The translations under genes and the position numbers were made by a program. This document shows positions 1 to 64,000 of a DNA stretch of 64,000 nucleotides, in pieces. Position 1 is the first letter of the stretch; every line of letters begins with the position of its first letter. Under the pieces are notes generated by a model, which did no database searches, was not told the origin of the DNA, and saw only the letters and a program-made list of their open reading frames with translations. The stretch comes from Hydrolagus colliei (taxonomy: Eukaryota), in NCBI GenBank assembly GCA_035084275.1, contig CM068745.1:51708001-51772000 (forward strand), given 5' to 3'.

Positions 1-685
1 AACTTTTACAAAGGCAAACAGAAGAGTTGTTTTTCTCTTAAAGGGGTACTCTCTTTTTTCCTTTCTTTTTTTCTCTCCCTCCTTCCCCCTCTCTCTCTTT
101 CACACACACACACTCAAGTCAGTCTGGCATCCCAATGGCTCTAAATGGCCCCCTCCACTCCTCTAATTTTCCATCTAAATTAATCAACTCACCCCCTCTC
201 TCTCTCTCCCCTCCTCTCTCTCGTCCTCCCATCCTCTTTCCCCCCCCCCCCCCACCCTCTCTCTCTCCCTACCTCTCTCTCCTTCTCTGACCCTACCCCC
301 CCCAAAACAGTGTGTAAACCCACGATACCATCAGGCTACTCAGGCAATGTAGTATCCGTCAGAGAGAGAGAGAAAGAAAGAGGAAGAGAAAGAAAGAGAG
401 AGGGAGAGATACAGAGGAAGGAAGGAGAGGGAAAGAAAGAAAAAGAGGGAGAGAGAGAGAAAAAAGAGAAAAAACAGAACGCCTTTAAGACCCAAAACCA
501 GAAGTGCACAACCGGCAGCATTCAGAACTAATCGTACTGTACAGTACTCTTCTGCCACAATCGACTCATTAAATGCACCACCATGATAGTGCTGGATAAG
601 ATCCGATTATTTGAATGGGGACCTTTTTTTTTGAGGTATACGGAAGTTACAGTTGATTGGGTCACGGATAAACGGACTTTTAACG
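1..685. mobile_element. Tigger-like MITE (family A), right part, with CT/GA microsatellite interior
   Basis: Terminus ...GGTCACGGATAAACGGACTTTTAACG-TA and interior are reverse-complement homologous to the 56329 element. Confidence 0.7.
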
Positions 686-2989
686 TATATCTTATTTTGT
701 TACATTAATGGATTTAAAAGAAGACAATGTATACGTGAGGAAGAAGGGAAAAGTGGCGTAAGTGAGGGATTTAAGAGGGGTGATGCTTCAGTAAATCAAG
801 TAATTCAGTAATGAATTATTATATTGCTTCAGGCCTGATTCAGTGCAGGTTGCTTTACAGAATCTGCACACATAAATATTACATGCAATGCATGAGTTTA
901 TACCAAACAGATTACCATTTTTAAATGTAGAAAAATCAAAGTGCAATCCTAAAAAAGGCCATGCAGATATCAAACTCAACACTTTACAATTCCACAATAA
1001 GAAAACTTTCCAGCTTCAACTTTACTTACTCGATGAGCAAGACTCCATTCTCCAGGGCTGATCGAAAATCTCGGTTCCCAAATCTTATACCAGTCACATT
1101 CTATTTACACAAGAAAAAAAAAGCACAGTTCAGAATGTTTTCCCAAAACAATCCTAAACTACTATGCAATTATTGTATATAGTTAATGAGCAGTGCTTGT
1201 CCAGTCCCTCTTTGGTTTTAGGAGTTTAAACAACACTGTTAAATAATTACCAAACTATCAGGTAATTTGATACATTACACTGGAGAAATTCAACACCTCC
1301 ATAAACCCACCAAGTTGCATATTCTTTCATAATGTTTACTATTTTAAATATTGTTATTTATGACAAATTAAGTCAAATGATCAATTACAGATCAAACATA
1401 TTTACTAAAAAAGTCCAAATCACAATATAATGTCTGAACCTTTGCTATTTATGCTTGAGCTACGACTCATTTTTGACAGATATTATTGGTACTTGATTTG
1501 AATATCAAATTTACTTACAAATAGGTCAGGTTACTAATATCTCACAAACCTCTATGATCTATTACATTTCTGTATTATTATAGTTATTTTATATTCCAGT
1601 GTGACTTCCACATAATACATTGCAGCCAAACCCTAAAAAGGGTGTGTATTCTAGTCAGGCGAGGTGATCGACAAAATACCATGTGAGGATTAAAACAAAC
1701 CAACATGCACAATACAACAGCATTCTAATTATGTATGGTAGCATGCACTGTATAAATGCTAAAAACTACAAATCATGGATTTGCACACGTCACTAAACAA
1801 GGAGTTGTTCTTAACCTATGCATTTTACTGAGAAAAAAAATTGTGGAATAGTAAAGGAAATACGCCAGAAGTTACAGGATAATTCTTCCATTCCATTGAA
1901 AAATACGATTTAAAATTACATGTTGAAGAACAATGCTAATTGTGTTCAGAACAATATATAACTGATATTATTCACATTTTGCCTTTTGAAGTTCAACATT
2001 AAAACAATAACTGCAACTATTCAGTTCCCATGTGTAAAGTAGAGTACATAACTTATCCCCTATGAAGTCACCTAGAATATGTGAGTTCAAAGTCCCTATC
2101 TGGGGCCTGAATCCACAAAATTTAGACTCTGAAGCACAACTGCTATCAACTGAGCCAGGCTGACACCTTTCAAACATAATTTAGTACTGCATTTACAGGG
2201 TTACGGCTTTGCACAGATAACGAATATTAAGTCAAGATGGATAGAGCACATATTTGTACATTCCTACTCATATTACAGTGTCCTGGAATTAACTTTCAAA
2301 AGATTGTCACAATCAGATAATTACAAGCTGAAGTACACGTTATTGGCATTTTTCATTTCATCACATGCCAGCTACTTATGATCATTTATTCAACTCAAAA
2401 AACAATAAGGCACTATTGGATTACCTGCCATAACCTTCACTTTCCAATTATCTTTTAAGTGACTGCTCAGTACAAAATGTGGCATAAATGAAATCTTTAA
2501 AGCAACTGTGTGGCCTCTATTTAATTAAGTTCAAATACAGTACTTACATAAGTTTATACTTTCATTGTACATCAATTCATCTGTAGAACTCCTCCGTAGA
2601 TAAATTGTTGTTTAGTGGGTAAATATATAGTGGAAATAGTGGGCTGGATCAGAAGATTATTACAAGTTTGATCTTGGATTTGTGTTCAGTTTTCTCATTC
2701 CATATTCCAGTTACAATTAAGATAGGGGAGCCATAGTGGGAGAAAATAGCTGGCCAGGATTCTTGCTACAAAACTGATAAGTCCTAGCAAACATAATTTA
2801 ACTAAGTATATGTGGATCCGAGGTAGGTTGTATTGTGATAGTCTCCATAATCAAGATGTTTCTGATATTCGGTGAAAGTTACGAGGGAAAACAGTTTGGA
2901 TGCTAACATTTGTTTTGGTTTGGTGTGGGGTAAAATAAGACAGGATTGCTATATTTGATTAAACCCAGAAATTCTTGCTAAAATTAGAT

Positions 2990-3228
2990 TGTGTAACTTC
3001 TGGAACTCTATCTTGCAGTCCCTTCGCCTCGCCCCCTCTAAGCCTCCTTCAAGTCCTGCCTCAAAACTCGCCTCTTCAATAGTTCCTTTGGTCACTCCAA
3101 ATACCCCCCTTTCCCTCCACCCTCCCAATCCCCAGCTGGGGTCTGAAACAATGACTGTCCAGCGCCTTGGAACATCCCCCTGACGTGAAAGGCACCATAC
3201 AACTGTAATTTTGTTGTTGTTGTTGTTA
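2990..3228 (+). mobile_element. L2 LINE 3' end
   Basis: Homologous to 5875-6040; (TTG)n tail. Confidence 0.8.
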
Positions 3229-4756
3229 TGTGAATGCCATACAAGAAGGTAGAACTCACCATACAATCCCCTACAATCAAATAGCCTGCCTAACTTGTCA
3301 GTCAAAGCTCACACAAGAATAAGGGATACCGGGCAAGGAATGAGGGATTCATGTCGGAACATGACATAGGCTGAAGGAAGCAGGAGTTAAAAATTTTTTA
3401 CCCTTGGGAGAGGCAAAATTAGCAAGAACGAAAATGGTAAACACACAGGGCAAGTCACTCAACAGGAATCTCTCTCACACACACACCAATATGTTGTAAC
3501 CTTTTAAACTAGTAAAACATCTCATACTCTGAACTTAAAAAAATTCTGCAGTCTCAAAAGGCAGGTTATAAAACAATAGCAATTGAAAAATAGCCAGAGA
3601 CAAACAGGATAGATCAATATCAATCAAACAAATGTTTTCAATTGTATAATAATAATCCTTGCAGAAGGCAAAGTACTGCAGAAGCTGGAAATTTGGTACA
3701 AACACAGAATTTGCTGGGAACACGCAGAAGGTCACTGACGTTAACTTATTTCCCTCTCTCCATAGATGCTGCCTACCTCGCAGTTCATGCTAAGTAAACT
3801 AAAGCATGTGTGTGGATTTAGGAAACATTCTCAGTTTCTCCTGATGTCCTGGCCAACAATTCTCTTGGTAAAATTTGACTGTTTGCTGAACATTGGCGCT
3901 TATGTGTTCTTCCGGTACCATGTTCTCCCATGGCAACAAATACAGTCAGTACACTTTACAGAAAGCAACTGGGAAGAACATTGAGATGTTGATGTGATAA
4001 AGAGCCACATCACATGCAAGTTTTTTTTATTATTACTACATGGGTCAGGATCATTTACATGGTTTTTTTTGGTCAGTTGGGTATCTCCAACGCATGAAGA
4101 AACCCATTGCCATGATAGGATATACTATAAGTATCCAAATCAGACAGAGTTCCTTCCATGTGCGCCACCTAAAATGGAAGTTCCTTATCTGAAATGAATG
4201 TCCACTTTCTCCTAAAAGGAACACACTAGGTTTGCCTAATTCTGGAGAGTATTAGGTGCAGGTTGGCTAAGAAAACACTTGACGACCAAGAAGTTATTTT
4301 GGGGTACTGTTGGAGTATAACCAGCTAAAACTGCATAGCTTGTTATTGAGCTTCATAGTGCTTGTTAAGATAGGACCACCCAACCTGTTAAGGCTGTGGG
4401 TTGCAGCATTTGGCTTCCATATTAATTTAGTCTCCATCTCCCCACCCCAGCTCAGATTCTCAGCGAGGAATGTTAAGCAGTTGTTAAGAATTCCACCTGA
4501 TGTGTATAATGCTACATAAAATGAACAGCACAGCAGCTAAATGTAGCTAGATCTTAAAATCAACCTCTACCTATTAACAGCATTTGTATTTATTATAGAG
4601 ACCGTGAAAGTCATTTATGTCTCAGTATACAACTCCATATTCTCCAGCACACATAGGATCCTCTAGGCATATTGATAAGACACTCATTTCCAAACTACTG
4701 TACTTTTATAAAAAAGTAACAATAAGACAGTAATAAAATACCAGCACTGCAAGGAA

Positions 4757-6355
4757 CTATAAAATGAAACAATAACAGAAATCGCTGGGAACACTCAGCA
4801 GGTCAGGAGCATCTATGGAGAAAGGAAAGTGAGTCCACATTTCGGGTCCACAACCCTTCGTTAGAACTGGGGCATGTTGGGAGGGAGAGGTTTTTAAAAA
4901 CTGGCAAAGAGGCAAGGAAAGGAAGACAAAGGAGAAAATGGGGGTAGAGGACAGGAGATGATGGGTTAAAGAGGTGTTAATGCTGTAAAACAAATACAAA
5001 AATGGGAGGGGTTGCAACAAAACTGGAGAGACGAGGTGTTAATAATGTTGAACAAAGGGGGAGAGAAATTGCAAAAGGACAGGCAGATCAGATGGTGAGA
5101 GAAGAGGGGTAGAGGAAAGATGAGCTGTTACAGCCTGAAATAATTGAAATCATTGAGGCCAGAGGGCTGTAAGGGCCCCAGCAGATAGATAAGGTGCTGT
5201 TCCTCGAGCTTGCACTGCGGTTCATTGGAACAGTGTAGTAGACCATGGAGACTGCAAGTGGGAAGGAAAGTTGAAATGGCACAAAACCAGTAGATCAGGG
5301 ATGTCAGCCTGCCTGTCAGACATCAGGAGCTGGATGAGTGCAAATTTCTTGCAGCTGAATGTTGACAAGACGGAGGCCATACTCTTTAGCTCTCATCAAC
5401 GTCTCCATTTGCATGGCTCTCACCAACTCCACCTTTCTGGTCTGCCCCTAAAACTCTCCGAACCTGTACGCAACCTAGGCGTCAGGTTCGACCCCCAACT
5501 GTCCACTAAAAGCCACTGAAACCCTGGTCCATGCCTTTCTCACCTCATGGCTGGACTATTCCAATGCCTTCCTCGCCAGTCTCCTCTCCACCACAATCCA
5601 TAAAATCCAACTCATTCAAAACTCTGCCGCCCGCATACTCACCCGCACCAAACTTCGCTCCCCCATTACCCCAGGGATCCCAAAGAGGATCAACTTCAAG
5701 ATCCGCACCCTTGTGTTCAAATTCCTCCACTCCTCTGCACCTCTAACTTTCTGACCTCTCTCCTCAAATCAGTTCCCACTGCCTTCACTCCACTGGGTCT
5801 GGTCTCCTCCATGTCCCCCGAATCCTCTGCTCCACCCTCGGCGACCGTGCCTTCAGCCACTATGCCTCGAGGCTCTGGAATTCCCTTCCTCACTACCTTC
5901 GCCTTGCCCCCTCTTTTTTCAGCTTCGGGTCCCAGCTGAAGACCTTCCTCTTCGACCGTGCCTTTGGTCACCTTTCTACCCCTGCCTCTGAGATGCTGTC
6001 CGGTGTGGAAGGCGCTATATAAATCAAAGTTGTTGTTGTTGACAGAAGCCTGGAAGGAGGTGAAAAGGCAAGTATTGCACCTCGTGCGCTGGCATGAGAA
6101 GGTGCCAGGGGAACAAGAGCAACTGTTGGTGTTGATGGAGGAATAAACCAAGGAGTCACGGAGGGAATGGTCCCTTTGGAATGCTGAGAGGAGGCAAATA
6201 TATGCTTTGTGATTGGGTCACATTGGAGATGCCGGAAATGGTGGAGAATTATGCATTGGATATCGAGGCTGGTGTGCTGGAATGTGAGGACTAGGGGGAC
6301 CCTATCAAGGTTCAAGGAAGAGGGGGAATGGGTGAGAGTAGAGATGTGGAGGTCC
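4757..6355 (-). mobile_element. Penelope-like element fragment (GIY-YIG region and 3' end), interrupted by an L2 insertion
   Basis: DRVPLVLTF..., PGTFSCQRTRCNTC and GLLHCSNEPQCKLEEQHLIYLLGPLQPSGLN translations; terminal repeat with hammerhead-like motif at 4832-4868. Confidence 0.8.
5301..6040 (+). mobile_element. L2-clade LINE 3' fragment
   Basis: CLSDIRSWMSANFLQLNVDKTEAILF...VRNLGVRFD; ends GGCGCTATATAAATCAAAG(TTG)n. Confidence 0.9.
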
Positions 6356-8122
6356 ATTCTTTTGTTCGAGTTACTATCAAATAATTCTGTTTTATAGAGC
6401 ATTCATTGAAAGTTCAGGGACCAATGCTGTCCCATTCCCACACTGAAAACATGCAATTCAGAACACTGAACATGAATTCCTTCAGTTAGTGTTTACCCTC
6501 TTCACACCCACTGAAAAATAAATGGGAATCTTTGAACCATTAACCATCTATTGTTTAACATTAAACCAGCATTACAATAAAGATAACTAGTAAACAAGGC
6601 AATGGTTCTTATTTCTTGGGGGATTTTTCTGGCGGGCAAACTTGAACCAGGTACCATCACTAACCAGCAGTCCAATGCTGGGTTCTTGACTTCATGGATG
6701 TTGCAAATCAGAATGTCCTCTCTAAGTGCTTTACAGGAAACACTTGAATGCAGTGACTGTGTGGTGTGTACAGCTACTGTTCCAGCTGACCATCAGTCCA
6801 CATCAGCTATTTGCAAAACCCCCAAAATCCTTGAACAAAGCAATTGTGTCCCACAATAGTTTAAGAATTCAGAATTAAGATTACTATTGAAGCTGATTAC
6901 TATTGAAGCTAAACAAATCCAATATTTCTTGGGTTAGATCATGGAAATATCTGTATACAATTTTAAAAATATTTCAGTGATAACACACTGCTTCTCCTGA
7001 GAAAGCATTCCCATCAGAAGAAAACAGACTGAACGCTCCCTGCAAATTTGCAAAACAACAATACAATAGTGTTGCAGATTAGTCCCATGGAAACACCACC
7101 CCACCCAACTGTAAATCAAAATACTGTAGCTATCAACAAAGAATTGCAACATTTACCGTGACAAATCAAGAATTCGGAAAATGCTGTGGTACAGAAAGAG
7201 AAACAAAGATGGGTCATTTGATTACCTTTTTTTTAGTGGGGGGGGGGGGGAAGAGAGAGGAAAGAAAGAGTAAGAAAATAGATCAAAATTTCTAACTCTC
7301 AATAGAATTATTATCTGAACCTGGTTCACAAAGCAATGTGCTTTCAGTGCTGCTACTCAGCTGTTACAAAACGGGCAGCTGTAATCACCGTCTGCCTGCA
7401 ATCGTATCACAGAATCACAGCGATTCCAAACAAATTGGAGTGAACAAGAAACCTACAGTGATTGAACACTTCTCCGCGGTTTCTAAAAAAGAAGTTGGGT
7501 GTCAGCCTGCCTCAGCTGGTGGCACTCTTGCCTCTAAATCAGAAAGTTGTGGGTTCAATTCCCCACATAAGGACTCGGAGCTGGTCTCGGCTGACCCACC
7601 TCGTGCAAAAGAAGTTAGAGGATGAGATGTTAAGTCCCAAGGGATGGACGGCACTTACCACAATGCAGCGCGCCCCCAACACAGCACTGGAGTGAGGGTC
7701 CAGCTTGAATTACATCTTTCTGATTTAAAAGGTGATAATGCTACCAACTGAACCAGGCTAACAACATATACAAATAACTTTTAAATCCACAATCACCAAT
7801 GACAATGACAAACATACAGTATACAGTGAAAAATTTAACTCTCATCTCTCTTCAACTGAAGACACTAACTTATGGTTAGGTGCAGTTTCATGGTGGGGAC
7901 AGCCCTCAAATATCTTAGCCAAAAAGCTATTTTTGTGGACAAGCCTTCACGGCATTGTGATGGAGAAACCAGTCAAGCTCAAAACAACCTCACCCACTAT
8001 CCAGTCATCAAGAAAAAATATATAGCTTGATTTTCCTCAATTCCACCCTTCCCTGGGGTCTTGAGCCAATTATGACTACACCAGCATTGCACTGAAATTA
8101 GCTAATCAGAGCTGAAATCTTC

Positions 8123-8269
8123 TAGTGGGTTGTGACGAAGGGTCATGGACCTGAAAAATTGACTCACTTTCCTTTCTCCATAGATGCTGCCTGACCTGCT
8201 GAGTTTTCCCAGCTCTCTCTGTTTTTGTTTCAGATTTCCAACATCTGTAGTATTTTGTGTTTTGTTCAT
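8123..8269 (+). mobile_element. Short Penelope terminal-repeat unit with hammerhead-like motif
   Basis: Homologous to 4760-4868; flanked by 11-bp direct repeat CTGAAATCTTC (8112-8122, 8270-8280). Confidence 0.8.
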
Positions 8270-8534
8270 CTGAAATCTTCAAGGTTTGAGATGCAGAGAA
8301 CAAGGACTAAATAGCTGATAATTCACCCACTAATAACACAGATTGGGCAACGCATGTAAAGCAGGCTAAGCAGGATGGAAGGAGTGACCAGGTAGTAGGG
8401 GTGTAGGAGTTCGCAATGACATTGAAGGATTTGAATGAGCGGAAGAGGATTTTGAATTCAATCTGCTGGGAGATGGCAAGCCAGTGGAGCCAAGCGATGG
8501 TAAATAACCCTTAAATTTTGGTATTGTGTTTTGC

Positions 8535-8857
8535 AGGTCAGGAGGATGTTCCAAAGTGCGTCACAGGACATACTGTAAACTTCAGTCATTATTTGTGGGC
8601 AAATGCAGCAGCTTGCACACAACAATGTCCTACAAAGCCACAAAATGAATGTACAATTTTATTTTTGGAGATTATTGGCCAGGACACCAGGAGAAACTCC
8701 CTTCTCTTTTGACACAAGATCTTTAGCTTCTACCTGAACAGGTAGACAGAGCCTCGCTTTAACATCTTACCTGAAGGACACCACTTTCAACAATGCTTTG
8801 GTGCATCAACTTGAACTATAAGAGTTCCAAGTCCTGACATGGGGTTACAACCCATAA
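8535..8857 (-). mobile_element. Second Deu-type SINE family copy (others about 10230-10540 +, 44790-45195 -, 49885-50740 -)
   Basis: Shared blocks TTGGCCAGGACACC.GGAGAAACTCC and ACCTGAACAGG.AGAC; tRNA-like head GTCAGCCTGGCTCAGTTGGTAGCA in other copies. Confidence 0.65.
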
Positions 8858-9095
8858 CAACAACAAAATTACACTTGTATAGCGTCTTTCACATCAAGGA
8901 GACATCACAAAATGCTGGACAGGCATTGTTTCAGACCAAATCTGGGGACAGGGAGGGTGGAGGGAATGAGAGGGATTTGGAAAGGCCAATGGGGCTGTCA
9001 AAGAGGAGGGTCTTGAGACGGGACTTGGAGGCCAGAGAGGGGCGAAGCGGTGGGACTGCAGGATGGAGTTCCAGAGATTGGGGGCAGAATGGATG
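8858..9095 (-). mobile_element. L2 LINE 3' end
   Basis: Reverse complement of the 2990-3228 type sequence; (CAA)n tail. Confidence 0.8.
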
Positions 9096-9104
9096 AAGTC
9101 TGGT

Positions 9105-9355
9105 AGCAAAAAAAACAGGAAAACTATTAGTCTCAAAATGAAATTAGATGTTTTAACCTGTTTTGATGCCATGAGTATAATATTATTTAAAACATTTTAT
9201 ATTTATGAATGTACACATATTTCAATTTATAATGTTTTATTTAGAAAATGTCGATGAAAAGTGTCCATGAGAACCTAAAATGTGTTTGCTTAACATCGTT
9301 TTGCTTAAAGTCACACTTTTCAAGAACACAACTACGAAGTTAAGCAAGGACTAAT
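9105..9355 (+). mobile_element. Internally deleted Tigger-family fragment
   Basis: RKTISLKMKLDVL resembles the Tigger/CENP-B N-terminal HTH; ends with TIR-like GAAGTTAAGCAAGGACT. Confidence 0.55.
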
Positions 9356-9435
9356 ATTTATCTGTAAGGGAAATGCTAGGATTCAGCTGTAGGCACTGAA
9401 AGCAGACAAGGATTCAGACACATTCCATAAATGTA

Positions 9436-9835
9436 CCGTAAATAACCGCGTATAAAGCGCACTTTTTTTTCACGTTGGAAGATCTCGAAAGTTGGGGGTG
9501 CGCCCTATACGCAGGTACAAGAAGTTTTGAGCCTCGGAAATACAGTAAACAGGAGGGGCAGCCGGCGCGCTGTCAGCCGGGGTTTGGTCACTGTGTCCGG
9601 CGGGGGTTGGGGGGAGCGGGTGACAGGGCTTCGGCCGCTCAGGCAGTGGCAGCAGCAGCGGTCTTCAGTGCAGTGCCTGCTGCCTGCCTTCTGCCTAACC
9701 CAGTCTGCCTCCCTCGCCTGCCTCCCTCCCTCGCCTGACTCGCCTCCCTCCCTCCCTCCCTGCCTGCCTCTCTCCCTCCCTCCCTCCCTCCCTGCTTCTC
9801 TCTCCCTCCCCGGCTGCCTGCCTGCCTCTCTCTCT

Positions 9836-9876
<41 letters not shown>

Positions 9877-10102
9877 CCTGGCTGCCTCTCTCCCTCCCTC
9901 CCTGGCTGCCTCTCTCCCTCCCTCCCTGGCTGCCTCTCTCCCTCTCTCCCTTCCTCCCTGCCTGCCTCCCTTCCTGCCTCTCTCCCTCCCTCCTGCCGGC
10001 ATTTTCATCGAAAATGCTTCAGTTTTTTTTCCACCAAGAAAAGGTCAAAAGTGGGGGGATGCGCCTTATACGCGAGTGCGCCTTATACGCGGGTATTTAC
10101 GG
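9436..10102. mobile_element. Tc1/mariner-pogo (Tc2-like) MITE with internal CT-rich expansion
   Basis: 27-bp TIRs CCGTAAATA(A/C)CCGCGTATAA(A/G)GCGCAC, TA on both sides, CpGs retained. Confidence 0.92.
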
Positions 10103-10540
10103 TACTTCTTTTTCCAATTGAACTCCTGAACTTCAGAATTGAAGTATTGTACCCAATTCACATTTGCTCATACTCCTAAAATCTTAACCACTTTTTATCT
10201 ACATCTGTATGAGGAACTTCTACGTTAGGCCTCTGGGTCACACACTGTATGGGTTCAAGGTTTCAAATTGGGATGTGAGCTCGGTCAAGGCCGACATACT
10301 GTTTGTACTGAGGAAAAGACTATGTTGCAGGAAGTGTCATCCTTCAAATGATGGCACTAAAATCAAGGTCTGGGTGCTTGTTTAGGTTCCCATGGCATTA
10401 TTAGAAAAGAGAACAGTTTCTCCTAGCTTCCTGACCAACTATCATCCAGATAAATTGGTTATGAACATCATGGCTATTTTGTGGACCTCGTAATGCATAA
10501 AGTAGCTGTAGTGCTTGCAAATTAAAATAAAACAATCACT

Positions 10541-11753
10541 ATTCATTCAGCCATAGACAAAAATACGAATCTGGTTTGATTGCAATTTTTAACATTGCAA
10601 CAAACAGCATGTGATAACAATTAGCACAGCGCAGTTGGGTTTTTAATCCATATTATCCATTATAATAATAATAATTTGGTCACTTAATCCATGACTGTTT
10701 GCCTATGTGCAATTGGCAGCTACATGTCGCCCACAAAATATACAGTCAATTCACTTTATAGTATATCCTGTAAAGCATTTTCAGAAGTCTCTACAACATG
10801 ATACGGTGCTATATCAAATGCCAGAGTTTTGTAAAAATGCACAGTATTACAAAGAAAATGTTGTCCCAGGCAGAGATTATGATATGAACAAAGATGTCTG
10901 GGTGTATTTGTGTACACACATTCATTTTCAACAATCAAAAGTTTTTTAGGACAGTGGATTTAGCCACGTTGCAAGGCAGATTCCAAACTTAAGGGTACTA
11001 TATTTTAAAAGCAAATACTACCAAACATTAAAGGCAAAATAGCATATTTTTTGGATTCTAAATTGATTATACCTCTTGTAGTTATTTTGAGATGGTCAAC
11101 TGCAAAGTATTTGAGCTGTTTCACGAATCACGGGCTTAACGCAATTTGCTATCCTGTGAAGTGGCACTCAAATGGCTTATTCCTGCAAATTCAGTGACTA
11201 AGATTTACAGTGGATCCTGTGAAGTGCTTTGAGACATCAGGAACATGGTTAAGTACACCACCAAATGCAAACATTCATTACAATTTATTATTGCCCGGTT
11301 GATAACATTAAAAGTGGTTGTTGAAGACTTCAGACCAAAACAGGTGTGAACCAACCACTAGAAGGCAGTGTTTGTGAGAACTCTCATGGATTTTAATCTA
11401 CTTCACTAAAATCAGTAAAGAAAGTATCGTGGTGAGCAGAGTATACTGTAAGTATTGCACCACCATGAATTCATTCAGCCATAGACAAAAATACTAATCT
11501 GGTTTGATTGCAATTTTTAACATTGCAACAAACAGCATGTGATAACAATTAGCACAGCGCAGTTGGGTTTTTAATCCATATTATCCATTATAATAATAAT
11601 AATTTGGTCACTTAATCCATGACTGTTTGCCTATGTGCAATTGGCAGCTACATGTCGCCCACAAAATATACAGTCAATTCACTTTATAGTATATCCTGTA
11701 AAGCATTTTCAGAAGTCTCTACAACATGATACGGTGCTATATCAAATGCCAGA
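10541..11753 (+). repeat. 285-bp near-identical direct repeat pair (10541-10825 and 11469-11753)
   Basis: Read by eye: one mismatch (AATACGAATC vs AATACTAATC), 643-bp spacer. Confidence 0.93.
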
Positions 11754-13648
11754 TTTTCTTTTTTTAAATAACACGCTTAGCTATATCATTCATCCTTAGG
11801 GTTAGGGTAGGATGTTGAACACAATTCAACTATTGCTCACGAAGCAGCCAAGGATCTACATGGAATTCACCTTGAACTATAGTAGTACAAATAGTATATA
11901 AAAGTAAATGTTTATTTTCCCATTCTTAATGGGGGTAAGCCAATTGTATCTAATCATTATCAAAGATGCAGTAGCCTTCAAGAAAATGTGACTGGTTCAG
12001 ATTATTAAGATTATCATTGATTTTGTCCTACTAGAAGAGAAACCTGAACATCCTCCCATTTCATCCTGCAAGTACTTTTAATGATAGGCTGATTAGTCCA
12101 TCTCATATACGCTTTGGGCTAGGGTAGGCTAGTGAAAGGGATTCTTCTCATTCAGCCTCTGTACACACTGCACACCAAAGACCTCATGATTAGAGTGGTT
12201 CTAATTGTGTAAGCAGAAAAAAGTATTTGCCATGCCACAATATGTGAGTTTAGCTGGTTAAACTCTAACAGTACAAAGGTGCAATGTGTCAGTCCTCCAA
12301 ACTTAGGTCATGCCAAAGTTAATGGAAGCAAAAAGTACCCTGGGGAGAAATTACACATTTCATTCCAAACACAGGGAATTCCAGTCTTAGGACAGTTTGG
12401 AAAGATAAATGGAAAAGTATTGACAAAACTACTTCAACTAGTCTTGTAGACAAAAGTACTCTCAAGGAGCACTCAGGGTGCTCTAGTACACTATCCCGTG
12501 TGAAGGGCGCAATATTAGTGCAATTAATATTATGTTACCTATCATTTCACTGTCAAACTTAAATTAAGAACTTGCCAGAAGAAGATGAAGACCTCCATAT
12601 ATTTTAAACAGTCAGTTAAGACTAAATAGAAACATACTTGTTTCTAAACTTCAGGACAATTTTCTAAGATTTTGCAAATAATACACGATAATAATTTTTG
12701 CTTTTGATACAACTACTTATCACGTGGTTTGAATGGGATTGGTTTATAGTGTATATTTTAGGCAAACACAAAAGTCAATTTGCACACAGCAACATCCCAC
12801 AAAAAGTCATAAAGTGCATGACCAATTTAACTGGGAGATTCTTGGCCTACAAAACAAGAGAAACTACCTTCACTTTTCAATTAAAATTACAGAGAAAATT
12901 AGGAGAAAGGAGTTCCTTATCCCCACCCAAAAAAATTAGAGAGAGAAAGGCCACCAGTCACAGAAAAGGGAGAAAGGCCCTGAACACCAGTGTACTTCAC
13001 CCACTATGAAAATAGATGTGATGCATTAATTTGTGCAAATAACTTTTTGTTGTTTACTTTTAAAATAGCAATATAGTCTGAATCTATTGCAGAAACATCA
13101 AGCTTTCAAGTTGAGCTACATTTCTTTTCAAACCCTCAGAAAATCTTATGCATTAGACCACATTTACCTTTTTTCAAGAAGGTAATTTCTGCAGGGCTCC
13201 AGCACTACACAATTTAGCACTACATCACTGGTCCTTCCAATGTGAAAAAGCGTTATCAAATGCTAGGATACTATTATTTAAAATTGCAAGATTTAATTTG
13301 GCAATGGGAGATCCTAATACTGAAAAAATATTTGAACAAATGGATGTTCTAATGACAGAGCCCTGGAAGGTGCCACTACATGAAAATTTTTGTTCCCTAT
13401 AGCATTTCCCATCAACATCTCATTCACCACTGTAATCAAGGTCATGTGCCTCTTCCGACTGCACCATCTGACAACTTGATCTAAAGTAGTAAGCAATTTG
13501 GTGGTATGCCATGTCCTGAATGCAAATCTGTTCAGCTCCAAGGTCACCAATGGAGACGTTAATGATATAATTCTCCAGATTTGTTTTGAAAGGCTGTACA
13601 GTACTTAGAAAGAACAGGCACTTATGGTTATGGGTAAACCCTACAGTG

Positions 13649-14468
13649 CAGGTAGACCCCACTTAACGAAGGTGTTCGGGACTTTAAAACCCTTTGGTAA
13701 GCGAAACTTTTGTTAAGCGAGAGTTTAACTGTATTGCTGTATTTGGCGGTAGCCAAAACGCCACCCCGACCCGAGCCTCCCCGCTAAAATCAGTTTAGTT
13801 CCTAGTGCTAATATTTTCGGTGTACAGGTTGAGCGTCCAAAATCCAGAGTCCGGAATGTGACAAAAATTGCAAGAATAAAAACGCCAATCCTACCTGCTC
13901 CAGGCCAGGTCTTCTGTCACCACACCAAAATATCGCAACCTGGGCCCAGGCATTTCTGGACTTGTGACTCGTTCCTGTTGTTCCGAAGTCCAGAAATACC
14001 CAAACCTGGGCTCGGGCGTTTCCTGACCTCGGAACGAAAAACACGAAAACCCACTTGACCTCGGTCCCTGTACTAGTGAAGGCCTAAGGTAGATATAACT
14101 GCTATTGAAGGCTACACAACTTTAACTACAACAATAAAAATATTAAAATGTTAGTAAATACAACAACAATAAAATAGACAGTTCTCGACTTACTATTATT
14201 GAAGCCACGAAGCATCCTGCCGCTTAAGCTCCTCTCATATGGGAGGGGGTGCACTGCACTGCTTAACTGAGGCACGCTAAAGACTGAGCATGTGTTGCGG
14301 GGGCAACCGGGAGAGATGCTACCCATAAGAAGCCTGTGAGATTTAAATTGTGTTTAAACATTTGTTATAGCGAACACAGCCTTCGTTAAGTGGATAAGTG
14401 GTACAAATAGAAACCCTTGTTATAGTGAACTTTCGTTAACTGGGTGTTCGTTAAGCGGGGTCTACCTG
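13649..14468. mobile_element. Tigger-like MITE, composite interior
   Basis: TIRs CAGGTAGACCCC(A/G)CTTAACGAA; right flank TA, left flank TG; a second TA-CAGGTTGAGCGTCC terminus nested at about 13823. Confidence 0.88.
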
Positions 14469-15282
14469 TATCTGATGAAACAACTAAAAGCAATTTATAT
14501 TGTGTCTTTCAAGTCGGGAGTACATCTGAAAAATGTTTCGCACAGAGCTCGAGGGTGGGGAGCGCCAAGGAAGGTGGGGAGGAAAGTGAATGGAAAATGG
14601 TTGAATAGAAAGAGTCTTAAGACAGTTTTTATGGATAAGGTAGAGGGATTTTGGTAATGAATTTGTAGAGTGGTAGCAGAAATGACCGAAAGCTTGTCTG
14701 GCAACAGTGGGGCAGATTGGAATATAGTGGGGCAGATAAAGAATACCCCAAAAAAATGCAGAATTTAATTTTTTTTTAATGTTTTAATTGATAATTAAAT
14801 ATAATGCAACAAAATCAAGTACAAAAATCAATGCTTGGATAAGCTACCGAATCACATTCCAGGTGCAAAGCTACGACATGAAACATAGTTCATCAAGACC
14901 AATTACACATCCTACAAATGCCAACAAATATCCATCTAGGATTGGTTTCACACCTGAATCAATTCAGCCATGAGTCAGCATAATCTACCAGTACCGACCT
15001 GCCACTGTCATGTTTACATTACAAGTTCACCTGCAGAGGCAAGCCCACATTATCCTGTCAGATGTACCATCCATTTCAAAAGCTGAACTGGAAGTGGGAT
15101 GGATGCAGGAAGAAACAGCACTGGGTGCTCAGCAGCTACACTCTGGTGTCTCAGTAAATACAACAGTAAAAGACAGACAGTCCTCGACTTACTATTATTG
15201 AAGCCACAAAGCATCCTGCCGCTTAAGCTCCTCCCATATGGGAGGGGTTGCATTGCACTGCTTAACTGAGGCACGCTAAAGA
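14152..15282 (+). repeat. About 130-bp diverged direct repeat pair (14152-14284 and about 15152-15282)
   Basis: Shared CTCGACTTACTATTATTGAAGCCAC...GCACTGCTTAACTGAGGCACGCTAAAGAC. Confidence 0.9.
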
Positions 15283-16899
15283 CACAAATGGGATTCCATC
15301 AAAGCAGGATTAGGCTCCAATACCTATTCCCTTCATCCATGCCAAACACAGGCACCAACTCACTTCAATAATAATGTGGTCTCCATTTTCTTATGTGACT
15401 GAAAATAAATAGCACTGACATAATACATTAACGTTTGGTGAGAAAGAGCAAACTCAAAGCTACGTGCTGTAAACATATAAACATTAACATGTTACAAGCC
15501 TATAAAATTTCTATCACAAACCTGTATTGTAGATCTCGCCAAATGTTAGCAGAAAATGTAATCTCTCATGGTTCAACTAAATATAGGGAATAGGAAATGC
15601 AGAGTGATGTGTAGTGTGATCAAGGCTGTAGCATATTCCTGGAGTTTGGATGACCTGGAATTATTGGTAAAGCACTGAGATAACCGATTTAGAGGCATTT
15701 AGGGAACAGATCCTGATTGTCTCCATTCAAAAGTAATCAATGAGATCAAGCAGGACTTGGGAGATTTTCACCTCAGTTTGTTCATGCTCAAGGTCATTGA
15801 TCATTTGTCGTGCTCAGTGGTTAGTACAGTCCAAAGATCAATTTTCAGTTAGAGTATCTTTTTCTAGGTCCTCTCAAAGTTATTATGTTTGCTGGATTTC
15901 GATTACTAATGTTATCTGAATTATTCTGGAAGTAGAAGCAGAAATGCGTTTTTGCCATCAGTAAATTTAAAATGAGTGAATCTTGCAGCCATTTTCCTGG
16001 ATTCATGAGATCTATCAATTTCCTGCTCTGGCCTAGAATAGCCCCTATAGTCCTACATTTCCTGTTTTCAAAGCAGCCAACAAGTCATTAATTAAAGGGC
16101 TCATTTTTAAACATGAGTTCATTATGTGCACTACATGGAATTTTAAAATGTTCCAACATACTTAAAATGCTCAAGCTTCCAAAGTCAATCGATGTACTGA
16201 AGGACTATTCCAACATTTATCCTGTGAGGTTGTTAACCTTTAGCAATTTCTTAAGGTTCATTTTTGAACAACAACTCGGATTTCACCCCAGACGGTATCT
16301 CTGAGCTCTTGAAGGTGTTCACCTACACAATACACAGTAACTACACTTTACAATAAATCTTGAAGTGCTCCAGGACCATGCTCTGAGAAGTGAAAGTGTC
16401 CTCCCAACAAGCAAAGTGCTATAATAAATGCAAGGATTATTTTATAAATGAAAACAGATGTAACATACAGTCCTTGCCCACTTATCTCAAACCCATTTAT
16501 AACAACCACCACCTCCATTTATGTAGTGCCCCTCACGCACGGAGCATCCCATATCGTTTAATATTGAAATCCCACTTACATCAAGAAAAAATTGAAGTCC
16601 CTTCCCTGCCAAGGAACACACTAAAACCGTACTATATATGTCAACATTGGCATGAACCTCGCCACGCTTAACTTGACAAATTGTCTGTAACAAAACTTTG
16701 TGTTGTTGTCATTTGTGTCAACAGGCCCTTATTGTTACATGTGACACATGGGTCAGTGAATAAGTTATTGGTGCGTGTGGCACGTGCGTGTATGAGTGAT
16801 TGAGTAAGTGTGGCTCTTGTAGACAACGTGTGGGTGGGTGTGGCACATGTTAGGCGAGTTAGGCCTACAAAGTAGCTGTGTTGCAGGTGTACCATGATG

Positions 16900-19050
16900 G
16901 ATACCACAACTGGAATTAAATGGAAACTTGATTTGTATCACGCAATAAAGTCCAGAAAAGAACCATCTGTGGAACCATCTCTGTGAAGCACAATATCCTA
17001 TAGGCTTGGTAAAAAATTGCTGCACACAAACAGGCCTAATACACATTGCAGATAATGAAAAGAAAAACTGCAAGATGTGCAGAGGATGCATTAGCTATGT
17101 GGTTTAAATGAAAAACTCACTGAAAATCCCACCATCAAAACTGATCATGGCAAGTTCATTGAGAAGGCCAAAGCTTTCAACACCAGCAGTGAGTGTCGCT
17201 TCAAGGCTCATCACGGGCTGATTTTTTTTTTTTACAGTGCCCCCAGACAAAACTTGCTGCATTCCTTTAATTCGGCAAATGGCCTAAAGGGCGTATTTCA
17301 TCTATGGGTACCACCAACATGATTGGAATAAATAAGCAGCAACCTCTCGTTATAGGAAAGTCAAAAACCCCTCAATGCTTCAAAAATGTAAAATATCTAC
17401 CAGGCGATTATGAAGCCAATGCCACCATCACGTTTACATTACAAGTTCACCTGCAGAGGGAAGCCAACATCATCCCAATAAAAGCTCCACCTATTTCAGA
17501 AGTTCCAAGGTTGAATTACCAGTGGGTAGTGGCAGGAAAGCAAACAGCATTGGGTGTTCATCCTGGGTGACATCTGATTTTCACCAAATGGATCCAAAAG
17601 CCAGAACACAAGATGACCATTCTAGGTCAGAAAATAGTGTTAGGAGGCAATAACAGCTCTGCCCACCTTCAGGTCAATTGGCTATTAGATGAGTGATTCT
17701 TTATCCTTAGTCCAGTCAATGGATAAAAGGATTATTCAAAATCTCAAGTACAATTAACAAAAACTTTTAGCTCATAAACAGTTGCCAGATATTAAGGCCA
17801 AGGAAGAGTTTATGGGAAACCTAATAGAAGCAATCCACAGCCTCTTTTTGAAGAAAAAAAAAGCCTGGACATTGGTATACAGGTATCCCCTGATTTACAA
17901 TGGTTCTATTTACACGGTTTTGATTTAACAAACATAATTTAACACCTTTTCATCAATATACTGCATTTGGTTTTGTTTTAACGACAAAAAATGTTGCGTA
18001 TCTTTTTTGCGCATGCGCAGTATATAATGTATTTCACGGTAAAATCACGGTTGTGTACTGTATCCAAGCCTTTGAACTGTCCAATAGCATATCGCTATGT
18101 CAGTGGTTCCCAACCTTTTTTTGCTGCGATCCAAATTAGCCTCCTACCTCTTGAGGGCATTATCGTGATTGACGCTCAGCTCAGCCAAAACGTTATCTCT
18201 TTTGTGGGCGTCTGTTTTGTGGACTCAGCTCTTTTGTAAGTACACTCTATACAAATCGGTCCGAGGTGTCGGTTTTTTTTAAGGGTTAAAAGCTTTTTTT
18301 TAAGCGGTAAACGTTTTTTTCTAGCGTCTTAAAAGCCAACTTCTTTTGAAGTGACACAACGCAATTTTGAGCGATTTACAGCCTCTAGACCGCATTTCTA
18401 CAATGTTAGAAAAGTGACGCGTAAATAAAATGAGCAGCTGTAATATCGCTAGCGGTAAAAAAAAAACCGCAAAGTCATTACATCAGATACAAAATCTTGC
18501 CTATGTGTGATATTTTGTGTCATTTTGTATGTTATTTTAGTGGGTTTAAGGTCCGAAAATTTTGTCAAAAGAATGCATCTTGGGTTATATAATGGGATCG
18601 CATGAGAAACTGCATTACGATTTACAACATTTCGAGTTGCGTGACTTATTCCGGAACGCAACCCTGTCGTAAATCGGGGGATACCCGTACAAGAGATATT
18701 CAGAATTGATTCATGCGTTCTTTTTCCATCGACACACGAGGTTACTTGCGGGGATTCACAGCTGAAAGAGACCGACAATTATGTGCTGCTGGAAGCTCTT
18801 GGTTTGCATAAACAAGAATTCATAGACCTTGCTGTTGATGTGGATGTAAATTAGAAGCGGATTGCAGCAGGGGGAGATTAAGGGATCACCTCAGCAAAGA
18901 ACATCAAGAGGACAGCCAACAAAACGCTGAGGAATCTGAAAACAATGATAAAGAGTCCAATGCCGACATTATCTGGTCGTGACATGTAAAGAAGCATTTA
19001 GCATATATGAAGGACTGCAGGCATTTATTGCATATGAAACCGAGTACTTT
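16900..19050 (+). pseudogene. Heavily decayed Tigger/pogo transposase, interrupted by later insertions
   Basis: Colinear remnants: EDALAMWF, EKAKAF..FKAHHG, PLVIGKSKTPQCFKNVKYLPGDYEAN, NNSSAH, SLVQSMDKRIIQNLK, KAWTLV and an acidic tail; many stops and frameshifts. Confidence 0.75.
17880..18687. mobile_element. Tigger-like MITE inserted in the decayed transposase
   Basis: TIRs C(A/G)GGTATCCCC(T/C)GATTTAC, TA on both sides; contains hAT-like terminus CAGTGGTTCCCAACCTTTTT at 18101. Confidence 0.9.
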
Positions 19051-19342
19051 TAAATGACTGTCGTCTTACATTTAAAAAACGTTAATAGATATAAATATAA
19101 TTTATATATCATAGATAAAATATTTGTAAATAAATTGGTACAACAATTCTAATTACAGTATTGTACTTGAAATACATGTAAATAATAATTTCATTTGATA
19201 AAGTACCTTATCACATAAATGAGACATCTCAAAAGCACTTCACAGGATATACTGTAAAGTAGATTGACTGCATTTTGTGGGAAAAACTAAATGCTTCAGC
19301 AATTTTTAATTGCAATGCATGTGTCTGCCTTGGTTTATGTCA

Positions 19343-19440
19343 GAACTGACAAAGGGTCGTGGACCCAAAGTTTGCCTCACTCACTTTCCTTTCTCCATAG
19401 ATGCTGCTGAGTGTTCCCAGCGATTTCTGTTTTTGTTTCA
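19343..19440 (+). mobile_element. Short Penelope terminal-repeat unit (degenerate)
   Basis: CTGACAAAGGGTCGTGGACCC...CTTTCCTTTCTCCATAGATGCTG...CCCAGCGATTTCTG; same family as the other copies. Confidence 0.7.
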
Positions 19441-22207
19441 AATGAAAATTATATCTTGATCAGCCTATGTTCAAGCCCAAATTTTCAGAAAGAAACCATT
19501 TACTGCATCACCAGTCAGAAGATGTATCAAGCTAGGAAAATAGCTATACAACATCTTGCCTTTTAAATTACCACTCTTCAGCCAAGCAAGGCAATTGATT
19601 TACGTTGTGCAAGCTTGCCATTTACTCCTGCACTATTCATCGATGGCAGCACTCTTTTGAAGTCTTCCGCTATAAACTAGCTTAATCAGGGAGCTTGTAT
19701 TTGTTAATTACCAACCCTTTCCTCTCTGCCTCCCCTCAATACATTAGTCACTCTCTGGGTACACATCTACTGCAACAACAAAATTTGATTTGTATAGCAC
19801 CTTTTACATCGGGAGGACGCCACAAGGCACTGGACAGATAGTATTCTAACAACAACAACATTACATTTATAGAGCACCTTTTCACGTCAGGAGGAAATTT
19901 ATATCCTATATCCTAAGAGCGGATCACTGTTTTAAAATCACCATTGTTTAGCTGTTACTGATCCTTGTAAAAACTGCACAGCATTCCCAAACTTGATTCA
20001 AATATATTTGGTGATCCTGTGTTTCATGGCACTAGGAAGTTAATAATTAATTTTTTTTTAAGTTTTAAGGATTTTACTTTGAAATACATTGATTAGGTAT
20101 TTGTAAGCAAATATATTGCACCTCCATAATGCACGCTTACACACACAAAAACTATGTCTTGATTTGGACTTTGGAAATCTGTTTAGCTGAGTGTCTAGAA
20201 GTACACATAAATAATTGTTCTGTTGAATGATTCACGGATCTAAAAACATTCAATCACCTATTGCAAACAGTTTAGTGCATTCCAATGGATTGCAAAATTT
20301 GGTAAAGCCAAACATAGGAAGGTGATGGGAAAAATGGAGAGTCAATTAAAACCATTTAATAATATTCCTTGCATTTTATGTAACGCTTTTTACGTCTTTG
20401 AGACATCTCAATATACTGTATAGTAAATTGACTCAAAAAATCATTTGTTAAGAAATGTACAAAAGGCATATACATAACTTTTTTTTAAGTTGCAATTCAA
20501 CGTACAAATGCAACAACCTAGTTTTCCCCAGAAATATTGCATACAACACAAAGGAAAGTGCAAAATTGCAAGTTATATATTTCAGTGTACAGAGTAATTA
20601 ATTGTTGCATTTTCTCCTTCAAAACAATTTTTGCTTGTTTTCTAAATAAATTGGCATTTACCATGAAAAGGCCTCATAATTCCCAAACCCAAATCTCACA
20701 TACCGGTAATCCAAATGCAAGCATTGAGTATCTGTGCTGACATTTCTTGCTGAAGTGAATAAATCCAAAGATTATTTAACTTTGCACTACCTGAGCCCAA
20801 GATACATTTTATTCATCCATCAGTGATTCCCAAGGCTATCCAAACAGCAATGCAAAATGTTTTCAAGCCAGTCAACATTTTGTACTAGTTTCCACTACTT
20901 GCTGTAAAAGTGCATAATAAACAGTTTTGATTTTTGCAAAATACCCCAGGACAAAAAGATAATGGAAACGTATTGCACAAAATTGCCCCTATAACCACTG
21001 GCAGGCAATTAGCATGACAAAGCACTAAATTGTCAAATCGACAAACCCACAGACATTGCAAATCAGATCTTTGCAAAGAATTAAATTATCCAATGCAGAA
21101 CACTCCCCCATCCCCGTTTATGTAAATAGTTCTGTTTGCGCCGTCAAATTCCAACATTCCAGTCAATTGGGTGAACAAAAAACGATTGACATTAACCTTG
21201 TATGGAAAGCCTCACAACAAGTCATTGTTTAAACCCCAGGAGGCACCAATCACTTCACAGTGTTGTCCAACAAGCTGATAACAGCAGAACAATGGGACCA
21301 GGCCAGTGCTATGATGGTTCCCACGTAGTGCATGCAAGCCTGCGCTTTATATTGAAATACAATATGGGCATTTACACGCAGTTAAACAGCATTTTGTTCT
21401 CATTTCCCAGTATCATTGAAATGAAATGAACAATTCAGAAGTCCGAATTTGTGATGCATCTGATTCTCTCCATAATAAAAGCTTTGCTGTGTTATATTCC
21501 ACCAAAATAAATATATTGGCACTCGACAGTCAAAATGTATTATCAAAAAGCAAAAATCCAAATATGAGCAAAAACACTGAACTAATGTAACAACTTCATG
21601 CATTAAAATACAGATAATTATAATCCATCTCTGCACATCTGAATTTACAAGATGTGTGTGTATAAAACAAGTGGTTATTTAGTGTTTCCACATGTTCCCC
21701 TTCTTTCTCATTCTCAAAGTTTTTTTTTAGCATCTGTCCTTACCCCCACAAAGAGGTTAGGCTGCAGGGGACAATTAACCCAAACCAGTTTTCAGGCTGT
21801 GCCAGCAATGGAATGCAGAAAAACACATAAACCATTTGTCAGAAAACACACGCTCTGCCAACCGTTACAGTGACAAAATCTTCAATTTTTCATACAATCT
21901 CCTTGTATGGGATCACTGGATTTGCTCACTCACTAAAATAGAATTAAAGTAATGATAAGGGTATAAATAGCAGATTTGCACGCATATTCCATATTTTGTG
22001 CTAAAACTTCTAAGTTTATAAACAAAACCAGCAAGCTTTATGCAGAAGGTAAAGCATCTTAACTAGGAATCTGCTCCATTGGTGTCCCATCATCAAATGG
22101 TTTGATTTAAATTTTTTATGGGAGGTGGGAAAGTAATCAATGCATGCATGTTTTTGAAGCTACAAATAATTAGATTTAAAAGACAGGATAGGGCATTATA
22201 TTCTGTA

Positions 22208-22525
22208 GAGTCCTGTAGCTCAGTGGTTGGAGCCTTGCAAGCGAGAGATCTGGGTTCAATTCCAGGCATGGCAAAACCTTGGTCAAGTTTCCTTACTCCA
22301 CATGCCCGGTGATATTCTATAAAGAAAAAAAAATTGGGTCATTTTAATCCACGACTGTTTGTGGGACACTGCTGTGCACATTTGGCTGCCACATTTCACC
22401 CACAAATATGCAGTCTACCTGCTTTACAATATATTCTGTAATTCACTTTTAAATGTCTAGAAGATGTAAAAAGCAATATTTCAAATGCAAGGATTATTAT
22501 ATCAAATGCAAGGATTATTATTATT
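22208..22525 (+). mobile_element. tRNA-derived SINE with Deu-like core and (ATT)n tail
   Basis: A box TAGCTCAGTGG, B box GGTTCAATTCC, core GTTTGTGGGACACTGCTGTGCACATTTGGCTGCC, duplicated tail TCAAATGCAAGGATTATTA. Confidence 0.85.
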
Positions 22526-22872
22526 AAAAGACAGAGACTTGGAAAAAGTGTGTATGTGGTGGGCAAGAATGCGAATCTATCTTTCATTATCACTGTAACT
22601 TCAACAACAATTTGTAGTTATATAGCCCTTCATGTAACACTGTAGTACTTCCACTGCAATTTAAAAGTGGCACCACATTTTCACTCAAATTAAGTCATTC
22701 TGCAGTTTGTCAAACTAGTTTCATGAATATCACTATCAGTTACTGGTATCATTTCCTTTCATAGATTCTGCAAACCCTTATCCCCACCAGGTGCCACTAT
22801 CCTCGAACGGACTGATTGAGATCCCCATTCTAAATTTCAAATGAATCACAACACAATTTTTAATATAATGAT

Positions 22873-23040
22873 AAATAATAATCCTTGCATGTTAGCGCTT
22901 TTCACAGCTTCTCGATGTCTCAAAGTACTTCACAGAATATACTGTAAAGTAAATTGACTGTATATTTGTGGGCAAAACATGGCAGCCAATTGCGCACAGC
23001 AGTGTCCCACAAACAGTCGTGGGTTGAAATACCCAATTTA
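22873..23040 (-). mobile_element. SINE 3' half (same family), inverted
   Basis: Reverse complement of 22335-22520. Confidence 0.85.
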
Positions 23041-26000
23041 TTATACTCCATAGACTCTACCTCAGATTCCTGTGGTCCTACTCCTTAGCCCAATCCCTTC
23101 ACTCTGCTAGCTCTGGTTTACTCCGCAATCCATACCCCACCGTCAGCAACATTTTTGAAAAATGTTCATAGGAAAATTAATAATTGAATAATTTTGCCTC
23201 CCAACAATGGACACAGCAACCACAACTCGTCAAACCACAAAAAAAAGTTTCCCCGAGTATCCTAGCCCACAATGCTCCCGGTAAAATTGATCACTTACCT
23301 CATAGCTGCTTGGGAAGTCCGCCTGACGTAAAAGCCATTATACAAATGTAATTTTGGTGTTGTTGTTTGTGGGGCATGGCTGGGTGCAAAATACACCAAC
23401 ACACTTTACAGAAAATCCTGTTGGGAGCTTTCAGTCATCTCAACAAACTTGCATACAATGCTTTATCAAATGCAGGAATCTTTTAATCAATCATTTAAAT
23501 GTATTTATTAATTGTATGAATGTAGATCTGGATGGTAAATTCTTGGGATATTTATGTAAAGATAACTGGACAGTTTGACCGTGGGTGGGGGAAGAATATG
23601 TGTAGTAAACCTTGCTGAGCTAAACAAATAAGAGCAGGAGGAAAGAAAATGGGCCTGAGTGAATGGATTTGTAAGTAAGGATCATGATTTGGATTGAATG
23701 GCTCATGTAGAGAAAAGCAGTGGACCAATCTATTGGACCAATAGATATTGTGCTTAACATTTTCCCCACAAAATACATAGCCAATCCAGTTTACAGTATA
23801 TTCAGTGAAGGGCTTTGAGACATCTCAATGATGTGATAAGGCTCCATATCAAATGCAAGGATTATTATTAATAATAAGATAGGATTCCTTGCAGTGAAAT
23901 TACTCAGAACAAACCATGTTCTCCACCCAGGATCTAGATCTAAAAACTGCAAGATGAAGACAAAAACAAGTTCAATTTGATTAAAAGTCATCCATTTTTT
24001 AAAAAAAATTAAATGCAAACACTGTTAAAATGATTCCTCAGTAAAATATCCAATGGTTCTCCCTGGATTGATTTTTTTTAAATGAAAGTCAGTTACTTTT
24101 AATTATATGTGTCAACAGAACTCTCTTTTGTATCTTTTTCCATAACATGTCTCCCACAAAAAGTTTATGCACTAGTTATGGGTTTAATCTGTTACTTAAT
24201 TTGAAAATACCAACTATCCAGCCCATGATAAAAACCCACAAGAAGCTGTTTTCAAATCACCCCTTTTCAGAAAGTTTCTAAAATATACAGAAGAGAAATA
24301 AAATACAACATATTCAATACTTATGAACTTAATTACAGGAATGACAACACTGCCCTAAAACAAGCTCAGATTCAGAAAGAACTCCACATAACAACATTGA
24401 CTGAATACTGTATTGAATGCCAACATTTGTGGTATGTGACATTCAAGCACCAGGCTACTACATCCGCTGGTGCTCTCCAGACTACAAATCTAGCCTCTGA
24501 AAAATGTCCAGACCTGCAACATTTATTGCAAGTCATTTGCTTTGTACATTTTGTGAACAATTACAGATGCTTCTATCGATTCAAAATGCCAGCACAGCAA
24601 ACTCATATAAAAACAATGTATTTTGCAAATCAGCTTACATACTTTGTTACATACTTCGGCAAAAAGGCATGTTATTTTCAATATGCGACATTACATTTAT
24701 TAATGAAGCAAACGTTTAAAGCCAAATCCAGAATAGCATTCTATTCAAAGAGTCGAGACCGAAATGTACTAAACAGATTAATGGAAACCTATGCTCATGA
24801 CAATGTTCTTGTAAATTAATTTGAATTGGAAAAAACTAACTTTAATGTATGCCAAGATCAAGGAAACCAAGTAAAACCACAATCTTCTTATGATTCCAGC
24901 ACAGGCCAGGAGTTTAATCAAGACTATCATGATGCCATTAAGCTGTTGAGCCATCAGACAAACTCAAAAACACATTATCATCAATCAGGATTACTTTAAT
25001 CAGTTTCAAATTGTGGTTCAGCAGTCCATCCACTTCGCCTTTTAAAATGTTTTGATTAGTACTGTGTAAATACAGCCTTCAAAACAATGAGTTCCTTATC
25101 CCTTGCTCAGAACTTCAAAAGGTCCTAAAATAATCAGGTCTCACAAAACTTTAGTTCAAAGGCTTTGTGAAGTTGCTTCTGTTTGATGCAGTGTCAGTGT
25201 GCATGATATCTACAAACACAATGCATTGAACCCTTGAAAATGATCAGATCTGCACTACAAGACATCATGATGAAATGCAGTACGTCACCACAACCCACAC
25301 CAGAAGTGATATCCTGCCTTTCCTGTGGTTGAACGAGTTACATTTACTGCTTAAAATGACCAACTTTAACTGATCCACCATGTTCACATAAATCATCAAA
25401 AAGGACCTGCAGAAAGATTGGATTTTTCCTAGAAGCCCAAATCTTCATTCACATATTTGTGAATACTTACAAATTATTCATTAGGCTATATTTATAAACT
25501 ACTGATTTGTTACTTAAAATCTTGCTTGTTTTAATGCAATCATTTAGATTTAGATTCCTGTAAAATGTGGTAAAATGCACTGCTTGATGAGGGACTGATC
25601 AACAGGTTCCAAGTTTGGTCTGTGCTGACAGGATGATCCAAGGTTTGTCTGATCTCTGGTCTGTGCTAAGTAAGCAATTGCCTGCAGGGACAGGCAACCA
25701 TCTACTTCACTGAAAAATGGATTAAAAAAATTGGTTAAGATTGTTGAATCAGATTCCTATCAAGGAACCAGGCGCAAGATGTATACACAGACAAACAAAG
25801 AGGTTAGGCTGCCTCCCACCATCAAATATGCCAACATCACCTTGACTCATGTGCGAGTAACACATCTCAAGAGGTGCCAATACTTGTGGAACCAAAACAC
25901 GACTTAAATCGTTGTCATTTCTACTTATCACAACTATTGTACGTATTTCACAAATAATCCAATGACCCGCTCTGCCTTCCCTCACCTCCGCAACATTGCC

Positions 26001-29000
26001 CAACTCTGTCACTACATCAACCTCAGGTCGCTGCAGCTCTCATTCATGGCTTAATTACATCCAGGCTTATTGTCTTCTCCAATTCCTCACTCCTGAATTC
26101 TGCAGCTCATGTCCTTTCCACAATCACCCCCATTCTTCCCTGACTCTGCTGACTTCCCATCACACAAGATTCAATTCAAGGTCCTGATCCTCACCTTCAA
26201 AGCCACACATGGCCTTGTCCCACCTGCGACCTTCTAGCTCTATGACCTCCTTCCTTGGCAATCCTGTGCAAAAAGTGATCAGAGCCACTTCCTGCTTTGC
26301 ATCACAATATTAAAACTCATCAATGAAGTGCACACAATTGATGCCAATGAAACTTAGCTATTCTATCATTTTTCTCCCTCACTGGCTGGAAAAATATAGC
26401 CGATCAAGAGCTCATATTACGTAAATACTGCACTGATAGCTAAATACAGTGCAGTAGATTTGAAATCAACTGGAAATGTTCTGAATTAGTTGAACCCAAT
26501 TCAGAGTATTGCAGGGAATTCTAGGGCCCAAACCCAAAGATAACTAGAATCCCATTTATTCACTTGAACTAGTAAGGCATATTTTCCTTTACCATTTACC
26601 CAGATTGTGGCAAAAAGAAATTTATCCCCAGGGGAAGGGGAGAGAGAAACACCATTGCGTCACTGAAAACCCTTTCTCTAGTTTAAATTAAGAAGAAATT
26701 CACGTTACATGTAGTCCTACACTTCTGTAGGGAAAAGCACACCCACGGGAGATAAGAATAGCAATCACCATAATTCTTTTTCCACCTCAAGAACCATTCC
26801 AAAAACAAAACTTATGACTCAAGCGCATCTTTTTTTTGGAGACGCAGAAATTTTAATCATCAGTACAAGCTTCATAAAAGTTTGCTTTATACACATGCTA
26901 CCTCACTTTAGATCAAAGTCCACCGAAGTGAGTGGTTATTTCAACCAACATGTCAAAGCAATGTGTGCATTTTGGTTGAAAGGATGGATAGGTCAAAGAT
27001 GTTGCCAACGTGAAGTAACACAGCATGTTAAAGCTTCAAGATCAGCACTCTGGAGAGGCAGTATAATGTTCAATGCTTGCATTCCACAGTGTTCTTACTT
27101 TTAGCAAATCTATGCATTATGCAGTGAAGCAGAAGCCTGCCACCTTTACCACAGGGCATACGGGTGAAACAAGTTTCAATTGGAACATCCTGGCATGTAA
27201 AACTACACACTGCAGTGAGGGAGACAACCATAACAATCATATAAAATAAAATTATTGAGAGGCTCGAAGTGACTCTGGATACATTTTTCTACCAAAGGCT
27301 CTATAAATTTGATTATTTGTGGAGTTTACATTGTATTGTTTATTCTGAAATCACAATTGCTTGATTTAAAAATGTCTTGCAAAATTTCTATTATTTCCAA
27401 AGTTTTCTAAACACAAATTTAACATTGAACATGTGCCAGCAACCCTTTGGTACACCTCATAGATGTTGCCTCTGTTTTCTGCTTACTTGTCTATGAATAG
27501 CTGAGAAGAATCTTGTATTTAGAAGGGGAAAACTTCTATTTCTCCAGTGGAAGCCACACAATGGAGAATAGAAAACAAATCCAGACAGATTTCTGAGGCA
27601 ACAATGGTAGTCCCACCCACTGCCTCAATGAGGAACTAATGCTGGGCATGAAATAATAATAACCCTCGGTATTGGATTTGGGGCCTGAAAATCTTTGTGA
27701 GATGTCTCAAGATTAAATTAAATGCAAGGGTCTGCTAAACAGTGTTGAGTTCCGTACCAACAACAATAACGATTTATATAGCGCCCTCCACACCGGGCGG
27801 AGTCTCAGAGCACTTGAAGCAGCCAGTAAACACCATTCCACTTGCTTCCAATTCAGGCCACATAATTAAACACTCTAATTTATAAACCGCATTACCTAAT
27901 AGTGCTACATTGTATCAGTTTTTAACCCAAGGAACTTTATTAGCCAAATCTAGCCATCAAGGAAGTCCAACTCACTGAGGCCAAATTCTAGCAATGCTCA
28001 AACAACCCTATTCTCCATGGAACACATTTTTTAAAAAAACATAAGAAACCATATCCAAGTCACTAAAAGCAAAATAATTCAAGATGTCTGGTGGTTCAGT
28101 TCACTAGCCTTTCAAGCAGTAGGTTTTTACTAAGAAACCAACATACAAATCTGAATAGGACAATGCTTCACACATGAGCAGTAATATCACTTTCATCAGT
28201 ATAGAGATGTCATAAAGTTTCTGAACCAAAGGGATTGTTCTTGCAGTTTGAAAATAAATGCTGTAAAAGATTTGATTTGAAAATGCAATCGTACTTCAAC
28301 ATTAATTAAGACTACCCCACCACTGATTTGTCAAATAAAACATCACTGAAATTAAATATTGGAAGATGAGATCTTTGAGTGGATATGCACAGAAAGGGCT
28401 ATTATATTATAGCACTTGGAATTCCAAAAAGTTACATGTTCACAGGAAATTATACAAAAGTATGTGTGTGTGGCTGCAACTGGAATGAAATCCAATCATA
28501 ATATTTTTATTGGGCAATGATTTGAAAGAGGGAGATTGCACATACACTGGATGAGGCAGTTTATACACAGACCTATGTGGCTCACTACTTGGAAGGTCAG
28601 CTCATATATGAAAACAAGTTTATTTCAATTACAACTGCACATATTACTAACCTCTAAACATTTAAAAAATGTTTTTTAGTCATATTTCTTTCTTCACTGT
28701 TGCTTTACATTCATAAGGATAACATTTCTATTTTCCCCAAACACAGCCTTGTCATCACTTTGCCAAAAAAAAGCTGAAGGTCCTTGGATCATAAACAAAC
28801 TTGTCGTTTTCTCTCTCTTCAGCAACCAGCTTAAATACAGTCATCACACCAAAGACATTGGGAAGGTTTCTCATTGGATATCTGGAGTAGCCTCCAGATA
28901 CTGTAGTGAATAATATATAATCATGGGAACCAGTCATTATTTACAAGTCACTAGAGGGACTGGAATTAATTAGTTTACAGTAGACATGTTACATAGTGCA

Positions 29001-29236
29001 CAATATTTACACTAACCAGGAAGTGCATGCACTCCCTACATTTTCCCACAAGACAAATTATTGTTCTAGCATGGTGCAGCAGATTGAATTTTAATGTACT
29101 GTATTTAAATACTGGATATTATATTAAGACAATTACAAAAGATTTGATGCCAATATTGACTATCTCATTCCTTTTTAAAAATTAAAACATCTACAAATAT
29201 AAGTGAATCTAAGAGTTTCTTTCCCTGAAGAGAATA

Positions 29237-30330
29237 CAACAACAAAATTCCATTTATATAGCGCCTTTCACTTTGGGAGGACGTTCCAAGGCACTGAATA
29301 GTTGGTGTTTCAGACCCGCGTTGGGGTCGGGATCAAAGAAAGTAGAGGGAATTGGGAAAACCCGGCGGTATGGTTGAAAAAGAGTCTTGGGGTAGGACTT
29401 GAAGGAGGCTAGGGAAGGGGCGAGGTGGAGGGATTGCGGGATGGAATTTCAACTGTTGGGTCAGAGTGGCTGAAGGCTCACCTGACAATGATGGGGCAGG
29501 AGATGTGGAACAACAACAAAAATGTATTTATAGAGTGCCTTTCACATTGAGAGGACATCCCAAGGCACTGAACAGACAGGTTGGGACCCAAGCAAGGGAG
29601 AGGGGCAGGGTAGGGAGGAGTGTTGGGAGAGTTAGGAGGGGTGGGAGATAGTTGGGAGAGCAGCGGAAGGCATAGTTGAAGAGAAGGATCTTTAGATCAG
29701 CCTTGAAAGAGGTGAGGGACGGACTGTGGGATGGAGTTCCAGAGTGTGGGGGCAGAGGATGAAAGCCCATCTGTCGATAGTAGAGCGGGTCAGGCGGGGG
29801 ACATGGAGCAGGCCGGAGCCCGCTGAACAGAGGGGGTGGGGAGGTTCATAGGGGACAGCAAGTCAGTGAGGCAGGGGGCACGGCAAGGCCGTGAATGGCC
29901 TTGATAATGAGGACGAGGATCTTGAATTCGAGCCATGTAACAGGCCATAGCCTGCTGGGTGAAGGGAATGGACAGGTTGGTAGGCAAACAAAAACAGAGC
30001 GAGCTGGGAAAACTCAGCAGGTCAGGCAGCATCTATAGAGAAAGGAAAGTGAGTCAACACTTCGGGTCCATGAACCTTCGTCAGAACTGGTTGGTAGGGG
30101 GTGAGGAGGTCACAGAGGTAGGGGAGGGCGGCAAGGACATGGAGGGCTTTGAAAGCAAGGACCAGGATCTTGAATTGAATCCTTTGTGTGGTAGGAAGCT
30201 GGTGGGAGTCAGGTGAGGATGGGGGATGCAGGAGAGGACACAGGTGCAGAATTCTGGATTATTTGCAGCCTATGAAGGGAGGAATTGGGGAGGCCAACAA
30301 GCAGGGAGTGGCATAGTTGAGCAAGTTAAA
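29237..30330 (-). mobile_element. Two or more tandem L2 3' fragments
   Basis: (CAA)n tails at 29237 and 29509, each followed by L2 3' sequence; contains the Penelope mini-insertion. Confidence 0.75.
29985..30088 (-). mobile_element. Short Penelope terminal-repeat unit with hammerhead-like motif, inserted in L2
   Basis: Homologous to 4760-4868; flanked by 10-bp direct repeat GGTTGGTAGG (29975-29984, 30089-30098). Confidence 0.82.
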
Positions 30331-32199
30331 CTTGGTGAAGTACCAAATCCCAGAGTTCCGTTAGCCTTTAGAATAGAAGACTTCACTTTTCAGAGCCTTG
30401 GGACATCCTCCCAATGTGAAAGACGCTCTAGAAATGTATTTTGCTGTTATTGTTGTTACTATGCTCATTTTAAGCCCCCCAAAGAACACAAACATTCAGT
30501 TCATAGGAGCTTTTGACACATGTACCACATTCCAGCTTTCTAAGGCATCAAAGACATTTTCCAACGGCTAAATTAGCATTGGCATTTGGCTTCACCAGCA
30601 TTTGAAACGAGAACACAAAAGATATATTCTAACACTGAATACTAAACAACCTGCTCTTTGAAACAATCTAATTAACAAAACATGACACATTGCAATGTAA
30701 ACCACATTAAACACACCCCAAATTCCAATGTCTAAAAGAACTCCTCTAAGACGGCTAGAGATATTGACTTTGTAGTGTAAAACACAGTTTCTCCCTCAAG
30801 TAGATGAATCTGTCTGACCGCATATTGTAAAAAACAAAAACTATTACAAAGCAGGTTACAAAACAAAAAAGGCACAATGAGTAGATAGTCATCAATATTG
30901 TCAACAATTTCTTATCAGTCCTCCCACAAAAGACTGAACAATTATTTAGGAAATGACCCACCCCACCTTTCCCGCTTTCCCCCCCAAACAAACCCCCAAA
31001 TTACACAATTGGAAAGAACGTTCAGAAATGAATAGCATTGAAGCTGTGCCTCTTCAATTGCATACTTCAAAGCAAAGACTAAATGTTTGTCAATAACAAA
31101 ACACGCGTAAATAGAATGAAACTATTCTATTGAAGATTGTGATCTGGTATTCAATTATCGAGAGTATTACATTACGATGGTCAGTTCATTAAATTCAGGT
31201 TGCTTCATTCTGGAATTCAATACCAACACAAAATAAGCCTGAAGTATTACGCATTTCCAGTATTTAAAAAAATCTGAAATAAGAGCTGCTTCTCAATAAC
31301 ATGCATTTGCATTATGCCCCTCACTCTGAGTAGCAATTAACATATTGGGTTATTTCTAATTATTCCCTACTTGGTGACTTCCTACTTCTGTGGGCTGTCT
31401 TAAGAAGATGATTTGCCATAAAAATCAGGGGACGAGATCAACAGGCAAAATTAACCTGAAACTAATCCGGAGCTAAGGCAGTGTCTTTCCCGCACACCAT
31501 CCTCTTAAGGCATAACCTTACTGTCAAGGGTAGAAACACATCATGTGGGCTATTAGAAACTCCACAACGTAACTAGATAATGTCTTTTAAATGCTGACAA
31601 CTTTCGATATACCGTAGTTCCCAATTGTTTCCCATATGTGTATATATATATGTAGGGCATTTGTACATATCTAGAGCTTCATATGTAACACTACTGCCTT
31701 CAAACCACACTTAGAGAACTGAAACAATACAACTTTACTAAACATTCAATTTTGAATGGAATTTTCTGGGGAAGTGGGGGGTGGGGGGGGGGAGAGAGAA
31801 GAGTAATTTGTCACTGAGCTGCCCCTGACAGTCACAACTCCAATCCCCAAATGAGTGAGATAGACATAGTTTCAGGTAAAGCTAATGTTGTGTGTGTGTG
31901 TGGGGGGAGGAGAAGAGGGAGAAATAATTTAAATTCCACTCAATCTTTCCCTGAATGGGAAACTCCAGGTAGCCATTTTCTGAAAATAAATCTTAAATCC
32001 ACAAAACGTACCATCCAATGCATCATCTAGTTTTAACTTAAAGCAGAACACAATGTGCTTAACCCCAGCAGCCAAACTGTGTGTGTGTGTGTGTGTATGT
32101 GTGGCTGGGTGGCTGGGAGAAGCTAATTTGCAACCTTTGGTCTCCATATATTAATGCAGCCACGTGTTGTGTACCGGGGGGGGGGGGGGGATCTTTTCG

Positions 32200-32900
32200 A
32201 GTGTCTCGCCTTACTTTAAAACAACGTTATTCGAAACGAAAACTGTTCGCAAAGTCCCGCGAGCTGACAGCCCGGGGTTTGCGGGGCCGCGCGGACTCAC
32301 CTCCAGCCATCGCCCAGCCTCGGAGAAAGCCAAGGTGTGATCGGGATCGCGCCGCTCCTTCCACTCCATCGCTGTGTGGACAGACACACGGTGAGGTCAG
32401 CCTGCGCTCAACACAAACACACACAAAGTAACGCCCGGGTGACCCGCGGGAGCTCAGCGGCAAACCGTACACTGACTCACTGACTGACTGACCGGTGCTT
32501 GCAGCCGGGGAGCAGACCGAACCGTGGAGGGGTGAACGTCAGCTCAGCTGGTGCAGCGACTCCCAGCCACACACACACACGCTCTGGGTGCAGAGGCGCT
32601 GGAAGTGTATGTGTGTGTTTTTTAATCAAAGCGTAATTTATACAGATAAATAACTATTCCCTGGGTGATGGACGGTTAGTTACGCCTATTTGCTGCAGGA
32701 TCCCTTCACCTAACCGTTCCCTCTTCCTCTGGTACTGGCTCAAAAAAATCAAGAGCTCCTCCTCTCGCAGGAGAGTAGCCCTTCCTCTTATATTGCATTC
32801 ACCTGACGCAAACAAGCCACCACACTGCTCTGCTCTCCCTGGCCACGAGTGCCCGGTCAACTGCATGAAAACAAAACACGCTGGCTGCTGGCTTACAGCT
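32200..32900 (-). promoter_or_regulatory. LMO7 promoter / 5' UTR, CpG-rich island
   Basis: Most CpG-dense non-repeat region; minus-strand TATAAAT at 32636-32642, ATATAAGA near 32786-32793, half-CRE TGACG 32804-32808, AP-1-like TGACTCA 32473-32479; no ATG between about 32610 and the start codon. Confidence 0.65.
32301..32369 (-). CDS. LMO7: LMO7 first coding exon: MEWKERRDPDHTLAFSEAGRWLE (start of the calponin-homology domain)
   Basis: ATG in strong context (GCGATGG), GAG|gtgagt donor; MEW...AFSEAxRWxE resembles the vertebrate LMO7 N-terminus; lies in a CpG-rich patch downstream of UCHL3, matching the known UCHL3-LMO7 gene order. Confidence 0.88.
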
Positions 32901-33812
32901 TGCATTGAAAGTAACGTCCCTTTTAAAACGCTAAAGTCTTGCTAAAGTTACTGCAACCTCACCACACCTCCTGCCAGCCAGTCAGCCAGTCAATGTGCTG
33001 TTGTGAGCTTAAGTTACTCCTCTCCCACCCAGCCTCCCCTCTCCTATGCCACACCGTCTCACAGGGCTATTTCTCACCTGCAGCCACTCACTCACCTGAG
33101 CCTCCAGCCTGCTTACCAGCTCTGTCAATATCCTCCTCTTTGCCCTTAAAAAAACATCCCACTCCACCTTAGAATATGTATCCAGCAGAGGGAGATAATC
33201 ATTGTAGGTACTGTATTTCATTGTAACTTCCCACCCACCCCCACTGAGAGAATGTGGATAATGAGGCATGTGAAGGGGAAATTAGGGCGACTGAGCTCAC
33301 AAACCGTTGGTTCAGCTTTAACTAGAATAAACTAATCCAAAAATAAGCAGAAAAAAGTATGATGTATTAGTTAGTAAGTGGAAAAGTTATTGGAACATTC
33401 AGGCAAACGCCGATGCTTTCATAATAATAATACTCCTTGCGTTTGATATCTTCTAGACGTGTCAAAGTGATTCACAGAAGGTACTGTAAAGTGAATTTAA
33501 TGTATAATTTGTTGGTGAAATGCACCAGCCAATTGTGCATAGCTTTCTTCTGGAGATGGGCATCAGGATATCTTCAGTGAAGTACTGTGTTTTGAAGCAG
33601 CCCCTGAAATGCAGTGTTACAGGGCTTCATGGAAGATAAAATACACCATTTGCTCTTCCCGCATTCTAACAGATTTTTCTTCTTCATTTTTCTAGTGATA
33701 GGGCATTAGTACTTAGGGTTGTATCATAGATTCATAGATTCATAGAATTTTACGGCACAAAAGGAGGCCATTCGGCTCATCTAGTCTGTGCCGGCTCTTT
33801 GAAAAGAGCGAT

Positions 33813-36715
33813 TCAATCCCACTGCCCTGCCCGCTCCCCATAGCCTAATAGACCTGTTCTCCCTAAATAAAGATCTAATTCCCTTTTAAAAGTTGTTATC
33901 GAATCAGTCTCCACCACCTTTTCAGGCAATGCATTCCAGATTCGAACAACTCGCTGAGTGAAAACATTTCTCCTCAGATCCCCTCTACTTCGCCTTGAAA
34001 CTATTTTAAATCTGTGACCACGAGTCACAGATTCGTCCACGAGTGGAAATAGTTTTTCTCTATTTGCCCTGTCGAAACCCCTCATGATCTTATAAACCTC
34101 TATTAGGTCTCTCCTCAATCTTCTCTGTTCCAGAGAGAATAACCCTAGCCTATCTAGCCTCTCCTCATAGCTGAAGTCCCTCAATCCTGGCACCATCCTA
34201 GTAAATCTTCGCTGCACCCTTTCCAATGCCTTCACATCCTTTCTGTAGTGTGGTGACCAGAATTGAACACAGTATTCCAGCTGAGGCCTCACCAAAGTCT
34301 TATAGAGGTTAGTCAGCACTTCCTGACTTTTGTACTCTATACCCCTATTTATAAAGCCTAGTATCCCATATGCCTTCTTAACAGCCTTGTCTACCTGTCC
34401 TGCCACCTTCAACGAGTCACTAACACAAATCCCCAGGTCTCTCTGTTCCTTCACACCATTTAAAATTGTACTATCTAGCCTATATTGCCTCCCTTCATTT
34501 CTTCTCCCAAAATGCATCACCTCACACTTCTCTGCATTAAACTTCATCTGCCATGTGTCTGCCCACTTTACCATTTGTCTATATCCTCTTGCAGAAAGAT
34601 ACTATCCTCCTCACTATTTACTGTTCTCCCTAACTTAGTGTCATCTGCAAACTTGGAAACTGTACTCCGTACACCCAAGTCCAGATCATTGATGTAGATT
34701 ACAAACAGCAATGGTCCCAAAACCGATCCCTGTGGCACACCACTGCTCACTTCCCTCCAGTCTGAAAAACAGCCGCTCACTACAACTCTCTGCTTTCTGT
34801 CTCGCAGCCAGTTGTGGATCCACGCTGCCACTGTCCCTTTTACGCCATGGGCCTTTAATTTCATAATAAGTCTCTGGCACTTTGTCAAATGCCTTTTGAA
34901 AGTCCATGTAAACTACATCAACTGCGCTACCATTATCCACCCATTCCGTTACCTCATCAAAAAATTCTATCAGATTTGTAAGGCAAGATTTGCCTTTAAC
35001 AAATCCATGTTGACTGTCCTTTATTAGCCTATATCTTTCTAAGTGAAGATCTACCTTGTCCCTGATTATGGACTCTAGAAGTTTGCCCACTACCGACGTT
35101 AGACTGACTGGTCTGTAGTTACCAGGCTTGTCCTTCTGCCCCTTTTTATACAAGGGAGTAACATTAGCTATCCTCCAGTCCTCTGGCACGACCCCTGTGT
35201 CCAAGGAAGATTGAAAGATCGTGGCCAGAGTCCCTGCTATTTGCTCCCGTGCCTCACTTAGTAACCTAGGGTGCATCCCATCCGGACCAGGTGACTTATC
35301 CACCTTGAGCGACGTCAACCTTTTTAGAACTTCCTCTCTGGTTATAATTATTCTATCCATTTCTCCTACCCTCTCCTCCAATACCATGGCATTGGCTGTA
35401 TCCTTTTCTTTTGTGAAGACAGAGGCGAAGTACTCATTCAGTACATCAGCCATGCCCTCTGCCTCCACAATGAGATTTCCTCCTAGGTCCCTAATTGGCC
35501 CCACCCCATCCTTGACCAACCTTTTACTCTTAATATGTTGGTAAAAAACCTTAGGGTTCTCCTTAATCTTACTCGCTAATTGTTTTTCATGCAGTCTCTT
35601 TGCCCCTCTAACTTCCTTTTTTAGTTCTATCCTACACTTCCTATATTCTGCTTGGTTCCCTTCTGAATTTTGAGCCTGACACTTATCATAAGCCTCTTTT
35701 TTTTGTTTTATTTTGGCCCCGATTTCCTTAGTCACCCAGGGAGGTTTGGATGCCTTACATTTCACCTTTGTGGGGATGCTTTTGACCTGTGCCTGAACTA
35801 TCTCCTCTTTGAACGCTGCCCACTGCTCGTTAGTTGTCTTACCTGCCACTTTTTCTTTCCAATCCACCTTGGCTAGGTCCCACCTCAACTCATTGAAATT
35901 AGCCCTTTTCCAGTTGAGTGTCCTCACCTGTGATCGTTCCTTATCCCTTTCCATAATTATTCTGAATCTAACGATATTGTGGTCACTATTCCCTAGATGC
36001 TCACCTACAGAAACCTGTTGAACTTGCCCTACCTCATTTCCCCAAACTAGATCCAGCAATGCTTCTTTCCTCGTTGGACTGGAAACATACTGATCAAGAA
36101 AGTTGTCCTGCACACACTTCAGGAATTCTTCTCCCTCCTTGTCCTTTACTCTACTATTCTGCCAGTCTATGTTGGGATAGTTGAAGTCACCCATTATCAC
36201 TGCTCTATTAGCTCTGCATTTCTCCGTGATACGCTTGCAGATCTGCTTGTCTATCTCCTCCCCACTATTTGGTGGTCTATAGTAAACCCCTAACAGTGTA
36301 ACTGCACCTTTTTTATTCCTCATTTCAAACCAGATAGATTCGGTTTTTAGTCCTTCTTCCACCTCGTTCCTTTCTAAGGCAGTCACTGAGTCCTTAACTA
36401 AAATTGCCACCCCGCCCCCTTTTCTCCCTTCTCTATCCCTCCTGAATACATTATAACCAGGAATGTTCAACTCCCATTCCTGCCCATGCTTGAGCCAAGT
36501 CTCTGTTACTGCTATAACATCATATCGCCTCGCAGCAACCTGAGCCTGCAGCTCACCAATTTTATTTCTCAAACTTTGTGTATTTACATACATGCACTCT
36601 AAGGCACAAATTACTTCCTCTGCACTTTTCTCCCGTCTTACCCTTACCCCTGTCCTCTTTGTTACCCCTCCCGTATCTGAACTACTGTTCAGTTTCCCAC
36701 CCTCACCCCCCGGGA
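33813..36715 (-). pseudogene. CR1 ORF2 (endonuclease + reverse transcriptase) broken by two frameshifts
   Basis: Motifs VTETW, YRPP, GDFN, SDH, KSPGPDG, NYRPVSL, DFQKAFD, GVPQGSVLGP, FADD across three consecutive ORFs; frameshifts near 34877 and 34573. Confidence 0.93.
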
Positions 36716-37010
36716 TTAGTTTAAAGCCCCCCCCACAAAACTCGACAACCTCCCTGCAAGGAGATTGGTTCCAGCCCTGTTCAGGTGTAACCCATCCATT
36801 TTGTACAGGTTCCACCTACCCCAGAATTGGTCCCAATGGTCTAGGAACCAGAAACCCTCCTTCCTACACCACTTCTCCAGCCATGCATTGATGTGCCTTA
36901 TTCTAGCATTCTGGAACTGGCTTGCTCGAGGCACTGGAAGCAACCCAGAGATCACCACTCTCGAAGTTCCACTTTTCAGTTTACTCCCTAGTCTCTGGTA
37001 CTCTTTGCAC
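36716..37010 (-). pseudogene. CR1 ORF1 C-terminal fragment (SGNH/esterase-like)
   Basis: SRVVISGLLPVPRA...NAWLEKWCRKEGFWFLDHW...DGLHLNRAGT, typical CR1 ORF1 end. Confidence 0.85.
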
Positions 37011-37136
37011 ACATAACTGCTGCCCATCACAAGGGAAATCAGGATCAGTGTCTGTGGTGAAAACTGGCTCACCAACGCTGGAATAACTCACCCAAGGCAA
37101 GTCAGTGATTGGAATTCTCCACCTCTGTTTTGCAAT

Positions 37137-37265
37137 GGAGTCCTGTAAATCAGTGGTTAAAGCACTCGCCTTGGAAGCGAGAGCCCTGGGTTCAATTGCA
37201 GGCAGGGCGAAACCTTGGAAAGTTTTCTTATTCCACGCCTGATGATAATCCCTCAGGGGAAAAAA
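37137..37265 (+). mobile_element. SINE 5' head (tRNA-Ala-like)
   Basis: A/B-box-like motifs followed by the SINE body also seen at 22270 and 63060. Confidence 0.75.
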
Positions 37266-40200
37266 AATATCAACACGTCTATGCAGTACAGAATACAACA
37301 ATCTCCCTGGCAGATCACTGAGTTGGTATAAACTGCGGTTAATGTAAATAGGATCCCTTGTCCAACATTGTACCACACCTAAATGTTGTTCATCCATCAA
37401 TGACAATGGCAGAAAGTAGTACAGTGTACTGCTGCACAGATGGTATACTGCTTGCATGGGAACATTTTTCAGTGGAAAAAGCACAACACATGCCAAACTC
37501 AACAACAAATTACATTTGAACAGTACTTTTCACGTCAAGAGTGTCCCAAAGCACTGGACATCCCAAAACACAGTTCACTCATTTATTTCAGCACTTTTAT
37601 CTGTGAGCTCAAACCTGACCTTGTCCAATATGAAATGACCAAATGATGCTCTGGGGTGGGGTGTGGTGGCGGGAAGAGAGTTAAGTGAGGTATCCTTCAA
37701 GCAGGACTGCAAAGCTTGGCAACAGTGTCAGAATCAAATTAACCCTCTGTGGCATCTCAGTAGTCTGGTTCCTGAGCCAGGACGGACACTGTAGAAAATA
37801 TTAAGCATCTTATCTCTCCCAACATCCACATTCCACAAATAATAGAATTCAGTCCCTGCAGTGCAACTATATTCTTTGTTATTTATACTGCTGTTGTTTA
37901 CACAATCCTTTCTGCCCCCATACCACTGTGTCTGGTTATCTCACCCCTGCTATTACACTTAGTTGTCTTGGTTTAAATCTAGTACTTGGGTGTAGTTAAG
38001 GAATCCAATGACTGAATTATATTCTTTGTGGGATTGTGGATGTTGGGAGAGATAGAATGTGTAATATTTTGTACATTTTCCAGTACCTGTCCTCCTGACA
38101 TGAAAAGTTCTCTAAAAATATAATTTTGGATTTCTCTCCGTGCTGTATCCACATGAATGATTGGAATGGTAGAAACATCTGAACTGCGTTAGAGTAATTA
38201 TTGCCAATTGTAGTGACTGTTTTCTGTAGGCAAACACTGCAGCAAATTTGGGCATAGTAAGGTCTCATAAATAAAGCCAATTTATCTGGACGATTATTGG
38301 CCAGGACACTGGGTTTGATAAATACTCTTTTCAGATACTGTCAAAGGATAACCCATCTGAAAGGCAAATGTCAATAATCCTGTTCAGAAATAATGACAGT
38401 AACACTAAATGCACAAACCTGACAACTGTTCCAATGTCTTCACATTGCAAGTTTGACAGCATGGTAATCCTAAACAATCAATGCTGACACTATCAAGCGA
38501 TGAAAATAGAAGAGTGAAACTCTAAAATATTTGAACTCTAATTGGTACTGTTGTCAGCATCAGTAGTCTAAAAAGCTACATTCACATTGGTAGAAAATTG
38601 TAACCATGCTTTCCAGGCTGCATTGAAAATCCACCTTCAATGCACTACAATTCAGAGCAGTTCAAACTCCAGATATTATATAAATTAGCTATTCCATGCC
38701 AGAATCTATCCTTTAACATCAGATGTATCTGAACTGTCAGTCGGCCACAATAGCAGTACCAATATGTTATTATAATTTAATACTGCCATATTTAATCAAA
38801 TAATAGATTTGGTGCATGCAGGTACACCTCAATATTCAAATAATATTCAAATTGTCTCCCACCAGCAAGGCTTTATACCTGCTCTTCTGTCTAATATTTT
38901 CCCAGACAATGTCACTGTGTAAAACTCTACCCATCATAGGCAAAAGATAGATGCAACATTAATCACAAAAATGGTTAGCTGAAACGGGTTTCAGTGAATT
39001 AAGGAGAAACTTCAAAAACCCATAGTCGAATTAGTTAAACACTTTGAGATATCCACCGGAAATGAAAAGCGCTATGTCTGTGAAGGGCACAATATAAATG
39101 CAAGTTGTTCTTGAGGCTCTAACATGTTGCACCACCATACAAATGGAATCCATTTGTGATATAGCATCCAGTTGGATTAGTTAGAAGCAAGCCTTCTCGA
39201 GCCATGTATTTCTGATAACGTTAATGAGGTGTTGATATAGATTATGGTATGGCAGGCGACATATGGCAGCACCAATACTAACAGCCATGCAAAAATTCAA
39301 ATTAAATGTTAACTTTCCAAATAAATCAATGGTATAAATACAACCTGACCACTGCATAAACCTTTCTATTTCTGTCAGTGAATCTAAAAGAAATGTCCGT
39401 ATGTTTATGTTCAATAGTGTAGGTATTTTATATTACCAGATCTACCTTTTCTTGCATTATTTTCTATTGTGACACCTAGATTGTGAATCATGACCATTAC
39501 TAACCAATTTAGATTTATGCTTCAGATAGTTTACCTTTCCTCCCAAATTGTTTTTCTGAGAATTCCTCATTCAACACTAACCTTAATCCAGTCACTGAGC
39601 ACACCAAATACTTTAAATATGAACTCATGTACATATTGTTTTGAGCAGCTAATAAATTAAATTGTTATCAGGTTTTTAAAATAATTTAAAAAAAATGTTT
39701 TGATACTGGGAAGCATTTTAATTGTACTGTATTGGTAGAATTGTGTGATAGTATCCTTGGTGTTTTCTAAATACAACAGGGTTAACAGTCTGTTCATTCA
39801 TACTTTAAAAGTAGAATTTACAATATTGAATGAAACAAAGTATGTACTATACATACAGTACTGTGAATTGTAGCATTTTTTGTAAGAAGCACTATGTGAA
39901 AACTGGCAACCTTTATAACATTAATTATTGAAGAAAACCTGCCAAGCGAATCAGAGCACAACATGCACAACTGCTATATTTATGGAATTCTAAGGTACAA
40001 TTATTTTAAATTACTATAATTTGTATCTATTTATGTTATTACTTCTTTGAAACAAAGGAGGCTATTTTCCCACAGACTTTCAGAACACTTAGAAAAACAT
40101 AATTTTCTTGCAATGTCTGCAGTTATATTAAGGTTTTAAGACATACACAAACAATTATCTTTTAAAAGTACAAGACAATGAGAAAAGCACTTTCAGTCCA

Positions 40201-41285
40201 TTGAATCCATTGTGCATCTTCCTATTGATTTACATCCTGAAAAACAATATCCACAGGTAAAAAATTGCAGAAAGATTTGAAATATGTTCCTGGACTCCAT
40301 AGGTAATTCCGTGAAAGCACCTAGACATTTAATTATAGTATTCATTACTCAATCCTGGCTGGTTACATTCCAAATTATATTCCCATGCCCTAACAGGACT
40401 GTAACTATTGGGGTCTTGAGCATTTTACTCAGGTCTGTACTCAGTCTCTTTCATCAAAGGAGATCACTGACAAAACATGTCACAAGATCACAAGAGATCA
40501 AAAGTTGTAGGCATTTATCTTATTTGAACTCATTTTACGAGAACACCAACCCTATGGTCTTCTCATTATAGCATTAAGCAGTTCCTTAAGTTGAGTCTAA
40601 AACCCTGCATTGTCTGTCAGTTTACGGTAGCCCATTACAGCTGTTTGCCATCGTCCATAAATAAAAACATCCTATTTTAGTTACAAGGTTCTCCAAAATA
40701 CCCGGCATTTGGAGTATAGAGGTATAATATGCAGCAATTGCAGACCAAAGTCCTGAGCAGTAATTGCCAAAGGTAACTGGATGTGCATAATGCTGATGGA
40801 TGAGAACTCAACTTCAGAACAATCCATAGTTAGTTACTGGAATTTATATGGGTTGGTGTGCTGTACTTCAGTTACCAGCAACAGTCATTATTAGTGATTT
40901 TGGTGATGGATTGTCATATATTAGACTACTTACTATAATTAGTATTTATCAAGTACCCAAACATTTGGTAGGACATTGAGAAATTAAACTCGAGTGAGCT
41001 TCATGGCACTAAACTTATTCCTATTGACCAGTGGTGAGAGAAACCACACAATTCCAAAATGTTTGAATGAATAATGTAGACATGATTTGAGAATATAATC
41101 CCAGAATCAGATGTTCAAAATTAACAAACCTAAAGGCATTCCAAGGGCTCAGTAGTTAAGGCAATGTCCAGTGTAGAACTGGGCTCCCAAAACAGATATG
41201 TACAAAGCTTGATGCTGCAATCTGCTGTTTTATTGGAAAGCATCAGGTTTGCTAAAATGACTGCAGCCAGTGTCCAGTGTTGGAA

Positions 41286-41615
41286 ACAACAACAACAAAA
41301 TTACACTTGTATAGCACCTTTCACATCAGGAGGACATCCCAAGGCACTGGCAAGTCATTGTTTCAGACCTGAGCTGGGGTCGGGGAAGGGGAGGGTGGAA
41401 TTTGGGGTGACCGATGGGACAGTCGAAGAGGAGGGTCTTGAGGTGGGATTTGGAGGCTAGGGAGGAGGCGAGGTAGAGGTTCTGTGGAATGGAGTTCCAC
41501 AGATTAGCAGCAGAGTGGCTGAAAGCTCGCCCGCCAATGGTGAGTCAGGTGGGTCAGGGGACACAGAGCAGGCTAGAGCCTGCTGAGCAGAGGGGACGGG
41601 TAGGTTGGTAGAGGA
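41286..41615 (-). mobile_element. L2 LINE 3' end
   Basis: (CAA)n tail plus homology to 53556-53890. Confidence 0.8.
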
Positions 41616-42293
41616 TCAAACACATTTGTGATGCCTACTTCCATTCTTGAAGTGGAATAAATCTATCAGCACTTAGTGTCTAAATTTACACATAAGAATG
41701 GGAACTTGGCAGGTTTACAATATAATTAACATTTGTATAGTTTTTCATGACAGGAGAATGTCCAAAGCACTTAAAGGAAAGACTACCAGAGGGAATGGAA
41801 TCTTACTCCAGTATAAAAGAGGAAACAAATAGCCAGAGCGCAGAAATATTAACATGTATGACATAGGAGAGGACAAGAACAGGATCAAGAGTAAAAATAC
41901 AAACTTCACAGTTGCCACTCACTATTCTATCTTGAAACATGAAGAATCACAATTTGGATGAGTTTGGTTGGAGGAAGGCAAATGTTGACAGTGAACATCT
42001 ACACCAGCAAAACCCAGCACCTTAAGTCAAAAGAGCACTTTTAAGTCTCAATTAAGATTTTTTTAAAACTTAAGTTAATCAAATAATTTCATGAATTGGA
42101 AATGTTCTCTGCCTTGTTTTGAGGCAAAACATCTGATCTCTGCTAATCAACTTCTGTAAAAGATCAATGTTGAGGATGTCGTGTGTACAATCTGATAAAT
42201 AGTACTGTCCATTTAATGCAAGCAAGCTTTTCATTCATGTGACATTATGGAAAAGTGTTCAATAAAAGCAAGTAGCTGAAGCGATTTAGTAAA

Positions 42294-42299
42294 TTTATT
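42294..42299 (-). terminator. Probable UCHL3 polyadenylation signal AATAAA
   Basis: First canonical AATAAA I found on the minus strand after the stop, about 425 nt downstream. Confidence 0.6.
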
Positions 42300-42723
42300 G
42301 AACATATTTATAAACCAAGGAGCGTGAGATTTAACCGCATATAGAGCACTTTCCAGCTATTGTGTGAAATGTCCATTTCTTTCCTAGTTAGTGTTTGGAA
42401 GGTATAAATGTAAACACAGCAACAGCCTTCTATGCTTTATCCCTCACAAATGAATTTTTACTGCTCTCTGGTTGTCACAGGATACATAAACTGATATAGA
42501 TCAACAGAAAATGAGGAATGCGGTTTCAAAGTTAAGACAAAAAGCAATTGACATTTCATTGATTTTAAATTCTGAAGATATGTGAAATACTCTAGATGGG
42601 TTTTTATGTGAATGAAATCAAATTGAAAATAATCAAAAGCTCCCACATTGGAGTATGGCAACACAAGTAAAATATCAATCCATATTCAGTTCAACAGCTC
42701 CTTTTCCTTCAAATTGCAACAAA

Positions 42724-42807
42724 TTATGCCTTGGAGAGAGCCACCACTGTAAACCGCAACTCGCCAGGATCACGTTCCATAAACTTCTTGCAAACTTCCG
42801 TTGCATC
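42724..42807 (-). CDS. UCHL3: UCHL3 last coding exon: [27 protein letters not shown]
   Basis: tcccag acceptor, 84 bp including TAA; matches UCH-L3 C-terminus [16 protein letters not shown]. Confidence 0.97.
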
Positions 42808-43062
42808 CTGGGACAAAACATCAAGTTATTGTACTACATATTAAATCCAAAGAATACTTTCAAAATTCATGAAATATGGGTACATAATTGGGAAGTAGAA
42901 ATATTATGATTTACAGTTAAATATAGTAGTGTAAGTAATAAAACATTTATAGAATTGCAATAGTATTAATATTACATACAAATTTGTAGTTTATGCAGGT
43001 TTTTTATGTACCGTACTAACATTCCAAAAATAATGTTTATTAGTACTCTCTGTATCACGTAC

Positions 43063-43121
43063 CTCTAAGAACGTATCAGTATTTGTATGACCATGATTTA
43101 TTGGGAATGGTTTACGTCCAT
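43063..43121 (-). CDS. UCHL3: UCHL3 coding exon (exon 8 equivalent): (D)GRKPFPINHGHTNTDTFLE, completes the catalytic Asp codon
   Basis: 59 bp, ctacag acceptor, gtacgt donor, phase 1/0; DGRKPFPINHG motif. Confidence 0.97.
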
Positions 43122-44254
43122 CTGTAGAGGAAAAAACAACAGTTAAAATATAAGCAAAATTTATATATTAAGATTGAAAAAGAGATGCATTCTCTGATAT
43201 TTCTTGCATCAATCACCCTACTGAAGGCTCAAACCTGCTCTTGCCGAATGGAATGTTCACAATTTTAACAGAGGGATACTCCCTGCTTACCTAATTCCAA
43301 ATGTATTAGTTGGGGGTTGGCAAGAACCAAGGCTTAGCGACAACAGGGTACTGGAGTTCAACAAGCTAAAACTGCAATGCTTGCTATTGTGATTACTGAC
43401 TGGCAAGCTTCCAACTTGTTGGCCAGATAGAACAACCCTACCGATAGGGTTTTGCAGCTCTGACTGCAAAGCCTTGGAGGTGCAGACAATTTACTGAGGC
43501 CAGAAATTCTTCCCACTCTCTTGGTAAACAGCAGAACTCAGCATAAAATGTGAGAAAGCGCTGCCACTATCCTCCCGTCTACAGCTTGTACACATGTCCT
43601 ATTGGACATTAAGAATGAAGTGACCCGAAGGATAATAAAACAAAATCTTATAAAATTTAACTGCATAATGGAATTCAGAAAGCTATAAAGCAAGTCAGCT
43701 CAAAGATGCAGCAGTTACGGAAGGCTTTGGTATATAATGTGCATCAGAAGATCCTCCTATATCTAGTTCTGAGCAATGATGTTTGTTGTTTCATCTGCAT
43801 AGCAAAAACTAAGTTTCAAACAGGATGCTTTTCCTACATAATGTGTGTTTTGACTGTCGAGAATGTTAATCACTGGATCACGCTAAATTTCTTATTGAAA
43901 CTGTACATTAGAATTTTATGATGCTTTATCCCCCATTTTCTCATTTAGCCAGGTGACAGCTGGTATGATTTCCACCTGAGACTAGAATGATACTGCAATA
44001 CAATGCTGGCGGCGCATTGCAATGTCCAACACGCTATTCTTTAAAAGAGTGATGTTAAACAGGTTATCATTTCCTGTTCAGGTGAATGTTGAAGATCCCA
44101 TGGCGCTATTTCAGTAAACTAGGACATTTTATAAGATAGTTATGAAACTGTATGTTTCTCTCAATATTGATCAATACAAAAATAAATTAGGGACGGGGTG
44201 TGGATGTAAGGACATTATTTGTTTCTCTCTTTAGGATTTGTATAATTCCCAGAC

Positions 44255-44550
44255 CAACAACAACAAATTTCATTTGTATAGCGGCTTTCACATTGGGAGA
44301 ATGTCCCAAGGTGGTGAACAGTCAGGGTTTGGACCTGATCTGGGTGTCAGGATCAGGATGGATGGAGGGCAGGGATGGGAGTGTGACCATTCAAAGAGGA
44401 GGGTCTTAAGACAGGCTTTGAAAGAGGCAAGGGAGAGATTGTTGCGAAGGGACTGTGATATAAAGTTTGTAAAGGTGAGGCCAGAAAGACTGAAGGCCCG
44501 ACCGCAAATGGTGGAGTGGACCGGGCAGGGGACAAGGAACATATTGAGCA
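44255..44550 (-). mobile_element. L2 LINE 3' end
   Basis: STICGRAFSLSG...LASFKACLKTLLF; (CAA)n tail. Confidence 0.8.
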
Positions 44551-45589
44551 GTTGAGCAGAGGGAGTGGATAACTCAAGGTTGAATTCAGAAATCTAACCT
44601 TCCGAAATGAGTGCATTTGTAATAAATGTACAGCAAGGAACAAATATGTTCAATTCTCTGCAACCCAAAAGAATAGGAGAAAGAAGAATTGTTTTGGGCA
44701 GCACAAAACTTGAATACAGTATAATGCTGCTGGAATCATGGAAATGGATTTCAATCTGTTGGCGAACAGAATAAGAGATGTCATCTCATAAATATATACA
44801 ATAGTAATCCTTATATTTGATACAGCACCTTCTCAGGTTAAAGCATCTCAAAGTAAGGTGAAGTAAAACTACAGGCAAACTATTTGCACATTGTATTGGC
44901 TCACATGAAGTGGGACACTCCAACTCATTGCTGCAAGAGTCATGAAGTGAATGTCCATTTTTTTTATTTGGAGAATGTTGGCCTGATCCTGGAGAAAACA
45001 CTGTGTCCCATCATTTTGCAAATGGTGCCACGGGATCTTTGACATCCACCTGAACAGGCAGTTTTAACATCTTATCTGATAATGCTGTGCTCCTCTCAGC
45101 ATTGTGTTGTAATGTCAGCCTACACTATAAGCTCTGACATAGGGCTCGATCCCACGACACTCGAGCACAGAAGCAAAGTGGCTATCAACAGATACTGAAA
45201 CAAAAATGGATGGCATTCCAAGTTTAAATCATAATATCTCTGACATGTGACCACAAGCTAAAAAATAATCCACATAATAAAAATTACTGTCTTTGCAGTG
45301 GAGCCACCTGCCAGATCAGGTAATCATCTGATGGGATGATTACTTACCATATGATTTAATAAATACCACAAATATTAGTCACTTGACATTCACTCACTGT
45401 TACGAAATAATGTGCCTGGGAGTGTTTATTATCTCATTTAGCATGTCACAGGTACAAAAATGGCAGAATCATTCATCTAAGAATAACTAATGCATTAGCA
45501 AGAATTTACACAAAGGTGTTTTGGTCTTTCTTAAGTCTAGCTTTAGGTTTTTACTGAATTTTTAAAAAATAATAATTTAATTTAAAAAA

Positions 45590-46145
45590 ATTATACTTGC
45601 ATTTGATATTCAGTGCTATTCAGATCTTCTAGATATCTCAAAGCACGTAACACAATATACTGTAAAGTAGGGTCCAGTGATATATCAATATATCGGTTAT
45701 ATCCAATATAATTTTCCTATCGATATGCCGATATCGGAATTTAAAAAAAATCGATATATCGAAAAATTCGATATATCGAAGAAAAAATAAAAAATCGCAA
45801 ATATCAATATATCGTGTCCGGCGATATATCGGTATAATGCAGACTTTTTCAACTTACCTTGTCAATATCCAAATGCGCGAGCACACCGGCATGCGCAGGA
45901 CAAAAAAAACCTGCGATATCGATACAGGAAAATTTCCATATCGACGGACCCTACTGTAAAGTGAATTGATTAAATTTGTGCGCAAAATGTGGCAGCCAAT
46001 TCCGCACCAAACAGTCGTGGATTGAAGTGACACATTTATTATTGTTTTTTTTCTTGACAGATTATTATGGAATAAGGAAATTTGCCAAAGGTTTGTTTTG
46101 CCTGGAATCAAATCCAGGTCTCTCGCTTGCAAGACGAGTATATGA
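45590..46145 (-). mobile_element. SINE (same family) interrupted by the hAT MITE
   Basis: Tail at about 45590-45667, core 45962-46035, tRNA-like head 46095-46140. Confidence 0.75.
45668..45953. mobile_element. hAT-superfamily MITE
   Basis: TAGGGTCC termini, perfect 8-bp TSD CTGTAAAG (45660-45667, 45954-45961), many subterminal CGATAT motifs. Confidence 0.93.
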
Positions 46146-46184
46146 AATATATGCTTGTGCCTCTACAATTGCCTCAAAATAAAT

Positions 46185-46762
46185 TAATTGGTCAGGCAAT
46201 CCACAACTGTTTTGGCAGACACAGATGTGTGGAATTGGCTGCTGTGTTTTGCACACAATATATACAGTCAATTAATTTTACAGTATATTCTGCAAAGCAC
46301 TTTGAGAAGTCACTTTGAGAGGGAGTGATAAGGTGCTATAATCATAGAATCTTACGGCACAAAAGGAGGCCATTTGGCCCATCGAGTCTGTGCCGACTCT
46401 TTAAAAAGCAATTCAATCCCAGTCCCCAGCTCTCTCCCCATAACCGCGCAAACCCATCCTCCCCAAATAAACGTCTTCCTCTCTTTTAAAATTTGCTATC
46501 GAATTGGCCTCTACCACCTTTTCAGGCAACGCATTCCAGATTCGAACAACTCGCTGAGTGAAATAATTTCTCCTCACCTCTCCTTATTTTAGAAACTATT
46601 TTAAATCTGTGACCTCAAGTCACTGACACACCCACCAGTGGAAGCGGTTTTCCCCTGTTTACCCTATCGAATCCCCTCATATTCTTGAATACCTCTATTA
46701 GGTCTCCTCGTAACCTTCTCTGCTCCAATGAGTATAATCAAATGGAAGGGTTTGTATTATTA
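46185..46762 (+). mobile_element. SINE 3' half interrupted by the CR1 fragment
   Basis: Core AATCCACAACTGTTTTGGCAGACAC...; tail resumes at 46741 (AATGGAAGGGTTTGTATTATTA). Confidence 0.75.
46345..46732 (-). mobile_element. Short 3' fragment of CR1 inserted into a SINE tail
   Basis: Clearly homologous to 33740-34140; flanked by direct repeat TATAATCA (46337-46344, 46733-46740). Confidence 0.9.
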
Positions 46763-46931
46763 CAATAAGCTGCATGCTGAGAATAGACTGATAGTGGTTC
46801 CATTGCAATATTTCATGCCCCACAACATAACTACCTGCTGACACTTTAGCTGTGGTTAAATTACATTGGCAAATTAAGCAACATTATAGTTTTTTAATAC
46901 CATACATTTATTAAACAAAACATGCACTTAC

Positions 46932-47007
46932 CAAGTTCATACAGGTGTCCATCAATGTTTACAAATGTTATAAAATGCAAGTCTACTTTTTCATCTAAGC
47001 TTGGTGT
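46932..47007 (-). CDS. UCHL3: UCHL3 coding exon (exon 7 equivalent) with catalytic His: [25 protein letters not shown]
   Basis: 76 bp, ttttcag acceptor, gtaagt donor, phase 0/1; VDLHFI and GHLYEL motifs. Confidence 0.97.
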
Positions 47008-48339
47008 CTGAAAAATAAATTTTATCACAGAAAACTGTAGTCATTATAATCCCAATTCCTATTGTGAACAGAAATTGTGAACATGATCTACAAGTTAATA
47101 TCATACTGGATAGCACACACATCTTTTCCAAAGATTGTGAGGAGTAATTTGAAGACGTTGACCAAAGATGCTATCTAAGAGATACATTTTTAAGAGGGTT
47201 TTGAAGAGACACAGGGAAGGGTCAAGATCAAGGGATGTAGGAAGAAAGTTCAAGACAATGGGGGCACAAAGGCTGAAAGCTTGGCCAGTGATGGTGAGAT
47301 AAAGGGGTTGAAAAATGAGCAGTAGATCAGAAAGACATTTAAATATCTTGAGAATATTATTGAAATCATTCCATATTAACATTCCATTATGGGTACCAGT
47401 AAACAACAGTTTCATTTATTCAGTCGCATAGGAAACAAAGTCCATATTATTTATATATTCAAATCAAGTAATCACATTGTGTTATTTGCATAAGACAATA
47501 TGCTAGTGAACTCTAACTCTGTGGCCTTAATAGTTAAATATTTACTCTAAGATGCGAGTTATCCTGTGCAAAGAGCATTATATAGATGCATGTTACCGTT
47601 GTGGTTACTGTTGCGGTGTGCATATGTTATTGTATGTTTAAAGCATTCAGAGATGCTATCCTGAGTGAAAGGGTATCTAAATTCAAGTTGTTGCTTATAC
47701 TTCCTCGTTACAAATTCAACAGGCAACAAGAATAACATTTCAACATTTATTCTCCCAATAACAACTTGTACTTATAAAGCATCTATCATGTAGGATAACA
47801 TTTACCATCTTGCTTGGGCTCCCACTCCATTCCACTAATAATTGAGTAGAGAAGAAAGATGGGATGCGTTTGATAGTAAAGCTTTATGATGGTCTAATAT
47901 AAAAACTTAAAAAATACCTCTGCTCACAGCACATAAATAGGCAAGGTTGCATCCTACCAACAATCTTACTTATACAGCACCCTTTGCACAAGTAGAGCCA
48001 CACACACACTTTGCTGCAGAAGACATGGTTAGTGATTAGGAACCCAGACATGACAAGGCCAACTGTCGTGCCTTTCAGCTGCTTATCTCAGATTACCAAA
48101 TTCAGGCCTTGGTCTAAATGATTTCTTTTCATACAGAGTAGTGGCTGTACAAACTGAACTCTCAGCGAAGTTTAATTCGTGTTTTTAAACTTCCTTTGCT
48201 TTTCTTTCTAACTATCTCATCCTCAATAAGAAACATACACCTGATTTCCACTGAATTAAATGTTTTCTTTTTTCAATAAATTTATTTGAAAAATGTCAAG
48301 AAGCCTTCAATCAGAAGTCTAGATCAAGTCTAGAATGTA

Positions 48340-49088
48340 TAGGGGAAGCCTGTTTCTCCATGACCCAATCAACTGTAACTTCCATATAACCAGCAATGCA
48401 AAAAAAAAGTCCGCATTTGATAAACCGGAATTTATCTAGAAAAATGCATTTTGGGGTGTTTTGTATTGCGTCAGTATTTTGGAATGCTGCTACTAGGTGC
48501 CTGATGGTCGCGCTAACTCAGAATGCTGCCGGTACTGTACAGCAATGCACTCTCCGGAGTGTACTCTTTGAGAGGCAGAGCAGGCTGGGTTGATTAATTT
48601 AGATTCAATTTAGCCACAAAACAGCAAAACACACACACACACACACACTGAGCAAAACATGCAGATCAATTCATTGGCTTTATTTTTATTAAAAAAAGAC
48701 TCATCCCTGCAATGCTCGTTTGCATCGCAAGGCTTTTTGGAAAGAAAGTTAACTGAACTGAGCGCCGCTCATTCTCTGCTTTCTCAATAACAGGTTTGCT
48801 TTCCTCTCTTCTGCCCCCAAAGAGAACAGTGTCATTCAGACGTGTAACTTTTGCACTAGTTTAAAGATCTCTCTGAACTGGTCGCAGTGTGTAAAAGGAT
48901 TATTATTATTTTTATATTATCATATAAATGATTATTTAGTCTACTATTAATATGCTATGTTTTTTCAAGAATATATATATTTTTTAAATTATAATTTTTT
49001 GGGGGGGGGGTTTCTGCCGAATTTCCGGCAGGCGCTTTAATCGGCACTGGCCAGGTCCCAAGGATGCCGGATAAATGGGCCTCTACTG
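48340..49088. mobile_element. Tigger-like MITE (family A)
   Basis: Degenerate TIRs (AAGCCTGTTTCTCC / GGATAAATGGGCCTCTACTG), TA flanks, subterminal homology to the 56329 and 58216 copies. Confidence 0.8.
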
Positions 49089-49506
49089 TATTTACTATAA
49101 ATTAAGAAAAATTCCTTGAATGTATTTATTAATAAGATTAAAATATAAATATTAATCAACATGTTAAGTGTTTATACGGAAGAAAATGCATGCAACATTT
49201 GAAAAATCATAATAACTGAAAAACATATCCAAATCTGTCTGGATCAATTATGCTTCCCGAATAATTCACTGCACCTTATCCCAAAGCTGCAGGATCACAT
49301 ATGCCAAGAAGTCAAACCTGCTATTGATAACTGAAATGGCACTTAAACAGCTAGATAAATACCAAGCAAAATTAATGAGGAAAAAAGCAGTGGACAGACA
49401 AATCTAATAAAATAGTGGAACTGATTAGACTATAGTGACATATATAAATTGAAAACACAGGCTTTATATGGTAATGTATCATACTTTGCAGATAAACTGA
49501 ACATAC

Positions 49507-49554
49507 CTCAGTTTGTCCTTCCTGTGCGCTGGACTCGTGTGTAACACGAATGCT
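49507..49554 (-). CDS. UCHL3: UCHL3 coding exon (exon 6 equivalent): SIRVTHESSAQEGQTE
   Basis: 48 bp, tttcag acceptor, gtatgt donor; matches UCH-L3 IRVTHExSAxEGQTE crossover-loop region. Confidence 0.95.
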
Positions 49555-50300
49555 CTGAAAATTAAGTACATAACATTTCACTTAATCACATACAAATAGG
49601 GATTCTACAGGGCCAATTTAACTATGTTTTAATACTCATCACATGGAATGTTCAGTTGTATGGGAGGCAGCACACCGTTCCCCACAATACTGTTCTCAAT
49701 CATGAAATCTGTGTGATTCAAGCCCAACCTATGGGTTGCGAGCTACCCTGTGCGAAGAGCGCTATATGGATGCAAGTTACTGTTGTGGTTAGAAGCCAAA
49801 TGGCTACTGGCTGCAGATTTCAATTACTGCACTAATGGCTTTCCATTGAACAAAAGTTTACTTCACATCATCAGAGGTGTAATAATAATAATCATCATTA
49901 TTACATTTGATATAGTGCTGGTCACATCAGGAGGACATCTCAAAGCACTTTGCAAGATATACTGGACACTACCCCGCATGACGGATGCGATATAAATATA
50001 CATTGTTGTTTCTGTGCATGTATTTTTATAGGTTATTGCAGAAGCCAATTTGCACATAGCAATGCCCCACAAACAGCCAAGAAGTAAATGAACAATTTAA
50101 TTTAAGGGATTGTTGGTCAGGACACCGGAATGAACTCCCTTCTCTTTTTGAATAGTTCATGGGAACTTTAACATCTATCTGAAGAAGCAGACAGGACCTT
50201 GCCATCATGTTTCATCTGAGGGAATGCACCTCCAACAATGCACACAACCCCCACATTGTGGTATCAAATTGGACTCTGAATTTGAAGTCCCAACATGGTA

Positions 50301-50676
50301 TAGTAGAAGCCCGTTTATCCGGCATGCTCGGTTGGGGGGTGGGGGGGAGGGTCGACTAATTGACTATGCCGGATAATTGGGCGGCAAATTGCTGAAAACC
50401 CAACACAAAAGATGTACTTATTTTAAAACATACTATATTAATAATATACTAAATAGTAACAGAATATTGTATAGCTATTTACCAATAAAGATTTCAGCAC
50501 ATTCGGTAAAAAATTGTAAAACAACCTCCAAGTTTGTAAGTTTAATAAGTGAGTATGCGCACTCATTGCGCACATGCACAAATTGAGCATACTCACGATT
50601 GCTGGAATGGGGAGTTGCTCCGGGAGGGGGTCGAGCAATCCGGTTAATCAGGTCACGGATAAACATGCTTCTACTG
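50301..50676. mobile_element. Tigger-like MITE (family A) inserted in a SINE
   Basis: TIRs (C/T)AGTAGAAGCxxGTTTATCCG, TA flanks; SINE sequence resumes on both sides. Confidence 0.87.
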
Positions 50677-50779
50677 TACTTGATCCCATGAACTTCTGAT
50701 TTATAAGCAAATACTACCAACTGAGCCAAGCTGGCACACTTAAGATATACTGATTTTTTATACGAAACAAGCAAGTTAC

Positions 50780-50865
50780 CTCATCCTTTTCTAGATATTT
50801 TGCTTTTTCTTCAGGAGTCATCTTACTTGAATATTCCAGAAACTTTTTTATAGCTGAATTGGTTT
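50780..50865 (-). CDS. UCHL3: UCHL3 coding exon (exon 5 equivalent): (E)TNSAIKKFLEYSSKMTPEEKAKYLEKDE
   Basis: 86 bp, aacag acceptor, gtaact donor, phase 1/0, continues frame from the previous exon. Confidence 0.95.
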
Positions 50866-52744
50866 CTGTTTTAAAAAACAATGCAAAGAAAATGGTTAAC
50901 TTATTCAAAGTGCTATGAAAATAAATTAACATTATTAATAAGCAAGCAACCAAGCTACTGGATGCGCATATACATTTCGCACCAAAAAAAACTCCAGGAC
51001 AAGATAATCGAGAACGCTCATATCACACTCCGCCAAATTGGATCAGTTTATAAGATTATTCACTAATTAATCACATTAAAGAACAAATCATCTGAATGAA
51101 GGAGATAACAGTAGAGTTAATAATTTGCCTTATCATATGTGTGCCTGAATGTGAACAACTGTACACCACCTATTTTATATATAAATGTGTATATATATAA
51201 ATGTGACTATATTTTATTTGTGCCAAAAAGAAAGTGATTGCGTATCTTCATTTAGTGCTGTACATCTTAATGTTGATAATACATTGTTACACTTTGTTCA
51301 GCATACAACAAAATACAATCTTATTAAGCATATAAAAAAAACACAAGCGTCAGTGTCAAAGTGTGATAATCATCATAAGTTTCTGGCTGTTATGTGAGCA
51401 ATACACTTTCAAAATTGACATTTCCATATTTTATATTGCCCTTGGTTCCCGGGAGCCAGATATGAGCAGCCTTTGGCTACTCCAGAACAGGTTCTATAAA
51501 AATTGGTTATCAAGCAGCCAGCAAGCTAATTCCAGAATTACAAATTGTGTCACAAGTTCATTTGGCACATGTGCCAAGCTGAAGCTAAAGTGAAAGACAA
51601 TGGACAGAATCAGTATTCCTGTCACCACCAAAGGTCGCAATCTAACACTTCAACATCCAACATACTATGGGTCCTAAACACTGTGATGCGTAAGTGTTGG
51701 CACTGACTGTCCAGTGTTGCTGTGACACTTGCACAACAGCATCACACATCCTTTCAGACATATGCTGACTTTGTTTTCAATATTCAAATGGACACAAATA
51801 TCTAACTCCAAAAAAGGGTCTCAGAAAATCAGTACCAGGAAATTCAGATGCTTTTAATACAGGTTACTGGAGGGGGCAGGTTAGCTTCTCTGAACAAGCT
51901 GGTAATGTAAATATTTTTTCCTTTTATTTAACAATCATTAAGATTTTGTATTGGATGTATAGAATACTGTTCACATGACCCAGGAGCACCTTAAATTAAC
52001 TCCCACAATCCAGTTTCCACAATGACCTTCCACTGCTGGAGAAGCCCTGATCATAACAAGCAGTACCGGACACTGAAAGCATTCACTCGGATGGAAAATA
52101 CTCATCCAGTTCCTTTTCACTTACAGCTAGCTCTCTGGGGTCATTTTCACACTACTTCTAAAGATCTAGGGAGGATGCACTAAGGCAGGACGGTTCAGGC
52201 AGGCAGACGCAATGCCTTCCTTCAATAGCATATTTAATGGAATATCTCAGGCTTTCAGAACATTCTAAAGCTGTTTTATATATATTTTCACACTCAATTA
52301 GACATGTATAGTATATAGAGATTCCCAAGATCAGATTCTACTGTAAAATGTTTTACAAGTGTCAACTTTTGTAACTTCTGAACAGCTGAACAAGGGATGA
52401 GCTAGAATATTTGCCATCATTCACCCAGCCTACTTAATAGAGCAATTATTGAAAACTTGAAAAAGACCTTTAATGGCATAGCAGGAAGATGATTCATCAT
52501 TGACATGATCCAAACTGCCCCCAGCACATGAAGGGATTGTTTTACTCGGCTGCTTTCAAGATGAACAGAAATTCAGAGTGGAAGAGAAATACTTCACAGA
52601 ATTTTTGAACGAGTTCAGTGCAGATTGCAATTCAGATACCTAAAGTAATGAATGACATTTTATAATGAAATATAAAAATCATATTTGGGGCTTTAAGACA
52701 TTAGGTTTTGACCCTTTGCTCTGTAAAATTCCACAAGTTCTTAC

Positions 52745-52901
52745 CAAATTCCAGTTTATCTTGGTTGTTAGCCAGTGCATGTATAAGGCCGACAGTGCCA
52801 CAGGCGTTGCTAATCGTTTGCTTCATGAAATAAACTTGCGGACTGATCTCTTGCCCTATGGATTTTATTTTACTTTCCTCTTCTTGCTTGAAGGTTGCAT
52901 A
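52745..52901 (-). CDS. UCHL3: UCHL3 coding exon (exon 4 equivalent) with oxyanion Gln and catalytic Cys: [52 protein letters not shown]
   Basis: 157 bp, tttttag acceptor, gtaaga donor, phase 0/1; peptidase C12 motif [12 protein letters not shown]; manually translated (not in ORF track). Confidence 0.97.
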
Positions 52902-53555
52902 CTAAAAAACAAGACATAAGATACCATAACAGCAATTTCACTACAAGTCAATTTAAGATATAATGTTCTATGACCCGCAACTTTGATTTTAAAAAATCTT
53001 TAATATTACAAGTACATATTTTCATACAATTGTCGAACCTAACTGGTTCCCACAAAAAGAGAAATTGGTTGTGTTAATTTATGAAAGGAGTCAAGAGCAA
53101 TGAGAAATTTTGGTAGCAGCTTCTGACAAAGTGCACATTCTTGGTCCAATTCAGCTTTATTTATCCAAATCATACTGCCGACAAAACAAGAAACTCCCCT
53201 GACTATTAGGATCTATGAACAAAGAAGATCAAATACTTTCAAATGCCTGAGGCACAAGCATGAAGCCAAACACAAAGTGACACCTTTAACACAATTCACG
53301 TTCAGGCAGGTTGCAGTGATCAAAGATGCATTACTGTACATAGAATCACATTGAATTATACAGACTGCAGAACTAATGCACATGAACCTTCTTTATATCC
53401 TCTCACTACACCTTCCCATAACAGTTAATATGACTTAGGTAAAGTCTGAGCTGCAAGCAAAATGTATCAATCGAATAAAATCTGATTTAATCAATAATCT
53501 ACTCTGTGCACACATAATTCAATGCATAGTAAGTGCTCATGTAGTGATATGTTAA

Positions 53556-54230
53556 AACAACATAAAAATTGCATTTATATAGCGTCTGCCACATCGGGAG
53601 GACATCCCAAGGTGCTGGATAGTCAATGATTCAGACCTGAGCTGGGGTCGGGATCAGGGAGGGTGGAGGGAATGGAGGGGATTTGGGGTGATCCATGGGA
53701 CCGATGAAAAGGAGGGTCTTGAGGCAGGATTTGAAGGAGGCTAGGGAGGAAGTGAGGCGAAGGGCCTGCAGGTTGGAATTCCAGGTTAGGGGCAGAGTGG
53801 CTGAAGGCTCGCCCGACAATGCTGGGGTGGGTTGGTCATGCAGCAGGCTGGAGCCTGCTGAGCAGCGGGAGAGGGCGGGTTAGTAGGGGGTTAGGATGTT
53901 GCAGAGGTGGGTGGGGCAAGGCCATGGAGGGTTTTGAAGGTGAGGACCAGGATCTTTAATTGAATCCTCTGGATGATGGAGAGCCAATGGAGTTGGGCAA
54001 GAATGGGGGAGATGGGGTCACGGAGCTTGGAGCGGTAGAGAAACACGGGTCGCAGAGTTCTGGATGATCTGCAGCCTATGGAGGGAGGAATTGAGAAGGC
54101 CGACATGTAAGGAGTTGGCGTAGTCGAGCCTGGATGTGATGAAAGGATAAATGAGAGTTTCAGCGGCCCGAGGGATGAGGTAGTGGTGGAGTCAGGCAAT
54201 GTTGCGGAGGTGAGGGAATGCATCTTGAAC
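53556..54230 (-). mobile_element. L2 LINE 3' fragment
   Basis: DPISPILAQLHWLSIIQRIQLKILVLTFKTLHGLAP, typical L2 C-terminal motif. Confidence 0.88.
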
Positions 54231-54689
54231 CGTCCTTGCGTGTACGCTTACCATCTAGCATTAGAATCATATTGGATCACGGGAACTTAAGTTCTTCTTT
54301 GCACATATTGATGGATCAAAAACACTTTTCCCTTGATTCCATGCAGCCGGCTGGTAAGTGCTCATGCATTGACGTATCAGAATGATATTTCCCACAATTC
54401 AATGCATCTGGTAAGTGCAGGAGTAATGAAGGGCAGGGGATCGGAGTTACAAGTTAGGAGGTGATTAATACTAACACAAATAAATCTAATTCGTTTTGAT
54501 AGGAAACTGAATGTAACTCTTGTGAATGTATCACTTATTACACAATTTATAAAGATAAGAGTTATGCAAGTTTTACTGCAGTTAGAAAAAATGACCCTCT
54601 GAGGTTACTAATTTAAGTGCAATAAGAAGAAATGGGACAGATTTAGAGCAAAAACCATAAAGAAGTTGAGTCATATCAATCTACATCTT

Positions 54690-55250
54690 TCAGCATTTGT
54701 CACTTCCTGGCTGGACTACACCAGTGCCCTCTTCATTTGTCTGCCCAGTAGCTCCACCATATACAAAATGCAATTAATTCAAAACTCTAGTCACCCACAC
54801 AAAACTCTGAACCCCATCACACCAGTGCTTGGCAGGCTCCACTGGCTCCCAATTAACAAACTGATCTATTTCAAGATGCTCTTACTTGTTTTCAAATCTC
54901 TTCATGCCCTTGTGCCTCCCTATCTATTCGATTTGTTTACACCCCACTCCAATATCTACTGCCTCCACTCGGCTGGCTCCAGCCTCCTGTTTGTTCCTCG
55001 TCACCTCTGCTCCACCATCGGTGGCTATGCCTTCAGTCACTATGCCCCAAAACTCTAGAAATCTCCCTCAATCCCTTCACTTGCATCCTCCCTCCCCACC
55101 TTTAAATACTGCATAAAGGCTTTCCTTTTTGATCATGCTTACGATCACATCCCCCTTCCTACACCCCGTGGCTCAGTGACCAGAGTCTGTCACTGTGAAG
55201 TGCTCTGGGACACTACCCTGCGTGAAAGGCACTATATAATTGCTATTTGC
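54690..55250 (+). mobile_element. L2 LINE 3' fragment
   Basis: AFVTSWLDY...PITPVLGRLHWLPI...STIGGYAFSHYAPKL. Confidence 0.88.
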
Positions 55251-56328
55251 TATTAGTATTGAACTGGTTTGCTACAACATTCTGATCCCATTTAATTTAC
55301 ATCTCGGGATTCTTTTGAGGAAAGATCAGCAGAATGCAATTATTTTCATAAATAAAAGTACAATTCAAACAGAATATTTATTTGTCAGAAAGCATGGCTT
55401 CCTATACTGGCGAATTTGCACTGGAATATTGCTGCAAAGTTAGATACCAATTACGCCTCTGAAAATGACAAAGGTTTTTTCAGTATTACCAAAGGCAGGA
55501 GCAATGACAACAGCAGTCTAAACATGCCTTTCTAAGGGTGTGCTCACCATTTTTCTGCATGCAAGACCAGTCATGTAGTTTTGTAGTTTCTGGCCAGAAC
55601 AGCCCATCCTTACTAAATTAAAAGTTTTCCTCTAGATTCAACAGCACTGGTTAGGGATCAGACCTTTTACAGAACTACTGTACTTCCACTGTACAAAACA
55701 CCACGATCGCTCACTTGCAACTTACAATATTAACCAGGTTAATACCAGGCTTATTTACCATCACATAAAAAAAAGGTTAGAGTAGGGTTGTCCACCACAC
55801 CAGCTAAAATACATGAACTTTTTTTAATTTAAGGGGTTCACTTTAAAACATTATGATCAATTACATTAAAGAGGTGGGTTTCCACTTCAAAGCTTTTTTG
55901 TAACTTTTTTGTGCACAACAACACATTTATATAGTTCTTTTGATGTCTGGACACCATCCTAAACTACTGGATTTGAATATGATGAACATATAGCCACTTC
56001 AGTTAGAGCACTTGAATACAAATCAGTTGAAATTTTACCTTTCCCCATATCAGGATATTTAGTTGTTCAACATGTGACAAGCATGGGTTCAGCTTTGACC
56101 AGGTGGATGATAGGTACAATTGTGAACCACATTTCAATGCTAACCTTCTGTAGGTTGATATGGTTCTCAACTTCTTCATGGCTTCTTGGTCCCACTTCTA
56201 CTTACTGCACTTACTTAGGGTTACTTACTTCGGGACATCCTCCCGACATGAAAGGCATTCTAAAAATGTAATTTTGTTGTTGTATTTTAAATTAAATCAG
56301 TCACCTCCAAGGTCATCTTTTCTAACTA

Positions 56329-57262
56329 CAGTAAAAGCCTGTTTATCCATGACCATATCAACCGTAACTTCCGTATAACCGGCACCTCAAAAAAAAGGTC
56401 CCCATTCAAATAACTGGATCTTATCCGGCACAATCGGGGTGGCACATTTAATGAGTCAATTGCCGCACAAGAGTATAGTACGATTAGTTCTGAATGTTGT
56501 CAGTAGTGGCACTTCCGGTTTTTCCTCTTAAAGCAGTGCTGTCAGTTTTTCCTCCCCCTCTCTCCATTTTCCCTTTCCTTCCTTCCTCTCTATCACTCCC
56601 TCTCTCTCCCTCCATCTTTCTTTCCCTCTCTCTCTGACGGATACTACGTATTGCCTGTGTAACCTGACTGTATTGTGAGTTGTTTTGGTGGAGGGTGGGG
56701 TTGGAGAAGGAGAAAGAGGCAGGGAGAGAGAAGGTGGGGGAAAAAAGAGAGGAGTGGGAGGGGGAGAGAGGGGGTAAGTTGCTTAATTTAGATGATGACT
56801 GCCGTCTAACTGTAAAATGAGAGAAGTGGAAGGGGGTTGGATTTGGAGCCANNNNNNNNNNNNNNNNNNNNNNNNNNNNNNNNNNNNNNNNNNNNNNNNN
56901 NNNNNNNNNNNNNNNNNNNNNNNNNNNNNNNNNNNNNNNNNNNNNNNNNNNNNNNNNNNNNNNNNNNNNNNNNNNNNNNNNNNNNNNNNNNNNNNNNNNN
57001 NNNNNNNNNNNNNAGGAAAAAACGACACTTCCGCTTTAAGCCAATACCATTCGCCATTGTAGAAGTTTGCTTTGTGATTGTGTGCTGTGTTTATAGATTG
57101 TAATCGATATTTATTGCTTTATTGGTAAGTATCCATACAATACTGTGTTATTATTTAGGCTATTATTAATATGGTATTTTTTAAAAAGTTAATTGTTTTG
57201 TGTTCTGAATATCCGGCATGCCGTTTAACCGGCATTGGACAGGTACCGGATAAACGGTACTG
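56329..57262. mobile_element. Tigger-like MITE (family A) spanning the assembly gap
   Basis: TA-CAGTAAAAGCCTGTTTATCC left end, CCGGATAAACGG..ACTG-TA right end, CT/GA-rich interior. Confidence 0.8.
56852..57013. other. Assembly gap (162 N)
   Basis: Run of n inside a GA-rich MITE interior. Confidence 1.
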
Positions 57263-58215
57263 TATTTTACTACAGTAGTTAGAATAGTGTAACAGCAAAA
57301 CAATAAGTCAGTTTTCCTCTGTGCAAATTAGGGAGAAAGTAGTATGGGAGGGAGGTAAGAGATATTTGGAGGGGTGGAGGTTCACATGAACCAAAAGGGC
57401 TATGTTGCTGTGCTGCAATCTATATAATTCAATGAAATTCTATATATGCATCACTGGTCAGAAAATGTCTGCTGAACAGCTCTTGTTGGACCTTCTCCAA
57501 AACAATCAAATACTGAAAACAAATTAGACTGCAGTCAGGTAGAAAGGTACAGCAGCACTTTCCTCAGGCGACTCATTCTGCATTTGCATTGCTGCTGTAA
57601 GAATTGGCTGCTGGGAATTTGGCCTTTCAAGCGTTTCCAACATTCCATTACAGCGCAGCAAAGAAATGATCCCATCACTATTCCATATGGACCAATCCAC
57701 AACCCAACCACCATAAGCTAAGGAAATGCTACAGTAAAACCATTGTGCATGGAAGCAGCTGCTGGAGAATATACAATATAAAACTGAGCTGTTTCTAAAG
57801 GATACACACCAGAAGTCATTATTATTGAACAACTTCCCAGTTTGGTAAGCTCCAGGCACTTGGCTTAGAATGCCAATTATATTTTAAACCTGTGAATATA
57901 CCAGAACTCTGTAAAAGACTCCAATTTCACAAATCAAGTCAAGCTCTGGGGATGGTCTGGTGCTCAACTACAAGCAGAAAGTTAAATGGTGCCTTTGTTC
58001 TCTGTAACAGGTGAACACACCAGCAGCTTCTCCTGCTTTAGTCATCGCACTCTGTAGGAGATGGATAAATTGTTCTGTGCCTCAGAAATGCATTGAATCT
58101 TTAGGCATTCTGATTTTACCCTTAAAGGAAATTGTCAGCTGTAAGTATTCATTTACAGATTTCCACCAACAGACCTTATTTCCACACAAACAGCCCCCAA
58201 ACTCAAATCCATATA

Positions 58216-58432
58216 CAGTAAAAGCCCGTTTATCTGGCACCTGATCAACCGTAACTTCCATATAACCGGCATCTCAAGAAAAAGGTCCACATTCGATTAA
58301 CCGGAATTTATCCGGGAAAATGCATTATATATACAGAATTTTTTTTTATGTGTGTTTTCAGCCGAATATCCAGCATGAGCTTTAACGGCATTGGCCATGT
58401 CCCAAGGGTGCCAGATAAATGGGCTTTTACTG
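58216..58432. mobile_element. Tigger-like MITE (family A), minimal 217-bp form
   Basis: TIRs CAGTAAAAGCCC(G/A)TTTATCTGGCACC, TA flanks. Confidence 0.92.
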
Positions 58433-60129
58433 TAATCCACTCCATCTCTCAATAAGAGCTTCTGTCGTCAAGAGAGGACAAGTTTCTTAATAGGCCACAA
58501 TGCGCTTGGATGCTTTTTCTATAATCCCTGGGAACTTGAGCTAGATGGAGAATTCTGTGAAATTTCAAGCCCATTGAGGCCAAGTTCACGTTCTATGAAA
58601 CAACAGAGAATGCGTCCTGTTTTCACTATTTTGAGGAGATACACAAATCCCTGTCTGTGTCTTGGTTACCCAGCAAGATCTGCAATTTAGATGAACTGGT
58701 TCCTTGAGTTTGGCTAAAATTGCCTCCCACAAGCTCAGAATGTGAAACTCATTAGCTATCATCTCTCTGACAGCTTGCCCAAATTTGGATCTCTTGCACC
58801 CACTGAGGTACCATTCCATACCATGGTGCCTAATGCACCTCATGTGACAGGGCACATTTGACTTCTCATATCTCTCTGGGCCTTCTGTTTTGAATTTATC
58901 ATTATTGCTCTCTGCTAGTCACAAAGAATTGAGTCGTTTTTTTCTGCCCTGCCCTTGAGATTATCAATCTTATTTTACAAGGACAGGCAAGTGTGGATCA
59001 CACAATGAGAGTCTATGTGAAGCAGGTCACAGTATCAACTAACTATGACTCATATAGTCAGAAACTCAGCTTCTAAAAGCATGTGATGGGTACACTCTCA
59101 TATGAGGGCAATATTGCTTTTCTCTTTAATGCAGCTTAAAAAACAAAACCTTGCATATTCAACCAGTAGCAATTCAGGAGTTTTCTATCAGGCACATGTT
59201 CTATCTGGCAATATCGAGCTAAGGCTAAATTTAGCAGCTTTGTTTATTTAACCGAAAATGAAATGAGGTGAACCAGAAAATTCCATTCACAAAAGATGTG
59301 TTGACATGGACAGAACACCCAGTTCAGATCTTGGAAGTTCATGTTTCAATGGTACAGAACACATGCGTCACATCAAAATGGATTAATCCTTTTAATATTG
59401 CTGAGTTTATTATCATTATAATTGAAGCTGAACCCCCACCACTGTTAAGCACTCCTATGTGAGGGGCGGTATATAAATGCAAACAGTTATTAAAGGAGTA
59501 TCATGACAACAAAATTACATTTGTATAGCCCCTTTCACATCGGGAAGACACCCCAAGGCGCTGGGACATATGCAACATCATGCTTGGAGCATTAATCAAT
59601 CTTTTTTGTTTTAAGTGCAGTATTTGCAAAGAATCAATCCGATTGGAAATGGGCGAGGTGGGAGGGAGAGAAATGAATGTTAAAGAATGCAATGTTTAAT
59701 CTTGAAAAACATGGATTTACTCAGGCATTAAAGAAATTGTTTCCTCAGTGAAGAACCTTTCAATGTGGCAGTAACTGCTTTGGGGGTATTTATCCTGAGC
59801 TTTATGTGTCAGTGTGTCAGACCCCTAGGTCTTTGCTGTAAGTAAGCTGTGAAAACACCTGTTGGTCACATCCTCCTCGTTAAAATGCCACAGGCATGTT
59901 AACATTTGCACAAACAGACCACAATTTTTCCATTCATTCCACACAACGTGGCAAAAGTGAGTCTTACTCAACCAGGATTCACCCAAGGTGAAGGGCAATT
60001 GCAAAATCTTGCCTTTTCCTATTGTGACATTATGAAAAATAGTATGAAAAATAGCCCTTTAGTCTAAGAACTATCCTTGAGGGGTGCTGTTGAGTACTCT
60101 TATGACAGACCAGCCAGCGTAGAGGAGAG

Positions 60130-60420
60130 GGAGCAAGGATTCTTCCCATTCAGCTGCCGTTAATCCTGCAGCCAAAGCCTAATGGGTTAGCAGGACATTG
60201 AGAAGCTTTGTCGGCCAGTGCTTATTTGGTAGGGTATTCCACATTCCAACAACTCTGAAAATATTTCTTCAAAATTCTCCTTTTGCTCTTCTCGTAATTG
60301 TCTTATAACTATGGCCTAACTCTTCTACCTTGTCAAAGATGTTGGTAACACTTGGAAAAGATCTGTATTTCCCCACATTATTCAAATAACTGAGAATTTT
60401 CCCCTTCAGGATTTTTCATC
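60130..60420 (-). mobile_element. Old degraded CR1 3' fragment
   Basis: Translates to LGHSYKTITRRAKGEF*RNIFRVVGMWNTLP, similar to the C-terminus of the CR1 ORF2 in this window. Confidence 0.6.
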
Positions 60421-61269
60421 CCTTCTTTTACAATTGTTGTAGCAAATCAATCAGAGGTTACTTTGATAACTCTATTTATGGAATGGTGAACTCAGGAGAA
60501 AGAAATGATTGCAACACTTTGTAAATACCTTGTCGATTATTCATCAGTTTGCTTTTACCATCTCAAAAACAATTTAGGGATGGATTTTATCCTTTTAATG
60601 ACTGGAGACAACGTGTTTATATACTTGAGACATGTTCAACTAAGAAAAAGCACAGGGCTTGCAGAACATTAAACCTCTGAAGCAATCAATTTAATGTTCT
60701 ACTAAAAGGAAACATTAATGTTGCTGCCAATCTGAATACAGAATTCATGCTATTAATCTTAAAGGGCTCTATTCACCTTTATAACAATTTTTCCCTGAAG
60801 GAAGAGATATTATGAAAATTCTTAATCAAATTAAAGTATCTGTATCACGTTTGATACTATAGTTTCCGGACACATTGAGTTTTCTTTCCATGTTGATGCA
60901 AAGCAGCCAGACATACTCAAAACACATACATGCAGCATCTAGCCCATTCCTCAATGATATCACCACAAGTTTAAATACTCCACAGTACAAAGAAAATACC
61001 AAATCTATAATTTCTCTACTCCTTCACGAGTTCTTACATTGGATACCTTAAGTACTATCCATTTTGAAATGATACAATAGACAAAACATAAAATTCTAGG
61101 TTTATTTCTGGATTTAACCACTAATGTTTGTCAAATAAATCCAAGTACCATATCATTTTCCACATTAATTAAAAACGATTCATGTCAGTACAGTCAACAA
61201 AATTGGAATGCAAACGTGTTTATACACATAGGTTACTAAATATTAAGTAGGTTGAGTCTTCATTTCACC

Positions 61270-61560
61270 ATAGGTCAGTGAGTTTATTCGGTGCAAGTTC
61301 GGATACCTTGGTATCAGTTTAAATACAACAATTGGTCTCATCTGCCTGGCTTGGTGAGGGAGGAGAGAAAAAGGCAACGCTCCTGATCTATATTTACCTG
61401 GAAGGTACGTGTGTGTTGTGTACATTGGGCTTGGCTATGATGCCTTCCTCAGTCAAACAGCTTGCTGACAGTCATAGCTCAAACATGATAAATGGCCAAT
61501 TTGGGAAGTCCCAAAGGGGAGAAACACCATGTTTAGCTCTGGCTTCTGGCCACAGAAATA
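61270..61560 (+). mobile_element. Ancient LF-SINE-like repeat remnant (related fragments about 2700-2870 and 3260-3340)
   Basis: Shared internal blocks TCAAA.AGC.TGC..AC...AGCTCA.ACA; family assignment from recall only. Confidence 0.4.
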
Positions 61561-62177
61561 ACAATGGAGCCATGGAGGTTCCTATAATCAGCTATTGTGG
61601 TATCTGTTACATTTATCTTGTGCCTGGGATCTTCTTTGATATTAATCTTTATCCACTGGGCCACAGAGGGAAGCTTTGCTAAATATACTTTGTTGTTTCT
61701 CCTGATTTCACATTGACATCAACTAGTGGTGATGTGATAAGGTAAATTTTGAGGCGCCAGTATGCACACTACTGCTTGTAAAACTAATTCACCTGCCATC
61801 AATATACTTGCTGCTATTGACAACTATTTGGGCCTTTATGGGACTAGAGCTGAAGTGTGATGTGACCATCTATGCCATTTGGGTTAGTTTATCACAGAAC
61901 TGTCAATGCACAGTATTGTTGAAAGCTAAATCCAACAACCTGTACCGCAGTTAGAGTGAACACCCAGGAAAAGAACAAAATAAGGAAAATAAACTAGGAC
62001 AAACATAAGGTATTACTTTAAAATAGAATACTATACTTGTTCAAAAAAAGTAAAACCTAGTTGTATACCTTGAAAGGAGTATTGGAGGATAAGTCTCCAC
62101 AAAACCTTCACTCCACTCATCATGCTTTATTTTCAGAAAATGTTAACAATCGCTGAATGGAAGAAGAGAAAATCTAC

Positions 62178-62306
62178 CTTTTCTGTAACTGGGAACAGCA
62201 GAAGAATTGAACAGACGGGTCTTGGCACCATACTCAGAAGGTCAGGATCCATTCCAAAGACATCTCCAAACTGCCAGGTGGGCAACACCCCCAACTGTCT
62301 CGTAAA
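62178..62306 (-). CDS. UCHL3: UCHL3 coding exon (equivalent to human exon 3), [43 protein letters not shown]
   Basis: 129 bp, bounded by ccag acceptor and gtagat donor, phase 0/0; translation matches the UCH-L3 N-terminal region ([14 protein letters not shown]..LLLFP). Confidence 0.96.
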
Positions 62307-63014
62307 CTGGTAGAAAGGCATTGAATTAGTTCAGAAGTCTTATTCTCTAAAATGTACCAAATACCGCAAAATTCAATTCACTAAACAAACACAATGGTCT
62401 CTTAAATTAAAGGAATAGTTCAGAAGAGGAACCCATGATCACTTGACATTTGGCATTCATCTTAAAAAGTACCCCCCACCCACCACCCCTCCTGTTTTGA
62501 TGGCCCAGAGGATTAATGTGCCTCCTGGAGAGCACTAGACCATACAACCTATTTATAAGTCTGCAACACTAAAAATAAGTCAGCTGTGCTTGACTCCCAT
62601 TATATTCACTTCCGTTCTGGGCACATTTTATAAGTCTGAAAATATTTTTGTTTAGAATTTTTGTTTGGAGTCAGCCAGGTGTCTGACACATCAGAAACCA
62701 TCACCATGTTGAAGAATATCCAAACCAAACTGAGAATTCCATGCATCCCAGCTATACATAGAAATCCAAGAGATATTATTGGAATGGAATGTGCATTCTC
62801 TCCCTGGAGGGGCATATCCTACTTACAACAACAACTTGCATTTATATAGCACCATCCATGTTGGACGGGGTCTCAGAGAGCTTACCTAGTCCCAGAAAGT
62901 ATTAGGCACACTTAGTTACTGAGCAGCTAAACAATAACAAAGTTACACTTGTAAAGCGCCTTTGGGACGTCCTCCCGATGTGAATGGCATTGCAGTTGAA
63001 TAGCCTGCAGAAAC

Positions 63015-63281
63015 TCCCTACCAAGCAAGAGATCTGGCTTTTATTCCCGGCAGGGTGAAACCTAGGGCAAGTTTCCTTACTCCACACACCTGATAGTAAT
63101 CCCTAAAAAAAATCATAATTTAGTCACTGAATCCACGACTGCTTGTGGGACACTGCTGTGCACAATTGGCTGCCGCACTTCGCCTACAAATATAGTCAAT
63201 TTACTTTGCAGTATTCTGTAAAGCACTTTGAGATTCTAGAAGACATGAAATGCTCTGTATCAAATGCAAGATTATTATTAT
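63015..63281 (+). mobile_element. SINE (same family), near full length
   Basis: Colinear with 22230-22520, ends TCAAATGCAAGATTATTATTA. Confidence 0.82.
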
Positions 63282-64000
63282 CAAAACTTGCCAGAAATAA
63301 AGGCCATTTAGGGATGGGCATAAATCATTGCTTCCAAGAGCATATGAGAGGGTGAGCAAACTGCAGTGAAATCAGTGAATGGAGAAAGGAAATTCAATTT
63401 TTCAGAAGAGTCGATTACTCTTATGTAACTCTGCCCAATCACCAGAAAAGATAAAAGTCTAATTTACACAGGGGGCAAAAAACATAAGAGTGCATTCCTG
63501 CAGTGAGTGTACTTTTTCTCCACCACCAATAAACTGCATCCGTCTCTATTACAGATTAACATTGCCATCTAGTGTATGGAAGGGGAGGCATTTGTTTCCC
63601 TGGACAAATGCAAAGGATTTGGTCTGCAGACAATAGAGACAATGTATTGTTCACCCCACCAATACAGACTTTCACCATGCAAATTTATAACAAGCGAAGT
63701 TACATCAGCAGTACAATTAAAAACTTATTAAAATGACTATTTATCTAGTTTTCCTTTTTTGTTGCTCAGCCACAAACAACTGGAGACTATGGATGGACAG
63801 ACGACTTAAATTCAATCAATTAATTCAGAGAGACTGTTAACTGACTATTGCAATAAGCAAGCAAAGTAGATAATTAGTTATCAGACAAAATACAAATAAA
63901 CTACAATGCTAACTGAAAAATTGTTACATCAAAATAGAATGTAAAAGCACTATGTCAGCAGCCTCTCAGTAAGTTTATATGGCTATCTCCATGCTCTTTA

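Follow-up and report, generated by a model that had tools for sequence, protein, structure and literature searches.

What kind of repeat is a 147-bp insert that begins like a hammerhead ribozyme and carries its own target-site duplication? The window analysed here, a stretch of 64,000 nucleotides from Hydrolagus colliei (contig CM068745.1, positions 51,708,001 to 51,772,000), contains such an insert at 8112–8280. The original prediction saw in it a member of a non-autonomous SINE- or retrozyme-like family riding Penelope machinery. Our analysis places it among thousands of short sequences copied from the 5' part of a Penelope-like element (PLE): as judged from its sequence, the insert is the first ~143 nt of the full-length element.

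A decayed hammerhead motif at the start of the insert

Positions are numbered from the first base of hammerhead helix I, +1 corresponding to 8128 in the window (Table 1). The direct repeat around the insert is, as predicted, exact over 11 bp, and it extends to 14 bp with one mismatch. Insert and duplication are real, but the element does not begin at 8123 as had been proposed: its true start is 8128/8129, bases 8123–8127 being junction or target bases, and a cap-derived G may be among those at 8123–8128. At the other end, the tail agrees with the continuing sequence of full-length PLEs. The letters of the motif read as originally described, with a helix I of 4 bp (including one U.G pair), a helix II of 5 bp and a 2-nt palindromic helix III. 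Core C3 is replaced by G (8132) and 15.2/16.2 by AA (8157–8158), and the ribozyme core of this copy, with its predicted cut site after 8160, is broken.

The ancestral motif that had been deduced from the window copies coincides with the majority base at every position from +1 to +37 over 370 arms, taken from all fetched loci. This includes the CpG at +30/+31, which had been inferred from TG decay, and the U at the cleavage site, which is the state of the master and not a product of decay (90/91 arms of the old and 58/58 of the young subfamily). The family master has the core, the pairing and the palindromic helix III of a PLE-type minimal type I hammerhead, and a pattern requiring an intact core plus palindromic helix III had 3230 matches in the genome versus 5 for its reversed control. 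Helix I and II columns are 91–96% paired across arms. Among copies, each helix I/II pair shows only 0–4 two-sided changes, a near-absence of covariation that is as expected for neutral decay; the master changes are one-sided and compatible with pairing. A scan of the window with Rfam retrieved no hammerhead family at E ≤ 5, Rfam gave no match for the 147-bp unit, and none of the window copies passed a minimal-hammerhead descriptor. The younger subfamily (L323–L352, L293–L322) has a U17.G21 pair in helix II.

The family shares with the minimal type I hammerheads of PLEs a short helix I, an unpaired base before helix II, the G10.1–C11.1 pair, palindromic 15.2–16.2, and an occurrence mostly as single dispersed copies or close opposite-strand pairs. 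It differs from them in the U at position 17 of the master and in a helix I that begins at the inferred transcript start. The accessible portions of earlier accounts attribute such mostly single, dispersed motifs to truncation (PMC4209133, PMC6155905, PMC6765202, PMC2377424).

Table 1 Features of the insert and related copies in the window.
Feature	Position	Strand	Remarks
Left target-site duplication	8112..8122	+	perfect over 11 bp; one mismatch if extended to 8125
5' junction bases	8123..8128	+	the last two are GG; alignment to the element starts at 8129 (+2)
Decayed minimal type I hammerhead motif	8128..8164	+	+1..+37
Start of the 5' reading frame of the element: ATG and first codons, MLPDLL	8184..8202	+	frames of near-full-length copies
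GT, candidate weak splice donor	8203-8204	+	
U-rich first 3'-end cluster of the family	8226..8237	+	+99..+110; putative first RT priming site
30–40 nt PLE 'tail'	8238..8269	+	without poly(A); putative second RT priming site
Right target-site duplication	8270..8280	+	to 8283 with one mismatch
5'-truncated, interrupted long copy, same PLE family	4765..6350	-	
Short tailless copy (-2..+104)	29986..30090	-	13-bp duplication at 29972-29984 and 30086-30098
Short tailless copy, start near +5 behind a few inverted bases	19346..19443	+	no duplication found
Head-to-head unit, older related family	3669..3778	.	tailed arm minus, short arm plus

Short insertions have fixed ends and their own duplications

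BLAST of the window recovered all four copies that had been named, together with an older, related head-to-head unit; the 3' strand of helix I in this older family is AAC, not GAC. One of the four, at 4765–4868, does not stand alone: it forms the 3' terminus of a long PLE remnant on the minus strand. Its +1 lies at 4868, with TTAAAA at −29 (4897–4892), and it ends at ~+105 without the tail. Upstream of it come a pyrimidine-rich 3' UTR and the C-terminus of the endonuclease, and a broken ORF (remnant at ~6350–6040) with 150 scored genomic relatives. A Pfam search of the ORF fragments in the window gave no match for this PLE remnant.

The genome searched comprised 1.0 Gb. Because few copies were present in 20 evenly spaced 10-kb regions (only three contained any), we switched to pattern matches ordered by position. 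A 41-nt core gave 370 exact matches, and we read the anatomy of the 90 that come first in the genome. They corresponded to 87 insertions, since three matches proved to be the second arm of an insertion already counted. By class, 27 are short solos, 41 are short inverted units and 19 are long, which makes 68 short insertions out of 87.

The claim that the short units were inserted independently is borne out by this sample. Duplications scoring at least 10 flanked 28 of the 87 insertions but only 2 of 257 swapped flanks, and a further tally of solos gave 32/76 and, in the control, 1/225. The duplications measure 9–16 bp and are AT-rich (72% versus 58% in the background). Boundaries are not random either, with 5' ends that pile up at the start of helix I and 3' ends at two sites: 38 at +91–110, 48 at +126–140 and none between, a single one being shorter. 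None of these 3' ends is followed by poly(A); they follow the continuing full-length sequence. A head-to-head inverted arm occurs in 44/87 insertions, and in 34 of these one arm carries the tail and the other does not. The inverted arms are likewise short, with 16/44 ending at −4..+6.

The unit is the front end of an autonomous Penelope-like element

The same unit sits at both ends of the autonomous element, as the 5' start of full-length copies and as the 3' pseudo-LTR (pLTR) of long ones. Three copies begin with the unit (L270 at +2, L282 at +1, L290 at +3) and continue through the tail into the ORF, and the unit lies directly before the ORF in copies with an ORF start; another copy (L274) combines a partial tandem and an arm in inverted orientation. 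RT motifs, DKG and GIY-YIG were found upstream of the same pLTR in L229, L213 and L214, and a Cys-rich linker between RT and endonuclease (EN) could be read in the translations of L229 and L213. The Pfam GIY-YIG match was below the cut-off (E = 9e-4; 19.9 bits versus 22.6) and five of six fragments had no Pfam match, while an Atlas feature search returned PF26215 clusters at 0.96. No homologues of the N-terminal 125 amino acids were detected at E ≤ 0.001. On these motifs, the element is an endonuclease-positive (EN+) Penelope-like retrotransposon, with RT followed by a C-terminal GIY-YIG. The available text of PMC8557442 gives a Zn-finger-like linker between RT and EN as a Neptune feature that is common to Nematis, and the Cys-rich linker fits either group.

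According to the accessible parts of two descriptions (PMC8557442, PMC3846280), EN+ PLEs of the Neptune/Nematis type share with this element the order of RT and GIY-YIG, the DKG motif and the Cys-rich linker, as well as a 30–40 nt tail on one arm, an inverted arm, partial tandems (as in L274) and duplications of 9–16 bp. The family described here differs from them in that about three quarters of the sampled insertions hold only +1..+143 or less, and in a sharp +1/+2 boundary with an excess of G that we did not find described in the literature searched.

Among 30 ORF-bearing copies, 6 start at −1..+11, 20 inside +40..+130 and 4 upstream; long copies dwindle fast upstream. Conservation of the TTAAAA at −29 does not exceed that of the adjacent bases. 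The first ATG of the element is at +57. A GT at +76, if joined to a pyrimidine-rich AG, would bring the MLPDLL frame and the main ORF into phase, which makes the intervening ~95 nt a candidate phase-1 intron that spans both putative priming sites; its donor GT is weak. A search for spliced retrocopies gave 30 matches, all with 2 mismatches, and the three that were read out were ordinary unspliced copies. In four copies (L270, L282, L290 and L274; ~+57 to +175), the MLPDLL frame terminates in a pyrimidine-rich TAG immediately ahead of the main ORF.

A sharp 5' boundary preceded by an extra G

The forward-arm 5' ends of the 87 insertions distribute very unevenly: 34 lie at −4..+3, 34 at +4..+40, none at −45..−5 and 19 at −46 or beyond. 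For a genome-wide count of junctions we used a 22-nt 5' motif from one subfamily, which has 2202 exact matches. Identity is lost exactly at +1 or +2 in 1072 of them (461 diverge just before +1 and 611 just before +2), and 1130 keep the C at −1. Among the first 100 listed of the 461, the base before +1 is G in 54, A in 27 and T in 19 (counted by hand; G expected 26%, p = 4e-9); the same position in the younger subfamily, again for the first 100 listed (of 134), has G 47, A 27 and T 26 (p = 7e-6). No such excess precedes +2 (G 29, T 54, C 17 in 100 counted; G in 12/29 unselected arms). In arms that had not been selected on their junction, G precedes +1 in 12/16 cases, versus 23/95 and 11/50 at the other junction classes. 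Six solos have both a mapped duplication and additional bases ahead of +1, and in four of them the last such base, between the duplication and +1, is G. Positions −2 to −6 have no conserved base, flush junctions mostly use target bases, and duplications usually adjoin the junction within a few bases.

An extra G marks the copied cap in full-length L1 insertions (available text of PMC11702581), and the resemblance suggests that the G before +1 may likewise be a copied mRNA cap, with +1 as the putative transcript start. The fixed boundary and the extra G would then point to a capped sense RNA and name one base as its start. A +1 boundary with a cap-like G was not found described for PLEs in the literature that we consulted, although subscription papers, Repbase or supplements may hold it. 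Two poly(A) single-cell runs (one sample, from another organism) and two contig sets contained reads of dispersed copies from both strands; these reads had no shared start or end and were uninformative on the start site of the element.

A host- or element-exon splice leader before +1 was considered and rejected, as there is no shared upstream sequence, and so were copies starting at the ribozyme cut site, as conservation has no step at +33/+34. In the young subfamily the boundary is less sharp, with 8/29 copies starting at −11..−1, and its reference carries a private mismatch at +5 by which nine starts scored as '+6' are overestimated. In addition, 5' ends in this subfamily (L323–L352, L293–L322) gather at a second site, around −8. 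The first ~10 nt of the element are repeated at the 5' junction in 6/152 arms, and such duplications were noted in L295, L296, L306, L311, L316, L318, L322, L160 and L161; this suggests slippage of the cDNA at the template end.

No sign of a separate lineage of short copies

A tree of 232 arms (147 short, 85 long; region +3..+95, only 93 aligned columns, which limits its power) gives no sign of a SINE or retrozyme lineage distinct from the autonomous element, and short and long copies are scattered among each other on it. The label short/long changes 68 times on this tree versus 69.2 ± 3.4 after shuffling (204/500 shuffles as low), whereas the subfamily label, used as control, changes 13 times versus 77.8. 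Every common haplotype has both long and short members and all common subfamily variants are shared. Divergence is slightly lower in short arms than in long ones (3.7% versus 4.6%, p = 0.037), which is partly an effect of sampling by exact match, and a single column, +80, differs between them (p = 0.004, uncorrected, 93 tested). The tandem arrangement of retrozymes is likewise absent from the fetched DNA, because only 2 same-strand pairs closer than 600 nt occurred among 219 core hits; no head-to-tail array was seen there. A separate non-autonomous family is not supported by these results: the unit is the autonomous element's own 5' start.

Origin of the short copies

The identity shared with the autonomous element, the fixed ends, the duplications and the excess of G before +1 together lead us to read the short copies, or stubs, as run-off products. 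We consider it likely that each is a ~143-nt 5' copy of the EN+ PLE, made by internal RT priming on nicked DNA and run off at the end of a probably capped RNA. The main capped Pol II start would be +1, the first base of helix I. The PLE protein would bind U-rich sites ~100 and ~140 nt downstream (+99–110 or +135–143), where RT would prime from nicked, AT-rich target DNA and synthesise cDNAs of 100–140 nt. Such a cDNA would run off the cap and be joined to the target directly or by microhomology of 1–6 nt. One cDNA would give a solo insert like that at 8128. Head-to-head units, in which one arm has the tail and the other lacks it, would arise when synthesis is primed on both DNA strands, and long copies when it is primed within the 3' copy of the unit. 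Such stubs are probably inactive from the moment of insertion, and their formation probably does not require self-cleavage, in agreement with what the accessible text on the anole element reports in vitro (PMC11167929).

Several observations sit uneasily with the run-off reading. Junctions at +2 outnumber those at +1 and lack the G excess; only 6 of the 30 ORF-bearing copies start near +1 (−1..+11); a duplication score of at least 8 was reached by only 9 of the 27 solo short copies; and the young boundary is blurred. The slightly lower divergence of short arms, the difference at +80 and the ordinary conservation of TTAAAA also count against it.

One rival takes +1/+2 for an internal stop on longer templates, either a stall of RT at the hammerhead or a splice acceptor (CAG|TT), with stubs as 5'-truncated hot-spot copies. 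A pyrimidine run ending in CAG does precede helix I in long copies, the Penelope intron of D. virilis ends at the 5' end of helix I in the available part of PMC4209133, one arm of some inverted units ends at +1 while the other extends upstream (L018), and the majority of junctions, those at +2, are without the G excess. We nevertheless regard this rival as unlikely: not one of the 87 insertions ends at −45..−5 in the old subfamily, the G excess is restricted to the base before +1, no upstream exon sequence is shared at −2..−6 and the duplications usually adjoin the junction. Stubs might alternatively be copied from hammerhead-processed or circularised RNA, a notion favoured by the thousands of intact cores with palindromic helix III and by master changes that keep the pairing, such as that from U.G to C–G in helix I (the C4–G34 sub-variant, in 10/58 young versus 1/91 old arms). 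It deserves hardly any credence, however, as the cut lies ~33 nt downstream of helix I, where the copies start, conservation is even across +34 (94, 94, 93 and 97% at +32 to +35), the cut triplet is GUU, and a well-preserved monomer is predicted to misfold, with a non-hammerhead helix in the core (−10.9 versus −8.3 kcal/mol).

A non-autonomous SINE or retrozyme family, self-transcribed from an internal promoter and mobilised by PLE proteins, would account for the preponderance of short insertions (68/87) and for the slightly younger average age of short arms; the accessible sections of two sources add an internal promoter in D. virilis Penelope (PMC2377424) and an origin of vertebrate retrozymes from pLTRs (bioRxiv 10.64898/2026.07.22.740005). 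Yet the short copies have no private lineage and no head-to-tail arrays, and their ends are the PLE's own start and its two priming sites, with no 5' step at the cut site, so that this explanation is quite improbable. Recombination or deletion between two ~143-nt direct repeats would leave solo pLTRs that retain the duplication and the 5' G. Full-length copies beginning at +1..+3 do carry such a direct repeat, and the available text of PMC3846280 suggests a recombination origin in A. vaga. Sequence from beyond the tail, however, had only 45 matches (up to 2 mismatches allowed, and 12 lying within repeated blocks of two contigs) versus the 2202 exact matches to the 5' motif, and relics of this kind are therefore unlikely. 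The fixed ends agree with the earlier view that the units are not deletion relics, long copies dwindle fast upstream, and inverted arms, too, are short and often end near +1 (the 16/44 above). We judge this origin very improbable.

If stubs are run-off products, most insertions would resemble strong-stop cDNAs. In retroviruses, priming near the 5' end of the RNA gives minus-strand strong-stop DNA, a short run-off cDNA of the terminal repeat. The likeness is an analogy and not a membership, since here the primer would be nicked target DNA and the product would be inserted, not transferred. Head-to-head units would then need no antisense template, such as has been proposed for short, inverted, tailed PLE insertions (available text of PMC3846280). 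The closest experimental parallel is Poseidon of the green anole, for which the accessible text of Frangieh et al. 2024 (PMC11167929) describes internal RT priming at two sites, one at either edge of the tail, for both DNA strands and with no need of hammerhead cleavage; AT-rich targets are common to both systems, and so, on the run-off reading, would be an uncleaved RNA template and two internal starts. Poseidon belongs to a different clade, its ORF starts inside the hammerhead, whereas the first ATG lies at +57 here, and genomic run-off stubs and a cap G are not reported in that text. Non-LTR retrozymes and the hammerhead SINE-like elements of Schistosoma, in the available parts of their descriptions (PMC7229834; bioRxiv 10.64898/2026.07.22.740005), are also short, non-coding, of type I hammerhead, related to PLE pLTRs and flanked by duplications of more than 4 bp. 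The stubs differ from retrozymes in the absence of head-to-tail arrays, in a minimal instead of a canonical ribozyme and in having no lineage apart from the autonomous element. Abundant short hammerhead repeats in such genomes, annotators should be warned, need not be SINEs or retrozymes.

More tentatively, stubs might record the copying by the PLE of a capped, sense and uncleaved RNA near its 5' end that is also unspliced, with both priming sites inside the candidate intron and thus present in unspliced RNA only. Were this true, priming limited to unspliced RNA would help to explain why PLEs retain introns.

Other repeats

On each of two contigs, the ORF-start motif occurs six times with ~39-kb spacing and alternating orientation (C29:597023–791132 and C531:145463–339572), an arrangement that reflects either an inverted segmental array of large size or a duplication made in assembly. 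Elsewhere in the window, tRNA-like Rfam matches below the gathering score at 37139–37210 and 22209–22274 are probably SINE heads; ARAGORN predicted no tRNA gene in the whole window. The minus strand at 33816–36815 and 36719–37087 carries a fairly intact LINE, which we take to be of CR1 type, whose ORF2 has endonuclease and RT domains and is preceded by an esterase-like piece of ORF1.
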